Shown here: positions 1 through 64,000 of the stretch, in pieces
Layout: every line of letters begins with the position of its first letter
Position numbering within the stretch: the stretch's first letter is position 1
Assembly (NCBI GenBank): GCA_963702005.1
Contig: OY969696.1
Span: forward strand, 2,784,001 to 2,848,000
Reading direction: 5' to 3'
DNA length: 64,000 nucleotides
DNA from: Candidatus Aminicenantes bacterium
GTDB lineage: Bacteria > Acidobacteriota > Aminicenantia > Aminicenantales > JAFGBC01
Notes under the pieces: model-generated
Databases searched by the model: none
What the model was told of the DNA's origin: nothing
Seen by the model: only the letters and a program-made list of their open reading frames with translations
Program-made: the position numbers and the translations under genes

Positions 1-647
1 TTTGAGTGATAGGGGTAGACGATGCGGGGCCGGAAGGCCCGAACCGCCTCCGCGGCCATCTCCGCCGACATCGTGTAGGGCGTCATCACCGGCAGGAAGG
101 CGACCGCGATGTCCTTGAGGCCTTTCAGCTCGGGCGTCGCCTCGGTATCGCCGGCAAGATAGATCCGGCTCCCGGCCAGCGTCAGGATGTAGCCGTTTCC
201 GCGGCCGCGCGGATGGAAGGGGACGCCGGGGCTCCTCATGCTGACGATGTTATAGGCGGGGACGGCCTCGACCTCAATCCCCTGGACCGTCGTCCGGTCC
301 CCGTTCTTGAGGACGATCCCCTTGCCCAGCTTTTCGATGCAGGCTTCGGTCAGGATGATATCCGTTCCCGGTTTGCCGATGAGGGCGATCGCCGCCGGAT
401 CGAAATGATCGGAGTGCTCGTGGCTGACCAGGATGAGATCGGCCTTGGGCAGGGTCGCGTAGTCGCCCTCGCGGCCGACCGGGTCGACGTGGATGACCTT
501 CCCTTGGAACTCCAGGATGAGCGAGGCATGGCCGATATAGCGGACGGCCAGATCGCCCAGGTTCGTCTTGATAATATCTTTGTCCGGGAGCCGAACGGCT
601 CCCAAACCCCATGAGGAGAATATGATTAGAGCCAAGATCGTCTTCAT
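1..647 (-). CDS. MBL-fold metallo-hydrolase with signal peptide (partial, runs off left edge)
   Basis: Not in the ORF track. Manual minus-strand translation from ATG at 647: MKTILALIIFSSWGLGAVRLPDKDIIKTNLGDLAVRYIGHASL...SHEHSDHFD...GDT...PYH, with an HxHxDH metal motif. Confidence 0.85.
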   Translation of the reverse strand, partial: MKTILALIIFSSWGLGAVRLPDKDIIKTNLGDLAVRYIGHASLILEFQGKVIHVDPVGREGDYATLPKADLILVSHEHSDHFDPAAIALIGKPGTDIILTEACIEKLGKGIVLKNGDRTTVQGIEVEAVPAYNIVSMRSPGVPFHPRGRGNGYILTLAGSRIYLAGDTEATPELKGLKDIAVAFLPVMTPYTMSAEMAAEAVRAFRPRIVYPYHS

Positions 648-711
648 AGCTTTAATTATAGCTCTTTACTTTTTTCGTTATCCAGACATAATTAGGGAGA
701 CAGACGTCGCC

Positions 712-1395
712 ATGAAACCGCGCATCATTGCCGTCCTGGACGACGAGCCCGATATCGTCGAGCTCGTCCGGCTCCACCTCGAATCGGCCGGGTTCAAGGT
801 CCAAGGATTCACGGCCCCCGAGTCCTTTTTCCGTTTCCTGGAGCGGACCGTCCCCGACCTCATCATTCTGGACCTGATGCTTCCCGGCACGGACGGTTTC
901 GAGATCACCAAGTGGCTGCGCCGCCAAGAGCGGCTGGCCGCCATCCCCATTATCATCCTGACGGCCAAAGGGGAGGAAACGGACCGGGTCCTGGGCCTCG
1001 AGCTGGGCGCCGACGACTATATCACGAAGCCCTTTTCGGTCAAGGAGCTCATCGCCCGCGTCAAAGCCCATCTCCGCCGGCGCGAGACGCCCGAGCCCAA
1101 GCGAGCGATCGAGGTCGGCCGGCTTCTCGGCATCGACCCCGTCCGCCATGAGGCGACCGTCCAGGGGAAACCTGTCGAGTTGACGGCGACCGAATTCAAG
1201 ATCCTCGAGCTGCTGGCCGGAAAGAAGGGCCGCGTCTTCAACCGCGACCAGATCCTGGATGCCCTCTGGGGTCATGACAAGATCGTCCTGGACCGGACGG
1301 TGGACGTCCACATCAAGAACCTTCGCGACAAGCTGGGGCCGGCCGCGGCCTTGATCAAAAATATCAGGGGAGTGGGGTATAAACTCGAAGAATGA
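712..1395 (+). CDS. OmpR/PhoB-family response regulator
   Basis: Receiver domain (LDDE, DLMLPG, GADDYITKPF) plus winged helix (RTVDVHIKNLRDKL, RGVGYK). ATG at 712 follows GGGAGA. Confidence 0.93.
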   Translation: MKPRIIAVLDDEPDIVELVRLHLESAGFKVQGFTAPESFFRFLERTVPDLIILDLMLPGTDGFEITKWLRRQERLAAIPIIILTAKGEETDRVLGLELGADDYITKPFSVKELIARVKAHLRRRETPEPKRAIEVGRLLGIDPVRHEATVQGKPVELTATEFKILELLAGKKGRVFNRDQILDALWGHDKIVLDRTVDVHIKNLRDKLGPAAALIKNIRGVGYKLEE

Positions 1396-3122
1396 GAAAA
1401 TCTTTTTTCCTAAAAATCTTCGCGGCCTTCCTGGTGGTCGTCGCCGGGCTGTCGAGCCTGATTCTCGTCTATTCCTTTCAGACGATCCGGGCCCGCTGGA
1501 TCGCCCGTGAGGCGGCCCGCCTTGAAGGTCTGGCTCGGGTCCTGGCGCCTCAGGTTCAACCTTTGCTGGGGGAAGAGAGGAGTCAGGACCTCGAAGCCCT
1601 CATCCGCCGGGCATCCGCCGAAGGTCAGGTCCGGGTCACCGTCGTCGATGCCAAGGGCCGTGTCCTGGCCGATTCGACGGCCGACGCCCGGACCATGGAA
1701 ACCCATCATTACCGTCCCGAGATTCTCCAGGCTTTGTCCGGCGAGACCGGCGTCGCCCTCCGCCCGAGTCCGACCATGAAGGAGACCATGCTCTATGTCG
1801 GCGTTCCCCTCAAGGACGATGTCCGGATTGCCGGCGTCCTCCGGGTCAGCCTCTTCCTCAAGGATATCGACCGCCTGCTGTCCGCCCTCCGCTGGCGGAT
1901 TTTCAGGCTGGCGGCGGCCGCCATCCTGGTCCTCCTGGGCGGAGCGTTCGTTTTTTCCAGGCACGTTTCCAAACCTATCCGGGATTTGACGGCGGCCTCG
2001 CACCGAGTCGCGGCCGGCGATTTCCAGGCGAAGGTTTATGTCAGGAACCGGGACGAGCTCAAAGACTTGGCTGAGAGCTTCAATGCCATGACCCTCCGTC
2101 TCAAGACGCTCTTCGCCGAGTTGGAAGCCCAGAAAGAAGAGCTGGGCCAAATTATCGGCTCGATTCGGGAAGGTCTCATGGTCATCGGTCCCGATGACCG
2201 GATTCTTATGGCCAATCGGAGCTGCCAATCCTTGTGCCGGATGGAAGACGTTATCGGCAAGTACTTCTGGGAGGTTGTCCGCCATCCGGGATTCCAGGAG
2301 TTGGTGGCCCTGGTCAAAGGGACCAAAAAGCCCGCGCTGGAAGAGATCCTCGTCAACGACAAGAGTTTTCTGGCCAGTGTCGTCTGGGTGCCGGCCCGGG
2401 AGCGGAGAATCGTGACCTTTCTCGACCTGAGCGAGGTCCGTAACCTGGAAAGAATCAAGAAGGATTTCATCACCAATGTTTCCCACGAACTGCGGACCCC
2501 GCTAACATCCATCAAGGGCTTCGCCGAAGGCCTGAATCCCGGGAACGATGAAACCAGCCGCCGCGCCGTCGGGATCATCCGGAAAAACACGGACCGGCTC
2601 ATCGCCATCGTTCAAGATCTCATTGTCCTCTCCGGACTCGAGGAAAAAGGGACGGCCCTCGAGAGGGAGCCCGTCGCCATGCGCGGCCTCCTCGCCCGGG
2701 TCCTGAACGACTTTCAGCCTCGGGCTCGGGACAAGGGGATCGCCCTCGACCTCCACGCCGAGGAGGGTCTTCCCGAGATCCCGGCCGACTCGTTCCGGCT
2801 CGAGCAGCTTTTTCAAAACCTAATCGACAATGCCCTCAAGTTCACGGACAAAGGCCGGGTCGCCGTCGCGGTCCGCCGGGAAGGACGCTTCCTCGCCGTC
2901 GAAGTCCGGGACTCCGGGATCGGAATTCCCGAGGAGCATCTGCCTCACATCTTCGAGCGGTTCTACGTCGTCGACAAAGCGAGGGACAAGAGGTTAGGCG
3001 GGACGGGCTTGGGCCTGGCCATCGTCAAGCACATCGTCCTCCGCCACGGGGGGACGATCGAGGTCGAAAGCCAACCGGGCCGCGGGACGGCCTTCACGGT
3101 CCGCCTGCCTCTCGCGGCCTAA
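1392..3122 (+). CDS. Membrane sensor histidine kinase, PhoR-like (HAMP-PAS-HisKA-HATPase)
   Basis: Two TM segments, [16 protein letters not shown]-box, [26 protein letters not shown]. Overlaps the regulator stop (ATGA). Confidence 0.93.
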
Positions 3123-3132
3123 TCGCTATCGG

Positions 3133-3179
3133 CCGCTGAGGGTTCGTCGGGTCGGGGGCGGCAGGCGGACCCTCAGCGG
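3133..3179. terminator. Hairpin between convergent genes (possible bidirectional terminator)
   Basis: CCGCTGAGGGTTCGTC...GGCGGACCCTCAGCGG, a 16-bp stem with 2 G-U pairs; no U-tract. Confidence 0.4.
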
Positions 3180-3928
3180 ACGATGACGGACGCGTCCGGG
3201 TTCAGGGGGTTGATCCGGGCGGCAAGCGAAAACAGGAACGGGTAGCTCTCCTTCAAATGGCGGACATGATCTATCCAGATGGCCGTCATCTGGGAATAAG
3301 CCCTCTTCAAGTCCCCGCCCAGATGCTGGAGGTCGCTCTCGGGGAGTTCCCCGAACAAGGTGTTACGGAAGGAGAGTTCCTCGGCCAGATGAAAAACGGC
3401 CCAAAGAAGGTCCGTGAACGACTCATGCTCGAGGAGGCTGGGATTCTCGAGGAGGCCGACCAGGAAGTCCCGTTTAGCGGATAGGAATCCGCCGAGGTCG
3501 GCCAGCTTCCCCCGGTCGGGAATGATCTCGTAGGCAAAAGTCCGGGCCGCCTCGGCCGCTCGGGAGAAATCCTTCCGTCCCCACGGGGGGACGATCCGGA
3601 CTCGGCCTTCAAGCTCGGCGGCGTTGGCGGCGAAGGTCAAGGACCTCTTCAGAAGTTCCAGTCCGACTTCGCTGAAAAAGGCCCCGATCACCATGTTGAG
3701 CTTGTCGAGTTTGGACCGCTTCTCGCGCTGGGCCAGGAGCCGCTCGAGGAGAAGAACGACGAGGAGGACGTTCAGGAATAGAAAGCCGATGTCCATGAGC
3801 GTGTAAAAAACGATGTGGCGGAGGTCACGGAAGATGAGATAATGGACGAGATAGGTTGTGAGCGAAGCTCCAACCAGGATCGCCGACAGAATCCAGAGCC
3901 AAGCATCTTTGCGTTTCATCCCAATCAC
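3173..3928 (-). CDS. Hypothetical membrane protein (2 N-terminal TM helices)
   Basis: 251-aa ORF, hydrophobic N-terminus, conserved-looking NMVIGAFFSEVG and LLENPSLLEHESFTDLLWAVFHL segments. Confidence 0.75.
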   Translation of the reverse strand: MIGMKRKDAWLWILSAILVGASLTTYLVHYLIFRDLRHIVFYTLMDIGFLFLNVLLVVLLLERLLAQREKRSKLDKLNMVIGAFFSEVGLELLKRSLTFAANAAELEGRVRIVPPWGRKDFSRAAEAARTFAYEIIPDRGKLADLGGFLSAKRDFLVGLLENPSLLEHESFTDLLWAVFHLAEELSFRNTLFGELPESDLQHLGGDLKRAYSQMTAIWIDHVRHLKESYPFLFSLAARINPLNPDASVIVR

Positions 3929-4151
3929 TCGCTTTCCGAACTATCATACCAGCGGCACCCAGAGAATTCAAAAAGACCGGGCGTTCCAGTATAACAAATG
4001 GGTCATGAACATCAAGGACCTACAGAGGACGAGGCTCAACGGCCGGGGACATCGGATCGGCAACTAAATCCCTTCGGTTGACAGTCCCGGCCGCGACGTC
4101 GTAAAATATTGAAAAAAGAAGGGATGAACGGGGTTCGAACCCGGTCGCCTG

Positions 4152-5087
4152 ATGAGTCTTGAAAAAGCGGTCGAGTATCTGCTGGCCAGGGGCCATCTCC
4201 CCATCCTGTACTGGCTCAAGAAAGACATCCTCTGCGTCCCAGCCGACCGCGAACTCAAGAACCTGGAGAAATACGGAGCCAGGATTCGCATCCTGGAGGA
4301 ACAACTCCCGGACGGCTCGTGGAGGGAAAAGAGGGCCTCGGGGCCATCCGTCCGGGCATCGGGCCCGCCCACCTCGCCCGAGGTCCTGACCCTCCAGAAC
4401 GTCTGCCGGCTTTATGATTTCGCCTGCGATGCCGAAACGGCCGGCCTTCGGAACGCCGTCCATTTCCTGTTAGGCACTCAATCCCGGGACGGCTGCTTCC
4501 GAGCCGGGACAAACGAGGATTACCCCTTGACCTTCCATGCCTTGAACCTCGAGATCCTGTGCCGGTTCGGATTCGACGGAGACGCGAGGGTCGAAAAAGG
4601 CTTTCGCTGGCTGCTCCGTCAAGGACGGGGGAAAGGCGAATGGCTGGCGTCACGCAACCGACTCGATGCCAAAAAGCCGATCGGGCCGACAGGGGATAAG
4701 ACGCTTTTCTGGGCCGGGATGACCCTCCGCGCCCTGAGCGTCTCTCCGTCCCGTAGCGGGCAAAAAGAAGCTCAACGCCTCGGCGAGTGGCTTCAGGTAC
4801 GCCTTCTGAAACCCGACGTTTCGCCCGATCCTCTCGCCAAGAGCTCCTGGCTCGAGATCAGCTATCCCTTCTGGTCGGCCGGACTTCTCAGCAACTTGGA
4901 CACCCTATCCCGGATCGGGTTCAAGGCAGATCGGGTCAACATCCGGAAAGGGCTGGGCTGGCTTCTGCGCCAGCAGCGCCCCGAGGGCTATTGGGAGTCG
5001 ACCCGGACTCGGGGAACGGCCGAAGACCACCTCTGGACGACGCTGGCCGTGCTGCGCGTGTTCAAAGCCTACGGGCTCCTCAAGTAA
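4152..5087 (+). CDS. Prenyltransferase/squalene-oxidase-repeat (alpha/alpha barrel) protein
   Basis: Repeated QxxDGxW-type motifs (EQLPDGSW, TQSRDGCF, QQRPEGYW). Confidence 0.65.
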   Translation: MSLEKAVEYLLARGHLPILYWLKKDILCVPADRELKNLEKYGARIRILEEQLPDGSWREKRASGPSVRASGPPTSPEVLTLQNVCRLYDFACDAETAGLRNAVHFLLGTQSRDGCFRAGTNEDYPLTFHALNLEILCRFGFDGDARVEKGFRWLLRQGRGKGEWLASRNRLDAKKPIGPTGDKTLFWAGMTLRALSVSPSRSGQKEAQRLGEWLQVRLLKPDVSPDPLAKSSWLEISYPFWSAGLLSNLDTLSRIGFKADRVNIRKGLGWLLRQQRPEGYWESTRTRGTAEDHLWTTLAVLRVFKAYGLLK

Positions 5088-5092
5088 GAAAA

Positions 5093-5572
5093 ATGAGATA
5101 TATCCTCGGCCTCGGCTCCAACCTCGGAAACAAGCGAAGGAATCTGGCCGAAGCCGTCCGCCTTCTAAAGGCGCGGGGCGCCCGCGTCCTCAAGGTCTCC
5201 TCCCTCTACAGGACCCAGCCGGTCGGCGTCCTCGACCAGCCCTGGTTCATCAACATGGCCCTTGTGGCCGAATCCCGTCTGCCGCCGCCCCGTTTTCTCG
5301 AAATCCTCCAGGCGATCGAGCGCGAGATGAAAAGGCCGCGGGAACGCGACAAGAGCCCGCGCCTGATCGACCTCGACATCCTCCTGGCCGGACGCCGGAT
5401 CGTCCGGACCGGGCGGCTCATCATCCCTCATCCCAGGCTGGCCGATCGTAATTTCGTCCTCGTCCCGCTTGCGGAAATCGCCCCGCGGGCCGTCCATCCC
5501 GTCCTGGGGAAAACCGTCCGGACCCTTCTCCGGGAGTCGAAGGACCAGTCTCAAGTTATCGGGGCGGCTTAG
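5093..5572 (+). CDS. folK: 2-amino-4-hydroxy-6-hydroxymethyldihydropteridine pyrophosphokinase
   Basis: LGLGSNLG, SSLYRTQPVG, PRLIDLDIL, IPHPRL and FVLVPLAEI motifs; ATG at 5093. Confidence 0.95.
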   Translation: MRYILGLGSNLGNKRRNLAEAVRLLKARGARVLKVSSLYRTQPVGVLDQPWFINMALVAESRLPPPRFLEILQAIEREMKRPRERDKSPRLIDLDILLAGRRIVRTGRLIIPHPRLADRNFVLVPLAEIAPRAVHPVLGKTVRTLLRESKDQSQVIGAA

Positions 5573-5600
5573 GACATCCTCATTTTGGCGGCGAGTTGCG

Positions 5601-8204
5601 TTACTGGGCGGCCGCCTCGAACAAACTGTTGAACAGCAGCTTAAAAGTCCCGTAGGGCTGGGCCCTGAACTGGACGGGAATCCCGAGCAGGACAACCCGG
5701 CCTTTGCCGAAGGGAACATCGAGGACGGCCGACTTTCGGGCGATCAGCCTCTCGCCGTGAATCCAGCCGCTCATCAGGAGATTGTCCGTGGCGAACCGGG
5801 CGGCGCTTTTCGGCTCCTTCTTGGCGTCGAAAGCCGGCAGGATCTCGAAAGCGCAGCTCTCCGAGAAGACGACGGCCCCTTCCTTGGGCATTCCGTAGGC
5901 GAGGGGTTGGGTCGCATCGAACTCGGCCCTCAGGATGGATCCGCTGCAGACAAAGTCATCGCGCTTGACGCCGTCCAGGACGTTCCGGGCCGACAGGCCG
6001 AACTGAGCAAGCGCGAACTTGCACATGGAATTGAGAAAAACGAGCGTCCCGCCCTGGTCGGCGAAGAGCTTCAGGTTCCGAACCCCGTTCACGGTCAGCC
6101 CGCCGACATACTGAGGGGGCATCGTCCCCTTGGCGAACCCGTCCAGCAGGAATTCCGGACTCCACATGTCGGGGATGATGATGACGTCGTGGTTGGCGTT
6201 CAGGTTTCCGGCCTTGACGTCGGCATCATGGATGGAGACGTAGGGGATCTCGAACTGGTCCAGGATGTATTTCGTCCAGCCCATGTCTTCGGAGGCGACC
6301 CAGGACTCATAGAGCGCCGCTCTGGGCTTCTTGAGGGTCCAGGTTTCGACGGAGGGCGGCTCGCCGAGACCAGTGATCGGGAGGGCCAGGTCGCGGGCCA
6401 GTTTCTCCATGAAAGGCGGAGACAGCTTGGCGCCCGAGGCGATCCAGGTCCCCTCGGGGAAATCCCGTCCTTGGGCCTTGAACGGCTTCTTGGCCCAGCG
6501 GACCTCCCCTCCGGCCTGGAAGATCCGGGCGGCCGCGATGAAGGAGGCGTTCCGCTCGTGGCCGATGGCGTAGGCCCGCCGGCCCGAACCGAGGATGCCG
6601 CCGGGAGCCGGCTTAATCTCGTCCTGTTTGTCCTTGGCGGCGTCGACCGGCGTGCTGGCGGGAACGGCCTTGACCCCGAATTGGTAGGGGAGAGTCCAGC
6701 CCATCATGTCGTAGGATTCAAACGGCGCCCCTTCGAATTTTCTCGTGGAGACGATGCCCTGCCAGAGGTCGGGATACTTCCGCAGATCGGGATATTTCTG
6801 CTCCTCGAAGACGTTCTTGAAGAACAGCCCGAACGGCTGGTCCATCGGGACGATCGTGGTCCCGGCGGGGTAGCTGATGCCGTCCGAGACGAAGCCCTCG
6901 CGGCTCTTATAGACGTCGATGCCGAGCAGGATCATCCGATTGAGAAGCAGCGCCATCGCCCCCGGGTCCAGCTGGTCCTGGGGAATGATCCAGGCGTAGG
7001 GGGGCTCTTTCCGGAATCTGTCGATGACGTCCGATCCCATCTTGTATTTGTTGAAGAGCAGCTCGGACCTGTATTTGGAGGCCGTGTCCAGGACGGATTT
7101 TGAGGCCGTCAGGCAGTAATCGACGGCGTCCTTGAGCCTCCACCAGCCGCCCTTCCAGGGGTTGGGGTAGAAGGCCGACATGGTCAGGTCCCGGTATTCT
7201 TTGGGATAATCCTCGACCGTGTAGAAATGGGGCGTCGCGTACTCGTAGAGGGCGGTCTCGGTCAAGATCGAAATGATGTTGTGGGAATCATGGACCTGGG
7301 TCATATAGCCGGGATACCAGGTGTCGAAGACGATCCGGGAGATGGCTCCTTCCTTGCCCTCGCCGTCGAAAGCGGCCCCCATGGCCGAACCGATCAGGTT
7401 TTGCCAGCGGACGATGAGGGGATGGACATTGGGGTTGGTCGGCTCCGAGTTAGGCGGCGTCCAGATCCGGGCCGGAAAAGGGGCCGTCTGATGATGGTTG
7501 TAGAGGATGACGGGCGCCCAGTCCTTGTCGACGAGGCGCGCCAGGTTCTGGGTTTCGACCAGGTTGGCAATGTAGGAGTCGCGGTTGTTGTCATGGCCCG
7601 CGTATTTGTGGTAGAGGCGGGGCATCCGGGCCACCTCATAGGGCGTTCCTAAATTCGACGCGTACCATTCGGCCAGCATATTCATCCCGTCCGGGTTGGC
7701 GTAGACGAGGACCAGGATGACGTCCTTGAGGATGCGGAGGGTCGTCGGGTCGGTCCCGGCGACGAGGTCGTAGGTCAGCTGGATATTGTGCTGAGCGGGG
7801 GCGCACTCGTCGGCGTGAAGGCCGCCGTCGATGTAAACGACGGCCTTGCCCTCGGCGGCCAGTTTTTCGGCCGCCGCCCGGTCAAGCCCTTCGACCAGGG
7901 ATAGCTGCCGCATGATACCTTTGAAATGGTCCAGGGCGGCCAGGTTCTCGGGCGCCGAGATGACCGCGTAAATCATGTCCAGGCCCATCGAGGTCTTGCC
8001 GGCCTCGAAGAGCTTGATACGGTCCGAGCGGGCGGCGACGGCCTTCCAGTAGGCGACGGCTTGGTCGTAGTTCGCCAGGTGGTAGTCCTCGCCTACCTTG
8101 AAGCCGAGAACCTCCTCGGGCTTGGGGATGTTCTGGCCGCGGGCCAGGGTGACAGCTAAGATGCACAAGCCAAGGATCGCGATAGTCCGAACGTGTCCTC
8201 TCAT
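5601..8204 (-). CDS. Secreted M14-family zinc carboxypeptidase-like protein
   Basis: Signal peptide; GLHADE (HxxE), NPDG, HDNNRD, HHQT motifs. Confidence 0.85.
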   Translation of the reverse strand: MRGHVRTIAILGLCILAVTLARGQNIPKPEEVLGFKVGEDYHLANYDQAVAYWKAVAARSDRIKLFEAGKTSMGLDMIYAVISAPENLAALDHFKGIMRQLSLVEGLDRAAAEKLAAEGKAVVYIDGGLHADECAPAQHNIQLTYDLVAGTDPTTLRILKDVILVLVYANPDGMNMLAEWYASNLGTPYEVARMPRLYHKYAGHDNNRDSYIANLVETQNLARLVDKDWAPVILYNHHQTAPFPARIWTPPNSEPTNPNVHPLIVRWQNLIGSAMGAAFDGEGKEGAISRIVFDTWYPGYMTQVHDSHNIISILTETALYEYATPHFYTVEDYPKEYRDLTMSAFYPNPWKGGWWRLKDAVDYCLTASKSVLDTASKYRSELLFNKYKMGSDVIDRFRKEPPYAWIIPQDQLDPGAMALLLNRMILLGIDVYKSREGFVSDGISYPAGTTIVPMDQPFGLFFKNVFEEQKYPDLRKYPDLWQGIVSTRKFEGAPFESYDMMGWTLPYQFGVKAVPASTPVDAAKDKQDEIKPAPGGILGSGRRAYAIGHERNASFIAAARIFQAGGEVRWAKKPFKAQGRDFPEGTWIASGAKLSPPFMEKLARDLALPITGLGEPPSVETWTLKKPRAALYESWVASEDMGWTKYILDQFEIPYVSIHDADVKAGNLNANHDVIIIPDMWSPEFLLDGFAKGTMPPQYVGGLTVNGVRNLKLFADQGGTLVFLNSMCKFALAQFGLSARNVLDGVKRDDFVCSGSILRAEFDATQPLAYGMPKEGAVVFSESCAFEILPAFDAKKEPKSAARFATDNLLMSGWIHGERLIARKSAVLDVPFGKGRVVLLGIPVQFRAQPYGTFKLLFNSLFEAAAQ

Positions 8205-8242
8205 GGGTTGATCATTCCTTTCCCTTGGGATTTAATCCGACC

Positions 8243-8656
8243 TCAAAACGCGTTCACGATATGGCGCAGGGCGGGGCGCGCTGCGTCCTCGCCGCAGTCG
8301 TCGATTGCGACAGCGCCGTCGACGACTACGACGTCGAACCGGCAGGGGACGCCCTTGATCCGATGGCGGACGAGATAGGCCTGGGCGATCCGCCGCAGCT
8401 GCCGCTGTTTGGCGGCGGTCACCGCTTCCTCGGGAAAGCCGAAGGCTCGGCTCATCCGGGCCTTGACCTCGACGAAAACGAGGACGGCTCCGTCATAGGC
8501 GACGATATCGATTTCGCCCCGCTGGAAGCGATAGCCCGTTTCGACGATCCGGAAGCGCTTGCCGCGCAGATAAGCGATGGCCGCCTTCTCGCCGAGCTTG
8601 CCCAAGGCATGGGGGGAGAGCCGCTTCGTTCCGTCTCGGCCGGACTCGTTGGCCAT
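8243..8656 (-). CDS. yraN: YraN family (UPF0102) endonuclease-like protein
   Basis: LGKLGE, GEIDIVA, VFVEVKAR, RFDVV motifs. Confidence 0.9.
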   Translation of the reverse strand: MANESGRDGTKRLSPHALGKLGEKAAIAYLRGKRFRIVETGYRFQRGEIDIVAYDGAVLVFVEVKARMSRAFGFPEEAVTAAKQRQLRRIAQAYLVRHRIKGVPCRFDVVVVDGAVAIDDCGEDAARPALRHIVNAF

Positions 8657-8675
8657 GGAAGCTCCGTCATCTCTC

Positions 8676-10085
8676 TCAAAGCTTGACGATTTTCCAGCGG
8701 ACTCCGTCTCGCGTATCCTCCAGGACGACGCCGCGGCCGAGGAGCTCGGAGCGGATCTCGTCGGCCCGCTTGAAGTCCCGGGCTCGGCGCGCCCGCTCGC
8801 GTTCTTCGACCAGGGCTGCGATCTCGGCGGAGAGCGGCTCGTCCTTGGTTTCGGGCATCAGGGCCAGGACCCGGTCGAAGGAGCGTAGGCCGGCCCGGAG
8901 AAGATCGGCCTCCGCCCGGCCGACCTTGTCCCGGGCGATCAGGCTGTTCGCCTCTCGGATGAGCTCGAACAGCGCGGTCAAACCGGTCGCGATATTGAGG
9001 TCGTCGGACAGTCCGTCCCTGAACTTCCGGTCGGCTTCGGCGACAAAACGCGGGATGTCCCCGCTCCCGGCCTCGGGGAATGAGCGGTGGTCGAGCTCGT
9101 AGGCGAAATCCAGGACGCGCTGGACCGCGGCCTTGGCCTGGTCGGCCGCCTCAAACGTGAAGTTGAGGACTTTTCGGTAATGGGTCCCGATGAGCAGGAA
9201 GCGGACGGCCGCGGCCGGGATTCCCCGCCCGAGAAGGTCGTCCAGCGTATACTGATTCCCCTTGGATTTGGCCATCTTCTCGCCGTCCACGATGAGGTGG
9301 TGGCAGTGAAGCCAGTAGCGGACGAAGGGCTTCCCCGTGAACGCCTCGGACTGGGCGATTTCGTTTTCGTGATGGGGGAAGATGTTGTCGACGCCGCCGC
9401 AGTGGATGTCGAACGTCTCGCCCAGGTACTTCGAGCTCATGGCCGAGCACTCGATGTGCCAGCCGGGCCGGCCCGGCCCGATCTCGGTCTCCCAGGACGG
9501 CTCGCCCGGCTTGGGGGCCTTCCAGAGGGCGAAGTCCTGGGCGTTCTCTTTTTCATATTCATCGGCTTCGATCCGAGCCCCGATCCGGGAGGTCGTCTGG
9601 AGCTCCTCGCGCTTGATCTTGGACAGCTTCCCGTAGCCGGGGAACTTGGCGATGCTGAAATAGATCGAGCCGTCCTTGCGGTAGGCGAATCCCTTGTCGA
9701 GAAGTCCCTTGATGATCCGGGCCATCTCGGGGATGTGTTCGGTCGCGAGAGGATAGCGGTCGGCGGGCGCGATCCGGAGGGTCTTGATCCCCGCGAAGAA
9801 GGATTTGATATAGGGGTCCGTGAATTCGCCGATGGAGACGCCCCGGGCGCCGGCGTCGCGGATGATCTTGTCGTCGACGTCGGTAATGTTCATGACGTGC
9901 TGGACCCGGAACCCCAAGAAGCCAAGGAAGCGCTTGAGGAGATCCTCGAAAACATAGGCCCGGTAGTTCCCGATGTGGGCGGTGTTGTAGACGGTCGGGC
10001 CGCAGGTGTAGAGCCGGACCTCGCCCGGCAGCAGGGGCTCGAAGGGGACGACCTCGCCCCGCAGCGTGTCGAAGAGCCGGATCAT
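8676..10085 (-). CDS. cysS: Cysteine--tRNA ligase
   Basis: CGPTVY, HIGN, GRPGWHIECSAM, HHENE, KMAKS. Confidence 0.97.
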   Translation of the reverse strand: MIRLFDTLRGEVVPFEPLLPGEVRLYTCGPTVYNTAHIGNYRAYVFEDLLKRFLGFLGFRVQHVMNITDVDDKIIRDAGARGVSIGEFTDPYIKSFFAGIKTLRIAPADRYPLATEHIPEMARIIKGLLDKGFAYRKDGSIYFSIAKFPGYGKLSKIKREELQTTSRIGARIEADEYEKENAQDFALWKAPKPGEPSWETEIGPGRPGWHIECSAMSSKYLGETFDIHCGGVDNIFPHHENEIAQSEAFTGKPFVRYWLHCHHLIVDGEKMAKSKGNQYTLDDLLGRGIPAAAVRFLLIGTHYRKVLNFTFEAADQAKAAVQRVLDFAYELDHRSFPEAGSGDIPRFVAEADRKFRDGLSDDLNIATGLTALFELIREANSLIARDKVGRAEADLLRAGLRSFDRVLALMPETKDEPLSAEIAALVEERERARRARDFKRADEIRSELLGRGVVLEDTRDGVRWKIVKL

Positions 10086-10139
10086 GATGCCCTATTATGG
10101 AACCGCGCGGGCGGCGCCGTCAATAAATCCTTAATGTCT

Positions 10140-11607
10140 TCAGTCGTCCTCGGAGCGGTTGCGCCGCCGGATAACATCCCAGAGGCCGGCGTCATGAATA
10201 CCCAGCTTGGCCGGGTCGAAAGACAGAGGCCGGCCGCCCCGCTTCTGGGCTTCGTAGTCCTTCAAGGTGGCGAGCCCGGCCTTGGTCAGTAGGAGGATAG
10301 CGATGACATTCAGCCAGGCCATCAGGCCGACGCCGATGTCGCCCAGCCCCCAGGCCAGCCGGATCGTACGGATGGCGCCATAGAACGTCATAGCCAGCAG
10401 GAAGACCCTAGCCAGTTGGATGGCGAGGCGGCTTTTCTTCTGGAACAGGTAGGCGACGTTGGACTCCGTGTAGAAGGCGTAGGCCATCAGCGTCGTGAAG
10501 GCGAAAAGGAAGAGGGCGATAGCGACGAAATGGCCGCCGAATCCTTGGATCAACGTATCGATTCCGCCGCTGCGTCCACACAGGGCTGGCTTCGATGCCG
10601 GGCAGGTTGTTGACCAGGAAGCCCCCCTTGCCGTCGGCGACGTTGTAGGTCCCGGTCATCAGGATCATGAAGCCGGTGGCGCTGCAGACGAACAGGGTAT
10701 CCACATAGACCGAAAAGGCCTGGACCAGCCCCTGCTGCGCGGGATGGCGGACTTCCGCGGCGGCCGCCGCCTGAGGCCCCGTCCCCTGGCCGGCCTCGTT
10801 GGAGAAGATGCCCCGCTTGACTCCCCAGATAATGGCCGAGCCGACGATACCGCCGAACATGGCGTTCTTACCGACCGCCGAACTGAAAATAAGCGCCAGG
10901 ATGGAGGGCAGGCGTTTGATGTCGAGAATGATGATGATGATCGCCATTAGGACATAGCCGATGGCCATGAAGGGGACCATCAGCTCGGCGGCCTTGCCGA
11001 TGCGCTTGACGCCGCCGAAGATGATCAGCCCCAGCAAGGCGGTCACGGCGATGCCCGAGATCGTCGGTGTCAAACGAGGATAAACATTCTGGAAAGCGAC
11101 GGCGATGCTGTTGGCTTGGATGCCGGGAAGGAGAATGCCGCAGGAGATAATGGTGATAACGGCGAAGATGACGGCATACCATTTTTGGCCCAGCCCTTTT
11201 TCAATGTAATAAGAGGGCCCGCCGCGGTAAACGCCGCCGATCTCCTCCTTCCAGACCTGGGCCAGGGCCGATTCGACGTAGGCGGAGCCGGCGCCCAGGA
11301 AGGCGATCATCCACATCCAGAACAGGGCGCCCGGCCCGCCGACGCCGATGGCCGTTGCGACGCCGGCGATGTTGCCCGTCCCGACCCGGCCCCCCAAGGC
11401 CATGGCGAACCCCTGGAACGAGGACACTCCCGACTTGGAGGAGGTGCCGACCCAGAGTTGTTTGACCATATCCTTGATCAGCCGGACTTGGAGAAATCGG
11501 GTTCGGATTGAGAAATAGATGCCCGCACCCAGGCAGAGCACAACCAAGGGGATGCTCCAGACATAGCTGTTGACGAGGTCGACGAGTTTTTGCAGGTCCA
11601 AGCTCAA
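10140..11607 (-). pseudogene. Alanine/glycine:cation symporter (AlsT/AGCS family), split by a frameshift near 10570
   Basis: N-terminal ORF (RVGTGNIAGVA, GGPGALFWMW, RGIFSNEAGQG) reads WTQ and then continues in another frame as GGIDTLIQGFGGHFVAIALFLFAFTT... There is one extra base; a sequencing error is possible. Confidence 0.8.
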
Positions 11608-11737
11608 CCTCCTCGGGCCGGATTTAAGGGGAAACGCGTCGTCGAATGCGTCGTCCGTTCATTCATCATGCAGGAAGGTTCTATTCTAAGGAGATCGCCG
11701 GATCCGGTCAAATGAATAGATCCGGCTCGTCCCGAGC

Positions 11738-13954
11738 TCAAGGCCAGATTGAAAGCGATATCTTGAGGACGCCCCGCTCCTCCAGCGGGATGAACCGGCT
11801 GGTCGGGTTCCAACGCCGTTCCCAGTTCTTGTTGTAGACGACGTAGATCACGTTCCCGGGGGAGATCTGCCAGCGCAGCCGGGCGCTCCAGCCCAGTTCA
11901 CGCGAGATATCGTCGTACTGGATATAGTTCATGAAGCCGATGTCCGGGGAGAGGAAAAAATCGGCCTTAGCCTGATAGACGTTCTCGCTGAAACGGCCCT
12001 GGGGGAGCCGACCCCGGACGAGGTTGGCATCCAAGGACAGGCTCAGGTAGCCGCGGTGCTTGAAGGTCAAGCCGATTTGGGTATCGTTGTAATGCCCCGA
12101 ATAGAATTCCCCGAAGCCGGTATTCAGGTCGAGGACGACCGGCCGGTGGCTGGCCGTGCTGAGCTCGAGGCGGGCGCTCGTAAAATCATAGGATCCGGAC
12201 GGCAGGACGACGCCCCGGGCGACCTCGAAGTCGTAGGGGAGGATGTCGCGATTAAGGTTGATCGAGAAACCGACCTGTTCGCCGCTTTCCGTCCTCAAGC
12301 TGAGAGGAGACGCCTGCAGCTCGCTTGTTTCAAGCCTCCCGGCCAAGTCCCAATAGAAATCGCCGCTGGCCTCGAAGAAGAGCTGCCGGATGAGTCCATC
12401 GAGAAAACCCGCGCCCGGCCGCGGCTGATATCCGACCCGGGCGAAGAACGTCTGGATGCCGCGCCGCATCATGTAGCCCATCCCCGGATCCATGGCTTCC
12501 CCGTAATAGGCGTAGGTCGTCTGGATGTCCCAGAGGTCGTTCGGATAGTTGGCCCGGAATCCGAAGCCGTGGTGGCGTCCATCCTTTAGATCGTTCCAAT
12601 TGTAAGCCATCCAAGCGGCCAGCCAGAGATTCTTGTCGCCGCGGAACTTGGAGGTCGAGTAGGCGAAGTCCATTCCGAACAGGGAATTCCGCCCTCCGCC
12701 GGGGCTTCCGTTCGTAAAGATCCAGCCGACCTTGCTTTCGGCAAAGATGTCCTGGGTCATCCGGGCGGCCATGAAGTTCCGGCCCGGAAGGTCCCCGAAC
12801 GAGTCGGTTTGGACGTCGAGGACGGCCAGGTTCGTCATGCCGATCTTGCCGTAGAGCTTGCTGCCGAAGATGACCGGGACCTGCCGTCCCCCATAGAGGC
12901 CGATCGATCGGCTGATGAAGGGGGTGAAGCTCACGCTCGAGCTGAAGTTGAAGATCTCGGACCCCTCCAGGAAGAACATCCGTTTTTCGGGAAAGAACAG
13001 GGGGAAGCGGGTCAGGTTGATTCTGCGCTCATCGGCCTCGGTCTCGGCGAAATCCATGTTATAGCTGACCACCCCCACGAAATTGGGGGTGAAATTTTTG
13101 TAGATGTCGAACCCCCCGTCGAGCTCCCGTTTCGAAGCCGCCCGACCCGTCTCGAGACCGCTCCTCAGATTGCTCGCCAAGCCGTAGGGCTTGAAAGTGA
13201 TTCCCAGGCCCTGCCGGACGCCTTCGATTCCCGCCAGGGTGGCGGCCTCCATCGGATTGTAAAAGACGCTGTCCCGGTTGGTCCCGGAGAGACGGATGAT
13301 CTCCTGCTTACGGGCGATCGTCCGTTCGACGTTGATGCCCCAGACGGTCAGACCCGGTTTGAAGGACAGGGTTTTGAACGGAATCCGGAATTCCGCGCTC
13401 CAGCCGTTTTCAAGGATCCGGCTGCGGGCGTCCCAGATGCCGTCCCAGTTAAGGCTGGCTTGACCGCCCGAGGCCAGGCCTTCGCCGCGCGCGCCGCGCG
13501 GGTTGACGAAGAAGACATAGGCGTTCCGTTTGTCCTGGAAAGGGTCGAGCAGGACGCGGACGAGGTCATCGCTGGGCAGCCCCTGCGGACCTCCATACGG
13601 GTGGTGGGTATCCCCGCCTCCGCTGTCATGGGCCATCGTGCGGGCCGCGATCCGGGCCGGCTCGCCGTCGGCGCAGAAAACGCCGACGTAGAGGTTCGCA
13701 TCGTCGAAGAGAATCCGGATCTCGGTCCGTTCGGTCGGATCCTCGTTGGGCCGGGGTTCGACCATCCGGAAGTCGGAAAAGGGGAGGGCCGAGGCCCAGA
13801 CGGAATCGGACAGGAGGCCGTCGATCTTGGGGCCGGTCTCGACTCGGACGGCCCGCAAGCCGGCCGCGAAGCCTGAGGGGGCCAGCAAGAGCGCCAGGCT
13901 CAGGACTGAGAGCATAATTCGTTTCATATCGGCCTTTCTGGAAAACAGGTTCAA
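11738..13954 (-). CDS. CBM9-like/DUF5916-type exported (probably outer-membrane) protein
   Basis: Signal peptide, PKIDGLLSD..W CBM9-like start, DFAETEADERRINLTRFPLFFPEKRMFFLEG motif, beta-rich C-terminus. Confidence 0.75.
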   Translation of the reverse strand: MNLFSRKADMKRIMLSVLSLALLLAPSGFAAGLRAVRVETGPKIDGLLSDSVWASALPFSDFRMVEPRPNEDPTERTEIRILFDDANLYVGVFCADGEPARIAARTMAHDSGGGDTHHPYGGPQGLPSDDLVRVLLDPFQDKRNAYVFFVNPRGARGEGLASGGQASLNWDGIWDARSRILENGWSAEFRIPFKTLSFKPGLTVWGINVERTIARKQEIIRLSGTNRDSVFYNPMEAATLAGIEGVRQGLGITFKPYGLASNLRSGLETGRAASKRELDGGFDIYKNFTPNFVGVVSYNMDFAETEADERRINLTRFPLFFPEKRMFFLEGSEIFNFSSSVSFTPFISRSIGLYGGRQVPVIFGSKLYGKIGMTNLAVLDVQTDSFGDLPGRNFMAARMTQDIFAESKVGWIFTNGSPGGGRNSLFGMDFAYSTSKFRGDKNLWLAAWMAYNWNDLKDGRHHGFGFRANYPNDLWDIQTTYAYYGEAMDPGMGYMMRRGIQTFFARVGYQPRPGAGFLDGLIRQLFFEASGDFYWDLAGRLETSELQASPLSLRTESGEQVGFSINLNRDILPYDFEVARGVVLPSGSYDFTSARLELSTASHRPVVLDLNTGFGEFYSGHYNDTQIGLTFKHRGYLSLSLDANLVRGRLPQGRFSENVYQAKADFFLSPDIGFMNYIQYDDISRELGWSARLRWQISPGNVIYVVYNKNWERRWNPTSRFIPLEERGVLKISLSIWP

Positions 13955-14036
13955 TCGACCGACCGGCCGGCAAAAGCCGATCTATTCTAATATGCCCGGG
14001 GCGTTTTTTCAACGAACCCGGCCCGCAGATTCCGAA

Positions 14037-14237
14037 ATTGACCAGCCCCCGGGCGGCTTCTCATCCATGGCCCGGACGGTCGGATACCCCGCCGCGACCG
14101 GAGTCCGCCTCCTTCTCGAAGGCCGCATCCGAAGCAAGGGCGTCCTCATCCCGATCCAACCCGAAATCTACGGCCCCGTTTTAGACGAGCTTCGGAACCT
14201 CGGCATCATCTTCAAGAAACGGCGGGAGCAGGCTTGA
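14037..14237 (+). pseudogene. Saccharopine dehydrogenase C-terminal remnant
   Basis: Translates GGFSSMARTVGYPAATGVRLLLEGRIRSKGVLIPIQPEIYGPVLDELRNLGIIF, the typical C-terminus of the family; there is no room for the N-terminal part. Confidence 0.65.
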
Positions 14238-14309
14238 TCGGGCAAGTCCATTTTCAGCATAATTAATTTATTATTAATTAGTTACAGAAATCCCTCCGGG
14301 CGAGCGCAA

Positions 14310-14339
14310 TTGACAATCTCCACCCGATAGTGCTATAAA
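14310..14339 (+). promoter_or_regulatory. Sigma70-type promoter overlapped by a degenerate CIRCE operator
   Basis: TTGACA-N18-TATAAA with extended TGn. TTGACAATC-N9-TAGTGCTAT matches CIRCE (TTAGCACTC-N9-GAGTGCTAA) at 6/9 and 7/9, directly upstream of hrcA. Confidence 0.7.
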
Positions 14340-14355
14340 AGATTAAGATTTCAGC

Positions 14356-15399
14356 ATGAAAAACGCGACGCTCAAGGAAAAGGACAAGCAGGTTCTCAAC
14401 CTGATCGTCGAGAACTACCTCAAGGTCGGCAGGCCGGTCAGTTCGGGGCTCCTCTCTCAGAAAAAAAAGATCCCCGATTCGCCGGCCACCCTCCGCAACA
14501 TCATGGTCAAGCTCGAAGACCTGGGCTTCCTCCACCAGCCCCATACCTCGGCCGGCCGCGTCCCCACCGACAAAGGGCTCCGCTTCTACGTCAACCACCT
14601 CTTCGCGACCGTCCTCCATGACGGCGGACAGACGAGTCCCTTCGGGGACGAGTTCGCCCGGGAAAAGGGCGACTTCGACTCGCTCTTGACCAAGGCCTCC
14701 AAGGTCCTGGCCGAGCAGTCGGACAACCTCGCCTTCGTCATCTCGCCCCGCATCTCCAAGATTCAATTCCGCTATCTCCGCTTCATCAAGGTCGGCGAGG
14801 ACCGGGTCCTGGTCATCCTGGTCACGACCTTCAACATGGTCTTGACCGAGGTCATCAAAACCGACATCTATTTCAGTCAGACCGAACTCGACAACGCCTC
14901 CGAGTACGCCAATCAGAACTTCCGGGGAAAGAACCTTCTCACCATCCGGGATCATCTGTTCCGGGAGCTGCCGACCTACCGCCGCCGCTACGAGCTCATC
15001 GTCAACAAGCTCATCAGCTTCCTTAAAACTTATTTTCTTCAGGAGGAAAAAGAAAGCCGGATCTTCTTCCAGGGCGCGGCTCGGCTCATCGACAAGCCCG
15101 AGCTGTTCGACATGGAACGGCTCAAGGTCCTCTTCCAGAACTTCGAGGAGCGGGCCAAACTGGCCAGCCTCCTGTCCGAATTCATCACCCTGGACCGGGT
15201 CAAGGTCCTGATCGGCTCCGAATCGAACGTCCCCGACATCGAGGACTGCTCGCTCATCCTCTCTCACTACGGAACCGGGAACCAGGTCCTGGGCTCTCTG
15301 GGCGTCCTCGGGCCCAAACGGATCCCGTATGAGCGGATCATCCCGCTCGTCGACGGCATCGCCAAGCAGCTGAGCCAGACGATCAGCCACCATTCTTAG
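14356..15399 (+). CDS. hrcA: Heat-inducible transcription repressor HrcA
   Basis: SPATLRNIM, QPHTSAGRVPTDKG, LGVLGPKRIPY; first gene of the grpE-dnaK-dnaJ operon. Confidence 0.95.
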   Translation: MKNATLKEKDKQVLNLIVENYLKVGRPVSSGLLSQKKKIPDSPATLRNIMVKLEDLGFLHQPHTSAGRVPTDKGLRFYVNHLFATVLHDGGQTSPFGDEFAREKGDFDSLLTKASKVLAEQSDNLAFVISPRISKIQFRYLRFIKVGEDRVLVILVTTFNMVLTEVIKTDIYFSQTELDNASEYANQNFRGKNLLTIRDHLFRELPTYRRRYELIVNKLISFLKTYFLQEEKESRIFFQGAARLIDKPELFDMERLKVLFQNFEERAKLASLLSEFITLDRVKVLIGSESNVPDIEDCSLILSHYGTGNQVLGSLGVLGPKRIPYERIIPLVDGIAKQLSQTISHHS

Positions 15400-15409
15400 A
15401 GAGGACGGC

Positions 15410-16117
15410 ATGACCAAGAAGAAGCCCCATCCCAAGCCGGAGGCCGACGGCGCTCCTTCGTCCCCGGCGTCGCCGCCCCCTCCTCAGGAGCCGACTCCTT
15501 CCGCCCCGGCGCCGGAAGCGGCACCGCCCGCCCCCAAACCCGCCGAAGGAACGCCGGCCGGCCCTGCCGCCGGCCAGCCCGAAAAAGAGGGCGTCGAGGT
15601 CGTGCCGCTTGCGGGCGATGAATACGAGGAGCTCGGCAAGGCCTTCGCGTCCCTCGAGCACGATTTCCTTCGCCTGAAACAGGAACATCACGAGCTCAAG
15701 GATAAATATCTCCGCAAGCTGGCCGAGATGGACAACCTCCGCAAAAGGGTCGAGCGCGAGAAGGCCGAGTTTCAGAGCTTCGCCCTGAATACCGTCCTCA
15801 GGGACATCCTCGCGGTCGTCGATAACTTCGCCCGAGCCCTGACCGGGACGGCCGGCCAGGACGGGAAGAGCTTCCAGGAGGGGATGGAGCTCATTCACAG
15901 GCAGCTCATGGATTTTCTGATTAAAAACGGCGTCTCGCCGATCGAGGCTGTAGGAAAGGTCTTCGACCCGACCCTCCACCAGGCGTTCGACAGCGAGGAG
16001 GTCGAAGAGATCGCAGAACCGGTCGTCGTCGAGGAGATGCAAAAAGGGTACCTTCTCCACGGCCGGCTTCTGCGGCCCGCCCTGGTCAAGGTCCGGGTTC
16101 CCAAGAAGGGGGGATAA
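15410..16117 (+). CDS. grpE: Nucleotide exchange factor GrpE (Pro/Ala-rich N-terminus)
   Basis: AEMDNLRKR, FDPTLHQA, GYLLHGRLLRPALVKV. Confidence 0.95.
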   Translation: MTKKKPHPKPEADGAPSSPASPPPPQEPTPSAPAPEAAPPAPKPAEGTPAGPAAGQPEKEGVEVVPLAGDEYEELGKAFASLEHDFLRLKQEHHELKDKYLRKLAEMDNLRKRVEREKAEFQSFALNTVLRDILAVVDNFARALTGTAGQDGKSFQEGMELIHRQLMDFLIKNGVSPIEAVGKVFDPTLHQAFDSEEVEEIAEPVVVEEMQKGYLLHGRLLRPALVKVRVPKKGG

Positions 16118-16122
16118 CGACG

Positions 16123-17718
16123 ATGGGACACATCATCGGCATCGATCTGGGCACGACCTTTTCCTGCGTAGCCTACCTTGAAGGTCAGCGACCGCTCGTC
16201 ATTCCCAACCTCGAGGGGGCGCGGACGACGCCTTCGGTCGTGAGCTTCACGACCTCGGGCGAACGGCTGGTCGGGAACCTCGCCCTCCGCCAGGCCATCA
16301 CCAACCCGGAACACACCGTCTTCGCCGTCAAGCGGCTCATCGGCCGGAAGTTCGAATCCCCGGAGATCGGCGAGGCCCGCAAGAAGGTCGGGTTCGGACT
16401 GGGGGCGGCCGCCAACGGCGACGTCCAGATCCTGATCGACGAAAAGGCCATCACTCCCCAGGAAATCTCGGGGATCATCCTCGACTACCTCCGCCGCTGC
16501 GCCGAACAGTTCTTCGGGGAGCAGATCAACGAAGCCGTCGTGACCGTGCCCGCCCACTTCAACGACCTGCAGCGCCAGGCAACCAAGGACGCCGCTCAGA
16601 TCGCGGGCCTGGAGGTCCTCCGGGTTATCAACGAGCCGACCGCGGCCAGCCTCGCTTACGGCCTCGACGTCAAGAAGAACGTGACGATCGCCGTCTTCGA
16701 CATGGGCGGAGGGACCTTCGACATCACCCTGCTCGAGATCCAGGACGGCGTCTTTCACGTCCTGTCCACGAACGGCGACACCTACCTGGGCGGCGAGGAC
16801 TTCGACAACCGAATCGTCGAATGGCTCGTCGAGGAGTTCTGGAAGGAGCAGCGCGTCGACCTGACCCAGGACAAGCTGGCCTTGCAACGGATCAAGGAAG
16901 CGGCCGAACGGGCCAAGCGCGAGCTGTCCTTCACCCTGGAAAGCGAGATCAACCTCCCCTTCATCTGCTCGGCCAAGTCGAGCTCTCTCCACATCAAAAG
17001 GCTCCTGACCCGGGCCAAGATCGAGGAGCTGACCGAGGACCTCGTCAAGAAGACCCTGCCCTGCATCGACCGGGCTCTCGACGACGCCCGGCTGTCCCTG
17101 AATCAGATCCACGACATCATTCTCGTCGGCGGCCAGACCCGGATGCCCCTGATCAAAAAGACGATCGCCAATTTCTTCGGAAAGCCGCCCATCGAAGACA
17201 TCAACCCCGATGAGATCGTGGCCATGGGAGCGGCCATCCAGTCCGGGATCCTGGGCGGAAAAATGGAGGACCTCGTCCTCCTCCTCGACGTGACGGCCTT
17301 CTCGCTCGGGATCGAGACCGAGAACGATTCGTTCGAGACCATCATCGAGAGAAACACGACGATTCCGACCAAAATCACCAAGCCCTTTACGACCGTCGAG
17401 CATAACCAGCGCCAAGTCCGGCTTCACGTCCTCCAAGGCGAGAGCCCGGCCGCCCACGAGAACAAGTCCCTGGCGACCTTTTATCTGACGGGGATCGAGC
17501 CGGCCCCTGCCGGAGTCCCCCAAGTCGACGTGACCTTCGAGATCGACGCCGACGGTCTGGTCCGGGTTCACGCCCGAGACAAAGTCTCGGGAAGCGAACA
17601 GCGCCTCGAGGTCAGGCCGTCCTCGGGCCTGACCCGATCCGAACTCCAGACGATCATCGAACAGCACAAGATCCAGGAGCCGAGCGGAACGAAAGATGGA
17701 AAAAAAGGACTACTATAA
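16123..17718 (+). CDS. dnaK: Hsp70/DnaK chaperone, C-terminally short (531 aa)
   Basis: [48 protein letters not shown]. Confidence 0.9.
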
Positions 17719-18829
17719 TATTCTGGGCGTCCGCCGGGAAGCCTCGCCCGACGAAATCAAGAAAGCCTACCGGCAGGCGGCCCTCCGCCATCATCCGGAC
17801 CGGAACCCCGGGAACAAGGACGCGGAGGAACGCTTCAAGGAAGCGGCCCAGGCCTACAGCGTCCTGGCCGACCCGGAAAAAAGGGCCGTCTACGACCGGT
17901 TCGGCGCCGACGGCCTGCGCGGCGAGGGCTTCGGCGGATTCCAGGGTTTCGACTCGTCGATCTTCGGCGATTTCGAGGATATCCTGGGCAATTTTTTCGG
18001 GTTCAGCTTCGGGGATCTGTTCGGGACGGGTTCGGGGCGGAGACGGGCGACGGCCCAGCGAGGCCGGGACCTGGCTCTCGAGCTCGAACTGACGCTCGAA
18101 GAGGCCGCCCACGGAGTCGAGAAGGAAATCCAGCTTGCCCGGGCCGAGCTCTGCCCGGCCTGCCGGGGGAGCAAGGCGGCGCCCGGGACCCGGAAATCGT
18201 CTTGCCCTCACTGCCAGGGGAGGGGACAGGTTCGCTATCAACAGGGCTTCTTCGTCGTCTCCCGGACCTGTTCGCGCTGCGGCGGGACGGGCGAAATTGT
18301 CGCGACGCCCTGCGCCGAGTGCAAGGGGACCGGCAGCCGCCGCCAAAAAAGGGCTCTGACCATCCGGATCCCGGCCGGGGTCGCCGACGGAACCCGGCTC
18401 CGGCTCCAGGGAGAGGGCGAGGCGGGCGACCGGGAAGACTTCCAGGGCGATCTCTATGTCGTGACCAGGGTTCGCAAGCATCCCTTTTTTGAGCGGGACG
18501 ACCTGAACCTGACCTGCAGGATCGAGATCGTCTTCAGCCAGGCGGCGTTGGGGATCATGGTCGAGATCCCGACCCTGGAAGGAAACGAAACCCTCAAGAT
18601 CCCGTCCGGGACCCAGCCCGGCGAGGTGTTCAGGATCAAGGGCAAGGGTCTTCGGGACCTTGACGGCCGCCGCAAGGGGGACCTGTTCGTCAAGGTCGAC
18701 GTGCGCGTCCCCGAGGACTTGACCAAGGACCAGAAATCGCTGCTCCGCCAGTTCGCGGAATCCCGCGGCGAAACGCTCGAAGGAGTCGAGAAGGGCCCGG
18801 CCCAAAAGGCCAAGCACATCTTCCATTAG
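17696..18829 (+). CDS. dnaJ: Chaperone DnaJ
   Basis: HPD motif, G/F region, four CxxCxGxG-type repeats. Confidence 0.96.
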
Positions 18830-18845
18830 GAATGAGGTCCGCCCT

Positions 18846-19589
18846 TTGACGTCCAATCACTTCTTCGTCCTCAAGGACAACATCGCTTGGCCCGAGGCCT
18901 TCCTGGGGGGGGATCAACACCGCCATTTGAGCATCGTCCTCCGCTCCCGCCCCGGCGATGAAGTCTGGCTCTTCGACGAGAACGGCGCCCGCTACCGGGG
19001 CCGGGTTGAAGCCGTTGAAAAGGAGCGGACGGTCATCGGCCTCGTCGAAATCCTTCCCGCTTCGGCGGAGCCGCGCGTCAAGATCGTGCTGGCCCAGGCC
19101 CTGCTCAAACAGAAGCCCATGGACTTCATCATCTCCAAGGCGACCGAGCTGGGCGCGGCCGGAATCGTGCCCGTCGCGGCCGGCCGTTCGGTCATCAAGC
19201 TCGACGGCGGCTGGGAACGCAAGGCGGCCCGCTGGACGAGAATCGCCCGGGAAGCGGCCAAGCAGAGCCGCCGGGCCTCCCTCCCTTCGATCGGTCCTCC
19301 GCGCTCGATCGCCGAGCTGGGGGACCCGGCCGAAGCGGGGGAGGAGCGGTTCGTCCTGTCCGAAAAGGGCGATCCCCCTCTCAAGACAAGGCTGCTCGCG
19401 ATCCTGGGGAAGGGCCTGCCGGACCGGGCCGTGATCGCGGTCGGTCCCGAGGGAGGCTGGACCGAGTCCGAAGAGAAGTCTCTCGGTTCGGGCGGATTTG
19501 AGCCCGTGAGCCTGGGCGGCCGGATCCTCAGGGCGGAGACGGCGTCGCTGGTGGCGATCGCCTTGATCGATCATCTCTGGAATCTCTGA
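18846..19589 (+). CDS. rsmE: 16S rRNA m3U1498 methyltransferase
   Basis: KATELG, EAAKQS, VGPEGGW, LGGRILRAETA. Confidence 0.93.
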   Translation: MTSNHFFVLKDNIAWPEAFLGGDQHRHLSIVLRSRPGDEVWLFDENGARYRGRVEAVEKERTVIGLVEILPASAEPRVKIVLAQALLKQKPMDFIISKATELGAAGIVPVAAGRSVIKLDGGWERKAARWTRIAREAAKQSRRASLPSIGPPRSIAELGDPAEAGEERFVLSEKGDPPLKTRLLAILGKGLPDRAVIAVGPEGGWTESEEKSLGSGGFEPVSLGGRILRAETASLVAIALIDHLWNL

Positions 19590-19590
19590 C

Positions 19591-20529
19591 ATGTTTTTAC
19601 AAGGGCAGAAAGTCGGAAAGTACGAGATCATCCGCTCCCTGGGGAGCGGCGGGTTCGGGTCCGTGTTCCTGGCCCGCGACACATGGCTCGACATCAAGGT
19701 CGCCATCAAGGTCCCCCACAAGCAGTCGGCCGAGCTGTTCAAGCTCCTCAAGGAGCCGCGCCTCCAGGCCGCCCTTAACCATCCCAACATCGTCCGGATG
19801 CTGGCCGCCGAGAAAGAGAACAAGGTCTTCTTCATGGTCATGGAATACGTCAAGGGTCCGACCCTGGAAAAGATCCTCGAAAAGGAAAAGGTCCTCGAGG
19901 CCGATACGTCCGTCGACTACATCAAGCAAGTCTGCTACGGGATCGACCACGCCCACAAGAACAAGATCATCCATCGCGACCTCAGGCCCTCCAACATCAT
20001 CATTTCCGAGGAGGGGACGGCCAAGATCACGGACTTCGGGACCTCGGCCTGGCTCCAGAACGTCCCCTACGCTTCGACGCGGATCGGATCGCCCCCCTAC
20101 ATGGCGCCCGAGCAGTTCCTGGGCAAGGCGACCTACGCCTCCGACATCTATTCTATCGGCTGCATTTTTTACGAGATGATCACGGGCCGGCCGCCCATCT
20201 TCGACCCCGATCCGTTCAAGATCCTGGAAAAGGCCCAAGAGGGGAAAATCACGCCGCCCCGAATCAAGAACAGCCGGGTTCCGAAGGAAATCGACGAAAT
20301 CATCATGCGCTGCCTGGCCTCCAAGACCGAGGACCGCTACCCCCGGGCCTCCGACATCGTCAAGGCTCTATCAGCCCTCAAGGGCAAGCAGACGCCCGGG
20401 TCGGAGATCGACGACATCCTCTCCCGGATTCGGGCCCGGGAACGGACGAACGCCGATTTGTGCTGGAACTGCCGACGGCCGCTGCCCCTCAAATCCCGGC
20501 AGTGCCCCCACTGCGGCGAGACGATCTGA
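19591..20529 (+). CDS. Hanks-type Ser/Thr protein kinase with C-terminal zinc ribbon
   Basis: LGSGGFG, VAIK, HRDLRPSN, DFG, APE; C-terminal CWNC...CPHCG. Confidence 0.92.
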   Translation: MFLQGQKVGKYEIIRSLGSGGFGSVFLARDTWLDIKVAIKVPHKQSAELFKLLKEPRLQAALNHPNIVRMLAAEKENKVFFMVMEYVKGPTLEKILEKEKVLEADTSVDYIKQVCYGIDHAHKNKIIHRDLRPSNIIISEEGTAKITDFGTSAWLQNVPYASTRIGSPPYMAPEQFLGKATYASDIYSIGCIFYEMITGRPPIFDPDPFKILEKAQEGKITPPRIKNSRVPKEIDEIIMRCLASKTEDRYPRASDIVKALSALKGKQTPGSEIDDILSRIRARERTNADLCWNCRRPLPLKSRQCPHCGETI

Positions 20530-20604
20530 GGACCGGGACCGGCCGGGCTGGAATCGACCGCCAGTCCGGCGTATAATAGACGCGCAGAAGAGGCGGACAG
20601 ATCG

Positions 20605-22557
20605 ATGGGACGTTCGATTCTTTCCCTAAGCCAGGCGGCCGGCGGCACGCCGCCGAAAAGGCCCGGAGGGATCTTTTTCGACGTCCACTGCCATGCCTTC
20701 AACCTCAGCCATGCCGGTCTCCTGTCCTTTCTCAACCGGTTCTTCCTCAACAACACGCTGACCTTCGAGGATGTTCTCCGGATGAGGCTCTTCCGGATCC
20801 TGAAAAAGTTTCTGAAAAGCCGCGAAAACGGGAGGCGCCTCCGGCTGAAGCGGATCATCCTCATCGGCGTCGGCGTTGCGATTCTATGTCTCCTTGGGTT
20901 GGGACTCGTCGGACTCAACGGCCTCCTGGCCGCGGCGCGGCTCCCGCTCCTGGGGAGAATCTTGATCGCCTCTCTGGCGGCGCTGCTGATCGTTGCCCTT
21001 CTACCCCTGATTCTCATTCTCCTCATCTGGCGCAAGAAACGGGCCCTGACAAAGGGCGCCGCCCGCGTCGTCAACCTTCTCTCCCTCATCGAGAACGACC
21101 TCGGGCGACAGTTTCTACTCTTGGAATTGGACATCCTCCGCTCGGATGAGCGGTCCCGCGGCCTCGTCGCGCGGCTGGAGACCAGGCCGGACAGCCGCTC
21201 CCTCTGCAAAAGCATCGGGGAGGAGTGGAGGAAAATCTGCCGCAGCCGTTTCCGCATCGGAGGCCGGGAATATCGAAAAGTTTTTTTGACGCCGCTGATG
21301 ATGGATTTCAATTACAAGGGTTTCATATTCCCCCGGAAGGAATATCCCCAGATCCAATATCGCCTTGCTCCCAGGAAGTCCATCATCGACCAGCTCATCG
21401 ACCTTCAATTCGGCATTCGCGATTATTGGAAGCGCAGCCCGTTCCAAGCGCTGGAGATCCATCCCTTCATGGGCCTCAACACCCGGAACTACGGTCTCGG
21501 CGCGGTCGGCGGCGTCCGTCTCGACCCGGAAGGTTGGGCGCGGAGCCGGGTCTCCCTCCGGAATCGCGTTTTCTACATCGAGGACCGGCATCTCCTGGCC
21601 CTCGTCCGGAAGCCCGAAGGAGGCCAGGCCAAGCGCTTGCTGAGCCTGGCCGCCGGCGCGGAGGATCGAAAAATCATCCTGAAGCTCATCGCTAGCTTCG
21701 ATTCCGATTTCAGCCCCAAAAACAGCCTGGCCGTCATGCTGGACAAGTATTTCAGAGACTATCAGGACCGCTACGATCGGATCAGGGAATCGTTCGAGGC
21801 TTTCCGGGACGGGCCGGCTCCGCGGGCGCGGCTGTCCGCCCGGACGCCGGATAAAACCGACACCCGAACCATCGGCCGAGGCTTTTTCGCCGGTATCAAA
21901 GTCTATCCGCCGCTCGGCTTCGACCCTTGGCCGGATCCGGCCGAAGCCGACGTCCTCAGCGGTCCCCGCGAAAGAAGCACAATGCGAAGGCGCTACGCGT
22001 TCGAGCGCCGCAAAGTGGAATTTCTCTACGCCTTCTGCCAGAAGAAGGGGATCCCGGTCACGACGCACTGCGGGGACTCGGGATTTCAGGTCGAGGATCG
22101 GGAGCGATCATTAGCGTTCACCTGTCCTGACCGCTGGGCGAACGCGCTCCACGAATTCCCGAACCTGAAGCTCAATTTCGCTCATTTCGGAACCCAGGCG
22201 GAGGCCGGTCCCCGCCTTTGGATGCAGAGGATCATCGACCTCATGCGCGACTTCCCGAACGTCTATGCCGACTTTTCCTACCGGGGGGTCGATCCCGGCT
22301 ACTACGACCGCCTGGCGGCCGTCCTCAGGGCCCTGCCCGTCGGCCAGGCCGGCATCGTCAAAACGCGAATCCTGTTCGGGACGGATTTCCTGATCAACCT
22401 CATCGATACGGGGTCCTATCAGGACTACCTGGGGACCTTCGTCGACACGAAGGCCCTAAGCCCCGAAGACAAGGTTCTGTTCAGCGAAATCAACCCGGCC
22501 CGATTCCTTTTTGGAGAGTCGGGGGGCCGCCGGATCCGGCTCCGTCCGGAAAAATGA
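20605..22557 (+). CDS. Amidohydrolase-family protein with inserted transmembrane hairpin
   Basis: DVHCH, GIKVYPPLG, THC, AHFG, LFGTDF motifs; two hydrophobic helices at about aa 85-145. Confidence 0.75.
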   Translation: MGRSILSLSQAAGGTPPKRPGGIFFDVHCHAFNLSHAGLLSFLNRFFLNNTLTFEDVLRMRLFRILKKFLKSRENGRRLRLKRIILIGVGVAILCLLGLGLVGLNGLLAAARLPLLGRILIASLAALLIVALLPLILILLIWRKKRALTKGAARVVNLLSLIENDLGRQFLLLELDILRSDERSRGLVARLETRPDSRSLCKSIGEEWRKICRSRFRIGGREYRKVFLTPLMMDFNYKGFIFPRKEYPQIQYRLAPRKSIIDQLIDLQFGIRDYWKRSPFQALEIHPFMGLNTRNYGLGAVGGVRLDPEGWARSRVSLRNRVFYIEDRHLLALVRKPEGGQAKRLLSLAAGAEDRKIILKLIASFDSDFSPKNSLAVMLDKYFRDYQDRYDRIRESFEAFRDGPAPRARLSARTPDKTDTRTIGRGFFAGIKVYPPLGFDPWPDPAEADVLSGPRERSTMRRRYAFERRKVEFLYAFCQKKGIPVTTHCGDSGFQVEDRERSLAFTCPDRWANALHEFPNLKLNFAHFGTQAEAGPRLWMQRIIDLMRDFPNVYADFSYRGVDPGYYDRLAAVLRALPVGQAGIVKTRILFGTDFLINLIDTGSYQDYLGTFVDTKALSPEDKVLFSEINPARFLFGESGGRRIRLRPEK

Positions 22558-22679
22558 AGATCGAATCGCCATCAGGTTCACCCGACTCATAGTCGGGAGA
22601 GAGCCCGTGGAATAAAGGGGGACGAAAATGGCTGTTTTCATCAGTTGTTTGGGCCCTTAAACGAGAAAAGGGCGGGGGT

Positions 22680-22709
22680 TTGACTTTCGGCCGAGGATGG
22701 GGTTAACAT
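22680..22709 (+). promoter_or_regulatory. Putative sigma70 promoter of ilvE-pilT-alaS
   Basis: TTGACT-N18-TAACAT about 60 bp upstream of ilvE. Confidence 0.45.
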
Positions 22710-22769
22710 GAGTCGTGGTTCAGGTGGACATCCCCATTTCACGATTCGGCCGGAGCGAAGGAGTCGTCC

Positions 22770-23696
22770 ATGAGCCCTTTTAATCCCGAGGCGAAGGTCT
22801 GGATGAACGGGACATTCGTCCTCTGGAAAAACGCCAATATCCACGTCGCCTCCCACGTCATCCACTACGGCACATCCATCTTTGAAGGTTTTCGGGCCTA
22901 CGACACGCCGCGCGGCACGGCCCTGTTTCGTCTCGACGCCCATACCCGCCGTTTATATAATTCCTGCAAAATCTACAGGATGAAGATTCCCTACGGTGAA
23001 GAGGACTTCAACCGAGCCGTCGTCGAAACCGTCAAGGTCAACGGCTTCCGTTCCGGTTACGTTCGTCCTCTCGTTTACCGCGGCTACGGCGCGCTGGGCG
23101 TGGACCCGTCCCCCAACCCGGTCGATTGCGCCATCCTCGTCTGGGAATGGGGCAATTATCTGGGCGAGGGCTCCCTCGAGCAGGGCGTCGACGTCAAGGT
23201 CTCGACCTGGCAGCGGATGGCGCCGAACACCTTCCCGGCGCTGGCCAAGGCCGGCGCCAACTACATGAATTCCCAGCTTATCAAAATGGAAGCTCTCCTC
23301 GACGGCTACGCGGAAGGGATCGCCCTCAACGTCCGCGGCCATGTCAGCGAAGGAAGCGGCGAAAACATCTTCCTCGTCCAGGATGGGACGGTCTATACGC
23401 CGCCCCTGTCGTCCTCGGTCCTGCCCGGGATCACCCGCGACTCGGTCATGACGATCCTCCGCGAGCGGGGCGTTCCCCTCGTCCAGGACACGATCCCGCG
23501 CGAGATGCTCTACATCGCCGACGAGGTTTTTTTCACCGGGTCGGCCGCCGAGATCACGCCCATCCGCTCCATCGACAAGATCCAGGTCGGGAAGGGAGGC
23601 CGGGGCCCGGTCACCAAACTGGTCCAGGATGAGTTTTTCGGATACATCAACGGTAAGAAGCCGGACGTCCACGGCTGGCTGACCTTCGTCGCCTGA
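22770..23696 (+). CDS. ilvE: Branched-chain amino acid aminotransferase
   Basis: [41 protein letters not shown]. Confidence 0.95.
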
Positions 23697-23726
23697 GGCC
23701 GCCCGCCCGGGAAAGGAGTCGTGGCC

Positions 23727-24896
23727 ATGGAAATCGACGAGTTGCTGAAGATCGCCATCGAACGGGACGCCTCCGACCTCCACTGCAAGGCCGGCAATTA
23801 CCCGATGATCCGCGTCCACGGAACGCTCATCCCCTTGACGACGTTTCCCCGCCTCAGTCCCGAGGACACCCAGGATCTGGCCGGACAGATGATGACGGAC
23901 TACCAGAAGGCCCGGCTTCAGACCGAGATGGACATCGACCTCGCCTACAGCCTCCAGGGCTTCGGCCGGTTCCGCGGCAACATCTATCTCCAGCGCGGGT
24001 CGCTGGCCGTCTCGCTCCGGATCATTCCGCTCGAGATCAAGGCCATCAAAGACCTCCTGCTGCCGTCCGCCCTGGAGAAGATCTGCCTCTACCAGCGGGG
24101 CCTCGTCCTCGTCACCGGGACGACCGGCAGCGGCAAGTCGACGACCCTGGCCTCGATGATCGATTTCATCAACATCCATCGCAAGGAAAACATCATCACG
24201 ATCGAGGACCCGATCGAGTACCTCCATAAGGACAAGAAGAGCACGATCAGTCAGCGCGAGGTCGGGATGGACGTCATCAGCTTCTCCCGAGGCCTGCGGG
24301 CAACCCTGCGCGAGGACCCCGACGTCATCCTGGTCGGCGAGATGCGGGACCTGGACACGATCGAGACGGCCATCCTGGCCGCCGAGACGGGCCACCTCGT
24401 CTTCAGCACCCTCCACACCCTGGACGCCCCGGAGAGCATCAACCGGATCGTCTCCGTCTTCCCGCCCCACCACCAGCGCCAGGTCCGGCTCCAGCTCTCG
24501 AGCATCCTCAAGTCCGTCATCTCGATGCGCCTCATCCCCCGGGTCGACGGCACAGGCCGCGTCCCGGCCGTCGAGGTCATGATCACGACGCCCTACATCT
24601 CGGAGTGCGTCCAGGACAAGGAGAAGACAACCCTCATCCGCGACGCGATCGCCGGCGGCGTCTCCCAGTACGGCATGCAGACCTTCGACCAATCCATCTA
24701 CCAGCTCTACCGGGACGGCTACATCTCGTTCGAGCAGGGCCTCCGCTACTCCTCGAACCCCGACCACTTCAAGCTCAAGGTCATGGGGATTCAGTCGACC
24801 CTGGATATCGCCCTCGAGTCCATGGAGCAGGGCATGTCTCCGATCGAGCGCAAGGAAGGGCCGGCCATCGTCCCGATCGGGGAGGACGAAGCCTAA
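23727..24896 (+). CDS. pilT: Type IV pilus retraction ATPase PilT/PilU
   Basis: ASDLH, GTTGSGKST, TIEDPIE, REDPDVILVGEMRD, GMQTFDQ. Confidence 0.92.
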   Translation: MEIDELLKIAIERDASDLHCKAGNYPMIRVHGTLIPLTTFPRLSPEDTQDLAGQMMTDYQKARLQTEMDIDLAYSLQGFGRFRGNIYLQRGSLAVSLRIIPLEIKAIKDLLLPSALEKICLYQRGLVLVTGTTGSGKSTTLASMIDFINIHRKENIITIEDPIEYLHKDKKSTISQREVGMDVISFSRGLRATLREDPDVILVGEMRDLDTIETAILAAETGHLVFSTLHTLDAPESINRIVSVFPPHHQRQVRLQLSSILKSVISMRLIPRVDGTGRVPAVEVMITTPYISECVQDKEKTTLIRDAIAGGVSQYGMQTFDQSIYQLYRDGYISFEQGLRYSSNPDHFKLKVMGIQSTLDIALESMEQGMSPIERKEGPAIVPIGEDEA

Positions 24897-24929
24897 ACGG
24901 CGTCTCCAAGACCTAAGAACGGAACTCCC

Positions 24930-27566
<2,637 letters not shown>

Positions 27567-27640
27567 GCGTCCTCCCCAAGATCACCCCTAAAGGGGATTG
27601 CCAAAGACGGCCGGTTTGAGCAAGAATAGAAGCGAGTCCG

Positions 27641-28237
27641 ATGGACGAGAAGTCGAACCGAATCCCTCTTGCGGCAGTGCTGGCCTTCGGCTTTCTCCTC
27701 TGGGGGATCGCCGCGCGGCCGGCGGCGGCCGCCCGAATCGAGCATCCTCTCAAAAAGATCTACGATCCCATCGTCAGCGCCAGCGCCTACAAGCACAGCA
27801 TACCGGTCGACCTCATCCACTCCATCATCCTGGCCGAATCCAACTATGACGCGGGCGCCGTTTCGGCTAAAGGGGCAATAGGCCTTATGCAGCTCATGCC
27901 CGAAACGGCCCGTGCTTACGGAGTCGCCAATCCCTTCGACCCGGCCCAGAACATCGAGGGCGGGGTCAAGTACATCAAGGACCTTACCAAGCTTTTCGAT
28001 CGCTCGACGAGCAAGGTCCTGGCCGCCTACAACGCGGGGCAGGAAGCCATCAAGAAATACGGAGGCATCCCCCCCTACCGCGAGACGCTGACATACATCC
28101 GGCGGGTCATGGGCGTGGGCGGCTACCGGAAGTCCGTCATCTCGACCCGGACTCCCATCTATAAGTATTATGACGTGACCGGCTGCCCCGTCCTGACCAA
28201 CGATTATATGCTCTACCTGGCCAACAAATCCCGCTGA
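27641..28237 (+). CDS. Lytic transglycosylase (SLT domain)
   Basis: AESNY, GAIGLMQLMP, AAYNAG motifs; signal peptide. Confidence 0.92.
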   Translation: MDEKSNRIPLAAVLAFGFLLWGIAARPAAAARIEHPLKKIYDPIVSASAYKHSIPVDLIHSIILAESNYDAGAVSAKGAIGLMQLMPETARAYGVANPFDPAQNIEGGVKYIKDLTKLFDRSTSKVLAAYNAGQEAIKKYGGIPPYRETLTYIRRVMGVGGYRKSVISTRTPIYKYYDVTGCPVLTNDYMLYLANKSR

Positions 28238-28253
28238 AGCGGGAGCCGTCCCC

Positions 28254-29189
28254 TTAGCCCGCGTATCCCTTGATGACGATGTTCCGCGGCACGATCTCGA
28301 ACACGGCCGGGAGCTCTCCCAGTTGTTCGCCGTCCAGTTCGAGAAGGACGGGCTCCGGGTCTTCGGATACTGCCTCGATCCGGCGTCCCCGTACGAGGCT
28401 GATCTTAGGATGGGAGAGATGGCTGCCGTTGATGAGCTTCCAGCCGTGGCGGCAAAATTCGAGGAACCTCATCCCTTTGACCAGGACGAGATCGAATAGG
28501 CCGTCATCGAGACGGGCCTGGGGGGCGACCTTCATCCCTTTCCCGAAGATCCGGCCGTTGGCCACCGCGCCGATCAGGTATTCGTCGGCGGGAAAGGTTT
28601 GGTTGTCGACCCGGACGTGGAGTCGTTTGTTCCGGTAGCGCATCATCGTCGTCACCAGGCATCTGACGTAGGACGAGGCGCGCCGTTCCATCCTATTCCG
28701 ATTGACTTTAGCGACGACCTCTCCGCCCACGCCGAAGTCGGCGATGTTGAGGAAATAGCGCTCTTCGTCCCGGCCCGCCCGCGTTCGGTACGTCACCTTC
28801 CCGACGTCGATCGGCGCCGCGGGCCCCTCGGCGATGACCCGGAGGGCGCCCTTGAGGTTCATCGGGATGCTCAGGCTCCGGGCGAAATCGCAACCGGTCC
28901 CGGAGGGGACGATGCCCAGCGCGGCCTCGGGATTGATGGGCCGGCGGTCCTCGAAGAATCCGTTCCCGATCTCGTTGAGGGTCCCATCGCCGCCGACGCC
29001 GATGACGAGCTCGGTGCCGCTCTTGAGGGCGGAACGGGTGATCTCGATGGCCTCCAGGGGTCCGCCCGTGAACTCGCAACGGTATTCCTTGAGGAATCCC
29101 CGGAAGGCCTCCTTGATCTGGGCCCAGCGCTTCCGAGTCCGGCCCTGGTTCGATTCAGGATTGACTATGACCTGGGTCTTGAGGCGCAT
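28254..29189 (-). CDS. Diacylglycerol/lipid kinase family (YegS/DagK-like)
   Basis: IVNP, GGDGT, PSGTGCDF, DGE motifs; start moved to ATG at 29189. Confidence 0.88.
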   Translation of the reverse strand: MRLKTQVIVNPESNQGRTRKRWAQIKEAFRGFLKEYRCEFTGGPLEAIEITRSALKSGTELVIGVGGDGTLNEIGNGFFEDRRPINPEAALGIVPSGTGCDFARSLSIPMNLKGALRVIAEGPAAPIDVGKVTYRTRAGRDEERYFLNIADFGVGGEVVAKVNRNRMERRASSYVRCLVTTMMRYRNKRLHVRVDNQTFPADEYLIGAVANGRIFGKGMKVAPQARLDDGLFDLVLVKGMRFLEFCRHGWKLINGSHLSHPKISLVRGRRIEAVSEDPEPVLLELDGEQLGELPAVFEIVPRNIVIKGYAG

Positions 29190-29679
29190 TGCCGGCTCCC
29201 GGAGGGATGGCGGTCTTTCGTCCGAAGAGAGAGACGCCGATGATCCCGCCCAGCGCGCCGAAGGCGGCAAAGAGAACGGCCGAGATGATCAGCCCGATTA
29301 GAAACCAGGCCATGGACGGCCCTCCCGCGGTGCTCCGCTCGAACCAGGAATCCCAGCCCGAGGGCATGTCCTGGGCGTACTTGGCGATCCGTTCCATCAG
29401 CCCCTTGACGAATTCGGCATTGATCGCCCTCATCGGAAGGCTGACCAGGGCTTCCACGAAGGCCGCCACCACGCCCGTCAGCATGCCGACGATGGCGCCG
29501 TCCCCGGGCTTCAGGCTCCGCGGGGAATCTTTAGCCGTGAGGTGGACGGCCAGGACGGCTCCGCCGATGATCCACAGACAGCAGAGGCAGCTCAGGATCG
29601 GAACGCCGGACAGGACGCCCGCGACCGCGCCGCCGATCAGGGCGGGTACCAGCATTTCCGGCCTTTGAGTGTCGGTCAT
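29155..29679 (-). CDS. Membrane protein (DUF5518/YIP-like) with CLCC motif
   Basis: About four TM helices with Gly-rich packing motifs; family name is tentative. Confidence 0.65.
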   Translation of the reverse strand: MTDTQRPEMLVPALIGGAVAGVLSGVPILSCLCCLWIIGGAVLAVHLTAKDSPRSLKPGDGAIVGMLTGVVAAFVEALVSLPMRAINAEFVKGLMERIAKYAQDMPSGWDSWFERSTAGGPSMAWFLIGLIISAVLFAAFGALGGIIGVSLFGRKTAIPPGAGNAPQDPGHSQS

Positions 29680-29721
29680 CGTCTGTCCTCCTAACCTGCG
29701 GGTCTTTACCGCTCGACTATT

Positions 29722-30237
29722 TTAGGATGAGTGAAGGTCCGATTTCAACCCCGACCTTCGTTTTCCCCGTTGTCGAACCTGGCTCCAGGCGTCGACAAGG
29801 CCGGTTATGAAATAGAGGGGGAGCATGGTCCCCCAAATGACGGCCAGGCTGAACCGGAGCCAGGGAGATGAGTCCCAGAGGCGGACGACGGTCCCGGCGA
29901 CATCCACGGCGACGGGGATGGAGATGAGAAGGAAGGTTCGCACGCTCGGAAGTCGGACCTCCCGGAATCCCCGCCGGAAGGGATAGATGATGAGCCCGGC
30001 GGCGAACCCGGCATAGACGCCGAGACAGCGTGCGCAGACCGCCATCGGAAACCCGGCGAGCCGGAAACAGCGGGACGGAATCTGATGGCAGAACGGGGCG
30101 AACAGGATATAAAAGAAGCCGCTCAACTGAGGATGGCGAACCTTAAGGAGCGGGGCTAATCCGACGGCTCCGAGAATGCAAACGATTCCCACCCAGGATA
30201 GCGTATAGACGGTGATAATGGCCGCTTTTCGGTCCAC
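29722..30237 (-). CDS. DUF2085 membrane protein
   Basis: CHQIPSRCF...VCARCLGVYAG signature. Confidence 0.82.
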   Translation of the reverse strand: MDRKAAIITVYTLSWVGIVCILGAVGLAPLLKVRHPQLSGFFYILFAPFCHQIPSRCFRLAGFPMAVCARCLGVYAGFAAGLIIYPFRRGFREVRLPSVRTFLLISIPVAVDVAGTVVRLWDSSPWLRFSLAVIWGTMLPLYFITGLVDAWSQVRQRGKRRSGLKSDLHSS

Positions 30238-30238
30238 G

Positions 30239-31399
30239 TCAGCGGACCTTCCGCCAACGGAGGTAGGCCAAAAATCCGGCCAGCGCCAGGGCGTTAGCCG
30301 TTGGCAGGCACAGCCTCATTAAAGTTCCGTAAAGCGCCCGGCCGGTAAGGTCGAAAAGAAAAAGGGGCATCAGGGCAAAGCCGGCGGCCAGACCGACGCG
30401 GCCGGCCCGGGGGAATCGGCCGCAATCTCGGACGAGAAGGATGACGGCCGGGAGCCCCGCCAATAAGGTATAGTCCCAGCCGAGCGGGGATACCAGCGGG
30501 GTCAATAAAAGGAGCAGAAAAATCTCGAGAACGAGGGCCTTGGCCAGGAAACGGCCCCTGAGGACAAGGAGGAGGAAACCGAGGGCCAGGCCCCCGACCG
30601 CCCCGAGTCCCAGCGCGAAAGCTAATGAGTGATTCTCGATGTGCTTGGCCGCGCAGGCGAAAACCGAAATGTTGTCCTGAGACGTCAAGAGCTGCGGCGT
30701 CGAGACCGTCAGGCTCCGGATCCATTCCCGGACGACCAGAAGGTTGCCCCGGAATCCGTAATAGAGCCCGGGGAGAAGAAAAGACACGAAAAGGCAGGCG
30801 GTCCCGGCCGCCAAGGCCCTGAATTTCTTGCGCAGGAGGAAATAGGGCAGGAAGACAAGCGTGTAGGGTTTGAGGGCCGTCGCCAGTCCCCAGAGACAGC
30901 CGGCGGCCGTTTCGAAGCGCGGCCGCCCGTCGGCCTCGGCCCGGGCCAAAAACCGGGCCGCCAGCAGCATAAGAAGGAGGATGGAGACGTTGATTTGGCC
31001 CAACTCGAGCTCACGGAGGAGATACTTGCTCATGATAAGTACGGGAAGGATTCGGAGCGTCCAGGGCGCAGCGCCGTCGCCGACGACGAGGCGAAGGGCC
31101 AGATGAATCAAAGCGCCGACGGCCAGGAGGCTGAGAAACAGCCACACCGCTTTGGCCTGGGCCGGAGGGAAGACGGTCAGGGGGAGATACAAAAACGCGG
31201 CGGCGGGCGGGTATTTGAACTGGAAGTGGCCGTCCTCGCTCCGGTAGAGCGTCTCGCCCAGAGGAATCCTCCGGGCGGCCCGGACGTTGACCTCGAAGTC
31301 GACCATGCGGTTGTCGAGAACGCCCAGGACCAGGCAGGCCAAAGACAGCAGGAGGGCCAGACCGACCGCCGCCCACCAGGGAACGCTCCGGGCCTTCAT
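30239..31399 (-). CDS. GT87/DUF2029 GT-C membrane glycosyltransferase
   Basis: DF..YPP, GQ and KP motifs in a polytopic membrane protein. Confidence 0.8.
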   Translation of the reverse strand: MKARSVPWWAAVGLALLLSLACLVLGVLDNRMVDFEVNVRAARRIPLGETLYRSEDGHFQFKYPPAAAFLYLPLTVFPPAQAKAVWLFLSLLAVGALIHLALRLVVGDGAAPWTLRILPVLIMSKYLLRELELGQINVSILLLMLLAARFLARAEADGRPRFETAAGCLWGLATALKPYTLVFLPYFLLRKKFRALAAGTACLFVSFLLPGLYYGFRGNLLVVREWIRSLTVSTPQLLTSQDNISVFACAAKHIENHSLAFALGLGAVGGLALGFLLLVLRGRFLAKALVLEIFLLLLLTPLVSPLGWDYTLLAGLPAVILLVRDCGRFPRAGRVGLAAGFALMPLFLFDLTGRALYGTLMRLCLPTANALALAGFLAYLRWRKVR

Positions 31400-31444
31400 G
31401 GAAGGTTTCAGGCTACTCAAGGACGCCCTCGATTGTCAACCCCT

Positions 31445-32548
31445 TGAACTCGTTCACTACATTAGTGACGCCTGGGGCTGAGCATGAGCTTTCAGCCAGT
31501 TTTGATAATATTCATACGGGGTAAGGTAATCAAGCGCCTGGTGGGGGCGGATATAGTTATAGGTCTTATTCCAATGCTCCAGCTGATGGTTGTGATCCTC
31601 CAAGCGGAGGGCGATATCCTCGACCTCATAGAACTCCTCCCGATGGGTCCGGTTCGACCGTTCCACATAAGCCTGGAGCTTCGGGGATCGAGGCGGGGTC
31701 TCAAAGAGCTTGATGCCCCGCTTCTGGCAGGCCTCCTCGAAGTGCTTCTTGAACTCCGCGCCACCATCAATCTGGATGGCCCGGACCGGGAAGGGAAACT
31801 TGCGCTCGAGATACTCCAGGACCAGGGAGGCCGTGAAGCTGGTCGCCCGTCGATAAGCGCGGGCGACATCCCAGCGCGAGATCAGATCCCGGGCCGTGAA
31901 CTGCCAGCGCCGATCTTTACTCTCCAGTCGGATCTGGAGGGTATCCAGCTGGACCAGATCGCCCGGCGCGTTCACCCGATAGCCCGGCGGCTTGCGGATA
32001 GCATAGCGAGGCTTCCGGCGGCGCTTCCGGGCCGCCCGGGCCAACCGGACGTTCAGAGGTTCGACCAGGACGCCGCGCGCCTTGAGCCGCTTTAAAACCC
32101 GGCCCACCGTCGATGTCGAGACCTGGATCCCCTCTCGCCGTAACAGAACCACCAGCTTGTCCTTGCCCCAACGGGGATATTGATTCCTGAGTTTCAAGAT
32201 GCGGTCAGCCACCGGCGCGGGGGTCAGCGGCGTTCGGACATGGATCGGCCGCCGGCTCTCCGCCTCCAGGGTCGTTAAGTCATAGGGGTCGATGCGCCGC
32301 CGCCAGCGGTAGAACGTCTGGGGCGAGATCCCGAAGTAACGGCAGGTCCGGCGGGCGTTCCGGCATTGCCGGTAATACTCGAACCAGCGCAGCCGCTTGG
32401 CGGCCTCCGCAGAGATCGTCCCCTGACGGACCAGGGACCGAATGTACTCAGAGCCAGGAATAATGGATCCATAGGTCGTGGCCGGCTTCATATACATGGC
32501 GACTCCTATCATAGCCCATAGTGTCACCTATGTATCTGAACGAGTACA
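31445..32548 (-). mobile_element. IS481-family insertion sequence, 1104 bp, complete
   Basis: Imperfect terminal IRs TGAACTCGTTCA... / ...TGAACGAGTACA; direct repeat CCCCT at 31440-31444 and 32549-32553; single transposase. Confidence 0.88.
31457..32497 (-). CDS. IS481-family DDE transposase
   Basis: N-terminal HTH (FGISPQTFYRW), rve core: QLD, QIDGGAEF, VERSNRT, YNYIRPHQAL. Confidence 0.92.
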   Translation of the reverse strand: MYMKPATTYGSIIPGSEYIRSLVRQGTISAEAAKRLRWFEYYRQCRNARRTCRYFGISPQTFYRWRRRIDPYDLTTLEAESRRPIHVRTPLTPAPVADRILKLRNQYPRWGKDKLVVLLRREGIQVSTSTVGRVLKRLKARGVLVEPLNVRLARAARKRRRKPRYAIRKPPGYRVNAPGDLVQLDTLQIRLESKDRRWQFTARDLISRWDVARAYRRATSFTASLVLEYLERKFPFPVRAIQIDGGAEFKKHFEEACQKRGIKLFETPPRSPKLQAYVERSNRTHREEFYEVEDIALRLEDHNHQLEHWNKTYNYIRPHQALDYLTPYEYYQNWLKAHAQPQASLM

Positions 32549-32590
32549 CCCCTCGACTTCCCGGCATGAATACCTGGGGCTTATTCGGGG

Positions 32591-32655
32591 TTAACCCTGA
32601 GCCGAGCTTCTTGTCCCCGCCTTTCAAGGCGGGGTAACGTCGGCGAACGGGTCAA
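32591..32655. repeat. REP/MITE-like nested hairpin
   Basis: TTAACCC/GGGTCAA, GCCGA/TCGGC and CCCCGCCT-TTCA-AGGCGGGG stems nested within 65 bp. Confidence 0.5.
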
Positions 32656-32744
32656 CCGGATTTCCATTTGACATCGTAATTTTATCTGTGTCAATATGAA
32701 GGCACTGTAGACCGGTACGATCCCCTTTTGAGGAGGGAGGATCC

Positions 32745-34586
32745 ATGAGAAGGAAGGTCCTGATTGTCGTCGCTGTCGGACTGTGTCTGGCGATCTCCTA
32801 TCCGTGTCTGGCCCAGATGTCGGCTCAAACGGTCGAATCCAACCGCATCCTGAACCAGAACCAGAACGGCGTCGTCACACTCATCGCCTACTCCTCCGCC
32901 AAATCGGAGATCGCGCGCGGTACGGGCTACGCCGTCAACGAGCGGTACATCGCCACGAATTACCACCTCGTCAGTCTCGCCGCCAGTATGGACGCCGTCA
33001 ATATCAAGGGCAAAAAATTCAAGGTCGATGGGGTGATCGCCCTCAACCGGGAATTCGACATCGTCCTGATTCGGATCAAGGGGACGATTCCCGTCCTGAC
33101 TCTGGGGAGCTCCGACGCATTGGCATCGGGCAACAGGATCTTCGCCATCGGATCGGATGCGAACTCAACCCTGGTCATCCAGGAAGGAACCATCCGGGAT
33201 AACCTGGCCATGGGCGCGGGGAAGAACGTCTTCACCGTGAACTTGGACATGCCTGAAACCTTCTCGGGGGGACCCGTCTTCGGCATCAACGAACAAATCA
33301 TCGGGATGATGTGCGTCCTGGACCGGGGATTGAAGTTCATGATCCCGATCAATGCGGTCCGGACCATGAGCCTTCAGGGACGGGTCGTTCCTCTCGAAGA
33401 ATGGACGCCCGAAGACTACCTCATGAACCTGGACGGCGCGTACCTGGCGGGCCGGATCGCCTATTTCACGGACGATTCGGCGCGCGCCCTGCGGCATCTT
33501 GAGAAAGCGGCCAGCCTTAATCCCCAGCTGATCGACGCCCAGGCCTACCTGGCATCCGTCCTGGCCAAGAACAGGGACTTTCAGGGGGCGATCCTTGCCT
33601 ACAACAAGGTCATCGAGCAGTCTCCGAACAACGTCCAGGCCCTTACCGGATTGGGCCAAGTCTACATCCGGCTCCAGCAGTTCAGCGAGGCGGTGGGCGT
33701 CCTGGAGAGGGCCGCCCGGCTCAACCCCAACGACAAGGAGCTCTACTACAGCCTCGGACAGGCTTACGAGCAGACCAAGGACTTCGTCAAGGCCGCAGAC
33801 GCCTACGGAAAATACATCCAATCCCAACCCCCGGACGCCTGGACGGGATACCTGCAGCTGGGCCTTTGCTACATCGAGCTCAACCAGTACGACATGGCCA
33901 TTCAAGCCCTGCTCGAGGCCGCCAAAACCCAGCCCCAGGACATCAAGACCAACTACACATTGGCCATGGCCTACCAGAAATCGGGTCAGCAGGCCAAGGC
34001 CGAGGAGATCTACAAGAACCTGGCCCTCCTCAACCCCCAGGAAGCCACCACCTACTACAGCATGATCGTCAAGATGTACGACGACGCCGGCAGCTACGCC
34101 AAGGCCGTCGAAGCGGCCCAGAAGGTCGTCGAGCTCACACCCAAAAACGAGCTGGCCGTCTACAACCTCGGCATCATGTATTTTAAGATGAACCGCTTCG
34201 ACGAGGCCATCCAGTCCTTCCGTGACGTCCTGGCCATCAGGCCCAATGCCGCCGAGGCTTGGTACCAGATCGGCTTCAGCTTCTCCAAGCAGAATAAGGT
34301 CAAGGAATCCATCGACGCCTTCAAGCAGTACGCGACGATGCGCCCCGACGACATCTACGGCTGGCTCAATATCGGAGTCGGCTATATGCTGCTCAAGGAC
34401 TTCGAATCAGCCCTCGAGCCTCTCCGTAAATGCGTGGAAATCAAGCCCGACTACGGAGTCGCCCTCTACAACCTAGCCATCGTCTACCTCAACCTCAACG
34501 ATAGTTTCAGCGCTCGGGACGTCTACAACAATCTGGTTCGCGTCGACCCAGACTTGGCCGCTAAGCTCAAGAAACTGCTGAAATAA
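32745..34586 (+). CDS. Exported trypsin-like serine protease domain + TPR-repeat protein
   Basis: Signal peptide; TNYH, FDIVL and FSGGP (His/Asp/Ser triad), followed by many TPR repeats. Confidence 0.85.
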   Translation: MRRKVLIVVAVGLCLAISYPCLAQMSAQTVESNRILNQNQNGVVTLIAYSSAKSEIARGTGYAVNERYIATNYHLVSLAASMDAVNIKGKKFKVDGVIALNREFDIVLIRIKGTIPVLTLGSSDALASGNRIFAIGSDANSTLVIQEGTIRDNLAMGAGKNVFTVNLDMPETFSGGPVFGINEQIIGMMCVLDRGLKFMIPINAVRTMSLQGRVVPLEEWTPEDYLMNLDGAYLAGRIAYFTDDSARALRHLEKAASLNPQLIDAQAYLASVLAKNRDFQGAILAYNKVIEQSPNNVQALTGLGQVYIRLQQFSEAVGVLERAARLNPNDKELYYSLGQAYEQTKDFVKAADAYGKYIQSQPPDAWTGYLQLGLCYIELNQYDMAIQALLEAAKTQPQDIKTNYTLAMAYQKSGQQAKAEEIYKNLALLNPQEATTYYSMIVKMYDDAGSYAKAVEAAQKVVELTPKNELAVYNLGIMYFKMNRFDEAIQSFRDVLAIRPNAAEAWYQIGFSFSKQNKVKESIDAFKQYATMRPDDIYGWLNIGVGYMLLKDFESALEPLRKCVEIKPDYGVALYNLAIVYLNLNDSFSARDVYNNLVRVDPDLAAKLKKLLK

Positions 34587-34638
34587 CGAGGACACCGCCG
34601 GCGGAGAAGGGGAGGCGCTTGCGACGCTCCCGGCCTCG

Positions 34639-34667
34639 TTGACAAGGCCGCGGCCCTGTGCTATGGT
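34639..34667 (+). promoter_or_regulatory. Sigma70 promoter for tRNA-Leu/tig
   Basis: TTGACA-N17-TATGGT with extended TGn. Confidence 0.6.
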
Positions 34668-34740
34668 AAGACTTCAGCTCCGATCCGCGCGAGTGCGTCC
34701 CCGTTTGATATGCTCAGGGTCCTCTCCCGCAGCCAAGAAC

Positions 34741-34825
34741 GGGCAGGTGGCGGAATTGGCAGACGCGCTAGGCTTAGGACCTAGTTCCTGATGAAGGAGT
34801 GCGGGTTCGAGTCCCGCTCTGCCCA
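34741..34825 (+). tRNA. tRNA-Leu (anticodon TAG)
   Basis: Acceptor GGGCAGG/TCTGCCC, D-loop GGAATTGGCAGAC, anticodon arm CTAGG-CTTAGGA-CCTAG, long variable arm, GGTTCGAGTCC; CCA not encoded. Classic position before tig. Confidence 0.96.
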
Positions 34826-34874
34826 CTCCAGACCCCCGAGAGCTGATGAATGCGCGCCAGAGGAATAAAGCTCC

Positions 34875-36167
34875 ATGACGACCCCTAACGAACCTCAAAG
34901 CCGGAGTCAGGCCTTCCGGATGGTCGGCGATACGGGCCGGGAGCTGGACATCGAAATTCCGGCCGTGGAAGCCGGCCGGGAGTTTGAAGCGACCCTGGAC
35001 CGGACCGCCGCCAGAGCCAAGCTCGACGGGTTCCGAGCCGGCCGGGCGCCCCGGGACATGGTTAAACGCATGCTCTACGACGACATCCGCCACTCCGTCA
35101 TCGACGCCCTGGCTCCCCGGGCCGTCCATGAGGAACTGCGCGCCCGAAGCCTTTCTCCGCTTCAGCCTCCCGTCATCCACGACATCCATTACCAAGAAGG
35201 AGAGACCCTCCGCTTCACGGCCTCTTTCGAAGTCTGGCCCGATTTCGATCTGCCGGACTACCGGACGACCAAGGTCCGGAAAAAAGCCCTGCCCGTCGAA
35301 GACAAGGACGTCGAAGAAACCCTCGCCTCCCTCCGTCAAAGGGCGGCCGCGTATGTCCCCGTCGAGGACAGGGGCGCCGCCGAAGGCGACTACGTCGCGG
35401 CCGAGATCAAGGGCCGGGACTTGGCAACCAAGAGGTTCTTTCCGACCGAAAAGGCCGTTGTCATGGCCGGGCACCCCGACAATGAACCCTGGCTGAACGA
35501 GCATCTGACGGGACTGGGGATCGGGGAAGAGAGGACCTTCCAGGTCCGCTATCCCTCCGACCACCCCAACCGGAAGCTGGCCGGCAAAGAAGTCGAATAC
35601 AGCCTCAAGGCGATATCCATCAAGGCCCAAAAGCTCCCCGAGCTCGACGACGATTTTGCCCGGAGCCTGGGGGACTACGCCGGCCTTGAGGACCTGAAAA
35701 CACGGATCCGGAACGAGATCCAGTCCAGTCGGGACGTTCAAACCCGGCGCGAGGCGGCCGATGAGATTCTCCAGGCCATCGCGGACAAGGCGACCCTCCC
35801 GCTTCCCGAGAACCTGGTCCGCCATGAAGCGGAAAACGTCCTCAGAGAATTCGTCTCGACGCCGTCCGGCGAGCCGGCCAAGATTCGGCCGGCCGACATT
35901 GAGGCGCTCCGCGCCGAGGCCCTTAAGCGCGCCGAGCGTAAAGTCCGGAACCATATGATTCTCATGAAAATCGCCCAGACCGAGAAGCTGGCCGTGAGCG
36001 AGGAAGAAACGGACGACGAAATACGCCGCCTGGCCCAGTCTAATAATGTCCCTTTCCTGAGGCTCAGGGAGACGTTCGACCAGGAGGGACGGCGCGAGGA
36101 GCTTCAGACCAGCCTCCTCCTGAAGAAGTCCATTGACTTTTTAGCCCGGTCGGCTATAATGGAGTAA
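34875..36167 (+). CDS. tig: Trigger factor
   Basis: GFRAGRAP ribosome-binding motif, LPELDDDFA; precedes clpPX. Confidence 0.92.
36133..36160 (+). promoter_or_regulatory. Internal promoter for clpP within the tig 3' end
   Basis: TTGACT-N16-TATAAT ending 20 bp before the clpP ATG. Confidence 0.55.
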
Positions 36168-36180
36168 CCAAGCCTTTGCC

Positions 36181-36780
36181 ATGACTTTCATCCCCTTTGT
36201 CGTCGAGCAGGACGGGAGAAGTGAACGCGCCTACGATATTTACTCACGGCTCCTCAAGGATCACATCGTTTTTCTGGGGACCGAGATCAACGATGAGATG
36301 GCCAATTCCGTCATCGCCCAACTCCTCTACTTGGAGGCCGAAAAACCCGAGAAGGAAATCTCGCTTTACATCAATTCGCCCGGCGGAAGCGTCACGGCCG
36401 GGCTGGCCATTTATGACACCATGCAATTTATAAATTCTTCAATATCAACTATATGCGTAGGTCAAGCGGCCAGCATGGCCGCCGTCCTCCTCGCGGCCGG
36501 GACTCCCGGGAAGCGCTATTCCCTGCCCAACTCCCGCGTCATCCTTCACCAGCCGATCGGCGGATTTCACGGGCAGGCCTCCGACGTGGCCATCCACGCC
36601 AAGGAAATGCTCAGAGTCCGGGAGCATATCAACGCGATTCTCAACCGGCACACACGGCAGCCCCTGGACAGGATCCAGGCGGACATCGAACGGGACTTCA
36701 TCATGACGGCCGCCCAGGCACTGGACTATGGTCTGATCGATCATATCATCGTCCGCCGGGCAGCCGGGGTGAATCCTTAG
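36181..36780 (+). CDS. clpP: ATP-dependent Clp protease proteolytic subunit
   Basis: [24 protein letters not shown]. Confidence 0.97.
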
Positions 36781-36815
36781 GATCTTTCACAGGGTCCCGA
36801 CGGACTCAAACGAAC

Positions 36816-38069
<1,254 letters not shown>

Positions 38070-38071
38070 CC

Positions 38072-40516
38072 ATGCCGGACGCCAACGAACACGCCGAAGT
38101 CATCCGCAACATACCCTTGATTCCGCTCCGGGACCTCGTCGTCTTTCCCTCAACCCTGGTCCCGTTCATTATCGGCCGGCCTTCCTCGGTCCAGGCCCTG
38201 GAGAAAGCCATCGAGAAGGACGGGATGATCTTCCTCTCGGCCCAAATGGACCCCAACATCAACAACCCCTCGCCCAAGGATATTTATTCACTGGGGGTCA
38301 CCGCTAAAATCATCCGGACGGCCAAGTCCGACGACCAGAACATGAAGGTCATCGTCGAGGGAAAGCGGCGGGCCAGGGTCATCGAATACCTGGCGACCAT
38401 CCCCTTCTACCAGGTCCTGGCCAAGATCGTCAAGGACGTCGAGGACCACGGCCCCGAGTCCAAGGAGCTCCAGAAGCGCGTCCTGGCCCTGTTCGAGGAG
38501 TATCTCAAGGTCCACCAGAGCGCCAACGTGGACTCGATCGTGGCCGCCCTGAAGGACAACAGCCCGGAGAGGGTCTCCGACATCATCGCCTCCCATCTCT
38601 ATCTCTCCCTGGACGAGAAACAGAACATCCTGGAAACGGTCAACAGCCTGGAGCGTTTGCGTCGTCTCAACTTCGTCCTGGAGAATGAACTCCTCAAACT
38701 CCGCTCCCGCTTCAAGCCCGAGATGCCCAAGGGAGCCCGCCGCAAGACGGCCATCTACGGCGACCAGGGCCAAAAGGTCTATCCGGCCGGCCTCAATTAT
38801 CGGAAGGAAGACCAGCCCAACGAGGTTGAGGAGCTCAAGCAGAAAATCGCCAAGGCCGCCCTGCCGCCCGACGCCCAGGAGAAGGCCCATAAAGAGATCG
38901 AGCGGCTCGAAACGATGCCACCCATGTCGGCCGAGGCCACGGTCTGCCGCAACTATCTGGATTGGCTCATCTCCCTGCCCTGGAACAAGAAATCCAGGGA
39001 GAAACGGGATCTCAAGGAAGCCGAGCGAATCCTCAACGAGGATCATTTCGGACTGGAGAAGGTCAAGGAACGGATTCTCGAATACCTGGCCATCCGGCAG
39101 CTCGTCAAGCAGCCCAAGGGCGTCATCCTGGGGTTCCTGGGCGCGCCCGGAGTCGGTAAGAGCTCGTTGGGGAAATCGATCGCCCGGGCGACCGGCCGCC
39201 GCTTCGTCCGCCTCTCCCTGGGCGGCGTCCGGGACGAGGCCGAGATCCGGGGCCATCGCCGGACCTACATCGGCGCCTACCCGGGCCGGATCATCCAAAT
39301 GATCAAGCGGGCCGGGACGAAGAACCCCGTCTTTCTCCTGGACGAGGTCGATAAAATGAGCATGGACTTCCGGGGCGACCCGGCCTCGGCCCTGATGGAG
39401 GTTCTCGACCCCGAGCAGAACAACGCCTTTCTCGACCATTATATCGACACCGATTTCGACCTGTCCCAGATCATGTTCATCGTCACCGCCAACCAGCTCG
39501 AGCCCATCCCTAGGCCCCTGGTCGACCGGATGGAGATCATCCGCCTTCCCGGCTACACCGAGGACGAAAAACTTCAAATTGCCAAGCGCTTCCTGGTCCC
39601 CAAGCAGATGAAGTCCCATGGACTCGCCAAGACCGCCCTCCGGCTGACCGACCCGGCCCTCCACAAAATCATCCGGGATTACACCAAGGAAGCCGGCGTC
39701 CGGAACTTGGAACGGGAGATCACGTCGGTCTGCCGCAAGGTCGTGAAGCGCGTCGTCACCAAGGGCAAGGACCACAAGGAAAAAGTCACGCCGCGCAACC
39801 TCGAGGCCTACCTGGGCATTCCCAAGTTCCGCCGCTCCGAGATCGACAAGAAAGACGAGGTGGGGGTCGCGATCGGGATGGCCTGGACAGAAACGGGAGG
39901 CGAGCTCCTGACCTTCGAGGCCACCAAGATCTACGGCAAGGGGAATTTCACCTTGACCGGCCAGCTGGGCGAGATCATGCAGGAGTCGGCCCAGGCCGCC
40001 TTCAGCTTCGTCCGGGGCAAGATCTTCGAGCTCAACTTCGCCCGGGACCTCCACAAAAACTTCGACATCCATATCCACGTCCCCGAGGGCGCCACTCCCA
40101 AGGAAGGCCCCTCGGCCGGGATCACGATCGCCACCTCGATCATTTCTCTCCTGACCGAGATTCCGGTCATCAAGAAGATCGCCATGACCGGCGAAATAAC
40201 CCTGAAGGGCAAGGTCCTTCCCGTGGGCGGCATCAAGGAAAAGCTCCTGGCGGCCCATCGGGAGGGGTTCCGGGAGGCCATCATCCCCCTCGATAACCGG
40301 GCCGACCTCAAGGATATGCCCAAGGTCCTCAAGCAGGAGATGACCATCCACCTCGTCGAGAACATGGACGAGGTCCTCAAGCTGGCCCTGACTAAAGACC
40401 TGGCCTCGGCTCATCTGGCCAAGGGGCCCGGGCCGGAAGAGGCCGGCAAGGAGGCTTCCTCGAACGCCGGAGAAGGGGAGGGGGCGGATACGCCCGAACC
40501 TACTTTAACTCATTGA
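38072..40516 (+). CDS. lon: Lon protease
   Basis: LON N-domain, GAPGVGKSS, GHRRTYIGA, PKEGPSAG, GGIKEK. Confidence 0.97.
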   Translation: MPDANEHAEVIRNIPLIPLRDLVVFPSTLVPFIIGRPSSVQALEKAIEKDGMIFLSAQMDPNINNPSPKDIYSLGVTAKIIRTAKSDDQNMKVIVEGKRRARVIEYLATIPFYQVLAKIVKDVEDHGPESKELQKRVLALFEEYLKVHQSANVDSIVAALKDNSPERVSDIIASHLYLSLDEKQNILETVNSLERLRRLNFVLENELLKLRSRFKPEMPKGARRKTAIYGDQGQKVYPAGLNYRKEDQPNEVEELKQKIAKAALPPDAQEKAHKEIERLETMPPMSAEATVCRNYLDWLISLPWNKKSREKRDLKEAERILNEDHFGLEKVKERILEYLAIRQLVKQPKGVILGFLGAPGVGKSSLGKSIARATGRRFVRLSLGGVRDEAEIRGHRRTYIGAYPGRIIQMIKRAGTKNPVFLLDEVDKMSMDFRGDPASALMEVLDPEQNNAFLDHYIDTDFDLSQIMFIVTANQLEPIPRPLVDRMEIIRLPGYTEDEKLQIAKRFLVPKQMKSHGLAKTALRLTDPALHKIIRDYTKEAGVRNLEREITSVCRKVVKRVVTKGKDHKEKVTPRNLEAYLGIPKFRRSEIDKKDEVGVAIGMAWTETGGELLTFEATKIYGKGNFTLTGQLGEIMQESAQAAFSFVRGKIFELNFARDLHKNFDIHIHVPEGATPKEGPSAGITIATSIISLLTEIPVIKKIAMTGEITLKGKVLPVGGIKEKLLAAHREGFREAIIPLDNRADLKDMPKVLKQEMTIHLVENMDEVLKLALTKDLASAHLAKGPGPEEAGKEASSNAGEGEGADTPEPTLTH

Positions 40517-40517
40517 T

Positions 40518-40530
40518 TATCAATTGGTTG
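40518..40530 (+). promoter_or_regulatory. IHF-consensus-like site upstream of rho
   Basis: TATCAATTGGTTG matches WATCAA-N4-TTR in an AT-rich spacer. Confidence 0.3.
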
Positions 40531-40616
40531 TAAAGAATAGGCGAGCCGTCGGCTTCGTTTCCCGAACAAAGGACCGGCGTGTCTAAGCCGAATTCAGCGA
40601 CAAAGAGGTAAAAGAC

Positions 40617-41897
40617 ATGAAAGAGTACACACTCCTCGAGCTCGAAGAAAAAGAACTGACCCAGCTGACCAAGGTCGCCGCGGGGCTCGGCCTGAGCGAG
40701 GAAGATATCAAAGAGGCGTCCAAGCACAACCTTACTTTCAAAATTCTCGAGGCCCAAGCCAAAAAGCAGGGCTTGCTTTTTTCCGAAGGCGTCTTGGAAT
40801 GCCTCGAGGACGGGTTCGGTTTCCTGCGGGCGCCCGAGTTCAGCTATCTGCCCAGTCAGGATGACATCTATGTCTCGCCCTCCCAGATCCGCAAGTTCCA
40901 GCTGCGGACCGGCGACACGATCTCGGGCCACGTCCGGCCCCCCAAGAACGGCGAGAAGTACTTCGCCTTGATCAAGATCGAGGCCATCAATTTCCTCCAT
41001 CCCGACGCCGTCATCGAGCAGCGGCGCAACGTCCAGTTCGAGCAGCTGACGCCGCTTTACCCGCACGAAAAGATCAAGCTCCAGGACGGGAATCCCAAGA
41101 ACCTGAACGCCCGGATCATGGAGCTCCTGACGCCGATCGGCAAGGGGCAGCGCGGCCTGATCGTCTCGCCGCCCCGGGCCGGCAAGACGACCCTCCTCAA
41201 AACGATCGCCAAGTCGATCGAGAAAAACCACCCCGAAATCTACCTGATCGTGCTCCTGGTCGCCGAGCGGCCCGAGGAAGTCACGGACTTCAAGCGGAGC
41301 GTCAACGGGGAGGTCGTCGCCTCAACCTTCGACGAGCCCCCGGTCCGGAACGTCCAGGTCGCCAACATCGTCCTCGAAAAGGCCAAGAGGCTGGTCGAGC
41401 TTAAGCGCGACGTGACCATCCTCCTCGACAGCATCACCCGCCTGGCCCGCGCCCACAACTCGGTCATCCCGCCCTCGGGCAAGGTCCTGTCGGGCGGCAT
41501 CGACGCCAACGCCCTCAACAAGCCCAAGAAATTTTTCGGCTCGGCCCGCAAGGTCGAGGAGGGCGGCAGCCTGACCATCATGGCGACGGCCCTGGTCGAC
41601 ACCGGGAGCCGGATGGATGAGGTCATTTTTGAAGAGTTCAAGGGCACCGGCAATATGGAGATCAACCTCGACCGGCGCCTGGTCGACAAGCGACTCTTCC
41701 CGGCCATCGACATCACCCGGTCGGGAACCCGCAAGGAAGAGCTCCTGATCGAGGAGGTCGACCTGAACCGGATCTGGATCCTCCGCAAGGTTCTGGCTTC
41801 GCTCGGCGAGGTCGAGGCCATGGAGCTCCTTCAGGAGAAAATAGGCAAGACCAAGACCAACACCGATTTCCTTAACGCCATGAGCAAGGGGCTTTGA
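40617..41897 (+). CDS. rho: Transcription termination factor Rho
   Basis: [40 protein letters not shown]. Confidence 0.98.
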
Positions 41898-41915
41898 GGA
41901 GGGGAGGGGCTCCGG

Positions 41916-42860
41916 TCAGGAAGAATCCCTCGGGCCCGCCCTCCGCACAAAAAGGGACAGTTTCGCGGAGAGCATCTCCAAACACTCGGAAAGGCCGAAA
42001 AACTGGATCAAGCCCAGGCGGGAAAGCTTCAAGCGGAGCGGCCGGGGAAGCGTCCGGGGCGTCAATCCTTTTCGGAGGGACTCGGTCTCCTCATCCTCAA
42101 AAAAGATTTTCTCCTCCACGGCCAATCCCCGGAATCCGGCGTTTTCCGGGCAGGCGTCCTGGCATCGCAGGCACCCGATCAGACAATCGATCCAATCGGA
42201 ATTTAGCCAGGCGGGGAATTCCTGGGGCCCGCTGTAGCCGCTGTAGAAGGTCAGGCAGCGATCCTGGCGGAGCGGGAAGCGGTCCTTGCTGATGGCGCCG
42301 CTGGGGCACGCTTTCAGACAAGCCGTACAGCGCCGACAGCGCTCCATGAGGACGGGATCCCGCCAGATTTCATCCTCAGCCAAAGGCCTGTCCGAATAAT
42401 AGCTGACAAGCATGTGATGGCTTCCCAGGTCCGGGAGGTAGCAGATGTTGTTGCGTCCGTAGAAGCCTAGGCCGCTGCGTACGGCCAGGAGCTTCTGCGG
42501 GACGCGGGCGAAGACGGCCCGCTGCCCGGACGCCTTAAGGATGGCGTTCAGTTCCGATTCGACCTTCTTGGTCGTTTCCCAGTATCGGATATAGGAAGGC
42601 GGCACCCTCAAACGAAGAACCCGGCCGTTCCAGCGAAAGACGATGACCGATGGAGAATGCGGAACGGCGGCGATCACGAGGGACCGAGGCTTGAGTTTTT
42701 TTGGAGGGCAAGGACATCCTAATATGCGGGCGTAAGAACGAAAAATGAGGTCGGAAAGCCCATCCTGGCTGTGGAGGGATGCGACCTCATCTTTCAAGTC
42801 TTTACGGCGATCGGCGCGAACCATTCGATGTCGATATCCGAAACCTTTGACCTGATCCAC
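41916..42860 (-). CDS. QueG/reductive-dehalogenase-like double 4Fe-4S cluster protein
   Basis: KLLAVRSGLGFYGRNN, CRRCTACLKACP, GCLRCQDACP. Confidence 0.75.
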   Translation of the reverse strand: MDQVKGFGYRHRMVRADRRKDLKDEVASLHSQDGLSDLIFRSYARILGCPCPPKKLKPRSLVIAAVPHSPSVIVFRWNGRVLRLRVPPSYIRYWETTKKVESELNAILKASGQRAVFARVPQKLLAVRSGLGFYGRNNICYLPDLGSHHMLVSYYSDRPLAEDEIWRDPVLMERCRRCTACLKACPSGAISKDRFPLRQDRCLTFYSGYSGPQEFPAWLNSDWIDCLIGCLRCQDACPENAGFRGLAVEEKIFFEDEETESLRKGLTPRTLPRPLRLKLSRLGLIQFFGLSECLEMLSAKLSLFVRRAGPRDSS

Positions 42861-43006
42861 GGCGCTGTACCCTTATTTTTTAATGGTTCCCGTAAATCAT
42901 AAGGGAATTTTCCACAGCTGACAAGATCTTAGGCATGGGTATATTCACAAGGAGTGAAAATCGCTATCTGATTTAGAAATAAGGCTTTGGCGAAAGCAGT
43001 AAAATA

Positions 43007-43034
43007 ACGTCGCATAAGGATTATTATGTAAACT
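43007..43034 (+). other. dif: dif-like XerC/XerD recombination site
   Basis: ACGTCGCATAA-GGATTA-TTATGTAAACT has the 11-6-11 layout and resembles E. coli GGTGCGCATAA-TGTATA-TTATGTTAAAT; it lies in an AT-rich intergenic region. Confidence 0.85.
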
Positions 43035-43102
43035 ATTCAATTTTTTACCAAGACACCTTAAATAATTAATTCAATTTGAATAAGTGCGTTAGAAAACCAG
43101 TG

Positions 43103-43939
43103 TCAGCTCTCCGCCTTGAGCTTATGAATGATCTCTTCCAGCACATTGATGATTTCCTGGACCGTCGCGTTCTGCTTCTTGAATTCCAGCCTCAACCTGA
43201 AATCATCAGAATCCCCTGGAATATAATTATAGACGAAATGCTTGACCCCCGGCGACTTCCCTTTGATCTTCTTGGACAGCTCTCTCGTATCTTCCCGGGT
43301 TAATCCTCGCCTTGATATCTCGTAAATGAGCCTCTCCATGTCCGCTTCGGTCTTCAGCTTGGCAATCTCTAATATCGTGCTTCGGCTCGTGATCTTGTGG
43401 CTCTTCAGCATTTCCCTGATCTTCGGCGGAATCCGGCTTATCGAGATGATCTCCGTTATCGTCGATCGGGCTTTGCCCAGTTTCTCCGAGATTTGATTGT
43501 GATTATAGCTGTAAAGCTCAATGAGCGCCTTGAGTCCATCGGCCTCCTCGAACACGTCCAGATCCTTTCTCTGAAGGTTTTCGATGAGGGAGATTTCCAT
43601 GGCCTCGTTGTCTTTTACGTCCATTTCGATACAGGGAATCTCTTTCAGCCCGACCCGCTTGGAGGCGATGAACCGCCTTTCCCCAGCGACGATCTGATAC
43701 CGCATCCCGACCGGCCTCACGATGATCGGCTCGAGGATCCCCTTGGACTGGATCGAATTCATAAGCTCCTGGATGTTTCCCAGCTCGCTCCTCGCTTGTT
43801 GGGGGTTGGGGTCGATCCTCTCGATGTCGATCATCCGGATTCTCGGCCCGGCGCCGCGGGCCGCGATTAAATCGACAAAATGGGGGTCATGTCTCATATC
43901 GAGAGTTTCCGGCAAACCAGATCTTTTAGTTTTTTGCAC
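43103..43939 (-). CDS. parB: ParB/Spo0J-family partition protein
   Basis: NPQQAR, GILEPIIVR, AGERR CTP-binding motif, ENLQRKDL, HTH. Confidence 0.92.
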   Translation of the reverse strand: MQKTKRSGLPETLDMRHDPHFVDLIAARGAGPRIRMIDIERIDPNPQQARSELGNIQELMNSIQSKGILEPIIVRPVGMRYQIVAGERRFIASKRVGLKEIPCIEMDVKDNEAMEISLIENLQRKDLDVFEEADGLKALIELYSYNHNQISEKLGKARSTITEIISISRIPPKIREMLKSHKITSRSTILEIAKLKTEADMERLIYEISRRGLTREDTRELSKKIKGKSPGVKHFVYNYIPGDSDDFRLRLEFKKQNATVQEIINVLEEIIHKLKAES

Positions 43940-44690
43940 GTTTGATCAACTCCTCGGCGATTTTCCGGTACTGCTGGGCCCCTATTGAATTCGGAGCATA
44001 TGTGAATATGGATTCTTTATAGGCGGGAGATTCTTCAAGCTTGACGCTTTTGGAAATGGCCACTTTAAAAACCTTGTCGCCAAAGACCTTCTTGATCCTC
44101 TCTACGACATCCTTGGAAATATTCGTCCTCTGGTCGTGAAGCGTGATGACGACTCCCAAGATTTGAAGGTTCGGGTTGGCCACCTTTTTGACTTTTTCGA
44201 TTGTCTCTAAAAGGTCGTCCGTCCCCTCCAAGCATAAATACGAGGATTGAATCGGGATCAATACATGAGAGGCCGCGACCAACGCGTTCAATGTGATGAG
44301 CCCCAACGTGGGCGGCGTGTCGATGAAGATGAAATCGTATTTATTCCTGATCGGCTGGACGGCTTCTTTCAGCCGAAAGTGTCCGTCGATTTCTCCGATC
44401 AAAGTCGGTTCGAGTTTCGCCATCGATATTTTGGAGTTGGCAATATTCAACCCCGGCACCGTGGACTGATGTATAACGCTCTCAATCCTGTCATTGCGAT
44501 CCATCAAAACATCGTAGAGAGATTTTTTCAAATCCTGAGTATCACGAAGCAACGAAATCGTGCTGTGAGCTTGCGGGTCGGTATCGATCAGCAGAACTCT
44601 CTTGCCCATGAACGCCATGGCCGCGGATATATTCAGCGCTGTGGTTGTCTTTCCGACTCCGCCCTTCTGATTCGTGATCGCGATAATCAA
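43926..44690 (-). CDS. parA: ParA/Soj-family ATPase
   Basis: NQKGGVGKTT deviant Walker A, DTDPQAH, DTPPTLG; TTG start after GGAGG. Confidence 0.93.
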   Translation of the reverse strand: MIIAITNQKGGVGKTTTALNISAAMAFMGKRVLLIDTDPQAHSTISLLRDTQDLKKSLYDVLMDRNDRIESVIHQSTVPGLNIANSKISMAKLEPTLIGEIDGHFRLKEAVQPIRNKYDFIFIDTPPTLGLITLNALVAASHVLIPIQSSYLCLEGTDDLLETIEKVKKVANPNLQILGVVITLHDQRTNISKDVVERIKKVFGDKVFKVAISKSVKLEESPAYKESIFTYAPNSIGAQQYRKIAEELIKRAKN

Positions 44691-44719
44691 TGATGCCTCC
44701 CAAGGTTCTAAACACAGCT

Positions 44720-44748
44720 AAGATATAAAAAAAGCGGCTTCTTTTCAA
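44720..44748 (-). promoter_or_regulatory. Promoter of parA-parB
   Basis: Minus strand TTGAAA-N17-TATCTT about 30 bp upstream of the parA start. Confidence 0.55.
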
Positions 44749-44765
44749 CCCCCTTCGCGAGATTC

Positions 44766-44958
44766 CAAGGACGCTAGTCCCCAGCGGGGATATCGAATTA
44801 CCGCTTCGGGGACATACAGCGGCCTTGCAGTACTCATGGAGCCGTATCAACGGCTCCATGGGTGCAGCGGTTTCGCAGTGCACATGAACCAGAAACTGAT
44901 CATGTGCGCGCTCCAACGCCTCCAAAGAGTAGATCCCACAGACGTAAGTCCGTTGAGC
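44766..44958. ncRNA. Candidate structured RNA/DNA element (four consecutive stem-loops), family unknown
   Basis: Stems at 44766-44827, 44830-44865, 44878-44909 and 44910-44958 fill the region with almost no gaps; no credible CDS. Confidence 0.45.
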
Positions 44959-44987
44959 TTCCGCCCCATCGTATATCGAGCTTGAAA

Positions 44988-45003
44988 TGTCGGCATGCCG
45001 ACA
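44988..45003. promoter_or_regulatory. Perfect 16-bp palindrome TGTCGGCATGCCGACA (candidate parS-like or operator site)
   Basis: Exact palindrome with the same length and TGT...ACA ends as canonical parS TGTTTCACGTGAAACA; about 300 bp upstream of parA. Confidence 0.45.
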
Positions 45004-45393
45004 ATTCCCCTCTATCTGATCAAGTTTAGGATCATACTAAGCTATGAATTTTAAAGCTGCATACCTAAAAAGTATTTTAATTACTTTATTATCAATATCA
45101 TAGAATTGCATATTGATATTTCTACTGCCCAGCGATAATCTTCCGCCAAATCAATCGCCGCGCAACGTTCTGTTTGAAACCCAAGAACTCCGGCCCCATT
45201 GCCCCGGATGCGAAAGGTTTGGAATCTGGCCCGGATTGTCTCTCGTCGCTATATTATCATATCTCGATATCTTAATATAATAGCATTAACCCGAATGCCC
45301 GCGCCCCATTTTCTCCTCAGGAACGCTCACGGCTTTGATAAATTTATCCGTTTTCGTTATGATAATGCGCGTCGTGGAAAGGCGACGAGAAAA

Positions 45394-46272
45394 ATGACCG
45401 ACATTCTGAGTCTGGCCCGCGAGCGAACCGTCCTCCTCGACGGAGGCTTGGGCACGGAGCTTTTTCGCCGCGGATTTCCCCAAGGGGCCTGCCCCGAAGC
45501 CTGGAACGTCGAACATCCGGACATCGTCCAAAAAATTCACAGCGACTACTTCGGAGCCGGCTCGGACGCCGTCCTCACCAACAGCCTGGGCGGAAGCTCA
45601 ATAAAGCTCGCGACCTTCGGGCTTTCGTCCCGGGCCCTAGAGATCAACCGGAAAGCCGCTGAGCTGGCTGCTTCCGTCAGGCCTCAAGGACGCTTCGTGG
45701 GCGGCAGCATGGGACCCGTCGGGAAATTCCTCAAGCCGCAGGGAGATCTCGTCGAGGCGGACCTCGAGGCATCCTACGCCGAGCAGGCCCGAGGCCTGCA
45801 CGACGGCGGGGCCGATTTTCTTCTCCTCGAAACTCACTACGACCTCAGGGAAGCGCTGTCCGCACTCAAGGCGGCCCGGCGAAGCACCCCCATTCCCGTT
45901 TTCGTGACGATGACATTTGACCGCAAGCCGCGCGGTTTCTTCACGCTGATGGGCGATAAGCCCTCCGCCTGTTTCGCCGCTCTCGAAGCCGCCGGGGCTT
46001 CCGGACTGGGAGCCAACTGTACCCTGGACAGCAAGGATATGGCCGACCTCACCGCCGTTCTGAGACCCCTGACCGCCCTGCCCCTGATAGTCCAGGCCAA
46101 CGCCGGCCGGCCCTCCCTATCGGCGGAGGGCGTCGTCGCCTATTCTCAAGGCGTCTCGGACTATGTCCGTTATGTGCCAGACATGATCCGGAACGGCGCC
46201 AATATCATCGGAGGCTGCTGCGGCACGAATCCCGACTATATTCGCGCCATGGCCAAGATCCTCCAACCTTAA
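45394..46272 (+). CDS. Homocysteine S-methyltransferase domain protein (stand-alone MetH N-terminal module)
   Basis: LLDGGLGT, GANC and GGCCGT zinc-ligand motifs; ATG at 45394. Confidence 0.9.
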   Translation: MTDILSLARERTVLLDGGLGTELFRRGFPQGACPEAWNVEHPDIVQKIHSDYFGAGSDAVLTNSLGGSSIKLATFGLSSRALEINRKAAELAASVRPQGRFVGGSMGPVGKFLKPQGDLVEADLEASYAEQARGLHDGGADFLLLETHYDLREALSALKAARRSTPIPVFVTMTFDRKPRGFFTLMGDKPSACFAALEAAGASGLGANCTLDSKDMADLTAVLRPLTALPLIVQANAGRPSLSAEGVVAYSQGVSDYVRYVPDMIRNGANIIGGCCGTNPDYIRAMAKILQP

Positions 46273-46281
46273 TCCAGGTTG

Positions 46282-48066
46282 ATGGCCTTCAAGATTCAAG
46301 TCCTGTCTCCCCTACCCCGGACGATCGAAGCCGAGGCCGGCCAGAGCCTGTCCCGAGCCCTGATCGAGGGCGGTATTCCGCTGAACGCTTACTGCGGCGG
46401 AAAAGGCCTCTGCGGAAAGTGCCTGGTCGAGGTCGTAGCGGGAACGCTTCCTCCCCCTCTACCCGAAGAAGCCTCCCTGTTGAGGCGAAAAAGCCCTGAT
46501 TCCCCCTTCCGGTTCGCCTGCCTGCTTCCCGTCCGTAGCGACCTCGTCGTGAAGATTCCCACGATCGCCCTGATATCGCCCCTCCAAGGGCTGACCGAAG
46601 GGATTCTTGCTTCGCTCGACTTTGACCCGGCGGTCAAGCTGTTCCCTTTCAGGCTAGGACGGGATCAGTTGTCCCCTTCCCTCCTCGAATCGCGCGGGGC
46701 CGAGCTATTTAAGCTCCCCTTCAACGATGCCTGGCGTTCGTATTCCTGGCCCGTTCTCCGGGAGGCGATCCGGTCCGCCGGCAACGCGCCCGGGGATTAC
46801 ACGGCCGCGATTTACGAGGAGCGGATCCTTCTCGATGTCGCGCCCGGGGAGAACGCCGATACGGCCTTCGGCCTGGCCGCGGACCTGGGGACCACGACCG
46901 TTGTCATGGAGCTCGTCGACCTCGTCGCCGGCCGCATCTTGGGGAAGGCCATCGGGCTTAACGCTCAGGCCCGTTTCGGGGCCGACGTCATATCCCGGAT
47001 CTCCCATGCTATTCTGGCCCCCGCTCAAGCCGAAGAATTGAGAGAGGCCGCGCTCGAAACGCTGTCGGACCTCCTGTTCCGGGTGGCCGCCGGCGCGAAC
47101 ATTCCTCCCCAGGCCATTTTCGACATCGTCGTCGCGGGCAATACGGCCATGAACCATCTTTTGCTGGGCCGGTCCGTCCGGTCGTTATCCGCCGCCCCTT
47201 TCGAAGCCGAATTCCGAACGCTGCCGCCCCTCGAGGCCGTCGCCTGCGGCTTCCCGGTCCAGCGCCGCGCGAAGCTTTTCATCTCCCCGAATATCGGAAG
47301 CTACGTCGGGGGCGATATCACGGCGGGGCTGCTGGCCACCGGGATGCTCGGCGAGCCGGGAAACCATTTGTTCATCGACCTGGGCACAAACGGCGAGATC
47401 GTCCTCAAGGCCGGCGATACGGTTACGGCCGCCTCGACGGCCGCCGGGCCAGCCTTTGAGGGCGCGAGCCTCAGCTGCGGCATGCTGGCCGTTCCCGGCG
47501 CCGTGGATAGGGCCGTCGGTCCGGACGGGGCCCCGCTCCTATCCACGATCGGAGACAGGACCGCGGCCGGCATCTGCGGGACGGGCTATGTCGACCTGCT
47601 GGCCAGGTTCCTGCGCGAGAGGCTTGTCTCCCGGAGCGGAGCCATCGCGGGCGGAAAAGCCTTCCTCCCCGTCGCCGAGGGGATCTCGGTCAGCCAGAAT
47701 GATATCCGCCAGCTCCAGCTGGCCGTGGCCGCCGTCAGGACGGGCGTCGAACTTCTGCTGAGGCGAAACGGGCTCGCTCCCTCCGACCTGGACGGCCTCT
47801 ATCTGGCCGGAGCCTTCGGCAACTACCTCAACGTCGAAAGCGGCCGGACGATTGGCCTTCTGCCGAAGATCGACCTCGGAAAGGTTCGCTTCGTAGGGAA
47901 CACCTCCCTGGCCGGGGCCAGGGCCATGCTCCTTTCCCGGCGCGCCCGTGCCGAGGCCGTTCGGATCGCGGGGTCGATCGCCCACGTGCCGCTTGCCTCG
48001 GACGCCTCGTTCCAGGATACTTACATCCGGTCCCTGATTTTTCCGGGGACGGGAGATGCCGAGTGA
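46282..48066 (+). CDS. Corrinoid reductive activator (RACo/RamA-like, 2Fe-2S + ASKHA, DUF4445)
   Basis: CGGKGLCGKC ferredoxin, DLGTTT, GADVISRI, DLGTNGE, AGPAFEG, AGAFG. Confidence 0.9.
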   Translation: MAFKIQVLSPLPRTIEAEAGQSLSRALIEGGIPLNAYCGGKGLCGKCLVEVVAGTLPPPLPEEASLLRRKSPDSPFRFACLLPVRSDLVVKIPTIALISPLQGLTEGILASLDFDPAVKLFPFRLGRDQLSPSLLESRGAELFKLPFNDAWRSYSWPVLREAIRSAGNAPGDYTAAIYEERILLDVAPGENADTAFGLAADLGTTTVVMELVDLVAGRILGKAIGLNAQARFGADVISRISHAILAPAQAEELREAALETLSDLLFRVAAGANIPPQAIFDIVVAGNTAMNHLLLGRSVRSLSAAPFEAEFRTLPPLEAVACGFPVQRRAKLFISPNIGSYVGGDITAGLLATGMLGEPGNHLFIDLGTNGEIVLKAGDTVTAASTAAGPAFEGASLSCGMLAVPGAVDRAVGPDGAPLLSTIGDRTAAGICGTGYVDLLARFLRERLVSRSGAIAGGKAFLPVAEGISVSQNDIRQLQLAVAAVRTGVELLLRRNGLAPSDLDGLYLAGAFGNYLNVESGRTIGLLPKIDLGKVRFVGNTSLAGARAMLLSRRARAEAVRIAGSIAHVPLASDASFQDTYIRSLIFPGTGDAE

Positions 48067-48088
48067 ATTCGAGAAGAAGGGAGACACG

Positions 48089-48745
48089 ATGAGCGCCAAG
48101 GACGATCTCTTAGTTGGCATGAAAACGTCCGTCGTCGAGGGCAACCGGGCCGACTCCGAACGGCTGGCTCAGGAAGGCCTCCGCTCCGGCCTGGACCCGC
48201 TCGAGGCCATCGAGAAAGGCTATGCGGTCGGCATCCAGGAGGTGGGCGTTCTCTGGGAAAGGGGCGACTACTTTCTGCCCGAACTCGTGGCCAGCGCCGA
48301 GTGCATGAAGGCGGCCATGGCCGTCCTCGAGCCCACCCTGTCCGCCTCGTCCCGCGAGGCCAGCCGGCTGGGCAAAGCCGTCATCGGGACGATCGAGGGC
48401 GATATCCACGACATAGGGAAAAATCTGGTCGCGGCCATGCTCCAAGCCCACGGGTTCGAGGTCCTCGACCTGGGGGCCGACGTCAAGCTCGAACGGTTCG
48501 TCGAAAAGGCCGAAGCCGAGTCGGCCCGCCTCATCTGCGTTTCGGCCCTGCTGACGACGACCATGGCCAACCAGAAGAAGCTTATCGAGCTCCTGGGCGA
48601 GCGAAAAGTCCGTTCGAAGTACAAAGTCCTGGTGGGCGGCGCTCCCGTCAACCAGGCCTGGGCCGATGCGATCGGCGCCGACGGCTACGGCGAGAACGCC
48701 CTGGCGGCGGTCCGGGCGGCCAAGAAACTCCTGGCCCAAGGCTGA
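48089..48745 (+). CDS. Corrinoid (B12-binding) methyl-carrier protein, MttC/MtbC-like
   Basis: GDIHDIGKNLV (DxHxxG), SALLTTT, VGGAP. Confidence 0.93.
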   Translation: MSAKDDLLVGMKTSVVEGNRADSERLAQEGLRSGLDPLEAIEKGYAVGIQEVGVLWERGDYFLPELVASAECMKAAMAVLEPTLSASSREASRLGKAVIGTIEGDIHDIGKNLVAAMLQAHGFEVLDLGADVKLERFVEKAEAESARLICVSALLTTTMANQKKLIELLGERKVRSKYKVLVGGAPVNQAWADAIGADGYGENALAAVRAAKKLLAQG

Positions 48746-48761
48746 AGAATAGGAGCCGGCC

Positions 48762-50228
48762 ATGATGATCCCCGCCCTCCGTCCCAAGCTCGAAGTCCTG
48801 AGGCCTGAGCTCATCAAGTCCATCATCGACGAGGCCCTGGCCCTGCTCGACAAGCAAGGCATCTTCGTCGAAAACGAAAATGCCTTGGCCCTTTTCCGCG
48901 ACGCCGGCCAGCGCGTTGACGGCGCCGCCCAGAGGGTTCGCCTGTCGGAAAAACTCGTCCGGGACGCGTTGGCCAGCACGCCGTCCGAAATCCGGCTTTA
49001 CGACCGGAGCGGAGATAAAGAATTCCTGGTCGGCCGGGACGAAGTCCATTTCGATCCGGGTTCGACCGCCATCACCATCCTCGACCCCGCGACCGGCCTT
49101 CACCGGAAGCCGGTCACTCCCGACCTCGTCCGCCTGGCCCGGCTGACCGACCTTCTGCCCCATTACCACTTCCAGAGCACGGCCCTTATCGCCGGCGACG
49201 TCCCGGACCTCGTTGCCGACAGCTACCGGCTCTTCTTGGCCCTCCAATACTCGGCCAAACCCGTCGTCACCGGGACGTTTCGGGTCGAGGGCTTCAAACC
49301 CATGCTGGAGATGCTGATGGCCGTCCGGGACAGCGCTCCGGCCTTGGCCGCCAAGCCCCTGGCCATCTTCGACGCCTGCCCCTCCCCTCCCCTCAAATGG
49401 AGCCAGCTGACATCCCAGAGCCTTATCGACGCGGCTCGGGCCGGGCTGCCTTCGGAGCTCATCTCGATGGGCATGACCGGAGCAACCTCGCCCGCGACCA
49501 TCACCGGAACGCTTGTCCAGCACACCGCCGAGAACCTCTGCGGCCTCGTCATCTGCCAGCTGGCCCGGAAGGGGGCCCCGGTCATCTTCGGCGGGTCACC
49601 CTCGAGCTTCGACATGAGGAAGGGAACGACGCCGATGGGGGCCATCGAAACCATGATGATCGACATGGCCTACGCCCAAATCGGAAAAACGCTGGGACTT
49701 CCGACCCATGCCTATATGGGATTGACCGACGCCAAGGTCATCGACGCCCAAGCCGGTCTGGAAGCCGCTCTCGGCGCCGTTCTAGCCGCCCTGGCCGGCA
49801 TCAATGTCGTCTCCGGACCGGGCATGATGAACTTCGAAAGCACCCAGAGCCTGGAAAAACTCGCCGTCGACAACGAGGTCTGCGGGATGGCCTACCGCCT
49901 CGTCGCCGGCATCGCCCAGAGGGACGATCCGATGGCCCTTCCCTTCTTTGAGGCCCTAAGCGCGTCCACCCAGTTCTTGTCTCTCCCCCATACCAGGCAG
50001 TGGTACCGGAAGGAGCACACCCTGCCCGGTCTCATCGACCGGGACACTTACGAAGATTGGGTAGCGTCGGGCCGGAAGACGATGGCCGACCGGGCGGCCG
50101 AGGACGTCCCGAAACGGCTTAAGGAAACGCCCCTAAACCTGGCCGATAAGAACGTCCGAAAGGAGCTCGAACGGATCATGCTCGGCGAGGCCCGAGTGGC
50201 CGGACTGAGCCGGCTGCCCGAGGTCTGA
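48762..50228 (+). CDS. MttB-superfamily methyltransferase, non-pyrrolysine
   Basis: SPPL, GATSPATITGTLVQHTAENL, FDMRKG, GLTDAKVIDAQAG; no in-frame TAG. Confidence 0.88.
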   Translation: MMIPALRPKLEVLRPELIKSIIDEALALLDKQGIFVENENALALFRDAGQRVDGAAQRVRLSEKLVRDALASTPSEIRLYDRSGDKEFLVGRDEVHFDPGSTAITILDPATGLHRKPVTPDLVRLARLTDLLPHYHFQSTALIAGDVPDLVADSYRLFLALQYSAKPVVTGTFRVEGFKPMLEMLMAVRDSAPALAAKPLAIFDACPSPPLKWSQLTSQSLIDAARAGLPSELISMGMTGATSPATITGTLVQHTAENLCGLVICQLARKGAPVIFGGSPSSFDMRKGTTPMGAIETMMIDMAYAQIGKTLGLPTHAYMGLTDAKVIDAQAGLEAALGAVLAALAGINVVSGPGMMNFESTQSLEKLAVDNEVCGMAYRLVAGIAQRDDPMALPFFEALSASTQFLSLPHTRQWYRKEHTLPGLIDRDTYEDWVASGRKTMADRAAEDVPKRLKETPLNLADKNVRKELERIMLGEARVAGLSRLPEV

Positions 50229-50809
50229 TGGAAAAACGGACGTCCTTCATCCTGGCTCTCGACGAACGTAAGGTTCTGACCCGGATCGGGTTCAAAGGCC
50301 CGTCGAAGGACCTCAAGCCCTCGCTCAAAGAGGCCGTCGAAGATGAGAAACGAAGGGCGCTGACCCTCGTCGAACCGGCCGCGCTCTGGACCGTCATCGA
50401 CTACGAAGAAACGAACAAGCACCCCATTTTCGCCGGAGCCGTCCGGGTCGCCCTCTGCCTGTGCACGATCGGCCCCGGCCTCGAGGCGGCCGTCGCCGAG
50501 CTCATGAAGACCGATGTCCTGCGCGGCCTCATCCTGGACGCCTTCGGTTCCCAAGCCGTGGCCGAGGTCTCGCGCCAGATGGGCCGCGACATCGAAGGAC
50601 GGGCCCTCGAGATGGGGCTCAACCCGGGCAAACGTTTCGCGCCGGGCTATCGGTCCTGGCCGGTCGAGGAACAGGCCTTCATGTTCCATCATCTGCCTGG
50701 ACACCTGATCGGCGTCCGGCTGATGGACTCCTACATGATGGTCCCCAGGAAATCCTATTCATTCCGGATCAATTTCGGCGCGGCCGCCGGCCGCGAGCCC
50801 GGTCCCTAA
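50228..50809 (+). CDS. Stand-alone methionine-synthase activation-domain-like protein
   Basis: TIG..E, LILDAFGS.AVAE, RFAPGY..W, IGVRL...MMVPRKS motifs. Confidence 0.75.
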   Translation: MEKRTSFILALDERKVLTRIGFKGPSKDLKPSLKEAVEDEKRRALTLVEPAALWTVIDYEETNKHPIFAGAVRVALCLCTIGPGLEAAVAELMKTDVLRGLILDAFGSQAVAEVSRQMGRDIEGRALEMGLNPGKRFAPGYRSWPVEEQAFMFHHLPGHLIGVRLMDSYMMVPRKSYSFRINFGAAAGREPGP

Positions 50810-53800
50810 TCGAGCGCGATCTCCTTGGGCGCCTTGAGGGGCTTCAGCTTGAACTCGTCCAGAGTCCGGTTGAGGTCGGGGATCCCTTTCAGGATGATCT
50901 CATTGAAGGCCGCGACGTTTTTCTCGACGAAGGCGGTCAAGTCTTTGAGCTGGTCGAGGTCGGTCTTGTCGGGCGCGGCGGGATACCCGACGATGGTCCC
51001 GCCCAGCGTCCCGACCAGCTGATTGAGAGACCCGCCCCGCAGGGCGAGGGCGCGTGAGGACAGCCCCATGAACTCCTTGGGCACGATTTCGTCCTCGAGC
51101 GGCTTGAGCGCCTCGTCGAACTTCTTGAAGGCCGCCTGCAGGGCGTCGGCTTTGTTCTCGGGCTTGTTGAGGGTCGGCAAGAGGGTTTCGTTGATCTGGC
51201 GCCGCAGGTCCTTGGCCGCCGTCGAAGCCAGGTTCATCTTCTTGTTAAGGATGAGGATTTGGGTCAGGGCCTCGGCCTGGGCCTTCCGGTCCGCCTCGCT
51301 GAAAACGAAGCGGGGGTCGGCCTTGACCGTCCCGGACGTCCGGGCCTTGAGATCACCGGCGCTGACTTCGATGTCGTAATCCCCGGGCGGAGCCGGAGGC
51401 AGGGAGAAAAATCCCATGGTGGGGGGCGTTACCTTCTTGCCGTCCGGCGTGGCCGGAACGACCTGCAGGCTCCAGGACTCCCTCTGGAAGCCGACTTTCT
51501 TGTTCAGGGGAATCTCGAACAGGACGCGGCCGGCCTTGTCGATGATCGCGATCTTGGGCTTCTCCTTGGGCTCGTCCCTAAAATAGGCCGCGATCCCCAA
51601 TCCGGCCGGCGGGTTCTTGGCGGCGAAAGTCGCCTTGGAGAAACTCTCCCGGATGCTCCCGAAAAACCACTCGACGACGGGCCGGGGCGCGAAGACATGG
51701 ATCGGCTCGGCCAGGACCGTATCCGATAACTCCTGGAGGAAGCCGATGTCGTCCAGAATCCAGATCCCCCGGCCGTGAGTCCCGATGATCAGGTCGTTGT
51801 CGCGGGGATGGACGAGGAGGTCGTTGACGGCCACCGTCGGCAGGTTCGAGGCCTTGAGATTGAGCCAGCTCAGCCCGCCGTCCCAGGAGCCGAACAGGCC
51901 GAACTCGGTCCCGACGAAGAGAAGTCTCGGGTTCTTGACGTCCTCGCGGACGACGTGGACCCAGCCGAAGGGGATGTTGGCTTTGATGGATTTCCAGGTC
52001 TTCCCGTAGTCCGTCGTCTTGTAGAGATAAGTCCCGTAGTCATCCATGCGGTGGCCGTCGAAAGAGGCGTAAGCCGTCCCCGGCGCGAAGCGGGAGGCTT
52101 CGATATGGGAACACCAGGTCGCAGGCGGCAGGCCCGGGATCTGGCGGACGACGTTCGTCCAGCTGGCGCCGTCGTCGCGGCTGACCTGGACGTTCCCATC
52201 GTCGCTGCCGCACCAAAGGACGCCCTTCTCGAGCGGAGACTCGGCAATGGTCACGATCGTGCAGTGGCTTTCGGCCCCCGAGTTATCCAGAGTGATCGGG
52301 CCGCCCGAGTCCTGTTGCTTCTTGGGATCGTTCGTGGTCAGGTCGGGGCTGGCGATCTCCCAGCTGTCGCCCCGGTCCCGGGAGCGAAACAGGAAGTTCC
52401 CCCCGGCGTAGATCGTTTTGGAATCATGGGGAGAGATTAGGATCGGCGCGTTCCAGTTGAACCGGTAGGGCGGCGCCGCGTAGGGGGCCGTGGGCCGAAT
52501 TGTCTTGGCTTGGTTGATGGCCAGGCTGAACCGGCTGAGGCCGTTCATCTGGGAGTTCCGGTAGACGGTCGTCGGATCCTGGAGATCAACCTGGGCGTAA
52601 AAGCCGTCTCCACCCCCCACCGATATCCACTGGTCGTTGGTGATTCCGACCGGGTCGAGGCTTAAGCTCGGTCCGCCCCAGCTCCCGTTGTCTTGGAGCC
52701 CGCAGTAAACCCAATAGGGGTCACGAGAATCGACTCCGATGGCATAAACCTCGGCCAGATCCATGCTCTGGACGGGAAGCCAGTTCCGGCCCCCGTCATA
52801 GGAAATGTCGATCCCGCCGTCGTTTCCGTCCATGACATGAAGCGGATTGCCGGGGTCGATCCAGAAAGCATGGTGGTCGGGATGGATCCCGGCGCCGATC
52901 GGCCGGAACTTCTGGCCCATGTCGTTCGAGACCTGGAGCCCGGTCGAGAGGACGTAAACGGTCTTGTCGTCCGAAGGATCAACATAGATGCGGCTGTAAT
53001 AAAACGGCCGGGTGTTGACCCGCTGGAAGGTCTCCTTGTCGCACATCCGCTTCCAGCTCGCGCCCCGGTCCTCGGACCGCCAGATTCCGCCGTCCTTATG
53101 CTCGATCAAGGCGTAGACGACGCCCGGCTTGCTCCGGGCGACCGCGATCCCGATCCGGCCCATGATGCCCTCGGGCAGGTCCTTAGTGAGCCGGGTCCAG
53201 GTCTTGCCGGCGTCGCTCGTTTTGTAGAGTCCGCTCCCGGGGCCGCCGCTGGAGAAATAGTAGGGCAACCGGCGGTATTCCCAGGCTGCGGCATAGAGAA
53301 CCTGGGGATCCTGGGGATCCAGGGCCAGATCGGCAATTCCTGTGTTTTCATTGATATACAGAACTTTCGTCCAGGTCAGCCCGCCGTCCATGGTCTTGAA
53401 GACGCCCCTGTCCGGGTTGGGTCCCCAGAGATGGCCGGCGGCCGCGACGTAAACGATGTTTGGATCGCCGGGATTGATGATGATCCGGCTGATGTGGCGG
53501 GTGTCCTTGAGGCCCATGTTCTGCCAGGTTTTCCCGGCGTCCGTGGACTTGTAGACGCCGTCCCCGATCGTAACGCTGTTGCGGGAGGTGTGCTCGCCCG
53601 TGCCGACCCAGACGATGTCGGGATTCGAGGGGGAGATCGTCACGTCTCCGGCCGAGACCGTCGCCTCTTTTTGAAAAACGGGGGCCCAGGTCACGCCGTT
53701 GTTCTCCGTCTTCCAAACGCCGCTGGGGCCAATAGCGGCATAGATGATCCAGGGCTGCTTCTCGACGGCCTCGATATCTACCGTACGACCGCCCATGACG

Positions 53801-53943
53801 GCCGGCCCGATGTTCCGCCAGGCCAGCTTCTCGATGAGCGGCGAAATTTTATCGGCGCTCTGGCCGTAAAAGAAAATAGGGCCCGATAGGATGAGCATAA
53901 CGACGGCCAAACGGCGCGCATTTTTCAGACAGCGCTGATTCAT
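50806..53943 (-). CDS. Secreted VPS10/BNR (Asp-box) repeat glycosyl-hydrolase-like protein
   Basis: WRNIGPAVMGGR, multiple S/TxDxGxTW Asp-boxes, THGRGIWILDD; signal peptide. Confidence 0.85.
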   Translation of the reverse strand: MNQRCLKNARRLAVVMLILSGPIFFYGQSADKISPLIEKLAWRNIGPAVMGGRTVDIEAVEKQPWIIYAAIGPSGVWKTENNGVTWAPVFQKEATVSAGDVTISPSNPDIVWVGTGEHTSRNSVTIGDGVYKSTDAGKTWQNMGLKDTRHISRIIINPGDPNIVYVAAAGHLWGPNPDRGVFKTMDGGLTWTKVLYINENTGIADLALDPQDPQVLYAAAWEYRRLPYYFSSGGPGSGLYKTSDAGKTWTRLTKDLPEGIMGRIGIAVARSKPGVVYALIEHKDGGIWRSEDRGASWKRMCDKETFQRVNTRPFYYSRIYVDPSDDKTVYVLSTGLQVSNDMGQKFRPIGAGIHPDHHAFWIDPGNPLHVMDGNDGGIDISYDGGRNWLPVQSMDLAEVYAIGVDSRDPYWVYCGLQDNGSWGGPSLSLDPVGITNDQWISVGGGDGFYAQVDLQDPTTVYRNSQMNGLSRFSLAINQAKTIRPTAPYAAPPYRFNWNAPILISPHDSKTIYAGGNFLFRSRDRGDSWEIASPDLTTNDPKKQQDSGGPITLDNSGAESHCTIVTIAESPLEKGVLWCGSDDGNVQVSRDDGASWTNVVRQIPGLPPATWCSHIEASRFAPGTAYASFDGHRMDDYGTYLYKTTDYGKTWKSIKANIPFGWVHVVREDVKNPRLLFVGTEFGLFGSWDGGLSWLNLKASNLPTVAVNDLLVHPRDNDLIIGTHGRGIWILDDIGFLQELSDTVLAEPIHVFAPRPVVEWFFGSIRESFSKATFAAKNPPAGLGIAAYFRDEPKEKPKIAIIDKAGRVLFEIPLNKKVGFQRESWSLQVVPATPDGKKVTPPTMGFFSLPPAPPGDYDIEVSAGDLKARTSGTVKADPRFVFSEADRKAQAEALTQILILNKKMNLASTAAKDLRRQINETLLPTLNKPENKADALQAAFKKFDEALKPLEDEIVPKEFMGLSSRALALRGGSLNQLVGTLGGTIVGYPAAPDKTDLDQLKDLTAFVEKNVAAFNEIILKGIPDLNRTLDEFKLKPLKAPKEIALD

Positions 53944-54176
53944 GGATGTGACCTCCGATCCGAGATTCGATTCAAGCTCTGAGGCAAACATAAAATGTTA
54001 TTATAGACTACGGTCATTCCAAAAAACAGTTCATCCAGTCCGTCATTGTCTGTCGGCCGGAATTTCGTTAAGGTCGTGATTCGCTGACGCTATCCCGTGT
54101 TCATGGCCGCCGCCTCGCTGATCTGCCTAGAACTCCAATGATCCTGAAAACCTATCCGGGCCCGGGGACTTGCGTG

Positions 54177-55511
54177 CTATTCCCCCCCGATCTGCAGCAG
54201 CGCGATCCGGAAGGTCGGAGCCGTGATCCCGCGGTTGAGGTCGAGATCGCTCCCGACCATGTCGATCCCGTTCAGCATCTCCTCGGCCGTCCCGGCGATC
54301 GTCAATCCTTTGACCGGGAAGGCGACCTTGCCGTCCTCGATCCACAGCCCCGAAGCCCCGCCGCTGAAGTTCCCGTTGACGGGGTTGATACCGTAGCCGG
54401 TCACTTCCTTGAGCCAAAGCCCGGTCTTGGTGGCTTTGATGATGTCCTCGGGCTTCTGGCCGCCGGCCGCCATGTAAAAGGCGTGTGGCCCGATTCTTGG
54501 AATGCTCGAGTACCCGCCCCGCGAGGCGTTCCCGGTGCTCTTGACCCCCGCCCGCTTGGCAACGATCGTGTTGTACATGAAGCCTTTAAGGACCCCCTTG
54601 TCGACGATCGTCCGCTTCTGGGTCGGGACGCCCTCCCCGTCGAAGGGCGCGCTGGACAGGCCCTTGGCCATCGTGCCGTCGTCGACGAGGGATAGGAGGC
54701 CGGAAGCGATTTTCTGGTCGAGCTTGCCGCCCAGAAAGCTCGCTCCCTGGAGGACCCGTTCGCCGTCCACGGCCTGGAGGATGCCGCCCAGCATAGCGTA
54801 GGCGACGTCGGGGTCGAAGATGACGGCGGCCTTCTGGGTCTTGACCGGCTTGGCGTCGAGCAGCTCATAGGCCTTGCGGGCGGCGGCGGCGCCGATCTCC
54901 TCGGCCGGCTTGAGGTCGGCCCAGAACCGCCGCGAGCAATATTCCCCGCCCGAAGATTTCTGGTCGCCCTTCTCGGCCACGACCGAGATCCCAAAGGAAC
55001 AGGCCGCCGACTTGTAGCTCTTGGCGACGCCGCTCGAGTTGGCCAGAAAAACCTCGCCGTCCCCTTCCCGGTACCCGGCGCCCGCGCTCTTGGTGATCCG
55101 GGAGTCCTTCATGGCCAGCTTCTCCAGAGTCTTGAGAAGCTCAATCTTTTTCTCCATGGGGACCTTGTCGATCGCCGGATCGTAGAGGCCTTCCACGGCC
55201 GTGACGCCCGCGTCGCCGGGCAGGACGTTGAACTCGTCGGGAGTCGTGATCTTGGCGAACTCGATCGCCCGGCCGATGGCATCCTCGAGCGAGGCCTCCT
55301 TGAAGTCATTGGAGCTGGCCAGCGCCATCCGGCCCTTGACGAAGACGCGAAAGCCGGCGCCTTGGCCGGCCGCTTCCTGGATCGTCTCGACTTGGCCGTT
55401 GCGGACCTCGATGCTCAGGTTCCGCCCCGTATCGATATAGACCTCGGCCGCGTCCGCGCCCTTCTTAAGGCAACTCTTGACCAGCCGCTCCGCCAGTGTC
55501 TTATAGTCCAT
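54177..55511 (-). CDS. pmbA: PmbA/TldE protein
   Basis: PFDGEG, STGNASRG, NPVNGNFS, TIAG; no HExxxH. Confidence 0.9.
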   Translation of the reverse strand: MDYKTLAERLVKSCLKKGADAAEVYIDTGRNLSIEVRNGQVETIQEAAGQGAGFRVFVKGRMALASSNDFKEASLEDAIGRAIEFAKITTPDEFNVLPGDAGVTAVEGLYDPAIDKVPMEKKIELLKTLEKLAMKDSRITKSAGAGYREGDGEVFLANSSGVAKSYKSAACSFGISVVAEKGDQKSSGGEYCSRRFWADLKPAEEIGAAAARKAYELLDAKPVKTQKAAVIFDPDVAYAMLGGILQAVDGERVLQGASFLGGKLDQKIASGLLSLVDDGTMAKGLSSAPFDGEGVPTQKRTIVDKGVLKGFMYNTIVAKRAGVKSTGNASRGGYSSIPRIGPHAFYMAAGGQKPEDIIKATKTGLWLKEVTGYGINPVNGNFSGGASGLWIEDGKVAFPVKGLTIAGTAEEMLNGIDMVGSDLDLNRGITAPTFRIALLQIGGE

Positions 55512-55534
55512 GGTCGTCTCCTTCGCTCGGAGTC

Positions 55535-57076
55535 TCAGCCCCGAGCCCTGGTCCCGCCGACGTTGATGCCCCGGATGCGGACCGTGGGCTGGCCGGCCGT
55601 GACCTCGGCCGATTGTCCCTTGCCGCAGGTCCCGGGCCCGAAGTCCAGGTCGTCGGCGACGGCGTCGACGTTCTGGACGATCTCGAGGCAGTTGCCGATC
55701 AGGGTCGCTCCCTTGACCGGATTCGTCTTCTTCCCGTTCTCGATCAGATAGGCCTCGCGGCAGGTGAAATTGAAGACGCCGGTTGTCGGGTCGACGCTCC
55801 CCCCGCTCAAGGCCTGGACGTAAATCCCGCTCTTGGTCGCGGCCAGGATGTCGGCGGCCTTGTCCTTCCCGTTGGCGATGAAGGTGTTCGTCATGCGCGG
55901 GATGGGAAGATAGCGGAAGCTCTCGCGCCGTCCGTTCCCGGTCCGTTCCATGGCGAGCTGCTTGGCCGACAGGACGTCGGTCATGAACCTGACCAGAACG
56001 CCCTTATCGATAAGGACGTTCCGCTGACCGGGCGTCCCCTCGTCGTCCCAGTTCGTCGTCCCCCGGAAGTTGGGGAGTGATCCGTCGTCGATCATGGTGA
56101 AGACGTCGCTGGCGACCTTCTGGCCGAGCTTCCCGGTGAAGGCGCCGATCTTCTTGGCGATGTTGTCGGCCTCGAGCGGATGTCCGACGGCCTCATGGAC
56201 GAGGACGCCTCCCCAGCCGTTCTGCATGATGACGTCCATCTTCCCGGCCGGCGCGTCTTGGGCGTCGAGCATGACGACGGCCTCGCGGGCCGCGGTCCGG
56301 GCGACCCGGTCGGGCGAAACGTCGTCGAACATCTCGAAACCGGAGTGCCGGCTGAGCCGTTCGCGGCCCATGTGCCGGGTGTTGTTCCCCTCGCTCAGGA
56401 CCTGGACGATGAAGAACAGGAGGGGGAGCTCGTCACTCAGGAGGAGCCCCTCGGAGTTGGCGATCGTCCGGCCCCGGATTTCATCGTAGTAGCTGATGGA
56501 GGCCATCTTGATCCGCTTGTCGTAATCGAGGGCGGCCTGGTTGGCGCGCCTCATGACGTCGAGCCGCTTCTCGTCGGCGATTCCGGCCAGGGGGAGCTTG
56601 ACCGTGATATAGATCGGGCGCGAACCCTCCCGGACCGGGACCGGCTTAGCGGCGGCGCTGCCCCGAGCGATGAACGAAGCGACCTCGGCCGCCCGCAGCA
56701 TCGTGTCCTCGCTGACCTCGTCCGTGTAGGCGAAGCCCGTCTTATCCCCAGCGATGACACGGACCCCGGCGCCCTGGCTGATCCCAAACTCGGCGCTCTT
56801 GAACTTGGACTCCTCCATCAGGATGTTCCGGGAAATGCGGTGCTCGATGTAGACGTCGGCGAACTCCCCGCCCTTCTCCAGGGCCTTGGCGACGACCCGG
56901 TCCAGGACGGCCTTGTCGACCGCCAAGCCGGCCGCCGGAAGCGCGCCCGGCCCGGCCTTGCCGAGGAGCTCCTTCATCAAGGCCGGCGTGGCCGCCAGGG
57001 CCAGGCCGCCCTTGACGCTCATCTCCAGGAACTTACGGCGGGGAATGTCCCCGACGAAAAAGTCTCGTCCGCTCAT
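55535..57076 (-). CDS. tldD: TldD metalloprotease with Tat-like signal peptide
   Basis: HEAVGH, DDEG, GNGRRES, PRMTN, CGKGQ; N-terminal PRRKFL followed by a hydrophobic stretch. Confidence 0.92.
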   Translation of the reverse strand: MSGRDFFVGDIPRRKFLEMSVKGGLALAATPALMKELLGKAGPGALPAAGLAVDKAVLDRVVAKALEKGGEFADVYIEHRISRNILMEESKFKSAEFGISQGAGVRVIAGDKTGFAYTDEVSEDTMLRAAEVASFIARGSAAAKPVPVREGSRPIYITVKLPLAGIADEKRLDVMRRANQAALDYDKRIKMASISYYDEIRGRTIANSEGLLLSDELPLLFFIVQVLSEGNNTRHMGRERLSRHSGFEMFDDVSPDRVARTAAREAVVMLDAQDAPAGKMDVIMQNGWGGVLVHEAVGHPLEADNIAKKIGAFTGKLGQKVASDVFTMIDDGSLPNFRGTTNWDDEGTPGQRNVLIDKGVLVRFMTDVLSAKQLAMERTGNGRRESFRYLPIPRMTNTFIANGKDKAADILAATKSGIYVQALSGGSVDPTTGVFNFTCREAYLIENGKKTNPVKGATLIGNCLEIVQNVDAVADDLDFGPGTCGKGQSAEVTAGQPTVRIRGINVGGTRARG

Positions 57077-57208
57077 CACGTTCTCCTTTCGTAATCCTTA
57101 AGTTTAGTTGCTTTTATGCTTGAGAGGGAATGATAAACAGGTACAAGGACGGTTTGATAATAGAAGTTTCCTGACCAATTCCGGAAAAAATTCATGAGAT
57201 TTCAGTAA

Positions 57209-57475
57209 GGAAGGGCGAGGAACCGGGCCATGAAGAGGGTCGTCTGAGAGCCGGAGCTTATAGAGATGCTTATGGGAGGAACAGGCGAAGCTGATGGGGT
57301 GGAGAAGGCCGTCGAAGGGTCGAGCGGGCATGGTTCCTCTCTTGAGGAGAGCGAGACCCTGAGTCGGAGCGAAATTGGCTCGCTGGGACAATTTCGCGTC
57401 CTTCGAACCCCATCGGCTGCGCCTGCCTGGGGAAATCGCAGCGTTCCCTCGAATGGCCCGGTCCGAGCCCTTACC
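57209..57475. ncRNA. Long rod-shaped structured element (6S-like RNA or MITE-like repeat)
   Basis: Nested pairings AAGGGC/GCCCTT, ACCGGGCCAT/ATGGCCCGGT, GAGGG/CCCTC, an internal bubble, a 19-bp stem 57282-57300/57407-57425, and two terminal hairpins. Confidence 0.5.
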
Positions 57476-57619
57476 CAGGCGCCGAGAAGGATAGCTCGGA
57501 AAGGCTAAACCCTCAAAGGTCGCTGCGACCATTTCCCGATCCATATCAATCGCAAGTCGCCGCAAACCTTTACCTAAACTTAAATAATATTTCCTATATT
57601 TCACCACTTAAATCAACGC

Positions 57620-59032
57620 TTAGTCCAGGCTGAAGGTTGCCCCGGGACCGGGGATGACGACGTTTTGGCTGCCTTCCTTGCGGAGCTCGGCCGCCAGGCT
57701 CTCGAGGACTTCGGCGTCGCCGTGAACCAAGTACAGGCTGCGGAGCGGCTTCCGGAAATGGTTGGCCCAGTCGAGGAGGGCGGGACGGTCGGCGTGAGCG
57801 GAGAAGCCCTGGATCTGCTCGACCCGGGCCCGGACCGGGTAAGCCTGTCCAAAAATCCGGACTTCGTTCGTTCCGTCCATGATGAGGCGCCCCAGCGTTC
57901 CGCGGGCCTGGAATCCGACGAAGAGGATGGTCGATTCGCGGCGGGAAATATTGCGGGCCAGGTGGTGCTTGATCCGGCCGCCCGTGCACATCCCCGAACC
58001 GGCCATGATGACGCAGGAGCCCTTGATGGAGTTGATGGCTTTGGACTCTTCCATGGTTCGGATATACTTAAGGCCCGGGAAGCGGAACGGGTCGCGGCCG
58101 GCCCGGAACAGGGCCTTGGCCTCTTCGTCAAGCTCGTCGCGGTGCCGCTCATAGACGGCCGTGACCTCGACCGCCATCGGACTGTCGAGGAAGGTCAGCA
58201 GGGCCGGGATCCGCTTGGTTTCGAACAGCCGGCTCAGAAAGAACATCAGCTCCTGGGCCCGGTCCACGGCGAAGGTGGGGATGACGATGTTGCCCCCCTT
58301 CTCGACGGTCCGGTTGATGACGTCGGCCAGGAGGTTGTCGATCCGGTCCGGGTCTTCGTGAGCGCGGTCGCCGTAGGTGGATTCCATAACAACGTAGTCC
58401 GCCTCCTGGAAGGACGAGGGATCGCGCAACAGGGGTCTGTGGCTCTGGCCGATGTCTCCGGAAAAGACGATTTTCCTGAAATCCGGCGCGCCCCGGCGGC
58501 TCGTCTCGACCTCGATCATGGCCGATCCCAAGATGTGGCCTGCCTCCCGGAAGGTCGCGCTCAAATCCTTGAACTCGACCGGCTCATCATAGCCGACGGT
58601 CTCGATCAAGGGGACGACCCTCTCGACGTCCTCCGCCGTATAGAGAGGGACCTCAGGAAAGGGCCCCTGACGCCCTTCCTTCAAGTGGCGCTTCTTCTTG
58701 AAGGCGGCGTCTTCCTCGAGGATCCGGGCCGCGTCGTGGAGGACGATCGGGACGATCTCGGCCGAGGCCGGCGTCGTCAGGATCTGGCCCGCGAACCCTT
58801 CCCTGACGAGCTTGGGGAGGAGGCCGCAGTGGTCGAGGTGGGCGTGGGTCAAGAAGACGGCGTCGACAGCCTTGGGATCGAACCGGAACCGGCTCCAGTT
58901 TCTATCTTGGAAAGGCCGCTCTTGATGAAGGCCGCAATCCACCAGGACCCGCGCCGGGCCGGATTCGAGGAGAGAGGAGGAGCCCGTCACCTGTCGGGCC
59001 GCCCCAAAAAAACTTAGATGAGGCTTTTCCAT
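57620..59032 (-). CDS. MBL-fold beta-CASP ribonuclease
   Basis: VTGS, THAHLDH, AGHILGS, FSGD, MESTYG, GRIKHH, FSAHAD, VHG. Confidence 0.93.
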   Translation of the reverse strand: MEKPHLSFFGAARQVTGSSSLLESGPARVLVDCGLHQERPFQDRNWSRFRFDPKAVDAVFLTHAHLDHCGLLPKLVREGFAGQILTTPASAEIVPIVLHDAARILEEDAAFKKKRHLKEGRQGPFPEVPLYTAEDVERVVPLIETVGYDEPVEFKDLSATFREAGHILGSAMIEVETSRRGAPDFRKIVFSGDIGQSHRPLLRDPSSFQEADYVVMESTYGDRAHEDPDRIDNLLADVINRTVEKGGNIVIPTFAVDRAQELMFFLSRLFETKRIPALLTFLDSPMAVEVTAVYERHRDELDEEAKALFRAGRDPFRFPGLKYIRTMEESKAINSIKGSCVIMAGSGMCTGGRIKHHLARNISRRESTILFVGFQARGTLGRLIMDGTNEVRIFGQAYPVRARVEQIQGFSAHADRPALLDWANHFRKPLRSLYLVHGDAEVLESLAAELRKEGSQNVVIPGPGATFSLD

Positions 59033-59049
59033 ATCGAGTTTCGACCTCT

Positions 59050-59913
59050 TTAACGGCCGCTATCCCCATAGAAATGATATTCCGACGACAGAAACCATAC
59101 CCGGAATCCCTGTCGGACGGCCATGTAAACCTGTTCCCAGAAGACAAGCAGAATCGCTCCCAAGCCGCCGGCGAAAAGCCTCGACACGAACAGGAATAAG
59201 AACGACACGGCCAGGGACAGGACGCCGATGAGCAGGTAGAGACCCCAAGCCCGGATGAAGCGCCGCGCCAGGAAGCCGAAGGTCAGGACCGTGGCCCGGA
59301 ACGCCTTCCGGCTCTGCTCGGCGACAAGGCGGATCTTGACGTAGTCGAAGAACATTCGGACGAGCGAAAAGAGCAATAGGAAGGCGAGGAGCCGGAGGTT
59401 CGAGGCCCAGAACGCGCCCCATTCGGTATGGGCGTTCTTGGACCAGGACTCGAACAGCGAGCCGATCAGACGGTAAACGAGGCCGAGGACCACAACATAG
59501 ACCGGAATCGAGAGCAGGAAGACGCGAAAGAAACGGAAGAAATAGCGACAGCCGTCGGATAAAAACCCGGCCAGTGTCGTCCGCTCTTCCTTGGCCGCGA
59601 TCCGGCCCAAGATAGCGCCGCTCGAGAAAAGGGCCCAAAGGGCATACAGGACGACGGGGATGAGAATCCAGCCCGACAGGCCGGCCAGCGCATCCTGATA
59701 CTTGAGAACGATGTCCCCCAGCCAGAGCACGTCGATGCCCTTGCTGAGACGCTCCTCCAGGAACGAGCGGCCGAAACCGCTTCCGATCAGAAACGCAAAA
59801 GGAGCGACGGCCAGGAAAGCAAAGACAAGGTTGGCAAGCCAGAGGTAGAGAACGAGCCTGGATTTCCGGATGGTGATCTCGAAGCCTTGATGGAAGCTCT
59901 TCATCGTGCCCAT
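59050..59913 (-). CDS. Polytopic membrane protein of unknown function
   Basis: About six TM helices; directly downstream of the M1 peptidase; ATG at 59913 after AAGGAG. Confidence 0.75.
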   Translation of the reverse strand: MGTMKSFHQGFEITIRKSRLVLYLWLANLVFAFLAVAPFAFLIGSGFGRSFLEERLSKGIDVLWLGDIVLKYQDALAGLSGWILIPVVLYALWALFSSGAILGRIAAKEERTTLAGFLSDGCRYFFRFFRVFLLSIPVYVVVLGLVYRLIGSLFESWSKNAHTEWGAFWASNLRLLAFLLLFSLVRMFFDYVKIRLVAEQSRKAFRATVLTFGFLARRFIRAWGLYLLIGVLSLAVSFLFLFVSRLFAGGLGAILLVFWEQVYMAVRQGFRVWFLSSEYHFYGDSGR

Positions 59914-59926
59914 GGTCGTCTCCTTG

Positions 59927-62032
59927 TCAGACCAGCCCGCCCAGGACATGGAGGACGTTCTGGGTCCAGAACAGGACCAGGCTCGTCATCCTCCACAGCC
60001 CGGTCCGGGACGGCTTGGCCTTGATGGAGTTGTTGGACAAGTTCGAATCCAGGAGCCAGCGAGTTTCGGGATCGATCCGGGCCGAAACGGCCTTGGCCGG
60101 CTTCTCGAACCGGAATTCCCGCCAGCGGGCCTGGCCGTCCCACGTCCGGGTTTCCCGGCTCCCGTCCTCGAAAACGACCTCGAGGGTCACCGGAAAATCC
60201 GGACCGACCTTGGCTTCCCCGAAGCGCTTGACCATGACCTCGGTCCGGAAGATCTTCGGAGCGTTCTTCTTTTGTTTTTTGAGCTCCTCGAGCTTCTTGG
60301 GCGTGACCTCGTCCTTCCGGCCATCCTTATCGAAGACGCCCAAATCGGCGACGGGCTTCTCCTCGGAGCGGAGGCGGCCCACCCCATAATCGAAGTCCAG
60401 CGTGTCATAGAGGAATTGCCCGAAGAACCAGCCCAAGTCGCGGCCCGACGTTTCCTGGGCGATCCGGATGAAATCCTGGGAATGGGGATGCCGGTAGCGA
60501 TAGGCCATTTGGAAGGCGCGCAGGACGCGGATCATGACGTCCTCGCCCAACAGGCGCTCCAGGGTGTTGAGCATGGTCGACGTCCTCTGGTAAACGTTGA
60601 GAGCGTAGCTGATCCGGCTGTAGAAAAGCCAGGACGGCGTCAGGATCGGGTCGATTTTGACGACGCCGAGCCCGGTCGCCCGATCCAATTCGTAGTCCAG
60701 GTAGGACGGAATTCTGAACAGCTTATCCAAGGGGATCCCCCTGAGGTTGAAGGGCATGACGCCGGCCCCATAGGCTTTGGCGAGGACTTTGCCCGTCGAA
60801 TAGGTGTTGATCCCCTCATCGAGCCAGGCTTCCTCGAATTCGTTGTTTCCGGCCAGGCCGTACCAGTAGCCGTGTCCGAATTCGTGGACGATGACGCCTT
60901 CGGGCGACCAAGCTTGGTCCGAGGTGATGGCTGACGTCCCGGCTGTGAACAAGGTCGGGTATTCCATGCCGCCGCTCCCGGTCCGGTAGGGCGGGTCGAC
61001 CATGGTGATGGTCTCGTAGGGGTACGGTCCGTACCAGAGTCCGTAGTACTTGAGGGCCGCCCTCAGGGCTTTGAAGTGCCTGTCGATTTGAGACTTATGC
61101 TGGGGGGCGATGAGCAGGATCATCTTGACGTCGGGAAGCTTCAGCTCAGCGGCGGGCAGGCCGAGCCGGCGGGAAAGATCCTCGTACTCGGCCGCCGTCA
61201 CTTCATCGGCGGCGATGAAGTCCCTCTCGACTTTGATGAAAGCCGGGTCGGCCGTCCAAGCGAAATCGTGGATGGCGGATTGCCGATAAGTATAGGTCGT
61301 CTTCTTCCCCTTCTCGTCGCGGGAGGCGGCCACCTGCTTCCCCGAGGCGCCGACGACGAAAGCCTCGGGGACCGTGATGTGGACGGCGAAATCGGCGTAG
61401 TCGGAGAAGAATTCGGAGTTTTCGTGGTAGGCGTGGCAGTTCCAGCCCTTCCCCTCTTCATAGACGCCCGGCTTGGGGAACCACTGGCCGATGAAGAAGC
61501 GGTCCTGGTAGTAGGCGGTCCGGGCGGCCCGGCGCGGAACCTTGGACTCGAATTCGATCTTGAGCCGGACCTCGCTGCCGGGGCCGACGGGCTCGGGAAG
61601 CGGGACGCGCAAGACCGTTCGATCGCCCTCGTAGTGAGCGCCGTCGGGCGAGATGAACTCCATGGCCGGTTTCAGGTCGCGGCCGTCGGCGAGCTCCATC
61701 CGGGCGATGTCGATCCAGCCCCATTCCCCTTCCTTGGGAAGAGGGCTGCGGGCGAAGGTCTCGCCCGCGGCGTCCCGGAAGAAGGCGCTCCGCTCGTTCA
61801 TGAAGGCGTTCCAATAAAGATGGAACCAGATGTCCTTGACCTCGTCGCGGGTCGTGTTCCGCCAGGTGATTTCCTCGCGGCCGTGGAGCATCTTCTGGGC
61901 GTTGTCCAGTTCGACCCAAATCTCATAACGGAGGGGCAGGACGGGGCCGGCCGCGTTCAAGGCCGGGAGGAAAAGCCCGGCCCAAACCAGGCTTGAGATC
62001 GCGAGAATTATCCCGGATAGGGTTTTGTTCAT
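59927..62032 (-). CDS. M1-family (gluzincin) aminopeptidase, exported
   Basis: GGMEYP, HEFGH and EAWLDEG; signal peptide. Confidence 0.92.
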   Translation of the reverse strand: MNKTLSGIILAISSLVWAGLFLPALNAAGPVLPLRYEIWVELDNAQKMLHGREEITWRNTTRDEVKDIWFHLYWNAFMNERSAFFRDAAGETFARSPLPKEGEWGWIDIARMELADGRDLKPAMEFISPDGAHYEGDRTVLRVPLPEPVGPGSEVRLKIEFESKVPRRAARTAYYQDRFFIGQWFPKPGVYEEGKGWNCHAYHENSEFFSDYADFAVHITVPEAFVVGASGKQVAASRDEKGKKTTYTYRQSAIHDFAWTADPAFIKVERDFIAADEVTAAEYEDLSRRLGLPAAELKLPDVKMILLIAPQHKSQIDRHFKALRAALKYYGLWYGPYPYETITMVDPPYRTGSGGMEYPTLFTAGTSAITSDQAWSPEGVIVHEFGHGYWYGLAGNNEFEEAWLDEGINTYSTGKVLAKAYGAGVMPFNLRGIPLDKLFRIPSYLDYELDRATGLGVVKIDPILTPSWLFYSRISYALNVYQRTSTMLNTLERLLGEDVMIRVLRAFQMAYRYRHPHSQDFIRIAQETSGRDLGWFFGQFLYDTLDFDYGVGRLRSEEKPVADLGVFDKDGRKDEVTPKKLEELKKQKKNAPKIFRTEVMVKRFGEAKVGPDFPVTLEVVFEDGSRETRTWDGQARWREFRFEKPAKAVSARIDPETRWLLDSNLSNNSIKAKPSRTGLWRMTSLVLFWTQNVLHVLGGLV

Positions 62033-62043
62033 CTAATCCCTCC

Positions 62044-62517
62044 TCAACTTACTCCGCCGCTCCTGGAGAGGGCTTCCTCCCATTGGGCGCGACGGGGGAA
62101 GAACATGAATTCGAGGATAAGCGACACGAATAGAAGGATGTAGAAATCCCGGACGAGCCCGGTAACGAAAAAGAGGATGAGCCCCAGGAGGGTGGGAATC
62201 TCGGCCAGGACGTAGGTCAGGACCGAAACCCGCATCAGGCGCATGAGGATTTTAGCGGGTTCCTCCCCCGGCCTGCCCCGAAGCTGGCTCCCTCTTAAGA
62301 ACCGGATGAATATGATGAAGACGACGGCCAGCCCATAGATGAGGTAGCGCAAGGTCTGAACCTGCCCCAAGGGAATCTGGGAAAACCCATGGAACGGCTT
62401 CATCCGGGCGCGCAGGATCTCTACCAAGACTAAGTAGACAAGCAGGTTAGCGAGAATGGCGGCGCCGATGATGACCGTCCGTCGGAAAAGGAGTCTGGAT
62501 TCTTCGACGGGCTGCAC
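62044..62517 (-). CDS. Small membrane protein (4 TM)
   Basis: 157-aa hydrophobic ORF, RBS AAGGAGG, upstream minus-strand TTGAAC-N18-TATAAT promoter. Confidence 0.75.
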   Translation of the reverse strand: MQPVEESRLLFRRTVIIGAAILANLLVYLVLVEILRARMKPFHGFSQIPLGQVQTLRYLIYGLAVVFIIFIRFLRGSQLRGRPGEEPAKILMRLMRVSVLTYVLAEIPTLLGLILFFVTGLVRDFYILLFVSLILEFMFFPRRAQWEEALSRSGGVS

Positions 62518-62581
62518 GGGTCCCTCCTTAGCGGAGATTGTACACGGGCCGATTATAAGCCAAGCGGAAGGGGATGTTCAA

Positions 62582-62643
62582 CAAGAGAGGGGCCATGCCC
62601 GCTCGACCCATCGACGGCCTTCTCCATCCCATCGGCATCGCCT
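62582..62643 (+). repeat. Inverted partial copy of the 57.3-kb element
   Basis: 56/62 identical to the reverse complement of 57283-57344 (manual alignment). Confidence 0.85.
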
Positions 62644-62704
62644 TTCGCTAGAAAACCAGCTCGGTCTCTCATGATGTTTCATTCCGTCTATGGATGCCTT
62701 TAAA

Positions 62705-62777
62705 TGGTCTGACCCAAACTCGGCTTGACAAGTGCTGTCAAGCGAAGTTCAATAATCTCATCTAAATCAAGGAGGGG
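62705..62777 (+). repeat. 73-bp upstream module, copy 1
   Basis: 69/73 identical to 63454-63526; ends in an RBS (GGAGGGG). Confidence 0.9.
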
Positions 62778-62781
62778 TATC

Positions 62782-63441
62782 GTGATTATCGAACCACCGA
62801 ATTTGGCTTCAAGCCGCAGGGAATTCCTGCAGGGACTGTTTCCTGCAGGGGCCTCATTGTGTTACGACTGTGGCCTACTCTCGGCTTCGAGCAGGCTTCA
62901 GAACAATTCCCAGAACAAGCCTGCCAAACACAAATTTCTTGAGGACTCGGGCCTGACAATGAGAGAAGCCTTCAGGTTCGCATTCCTGTGGACTTACATC
63001 CCTATGATGCAGGCCCTAGCTGCTCAAATCGGACGAGAAAAGCTCGTCGCGATGGTAAAAGAGGCCACCGGTATTTACTGGGCTCAACAGGCAAGAGGCT
63101 TCGCCCAGCGGCTTCAAAAAAAGGATCGTGACGCTTTCTTCAGCATGGACACACTTGAAACAACCATCGACAACGCGGAACGCAGAAAACACTTCTGGTC
63201 ACTCGCCATCACCACTCAGAGTATCGAGGACACGCCAAAATCATACGAAATGAAGGTGACCGAATGTCTCTGGGCTCAGACGTTCCGGGAAGCGAACGCA
63301 GGGGATATCGGCTTTGCCAGCATCTGCTATGGGGATGAAGCGATGGCCGCCGCCTTTGACCAGCGACTCAAATTGATACGAATAAAAGCATTAATGAAAG
63401 GCGACGATTGCTGCCACTTCCGCTGGGTCTGGGAAGGATAG
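62782..63441 (+). CDS. L-2-amino-thiazoline-4-carboxylate hydrolase-like (V4R-related) protein with Tat-like leader
   Basis: VTECLWAQTF, ICYGD, LMKGDDCCHF Cys pattern; N-terminal SRREFL; GTG start at 62782. Confidence 0.75.
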   Translation: MIIEPPNLASSRREFLQGLFPAGASLCYDCGLLSASSRLQNNSQNKPAKHKFLEDSGLTMREAFRFAFLWTYIPMMQALAAQIGREKLVAMVKEATGIYWAQQARGFAQRLQKKDRDAFFSMDTLETTIDNAERRKHFWSLAITTQSIEDTPKSYEMKVTECLWAQTFREANAGDIGFASICYGDEAMAAAFDQRLKLIRIKALMKGDDCCHFRWVWEG

Positions 63442-63453
63442 ACTATCTTGATG

Positions 63454-63526
63454 TGGTCTGACCAAAACTCGGCTTGATAAGTGCTGTCAAGCGAAGCTCA
63501 ATAATCTCATCAAAATCAAGGAGGGG
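63454..63526 (+). repeat. 73-bp upstream module, copy 2
   Basis: Direct repeat of 62705-62777, starting 12 bp after the previous stop codon. Confidence 0.9.
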
Positions 63527-63529
63527 AAA

Positions 63530-64000
63530 ATGAAGCGCATTGCTATTGCAGTCAGCGTTGTAGTCTTGGCCCTCGCCGTCGCCGTCCAGGCGCAAACCCT
63601 GGCACAGACAAAGAGCGGGGGCGTGGAACAAGAGCTGATTAAGCTGGAGAACGAGTGGGCTGACGCCTGGGTTAAGCGCGACGTCGCATTCTTTGACCGG
63701 ATTATAGCAGATGACTATACGTGGACGTCCCCCGAAGGCATCGTCTGGACCAAGGCCCAGGACCTTGCACTCGTAAAGTCTGGGAAGGACGTGATTACGT
63801 CCTGGGTTCTCGCTGAGATAAAGGTTCGCGTTTATGGAGACGCGGCGGTGGTCACTGGCCGCAGCACGGTCAAAGAAACGTATAAAGGCGAGGATGTCAG
63901 TGGTCAGTATCGATGGACGCATACCTGGGTCAAGCGTGCTGGACGTTGGCAGTGCGTGGCCGGGCATAGTTCGGAGACAGCCCAGAAACAGAGCATCGGC
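63530..64000 (+). CDS. Exported NTF2-like/DUF4440 protein (partial, runs off right edge)
   Basis: Not in the ORF track. Manual translation: MKRIAIAVSVVVLALAVAVQA...LENEWADAWVKRD...VRVYGDAAVVTG...YRWTHTWVKRAGRWQCVAGHSS. Confidence 0.85.
   Translation, partial: MKRIAIAVSVVVLALAVAVQAQTLAQTKSGGVEQELIKLENEWADAWVKRDVAFFDRIIADDYTWTSPEGIVWTKAQDLALVKSGKDVITSWVLAEIKVRVYGDAAVVTGRSTVKETYKGEDVSGQYRWTHTWVKRAGRWQCVAGHSSETAQKQSIG

Follow-up and report, generated by a model that had tools for sequence, protein, structure and literature searches.

A candidate second ParABS system beside dif at the replication terminus of an Aminicenantes chromosome and its relatives

Introduction

What role could a pair of partition genes play at the terminus of a bacterial chromosome, immediately beside the site at which chromosome dimers are resolved? 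The positioning and separation of the terminus are well understood only where MatP exists, and in most phyla terminus handling is credited to passive processes and to pumping by FtsK. To our knowledge, no dedicated ParA-driven system for the terminus has been described.

The question is raised by a window of 64,000 nucleotides from Candidatus Aminicenantes bacterium (contig OY969696.1, positions 2,784,001 to 2,848,000), the whole stretch of DNA that was analyzed. An earlier note, made from the letters of this window, had pointed out a ParA–ParB pair next to a dif-like site and had proposed two readings of it: a second ParAB dedicated to the terminus, or the relic of an element, plasmid or IMEX, that had inserted at dif. 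Here, the locus is placed on its chromosome, compared with its counterparts across the phylum Acidobacteriota, and weighed against these and other explanations. In the literature searched, no description of a terminus ParAB2–parS2 unit beside dif was found.

Results

Position of the Locus on the Chromosome

The genome holding the window is closed and measures 4,309,361 bp (~4.31 Mb; hereafter G000). The GC skew, dnaA, the canonical gidA–parA–parB–parS locus and the flip of a KOPS-like G-rich word place oriC at ~0.50 Mb, and by the same marks the terminus is the 28-bp dif site. Genome-wide, the cumulative GC skew after detrending is lowest at 502 kb, adjoining dnaA (503,572–504,903, outside the window), and reaches its maximum at 2.758 Mb, which is 69 kb from dif. 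The earlier note had named this skew as a check on its proposal, and it is the maximum, not the minimum, that maps here. The KOPS-like word GGGGAGG changes orientation at 502,397 and 2,825,900, the second flip being 1.1 kb from dif (2,827,007); GGGNAGGG flips 11 kb from dif, and these marks together with the skew maximum converge on the site. Inside the window, the cumulative skew turns at ~14 kb. The strand bias of crude open reading frames, which is weak genome-wide (54% co-oriented) and weakly informative, turns in the same region, in agreement with the earlier impression that genes roughly converge here. A profile search of G000 also identified an encoded XerC/XerD pair (two loci above the XerD cut-off, at 321 and 399 kb) and an FtsK_gamma domain (98.5 bits, at 835.7 kb).

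Table 1. Features of the locus, in coordinates of the window.
Feature	Position	Strand	Description
DnaA-box-like module	42908–42960		TTTTCCACA (42908–42916) and a degenerate palindrome, TTCAC-N5-GTGAA (42944–42958)
dif	43007–43034	+	Predicted single XerCD-type chromosome dimer-resolution site; TTATGTAAACT arm towards parB2
parA2–parB2 pair	43103–44690	-	Genes overlap by 14 bp
parB2	43103–43939	-	278-aa ParB; Pfam ParB_N (3.5e-26) and HTH_ParB (1.9e-16)
parA2	43926–44690	-	254-aa ParA/Soj-type ATPase with deviant Walker A KGGVGKTT; Pfam AAA_31 (3e-57) and CbiA (4.3e-26)
GC-rich dispersed repeat	44722–44967		MITE/REP-like, ~245 bp, inserted between parS2 and parA2
parS2	44988–45003		16-bp perfect palindrome TGTCGGCATGCCGACA; candidate ParB2 centromere

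The dif-like 28-mer was verified at the position previously given, 68 bp beyond the parB stop codon (Table 1). Its layout is that of a XerCD site, with two 11-bp arms and a 6-bp spacer (11-6-11), and the genome contains no better candidate, a point that the earlier note had left to be checked: the next best 28-mer has at least 6 mismatches over the 22 arm positions. The pattern is likewise unique in five other closed genomes (G003, G017, G023, G113, and G150), in all of which it adjoins parB2. By its sequence, this is the site of dimer resolution, at which recombination is predicted to take place.

Neither dnaA nor gidA lies in the window, as had been noticed. A separate oriC-linked parAB, which the earlier note had proposed to look for, does exist in the form of a canonical gidA–parS–parA1–parB1 locus at 553.6–555.2 kb (gidA and the canonical parAB at 553–555 kb), and it includes the only canonical-type parS of the genome, at 553,612.

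The ParA2 and ParB2 Proteins

In ParA2, the KGGVGKTT motif occupies residues 9–16 and is invariant in 15/15 aligned orthologs. The protein shares 40% identity with the origin-linked ParA1, 71–89% with its counterparts in 30 order-level loci (L006–L035), and 52–65% with those of other classes. At the order level, parA2 is always directly upstream of parB2, and the two genes overlap in 30/30 loci.

ParB2 keeps intact CTP-binding motifs (GERR and ENLQRKDL), and alignments show G86, E87, R88, R89, E120, N121, R124, and D126 to be invariant. Its recognition helix, RSTITEIISI, is divergent, with an invariant E163 and no arginine at the ‘LRLL’ position, and its N-terminal motif, GLPxxxxMRHDxHFV, is invariant and specific to the family. 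The conserved GERR, the unusual N-terminus and the divergent helix had all been remarked upon from this single protein; in the alignments, all of them are family signatures. The AF2 model of ParB2 (mean pLDDT 79.7) has a disordered segment at residues 1–31 and a C-terminus of beta-beta-alpha form, resembling a dimerization domain. Among solved structures, its best relatives are chromosomal Spo0J/ParB (1vz0, 7bnk, and 6t1f) and Noc (7ng0, 7nfu, and 7ol9). A complex prediction that paired residues 1–45 of ParB2 with an ATP-containing dimer of ParA2 scored 0.09 (mark, 0.32), a value that weighs neither way as to binding.

The locus and its flanks had been described as more AT-rich than their surroundings, and the GC fraction is indeed 0.489–0.496 at 43–45 kb vs. 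~0.61 for the window. A scan of positions 41500–46500 against Rfam, at E-values up to 1, gave no match, so the non-coding flanks are not accounted for by any known RNA.

A Candidate Centromere

In and around the parAB2 locus, no sequence comes within 3 mismatches of the canonical parS (TGTTNCACGTGAAACA type), and no canonical parS had been noticed in the earlier note either. That note had predicted cis elements proper to the system, and a candidate was found in the parS2 palindrome, which is conserved and co-occurs with ParB2. The palindrome itself had been missed in the earlier examination of the window. It is located 1.95 kb from dif, on the upstream side of parA2 at ~298 bp from the start of that gene, and it is unique in G000, where the closest other sequence differs from it by 2 mismatches. 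The pattern TGTCGGCnnGCCGACA is present in 49/53 parAB2 loci, upstream of parA2, within parB2 or just downstream.

Exact parS2 sites occur in 127 of the 174 genomes with ParB2 vs. 3 of the 127 genomes without it (table 127/47/3/124), and the reversed-pattern control had matches in 8/301 genomes. Some of the 47 ParB2-positive genomes with no exact site carry variants with one mismatch. In closed or near-closed genomes, parS2 was found exclusively around parB2, and the reversed pattern gave 0 matches in all ten genomes scanned. Seven genomes (G003, G017, G023, G133, G292, G042, and G084) have one site each, at the locus. Two larger genomes have arrays around the terminus, with five sites across 130 kb around dif and parB2 in G150 and four across 53 kb in G200; such a ‘Ter domain’ array is exceptional, a single site being the rule in most genomes.

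The spacing between parS2 and parA2 is 65–222 bp in relatives, and it is longer in G000 because the ~245-bp repeat is inserted there. This repeat has at least 10 partial or full copies elsewhere in G000 (70–93% identity) and is foreign to the partition system. Another sequence considered as a locus-specific element, the AT-rich word TTATTATCA, which occurs upstream of parA2 and, in relatives, next to dif as well, was rejected, as it has 33 occurrences in the genome; it may be a promoter-type element.

Distribution and Linkage to dif

The parAB2 pair is present in 38/40 relatives of the same order and in 174/301 genomes sampled across Acidobacteriota, vs. 280/301 for ParB1. Since the other 127 genomes have no parAB2, the system is dispensable in some lineages. 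In nine of nine closed chromosomes measured (G000, G003, G017, G023, G113, G133, G150, G292, and G042-C1), parB2 is separated from dnaA by 0.43–0.50 genome lengths. Judged by these sequences, parA2–parB2 is a second, vertically inherited ParAB pair.

Whether homologs of this ParB are also linked to dif had been put forward as a test. Within the order, the linkage is strict: dif is beside parB2 in 32/32 loci (30 measured, plus L036 and L037), and the distance from the parB2 stop codon, measured in 30/30 loci, ranges from -6 to 256 bp with a fixed orientation. The order rho–dif–parB2–parA2 is maintained among these relatives, with nothing but parA and parB enclosed by the conserved flanks. Among named records, dif was located within 3 kb in Aminicenantes (6/7), Vicinamibacteria (6/6), Polarisedimenticolia (1/1), and Thermoanaerobaculia (6/11), and not within this distance in Blastocatellia (0/12) or Terriglobia (Acidiferrales/Acidoferrum; 0/9). 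Its orientation is reversed in 3/27 linked named loci, and among 16 loci having wide flanks, nine have no dif-like site within 10 kb. The linkage is thus not universal across the phylum.

A DnaA-Box-Like Module beyond dif

On the far side of dif, 9-mers with at most 1 mismatch from TTTTCCACA number 25 in 32 distal 200-bp regions, vs. a background of 0.06 per 200 bp both elsewhere in the loci and in shuffled sequence, which corresponds to a ~12-fold enrichment. The boxes sit at fixed offsets (54, 66, and 100 bp), and three copies of this box type are found upstream of dnaA. Among order-level loci, 16/32 have at least one box and 8/32 at least two; in other classes, boxes are sporadic. The Fer4 gene at 41916–42860 was considered as the owner of the module and rejected: it has no match in the loci of 16 wider relatives, in several of which the module lies between convergent rho and parB2.

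Discussion

Relation to Known Systems

The closest comparison is with the chromosomal ParABS systems, such as Soj/Spo0J–parS of Bacillus and Thermus or ParAB–parS of Caulobacter and Myxococcus. Like these, the locus encodes a ParA of the Soj type, in which the Walker A motif is deviant, and a ParB composed of an N-terminal CTPase fold (GERR and ENLQR), an HTH and a C-terminal domain; next to the genes there is a 16-bp palindrome with the same outer TGT...ACA. Unlike them, it is situated at the terminus beside dif and not near oriC, on a chromosome that also has a canonical origin system; its palindrome differs from the canonical core in reading CGGCnnGCCG over the central 10 bp, and its ParB has the altered recognition helix and the MRHD motif of its own family. 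Compared with the type Ia (chromosomal) ParABS class, it has the expected ParA, ParB and candidate centromere, but neither a canonical parS nor an origin-proximal location.

Other systems are similar in part. MatP/matS of enterobacteria and Vibrio has an unrelated fold, no known ATPase partner and many sites around the terminus. ParB2 would resemble it as a sequence-specific protein whose candidate sites are limited to the terminus around dif, as in the arrays of G150 and G200, and differs in having a ParA and, usually, one site. Noc is not known to have a dedicated ParA; it binds many sites, which avoid the terminus, and its N-terminus targets the membrane. Like Noc, with which it shares a sequence match of 6e-28, ParB2 is a ParB paralog, of probably changed DNA specificity, that coexists with the canonical ParB; unlike Noc, it has a cognate ParA encoded by an overlapping gene, and its candidate sites are found solely at the terminus. 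A cell that holds a second orthogonal ParAB, served by a parS variant distinct from the first, is known from ParAB2–parS2 of Vibrio cholerae chromosome 2 (PMC3141006), the second ParABS of a multipartite genome. There, the second pair serves the origin of a separate replicon, whereas here a single chromosome holds both systems, with one at either end of its replication map.

Alternative Explanations

A first group of alternatives accepts a terminus function and assigns it to something other than transport. ParB2–parS2 might mainly structure or insulate the terminus, as MatP/matS does, or recruit or unload condensin, with ParA2 tuning ParB2 dynamics in place of active transport. The parS2 arrays of G150 and G200, confined to ~50–130 kb around the terminus, point in this direction and resemble the marking of the Ter macrodomain by matS sites. 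The condensin version has a precedent in the canonical ParB, which loads SMC at parS (PMC4536313). We consider this explanation unlikely, given that the single parS2 of most genomes is too little for a domain-wide role and that ParA2 is conserved within the order, occupies a co-transcribed position and has invariant ATPase motifs; this conservation and these motifs argue for a working ParA partner. Marking of mid-cell or licensing of the divisome by terminus-bound ParB2/ParA2, in the manner of MipZ–ParB, PomXYZ or MatP–ZapB and not as segregation as such, appears quite unlikely to us. It would fit with the invariant, disordered N-terminal motif of ParB2, which could bind a partner other than ParA, with the tblastn search of G000, in which ParA2 matched ParA1 and ParA2 alone, and with the lack of a MinD at the NCBIfam cut-off in G000 (best score 68.7 vs. 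212.9 bits), although the latter concerns one model in one genome. Against it, no division gene is linked at the locus, ParB2 retains every feature expected of a DNA-clamp ParB, and nothing typical of a Soj-type ParA is missing from ParA2.

The remaining alternatives see in the locus either a remnant or a sensor. The insertion site of IMEX elements is dif, and an island of this type in Neisseria bears parA/parB homologs. A plasmid or IMEX partition cassette might have been integrated by Xer at dif in an ancestor of the phylum and domesticated, with little or no chromosomal role. The fact that parAB2 directly abuts dif, as partition-type genes do in these islands, and its GC content, below that of neighboring genes, are compatible with such a history. 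However, the GC content of parAB2 follows that of each host (37–58%), at slightly lower values, in 16/16 relatives; no replication, integrase or transfer genes adjoin the pair; dif is not duplicated, there being no second dif-like site with fewer than 6 arm mismatches in the genome to bound an element; synteny is conserved and the spread is not sporadic; and in G150 and G200 additional parS2 sites are spread around the terminus. Among 2,767 matching PLSDB plasmid records, none exceeds 36% identity to ParB2. A domesticated relic is therefore very unlikely, although the pair could have an ancient origin of this kind, and the recent insertion of a plasmid or IMEX, the alternative of the earlier note, is not supported, given the single dif, the absence of flanking direct repeats and vertical inheritance across the phylum. 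Finally, the locus might sense the completion of replication, with the DnaA-box-like module and ParA–DnaA cross-talk tying the passage of the fork across the terminus to the control of initiation or to Xer recombination. Regulation of DnaA by ParA/Soj in Bacillus is a precedent, and the enrichment of the boxes, their fixed offsets and their likeness to those upstream of dnaA are in its favor. We judge it highly improbable, as roughly half of the order-level loci have a degenerate module or none at all and it is sporadic in other classes; the module may serve another protein, and none of the evidence links it to ParA2 or ParB2.

A Terminus-Dedicated ParABS

The reading that we prefer, with a probability of roughly 60%, is that ParA2, ParB2, and parS2 form a complete second ParABS, orthogonal to the origin ParABS and dedicated to the terminus. 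The second, terminus-dedicated ParAB suggested in the earlier note is supported by the skew maximum, the unique dif, the separate oriC parAB and parS2, its function being deduced from homology. Partition genes at the terminus, with their own centromere sequence beside the dimer-resolution site, suggest active positioning of the chromosome end. By homology, ParB2 would be a CTP-dependent DNA clamp that loads at parS2 and spreads over the neighboring few kb, dif included, and ParA2 on the nucleoid would position the ParB2–parS2 complex. A single cargo would be held mid-nucleoid, whereas two sister cargos would be driven apart. From this positioning of the cargo by ParA2 it would follow that the terminus and dif are brought to the division plane, the site of FtsK and XerCD action, and sister termini would separate actively after replication, which may benefit dimer resolution or division.

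In its most far-reaching form, the proposal is that many Acidobacteriota possess, on the same chromosome as the origin centromere and orthogonal to it, a terminus centromere (parS2–ParB2–ParA2) by which dif is physically moved to the division plane and which, with the DnaA-box-like module, reports the completion of replication to the division and initiation machinery. This would be an active, ParA-driven system of terminus segregation and checkpoint control with no known counterpart, and we regard it as rather doubtful.

If the preferred reading is true, a conserved ParABS with a private centromere at dif would be the first known dedicated ParA-driven terminus system, and it would imply that the specificity of ParB can be re-coded to provide two independent addresses on one chromosome. 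The lineages that carry parAB2 include some with cultured members, namely Vicinamibacteria, Thermoanaerobaculia, and Blastocatellia. More generally, the parS2/ParB2 pair could be used as an orthogonal DNA-labeling tool, and one 16-bp site with two small proteins would offer a directly testable handle on the coordination of termination with dimer resolution and division.

Position of the locus on the chromosome

The parA2–parB2 pair of the window and the dif-like 28-mer beside it are listed with their surroundings in the table below. The direct observations of the earlier note, namely the parAB gene calls, the placing of the 28-mer relative to the parB stop and the AT-richness of the locus, were all borne out; GC content at 43–45 kb is 0.489–0.496, as against about 0.61 for the window.

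Features of the parAB2 locus (window coordinates)
Feature	Position	Strand	Description
TTTTCCACA	42908-42916		DnaA-box-like word
TTCAC-N5-GTGAA	42944-42958		Second element of the DnaA-box-like module
dif-like 28-mer	43007-43034		68 bp beyond the parB2 stop; 11-6-11 XerCD layout
parB2	43103-43939	minus	278 aa; Pfam ParB_N 3.5e-26, HTH_ParB 1.9e-16
parA2	43926-44690	minus	254 aa; Pfam AAA_31 3e-57; overlaps parB2 by 14 bp
GC-rich repeat, about 245 bp	44722-44967		Between parS2 and parA2; internal 19-nt inverted repeat
parS2	44988-45003		Perfect 16-mer TGTCGGCATGCCGACA; about 298 bp upstream of parA2, 1.95 kb from dif
AT-rich inverted repeat	45085-45118		TATCAATAT-N11-ATATTGATA; about 85 bp past parS2
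Corrinoid methyltransferase cluster	45199-50228		Directly upstream of the parAB2 locus

In the closed source genome (G000; 4,309,361 bp), in which the window covers 2,784,001–2,848,000 of contig C1, detrended cumulative GC skew is lowest at 502 kb, beside dnaA (503,572–504,903), and reaches its maximum at 2.758 Mb; it is thus the maximum that maps near the locus, in keeping with the terminus position that the earlier note had proposed. When octamers with a skewed strand distribution were sought de novo, G-rich KOPS-like words emerged. GGGGAGG changes strand at 502,397 and again at 2,825,900, the latter 1.1 kb from dif (2,827,007), and GGGNAGGG switches at 2,815,787. The genome encodes two recombinases of the XerC/XerD class that score above the XerD cut-off, together with one gamma-domain FtsK, and genome-wide every other 28-mer has at least six mismatches over the 22 arm positions. 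The strand bias of long ORFs, a crude measure, is weak (54% co-oriented), with turning points in the same regions. Taken together, the skew extremes, the nearby KOPS-like flip, the Xer recombinases and FtsK-gamma identify the 28-mer as the dif of the chromosome and therefore place parAB2 directly on the terminus. This placement opposite dnaA is conserved: the dnaA–parB2 distance, expressed in chromosome lengths (at most 0.5), is 0.46 in G000 and, in related genomes, 0.43 (G003), 0.48 (G017), 0.46 (G023), 0.47 (G113), approximately 0.475 (G133, from a rounded size), 0.47 (G150), 0.50 (G292) and 0.49 (contig 1 of G042).

A separate origin-linked pair, to be expected if parAB2 is a second system, was also found. 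The canonical gidA–parA1–parB1 cluster lies at 553.6–555.2 kb in G000, and the sole canonical-type parS of the genome (TGTTCCACGTGGAACA; 553,612–553,627, or 645–660 of locus L001) occupies the 27 bp that separate gidA from parA1. ParB1 is encoded 10–50 kb from dnaA in G000, G042, G133, G150 and G292. The next gene after parB1 appears, from its translation, to be bactofilin-like.

Distribution and inheritance

ParA2 and ParA1 share 40% identity, and the match between ParB2 and ParB1 is confined to residues 37–156 (43%). Orthologues of ParB2 occur in 38 of 40 relatives from the same order (59–87% identity over the full length; 9 families, 23 genera); the two genomes with no match are 83% and 69% complete. 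In all 30 order loci compared, including that of the window, parA2 (71–89% identity) is directly upstream of parB2. Across the phylum, ParB2 was detected in 174 of 301 genomes (E ≤ 1e-45) and ParB1 in 280 (E ≤ 1e-40); these tallies include three unpublished genomes (G064, G192 and G089), of which the conclusions are independent. Outside the order, identity to ParB2 is 38–51% with the N-terminus covered. Judged by the names of related public records, the family belongs to Acidobacteriota, in the classes Aminicenantes, Polarisedimenticolia, Blastocatellia, Terriglobia (Acidiferrales), Vicinamibacteria and Thermoanaerobaculia, and matches in other phyla (among the best 80 of at least 600 stretches) comprise the common ParB core alone (34–39%). 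parAB2 is a second, vertically inherited system.

In four genomes of one family, parB2 contains a single in-frame TAA or TAG (G097:C5:136807-137604, G124:C294, G148:C95 and G206:C9), which could be the mark of a pseudogene, a sequencing artefact or recoding. G000 also has a third ParB-like gene, distantly related (43.4 bits), at about 3.134 Mb (locus L003, 3,133,042–3,136,338), in AT-rich DNA with an adjoining RadC-like fragment. Its context looks mobile, and five DnaA-box-like 9-mers are clustered 14 kb away (3,148,358–3,148,962); the region is possibly an integrated plasmid-like element.

A full-text literature search retrieved no description of a terminus-located ParABS or of a parAB–dif unit. 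In the accessible text of Kono et al. (2011; PMC3025954), dif is predicted in three of three Acidobacteria with a Firmicutes profile, and the word ParB is absent from that text.

Linkage to dif and neighbouring elements

The association with dif, which the earlier note had proposed to check in homologues, extends to them: in 30/30 order loci the parB2 stop is followed at a distance of -6 to 256 bp by a dif-like site (at most three arm mismatches), always with the identical arm facing parB2, and two additional order-level loci agree. The dif pattern is both unique and adjacent to parB2 in G003, G017, G023, G113 and G150. All 16 loci compared with 18 kb of context share the gene order lon – rho → [variable] dif ← parB2 ← parA2; the Fer4 gene of the window (41916–42860) found no match in these loci and is therefore not a conserved neighbour.

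Outside the order, linkage depends on lineage. With 1.5-kb flanks, dif is linked in 11 of 21 loci; 10-kb flanks added four loci with dif within 0.3 kb and three at 1.7–6.5 kb (two of them weak-scoring), and in nine loci no dif-like site was found within such flanks. Among 67 named records, in which dif was sought within 1.5 kb downstream of parB2, linkage was seen in Aminicenantes (6/7), Vicinamibacteria (6/6), Polarisedimenticolia (1/1), Thermoanaerobaculia (6/11), unclassified Acidobacteriota (7/20) and one unclassified bacterium (1/1), with 0/12 in Blastocatellia and 0/9 in Terriglobia. The orientation of dif is reversed in 3 of the 27 linked named loci. Divergent dif sites may have escaped these counts, since the matrix used for scoring was built from the sites found first.

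Beyond dif, DnaA-box-like words of the TTTTCCACA type stand at fixed offsets of 54, 66 and 100 bp in many order loci (L006-L037), with 25 in 32 distal 200-bp regions against a background of 0.06 per 200 bp (about 12-fold). Three boxes of this type also stand directly upstream of dnaA (G000 504,917–504,948), and similar words lie near dif in some other classes. The module is not an obvious promoter, because in several relatives it sits between convergent rho and parB2.

On the other side of the locus, the GC-rich repeat is MITE/REP-like, with at least ten related copies scattered through G000. The word TTATTATCA, present in 33 copies genome-wide and also beside dif in relatives, may be a lineage promoter element. 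The corrinoid methyltransferase cluster, syntenic in several relatives, encodes a homocysteine S-methyltransferase domain (215.5 bits) and RamA-like, B12-binding and MttB-like proteins.

A candidate centromere and its predicted binding protein

The earlier note had predicted that the pair would have its own cis elements, and parS2, which it had not seen, supplies them. Screening the loci for palindromes in common turned up GTCGGCnnGCCGAC; the outer TGT...ACA is shared with canonical parS, but the core differs. Of 53 parAB2 loci, 49 contain TGTCGGCnnGCCGACA with at most one mismatch over the 12 core positions, and one of the four that lack it is a truncated contig. Within the order the site lies upstream of parA2; in other classes it falls within parB2, around codon 175, or a short way downstream of the gene. 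In G000 the site is unique, the runner-up having two mismatches. Genome-wide scans with the exact pattern returned a single site, at the locus, in G003, G017, G023, G133, G292, G042 and G084, none in G113, five flanking dif (928,245) in G150 (875,554–1,005,002) and four around parB2 (1,299,253) in G200 (1,260,076–1,313,240); the reversed-pattern control gave no match in any of the ten scanned genomes. Of the 301 genomes sampled across the phylum, 127 combine ParB2 with parS2, 47 have ParB2 only, 3 parS2 only and 124 neither (the reversed control matched 8), a co-occurrence whose Fisher P value is overstated because related genomes are not independent.

In alignments, the CTP-binding and hydrolysis motifs of ParB2 (PNPxQ(P/A)R, GERR and ENLQR(K/R)DL) are invariant or nearly so, and the Walker motifs of ParA2 are invariant. 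Most positions of the HTH recognition helix (R158-I167) differ from ParB1, including an invariant E163 where ParB1 has N, and the 'LRLL' position is without Arg; this altered helix fits the changed palindrome core. In 15 orthologues from several classes, an invariant N-terminal motif (G8-L9-P10 ... R16-H17-D18-x-H20-x-V22) stands in place of the LGKGL-type peptide of ParB1. The AF2 model of ParB2 (mean pLDDT 79.7) has residues 1–31 disordered and is otherwise a standard ParB, and the closest solved relatives are chromosomal Spo0J/ParB (1vz0, 7bnk, 6t1f) and Noc.

Alternative explanations and proposed function

The earlier note had offered as its alternative a relic of a dif-integrated plasmid or IMEX. 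A recent mobile element at dif is ruled against, since neither a second dif-like site in G000, nor repeats flanking the locus, nor mobile-element genes at the locus were found, and no plasmid ParB in PLSDB exceeds 36% identity to ParB2. Moreover, GC and GC3 of parAB2 are slightly below those of rho and lon in 16/16 relatives, tracking host GC (37–58%), and ParAB1 GC3 is likewise below rho and lon; the low GC of parAB2 is a conserved trait and does not signal recent transfer. The pair may still descend from an ancient capture at dif and might now be a domesticated relic. Other rival roles are those of a domain organiser or SMC loader, a replication-completion sensor, or a division-site marker. 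The last is kept alive by the lack of any MinD at cut-off in the whole G000 genome (best 68.7 bits vs. the NCBIfam cut-off of 212.9), which suggests that the organism may be without a Min system.

The reading of parAB2 as a terminus-dedicated segregation system starts from its parts, which are those expected of a working ParABS and from which its function is predicted. By analogy with such systems, ParB2-CTP clamps would be loaded at parS2, from where they would spread across a few kilobases of DNA, dif among them. Nucleoid-bound ParA2-ATP would keep a lone complex at mid-nucleoid and push two sister complexes apart. As a result, FtsK and XerCD would find dif at the septum, and the sister termini would be separated.
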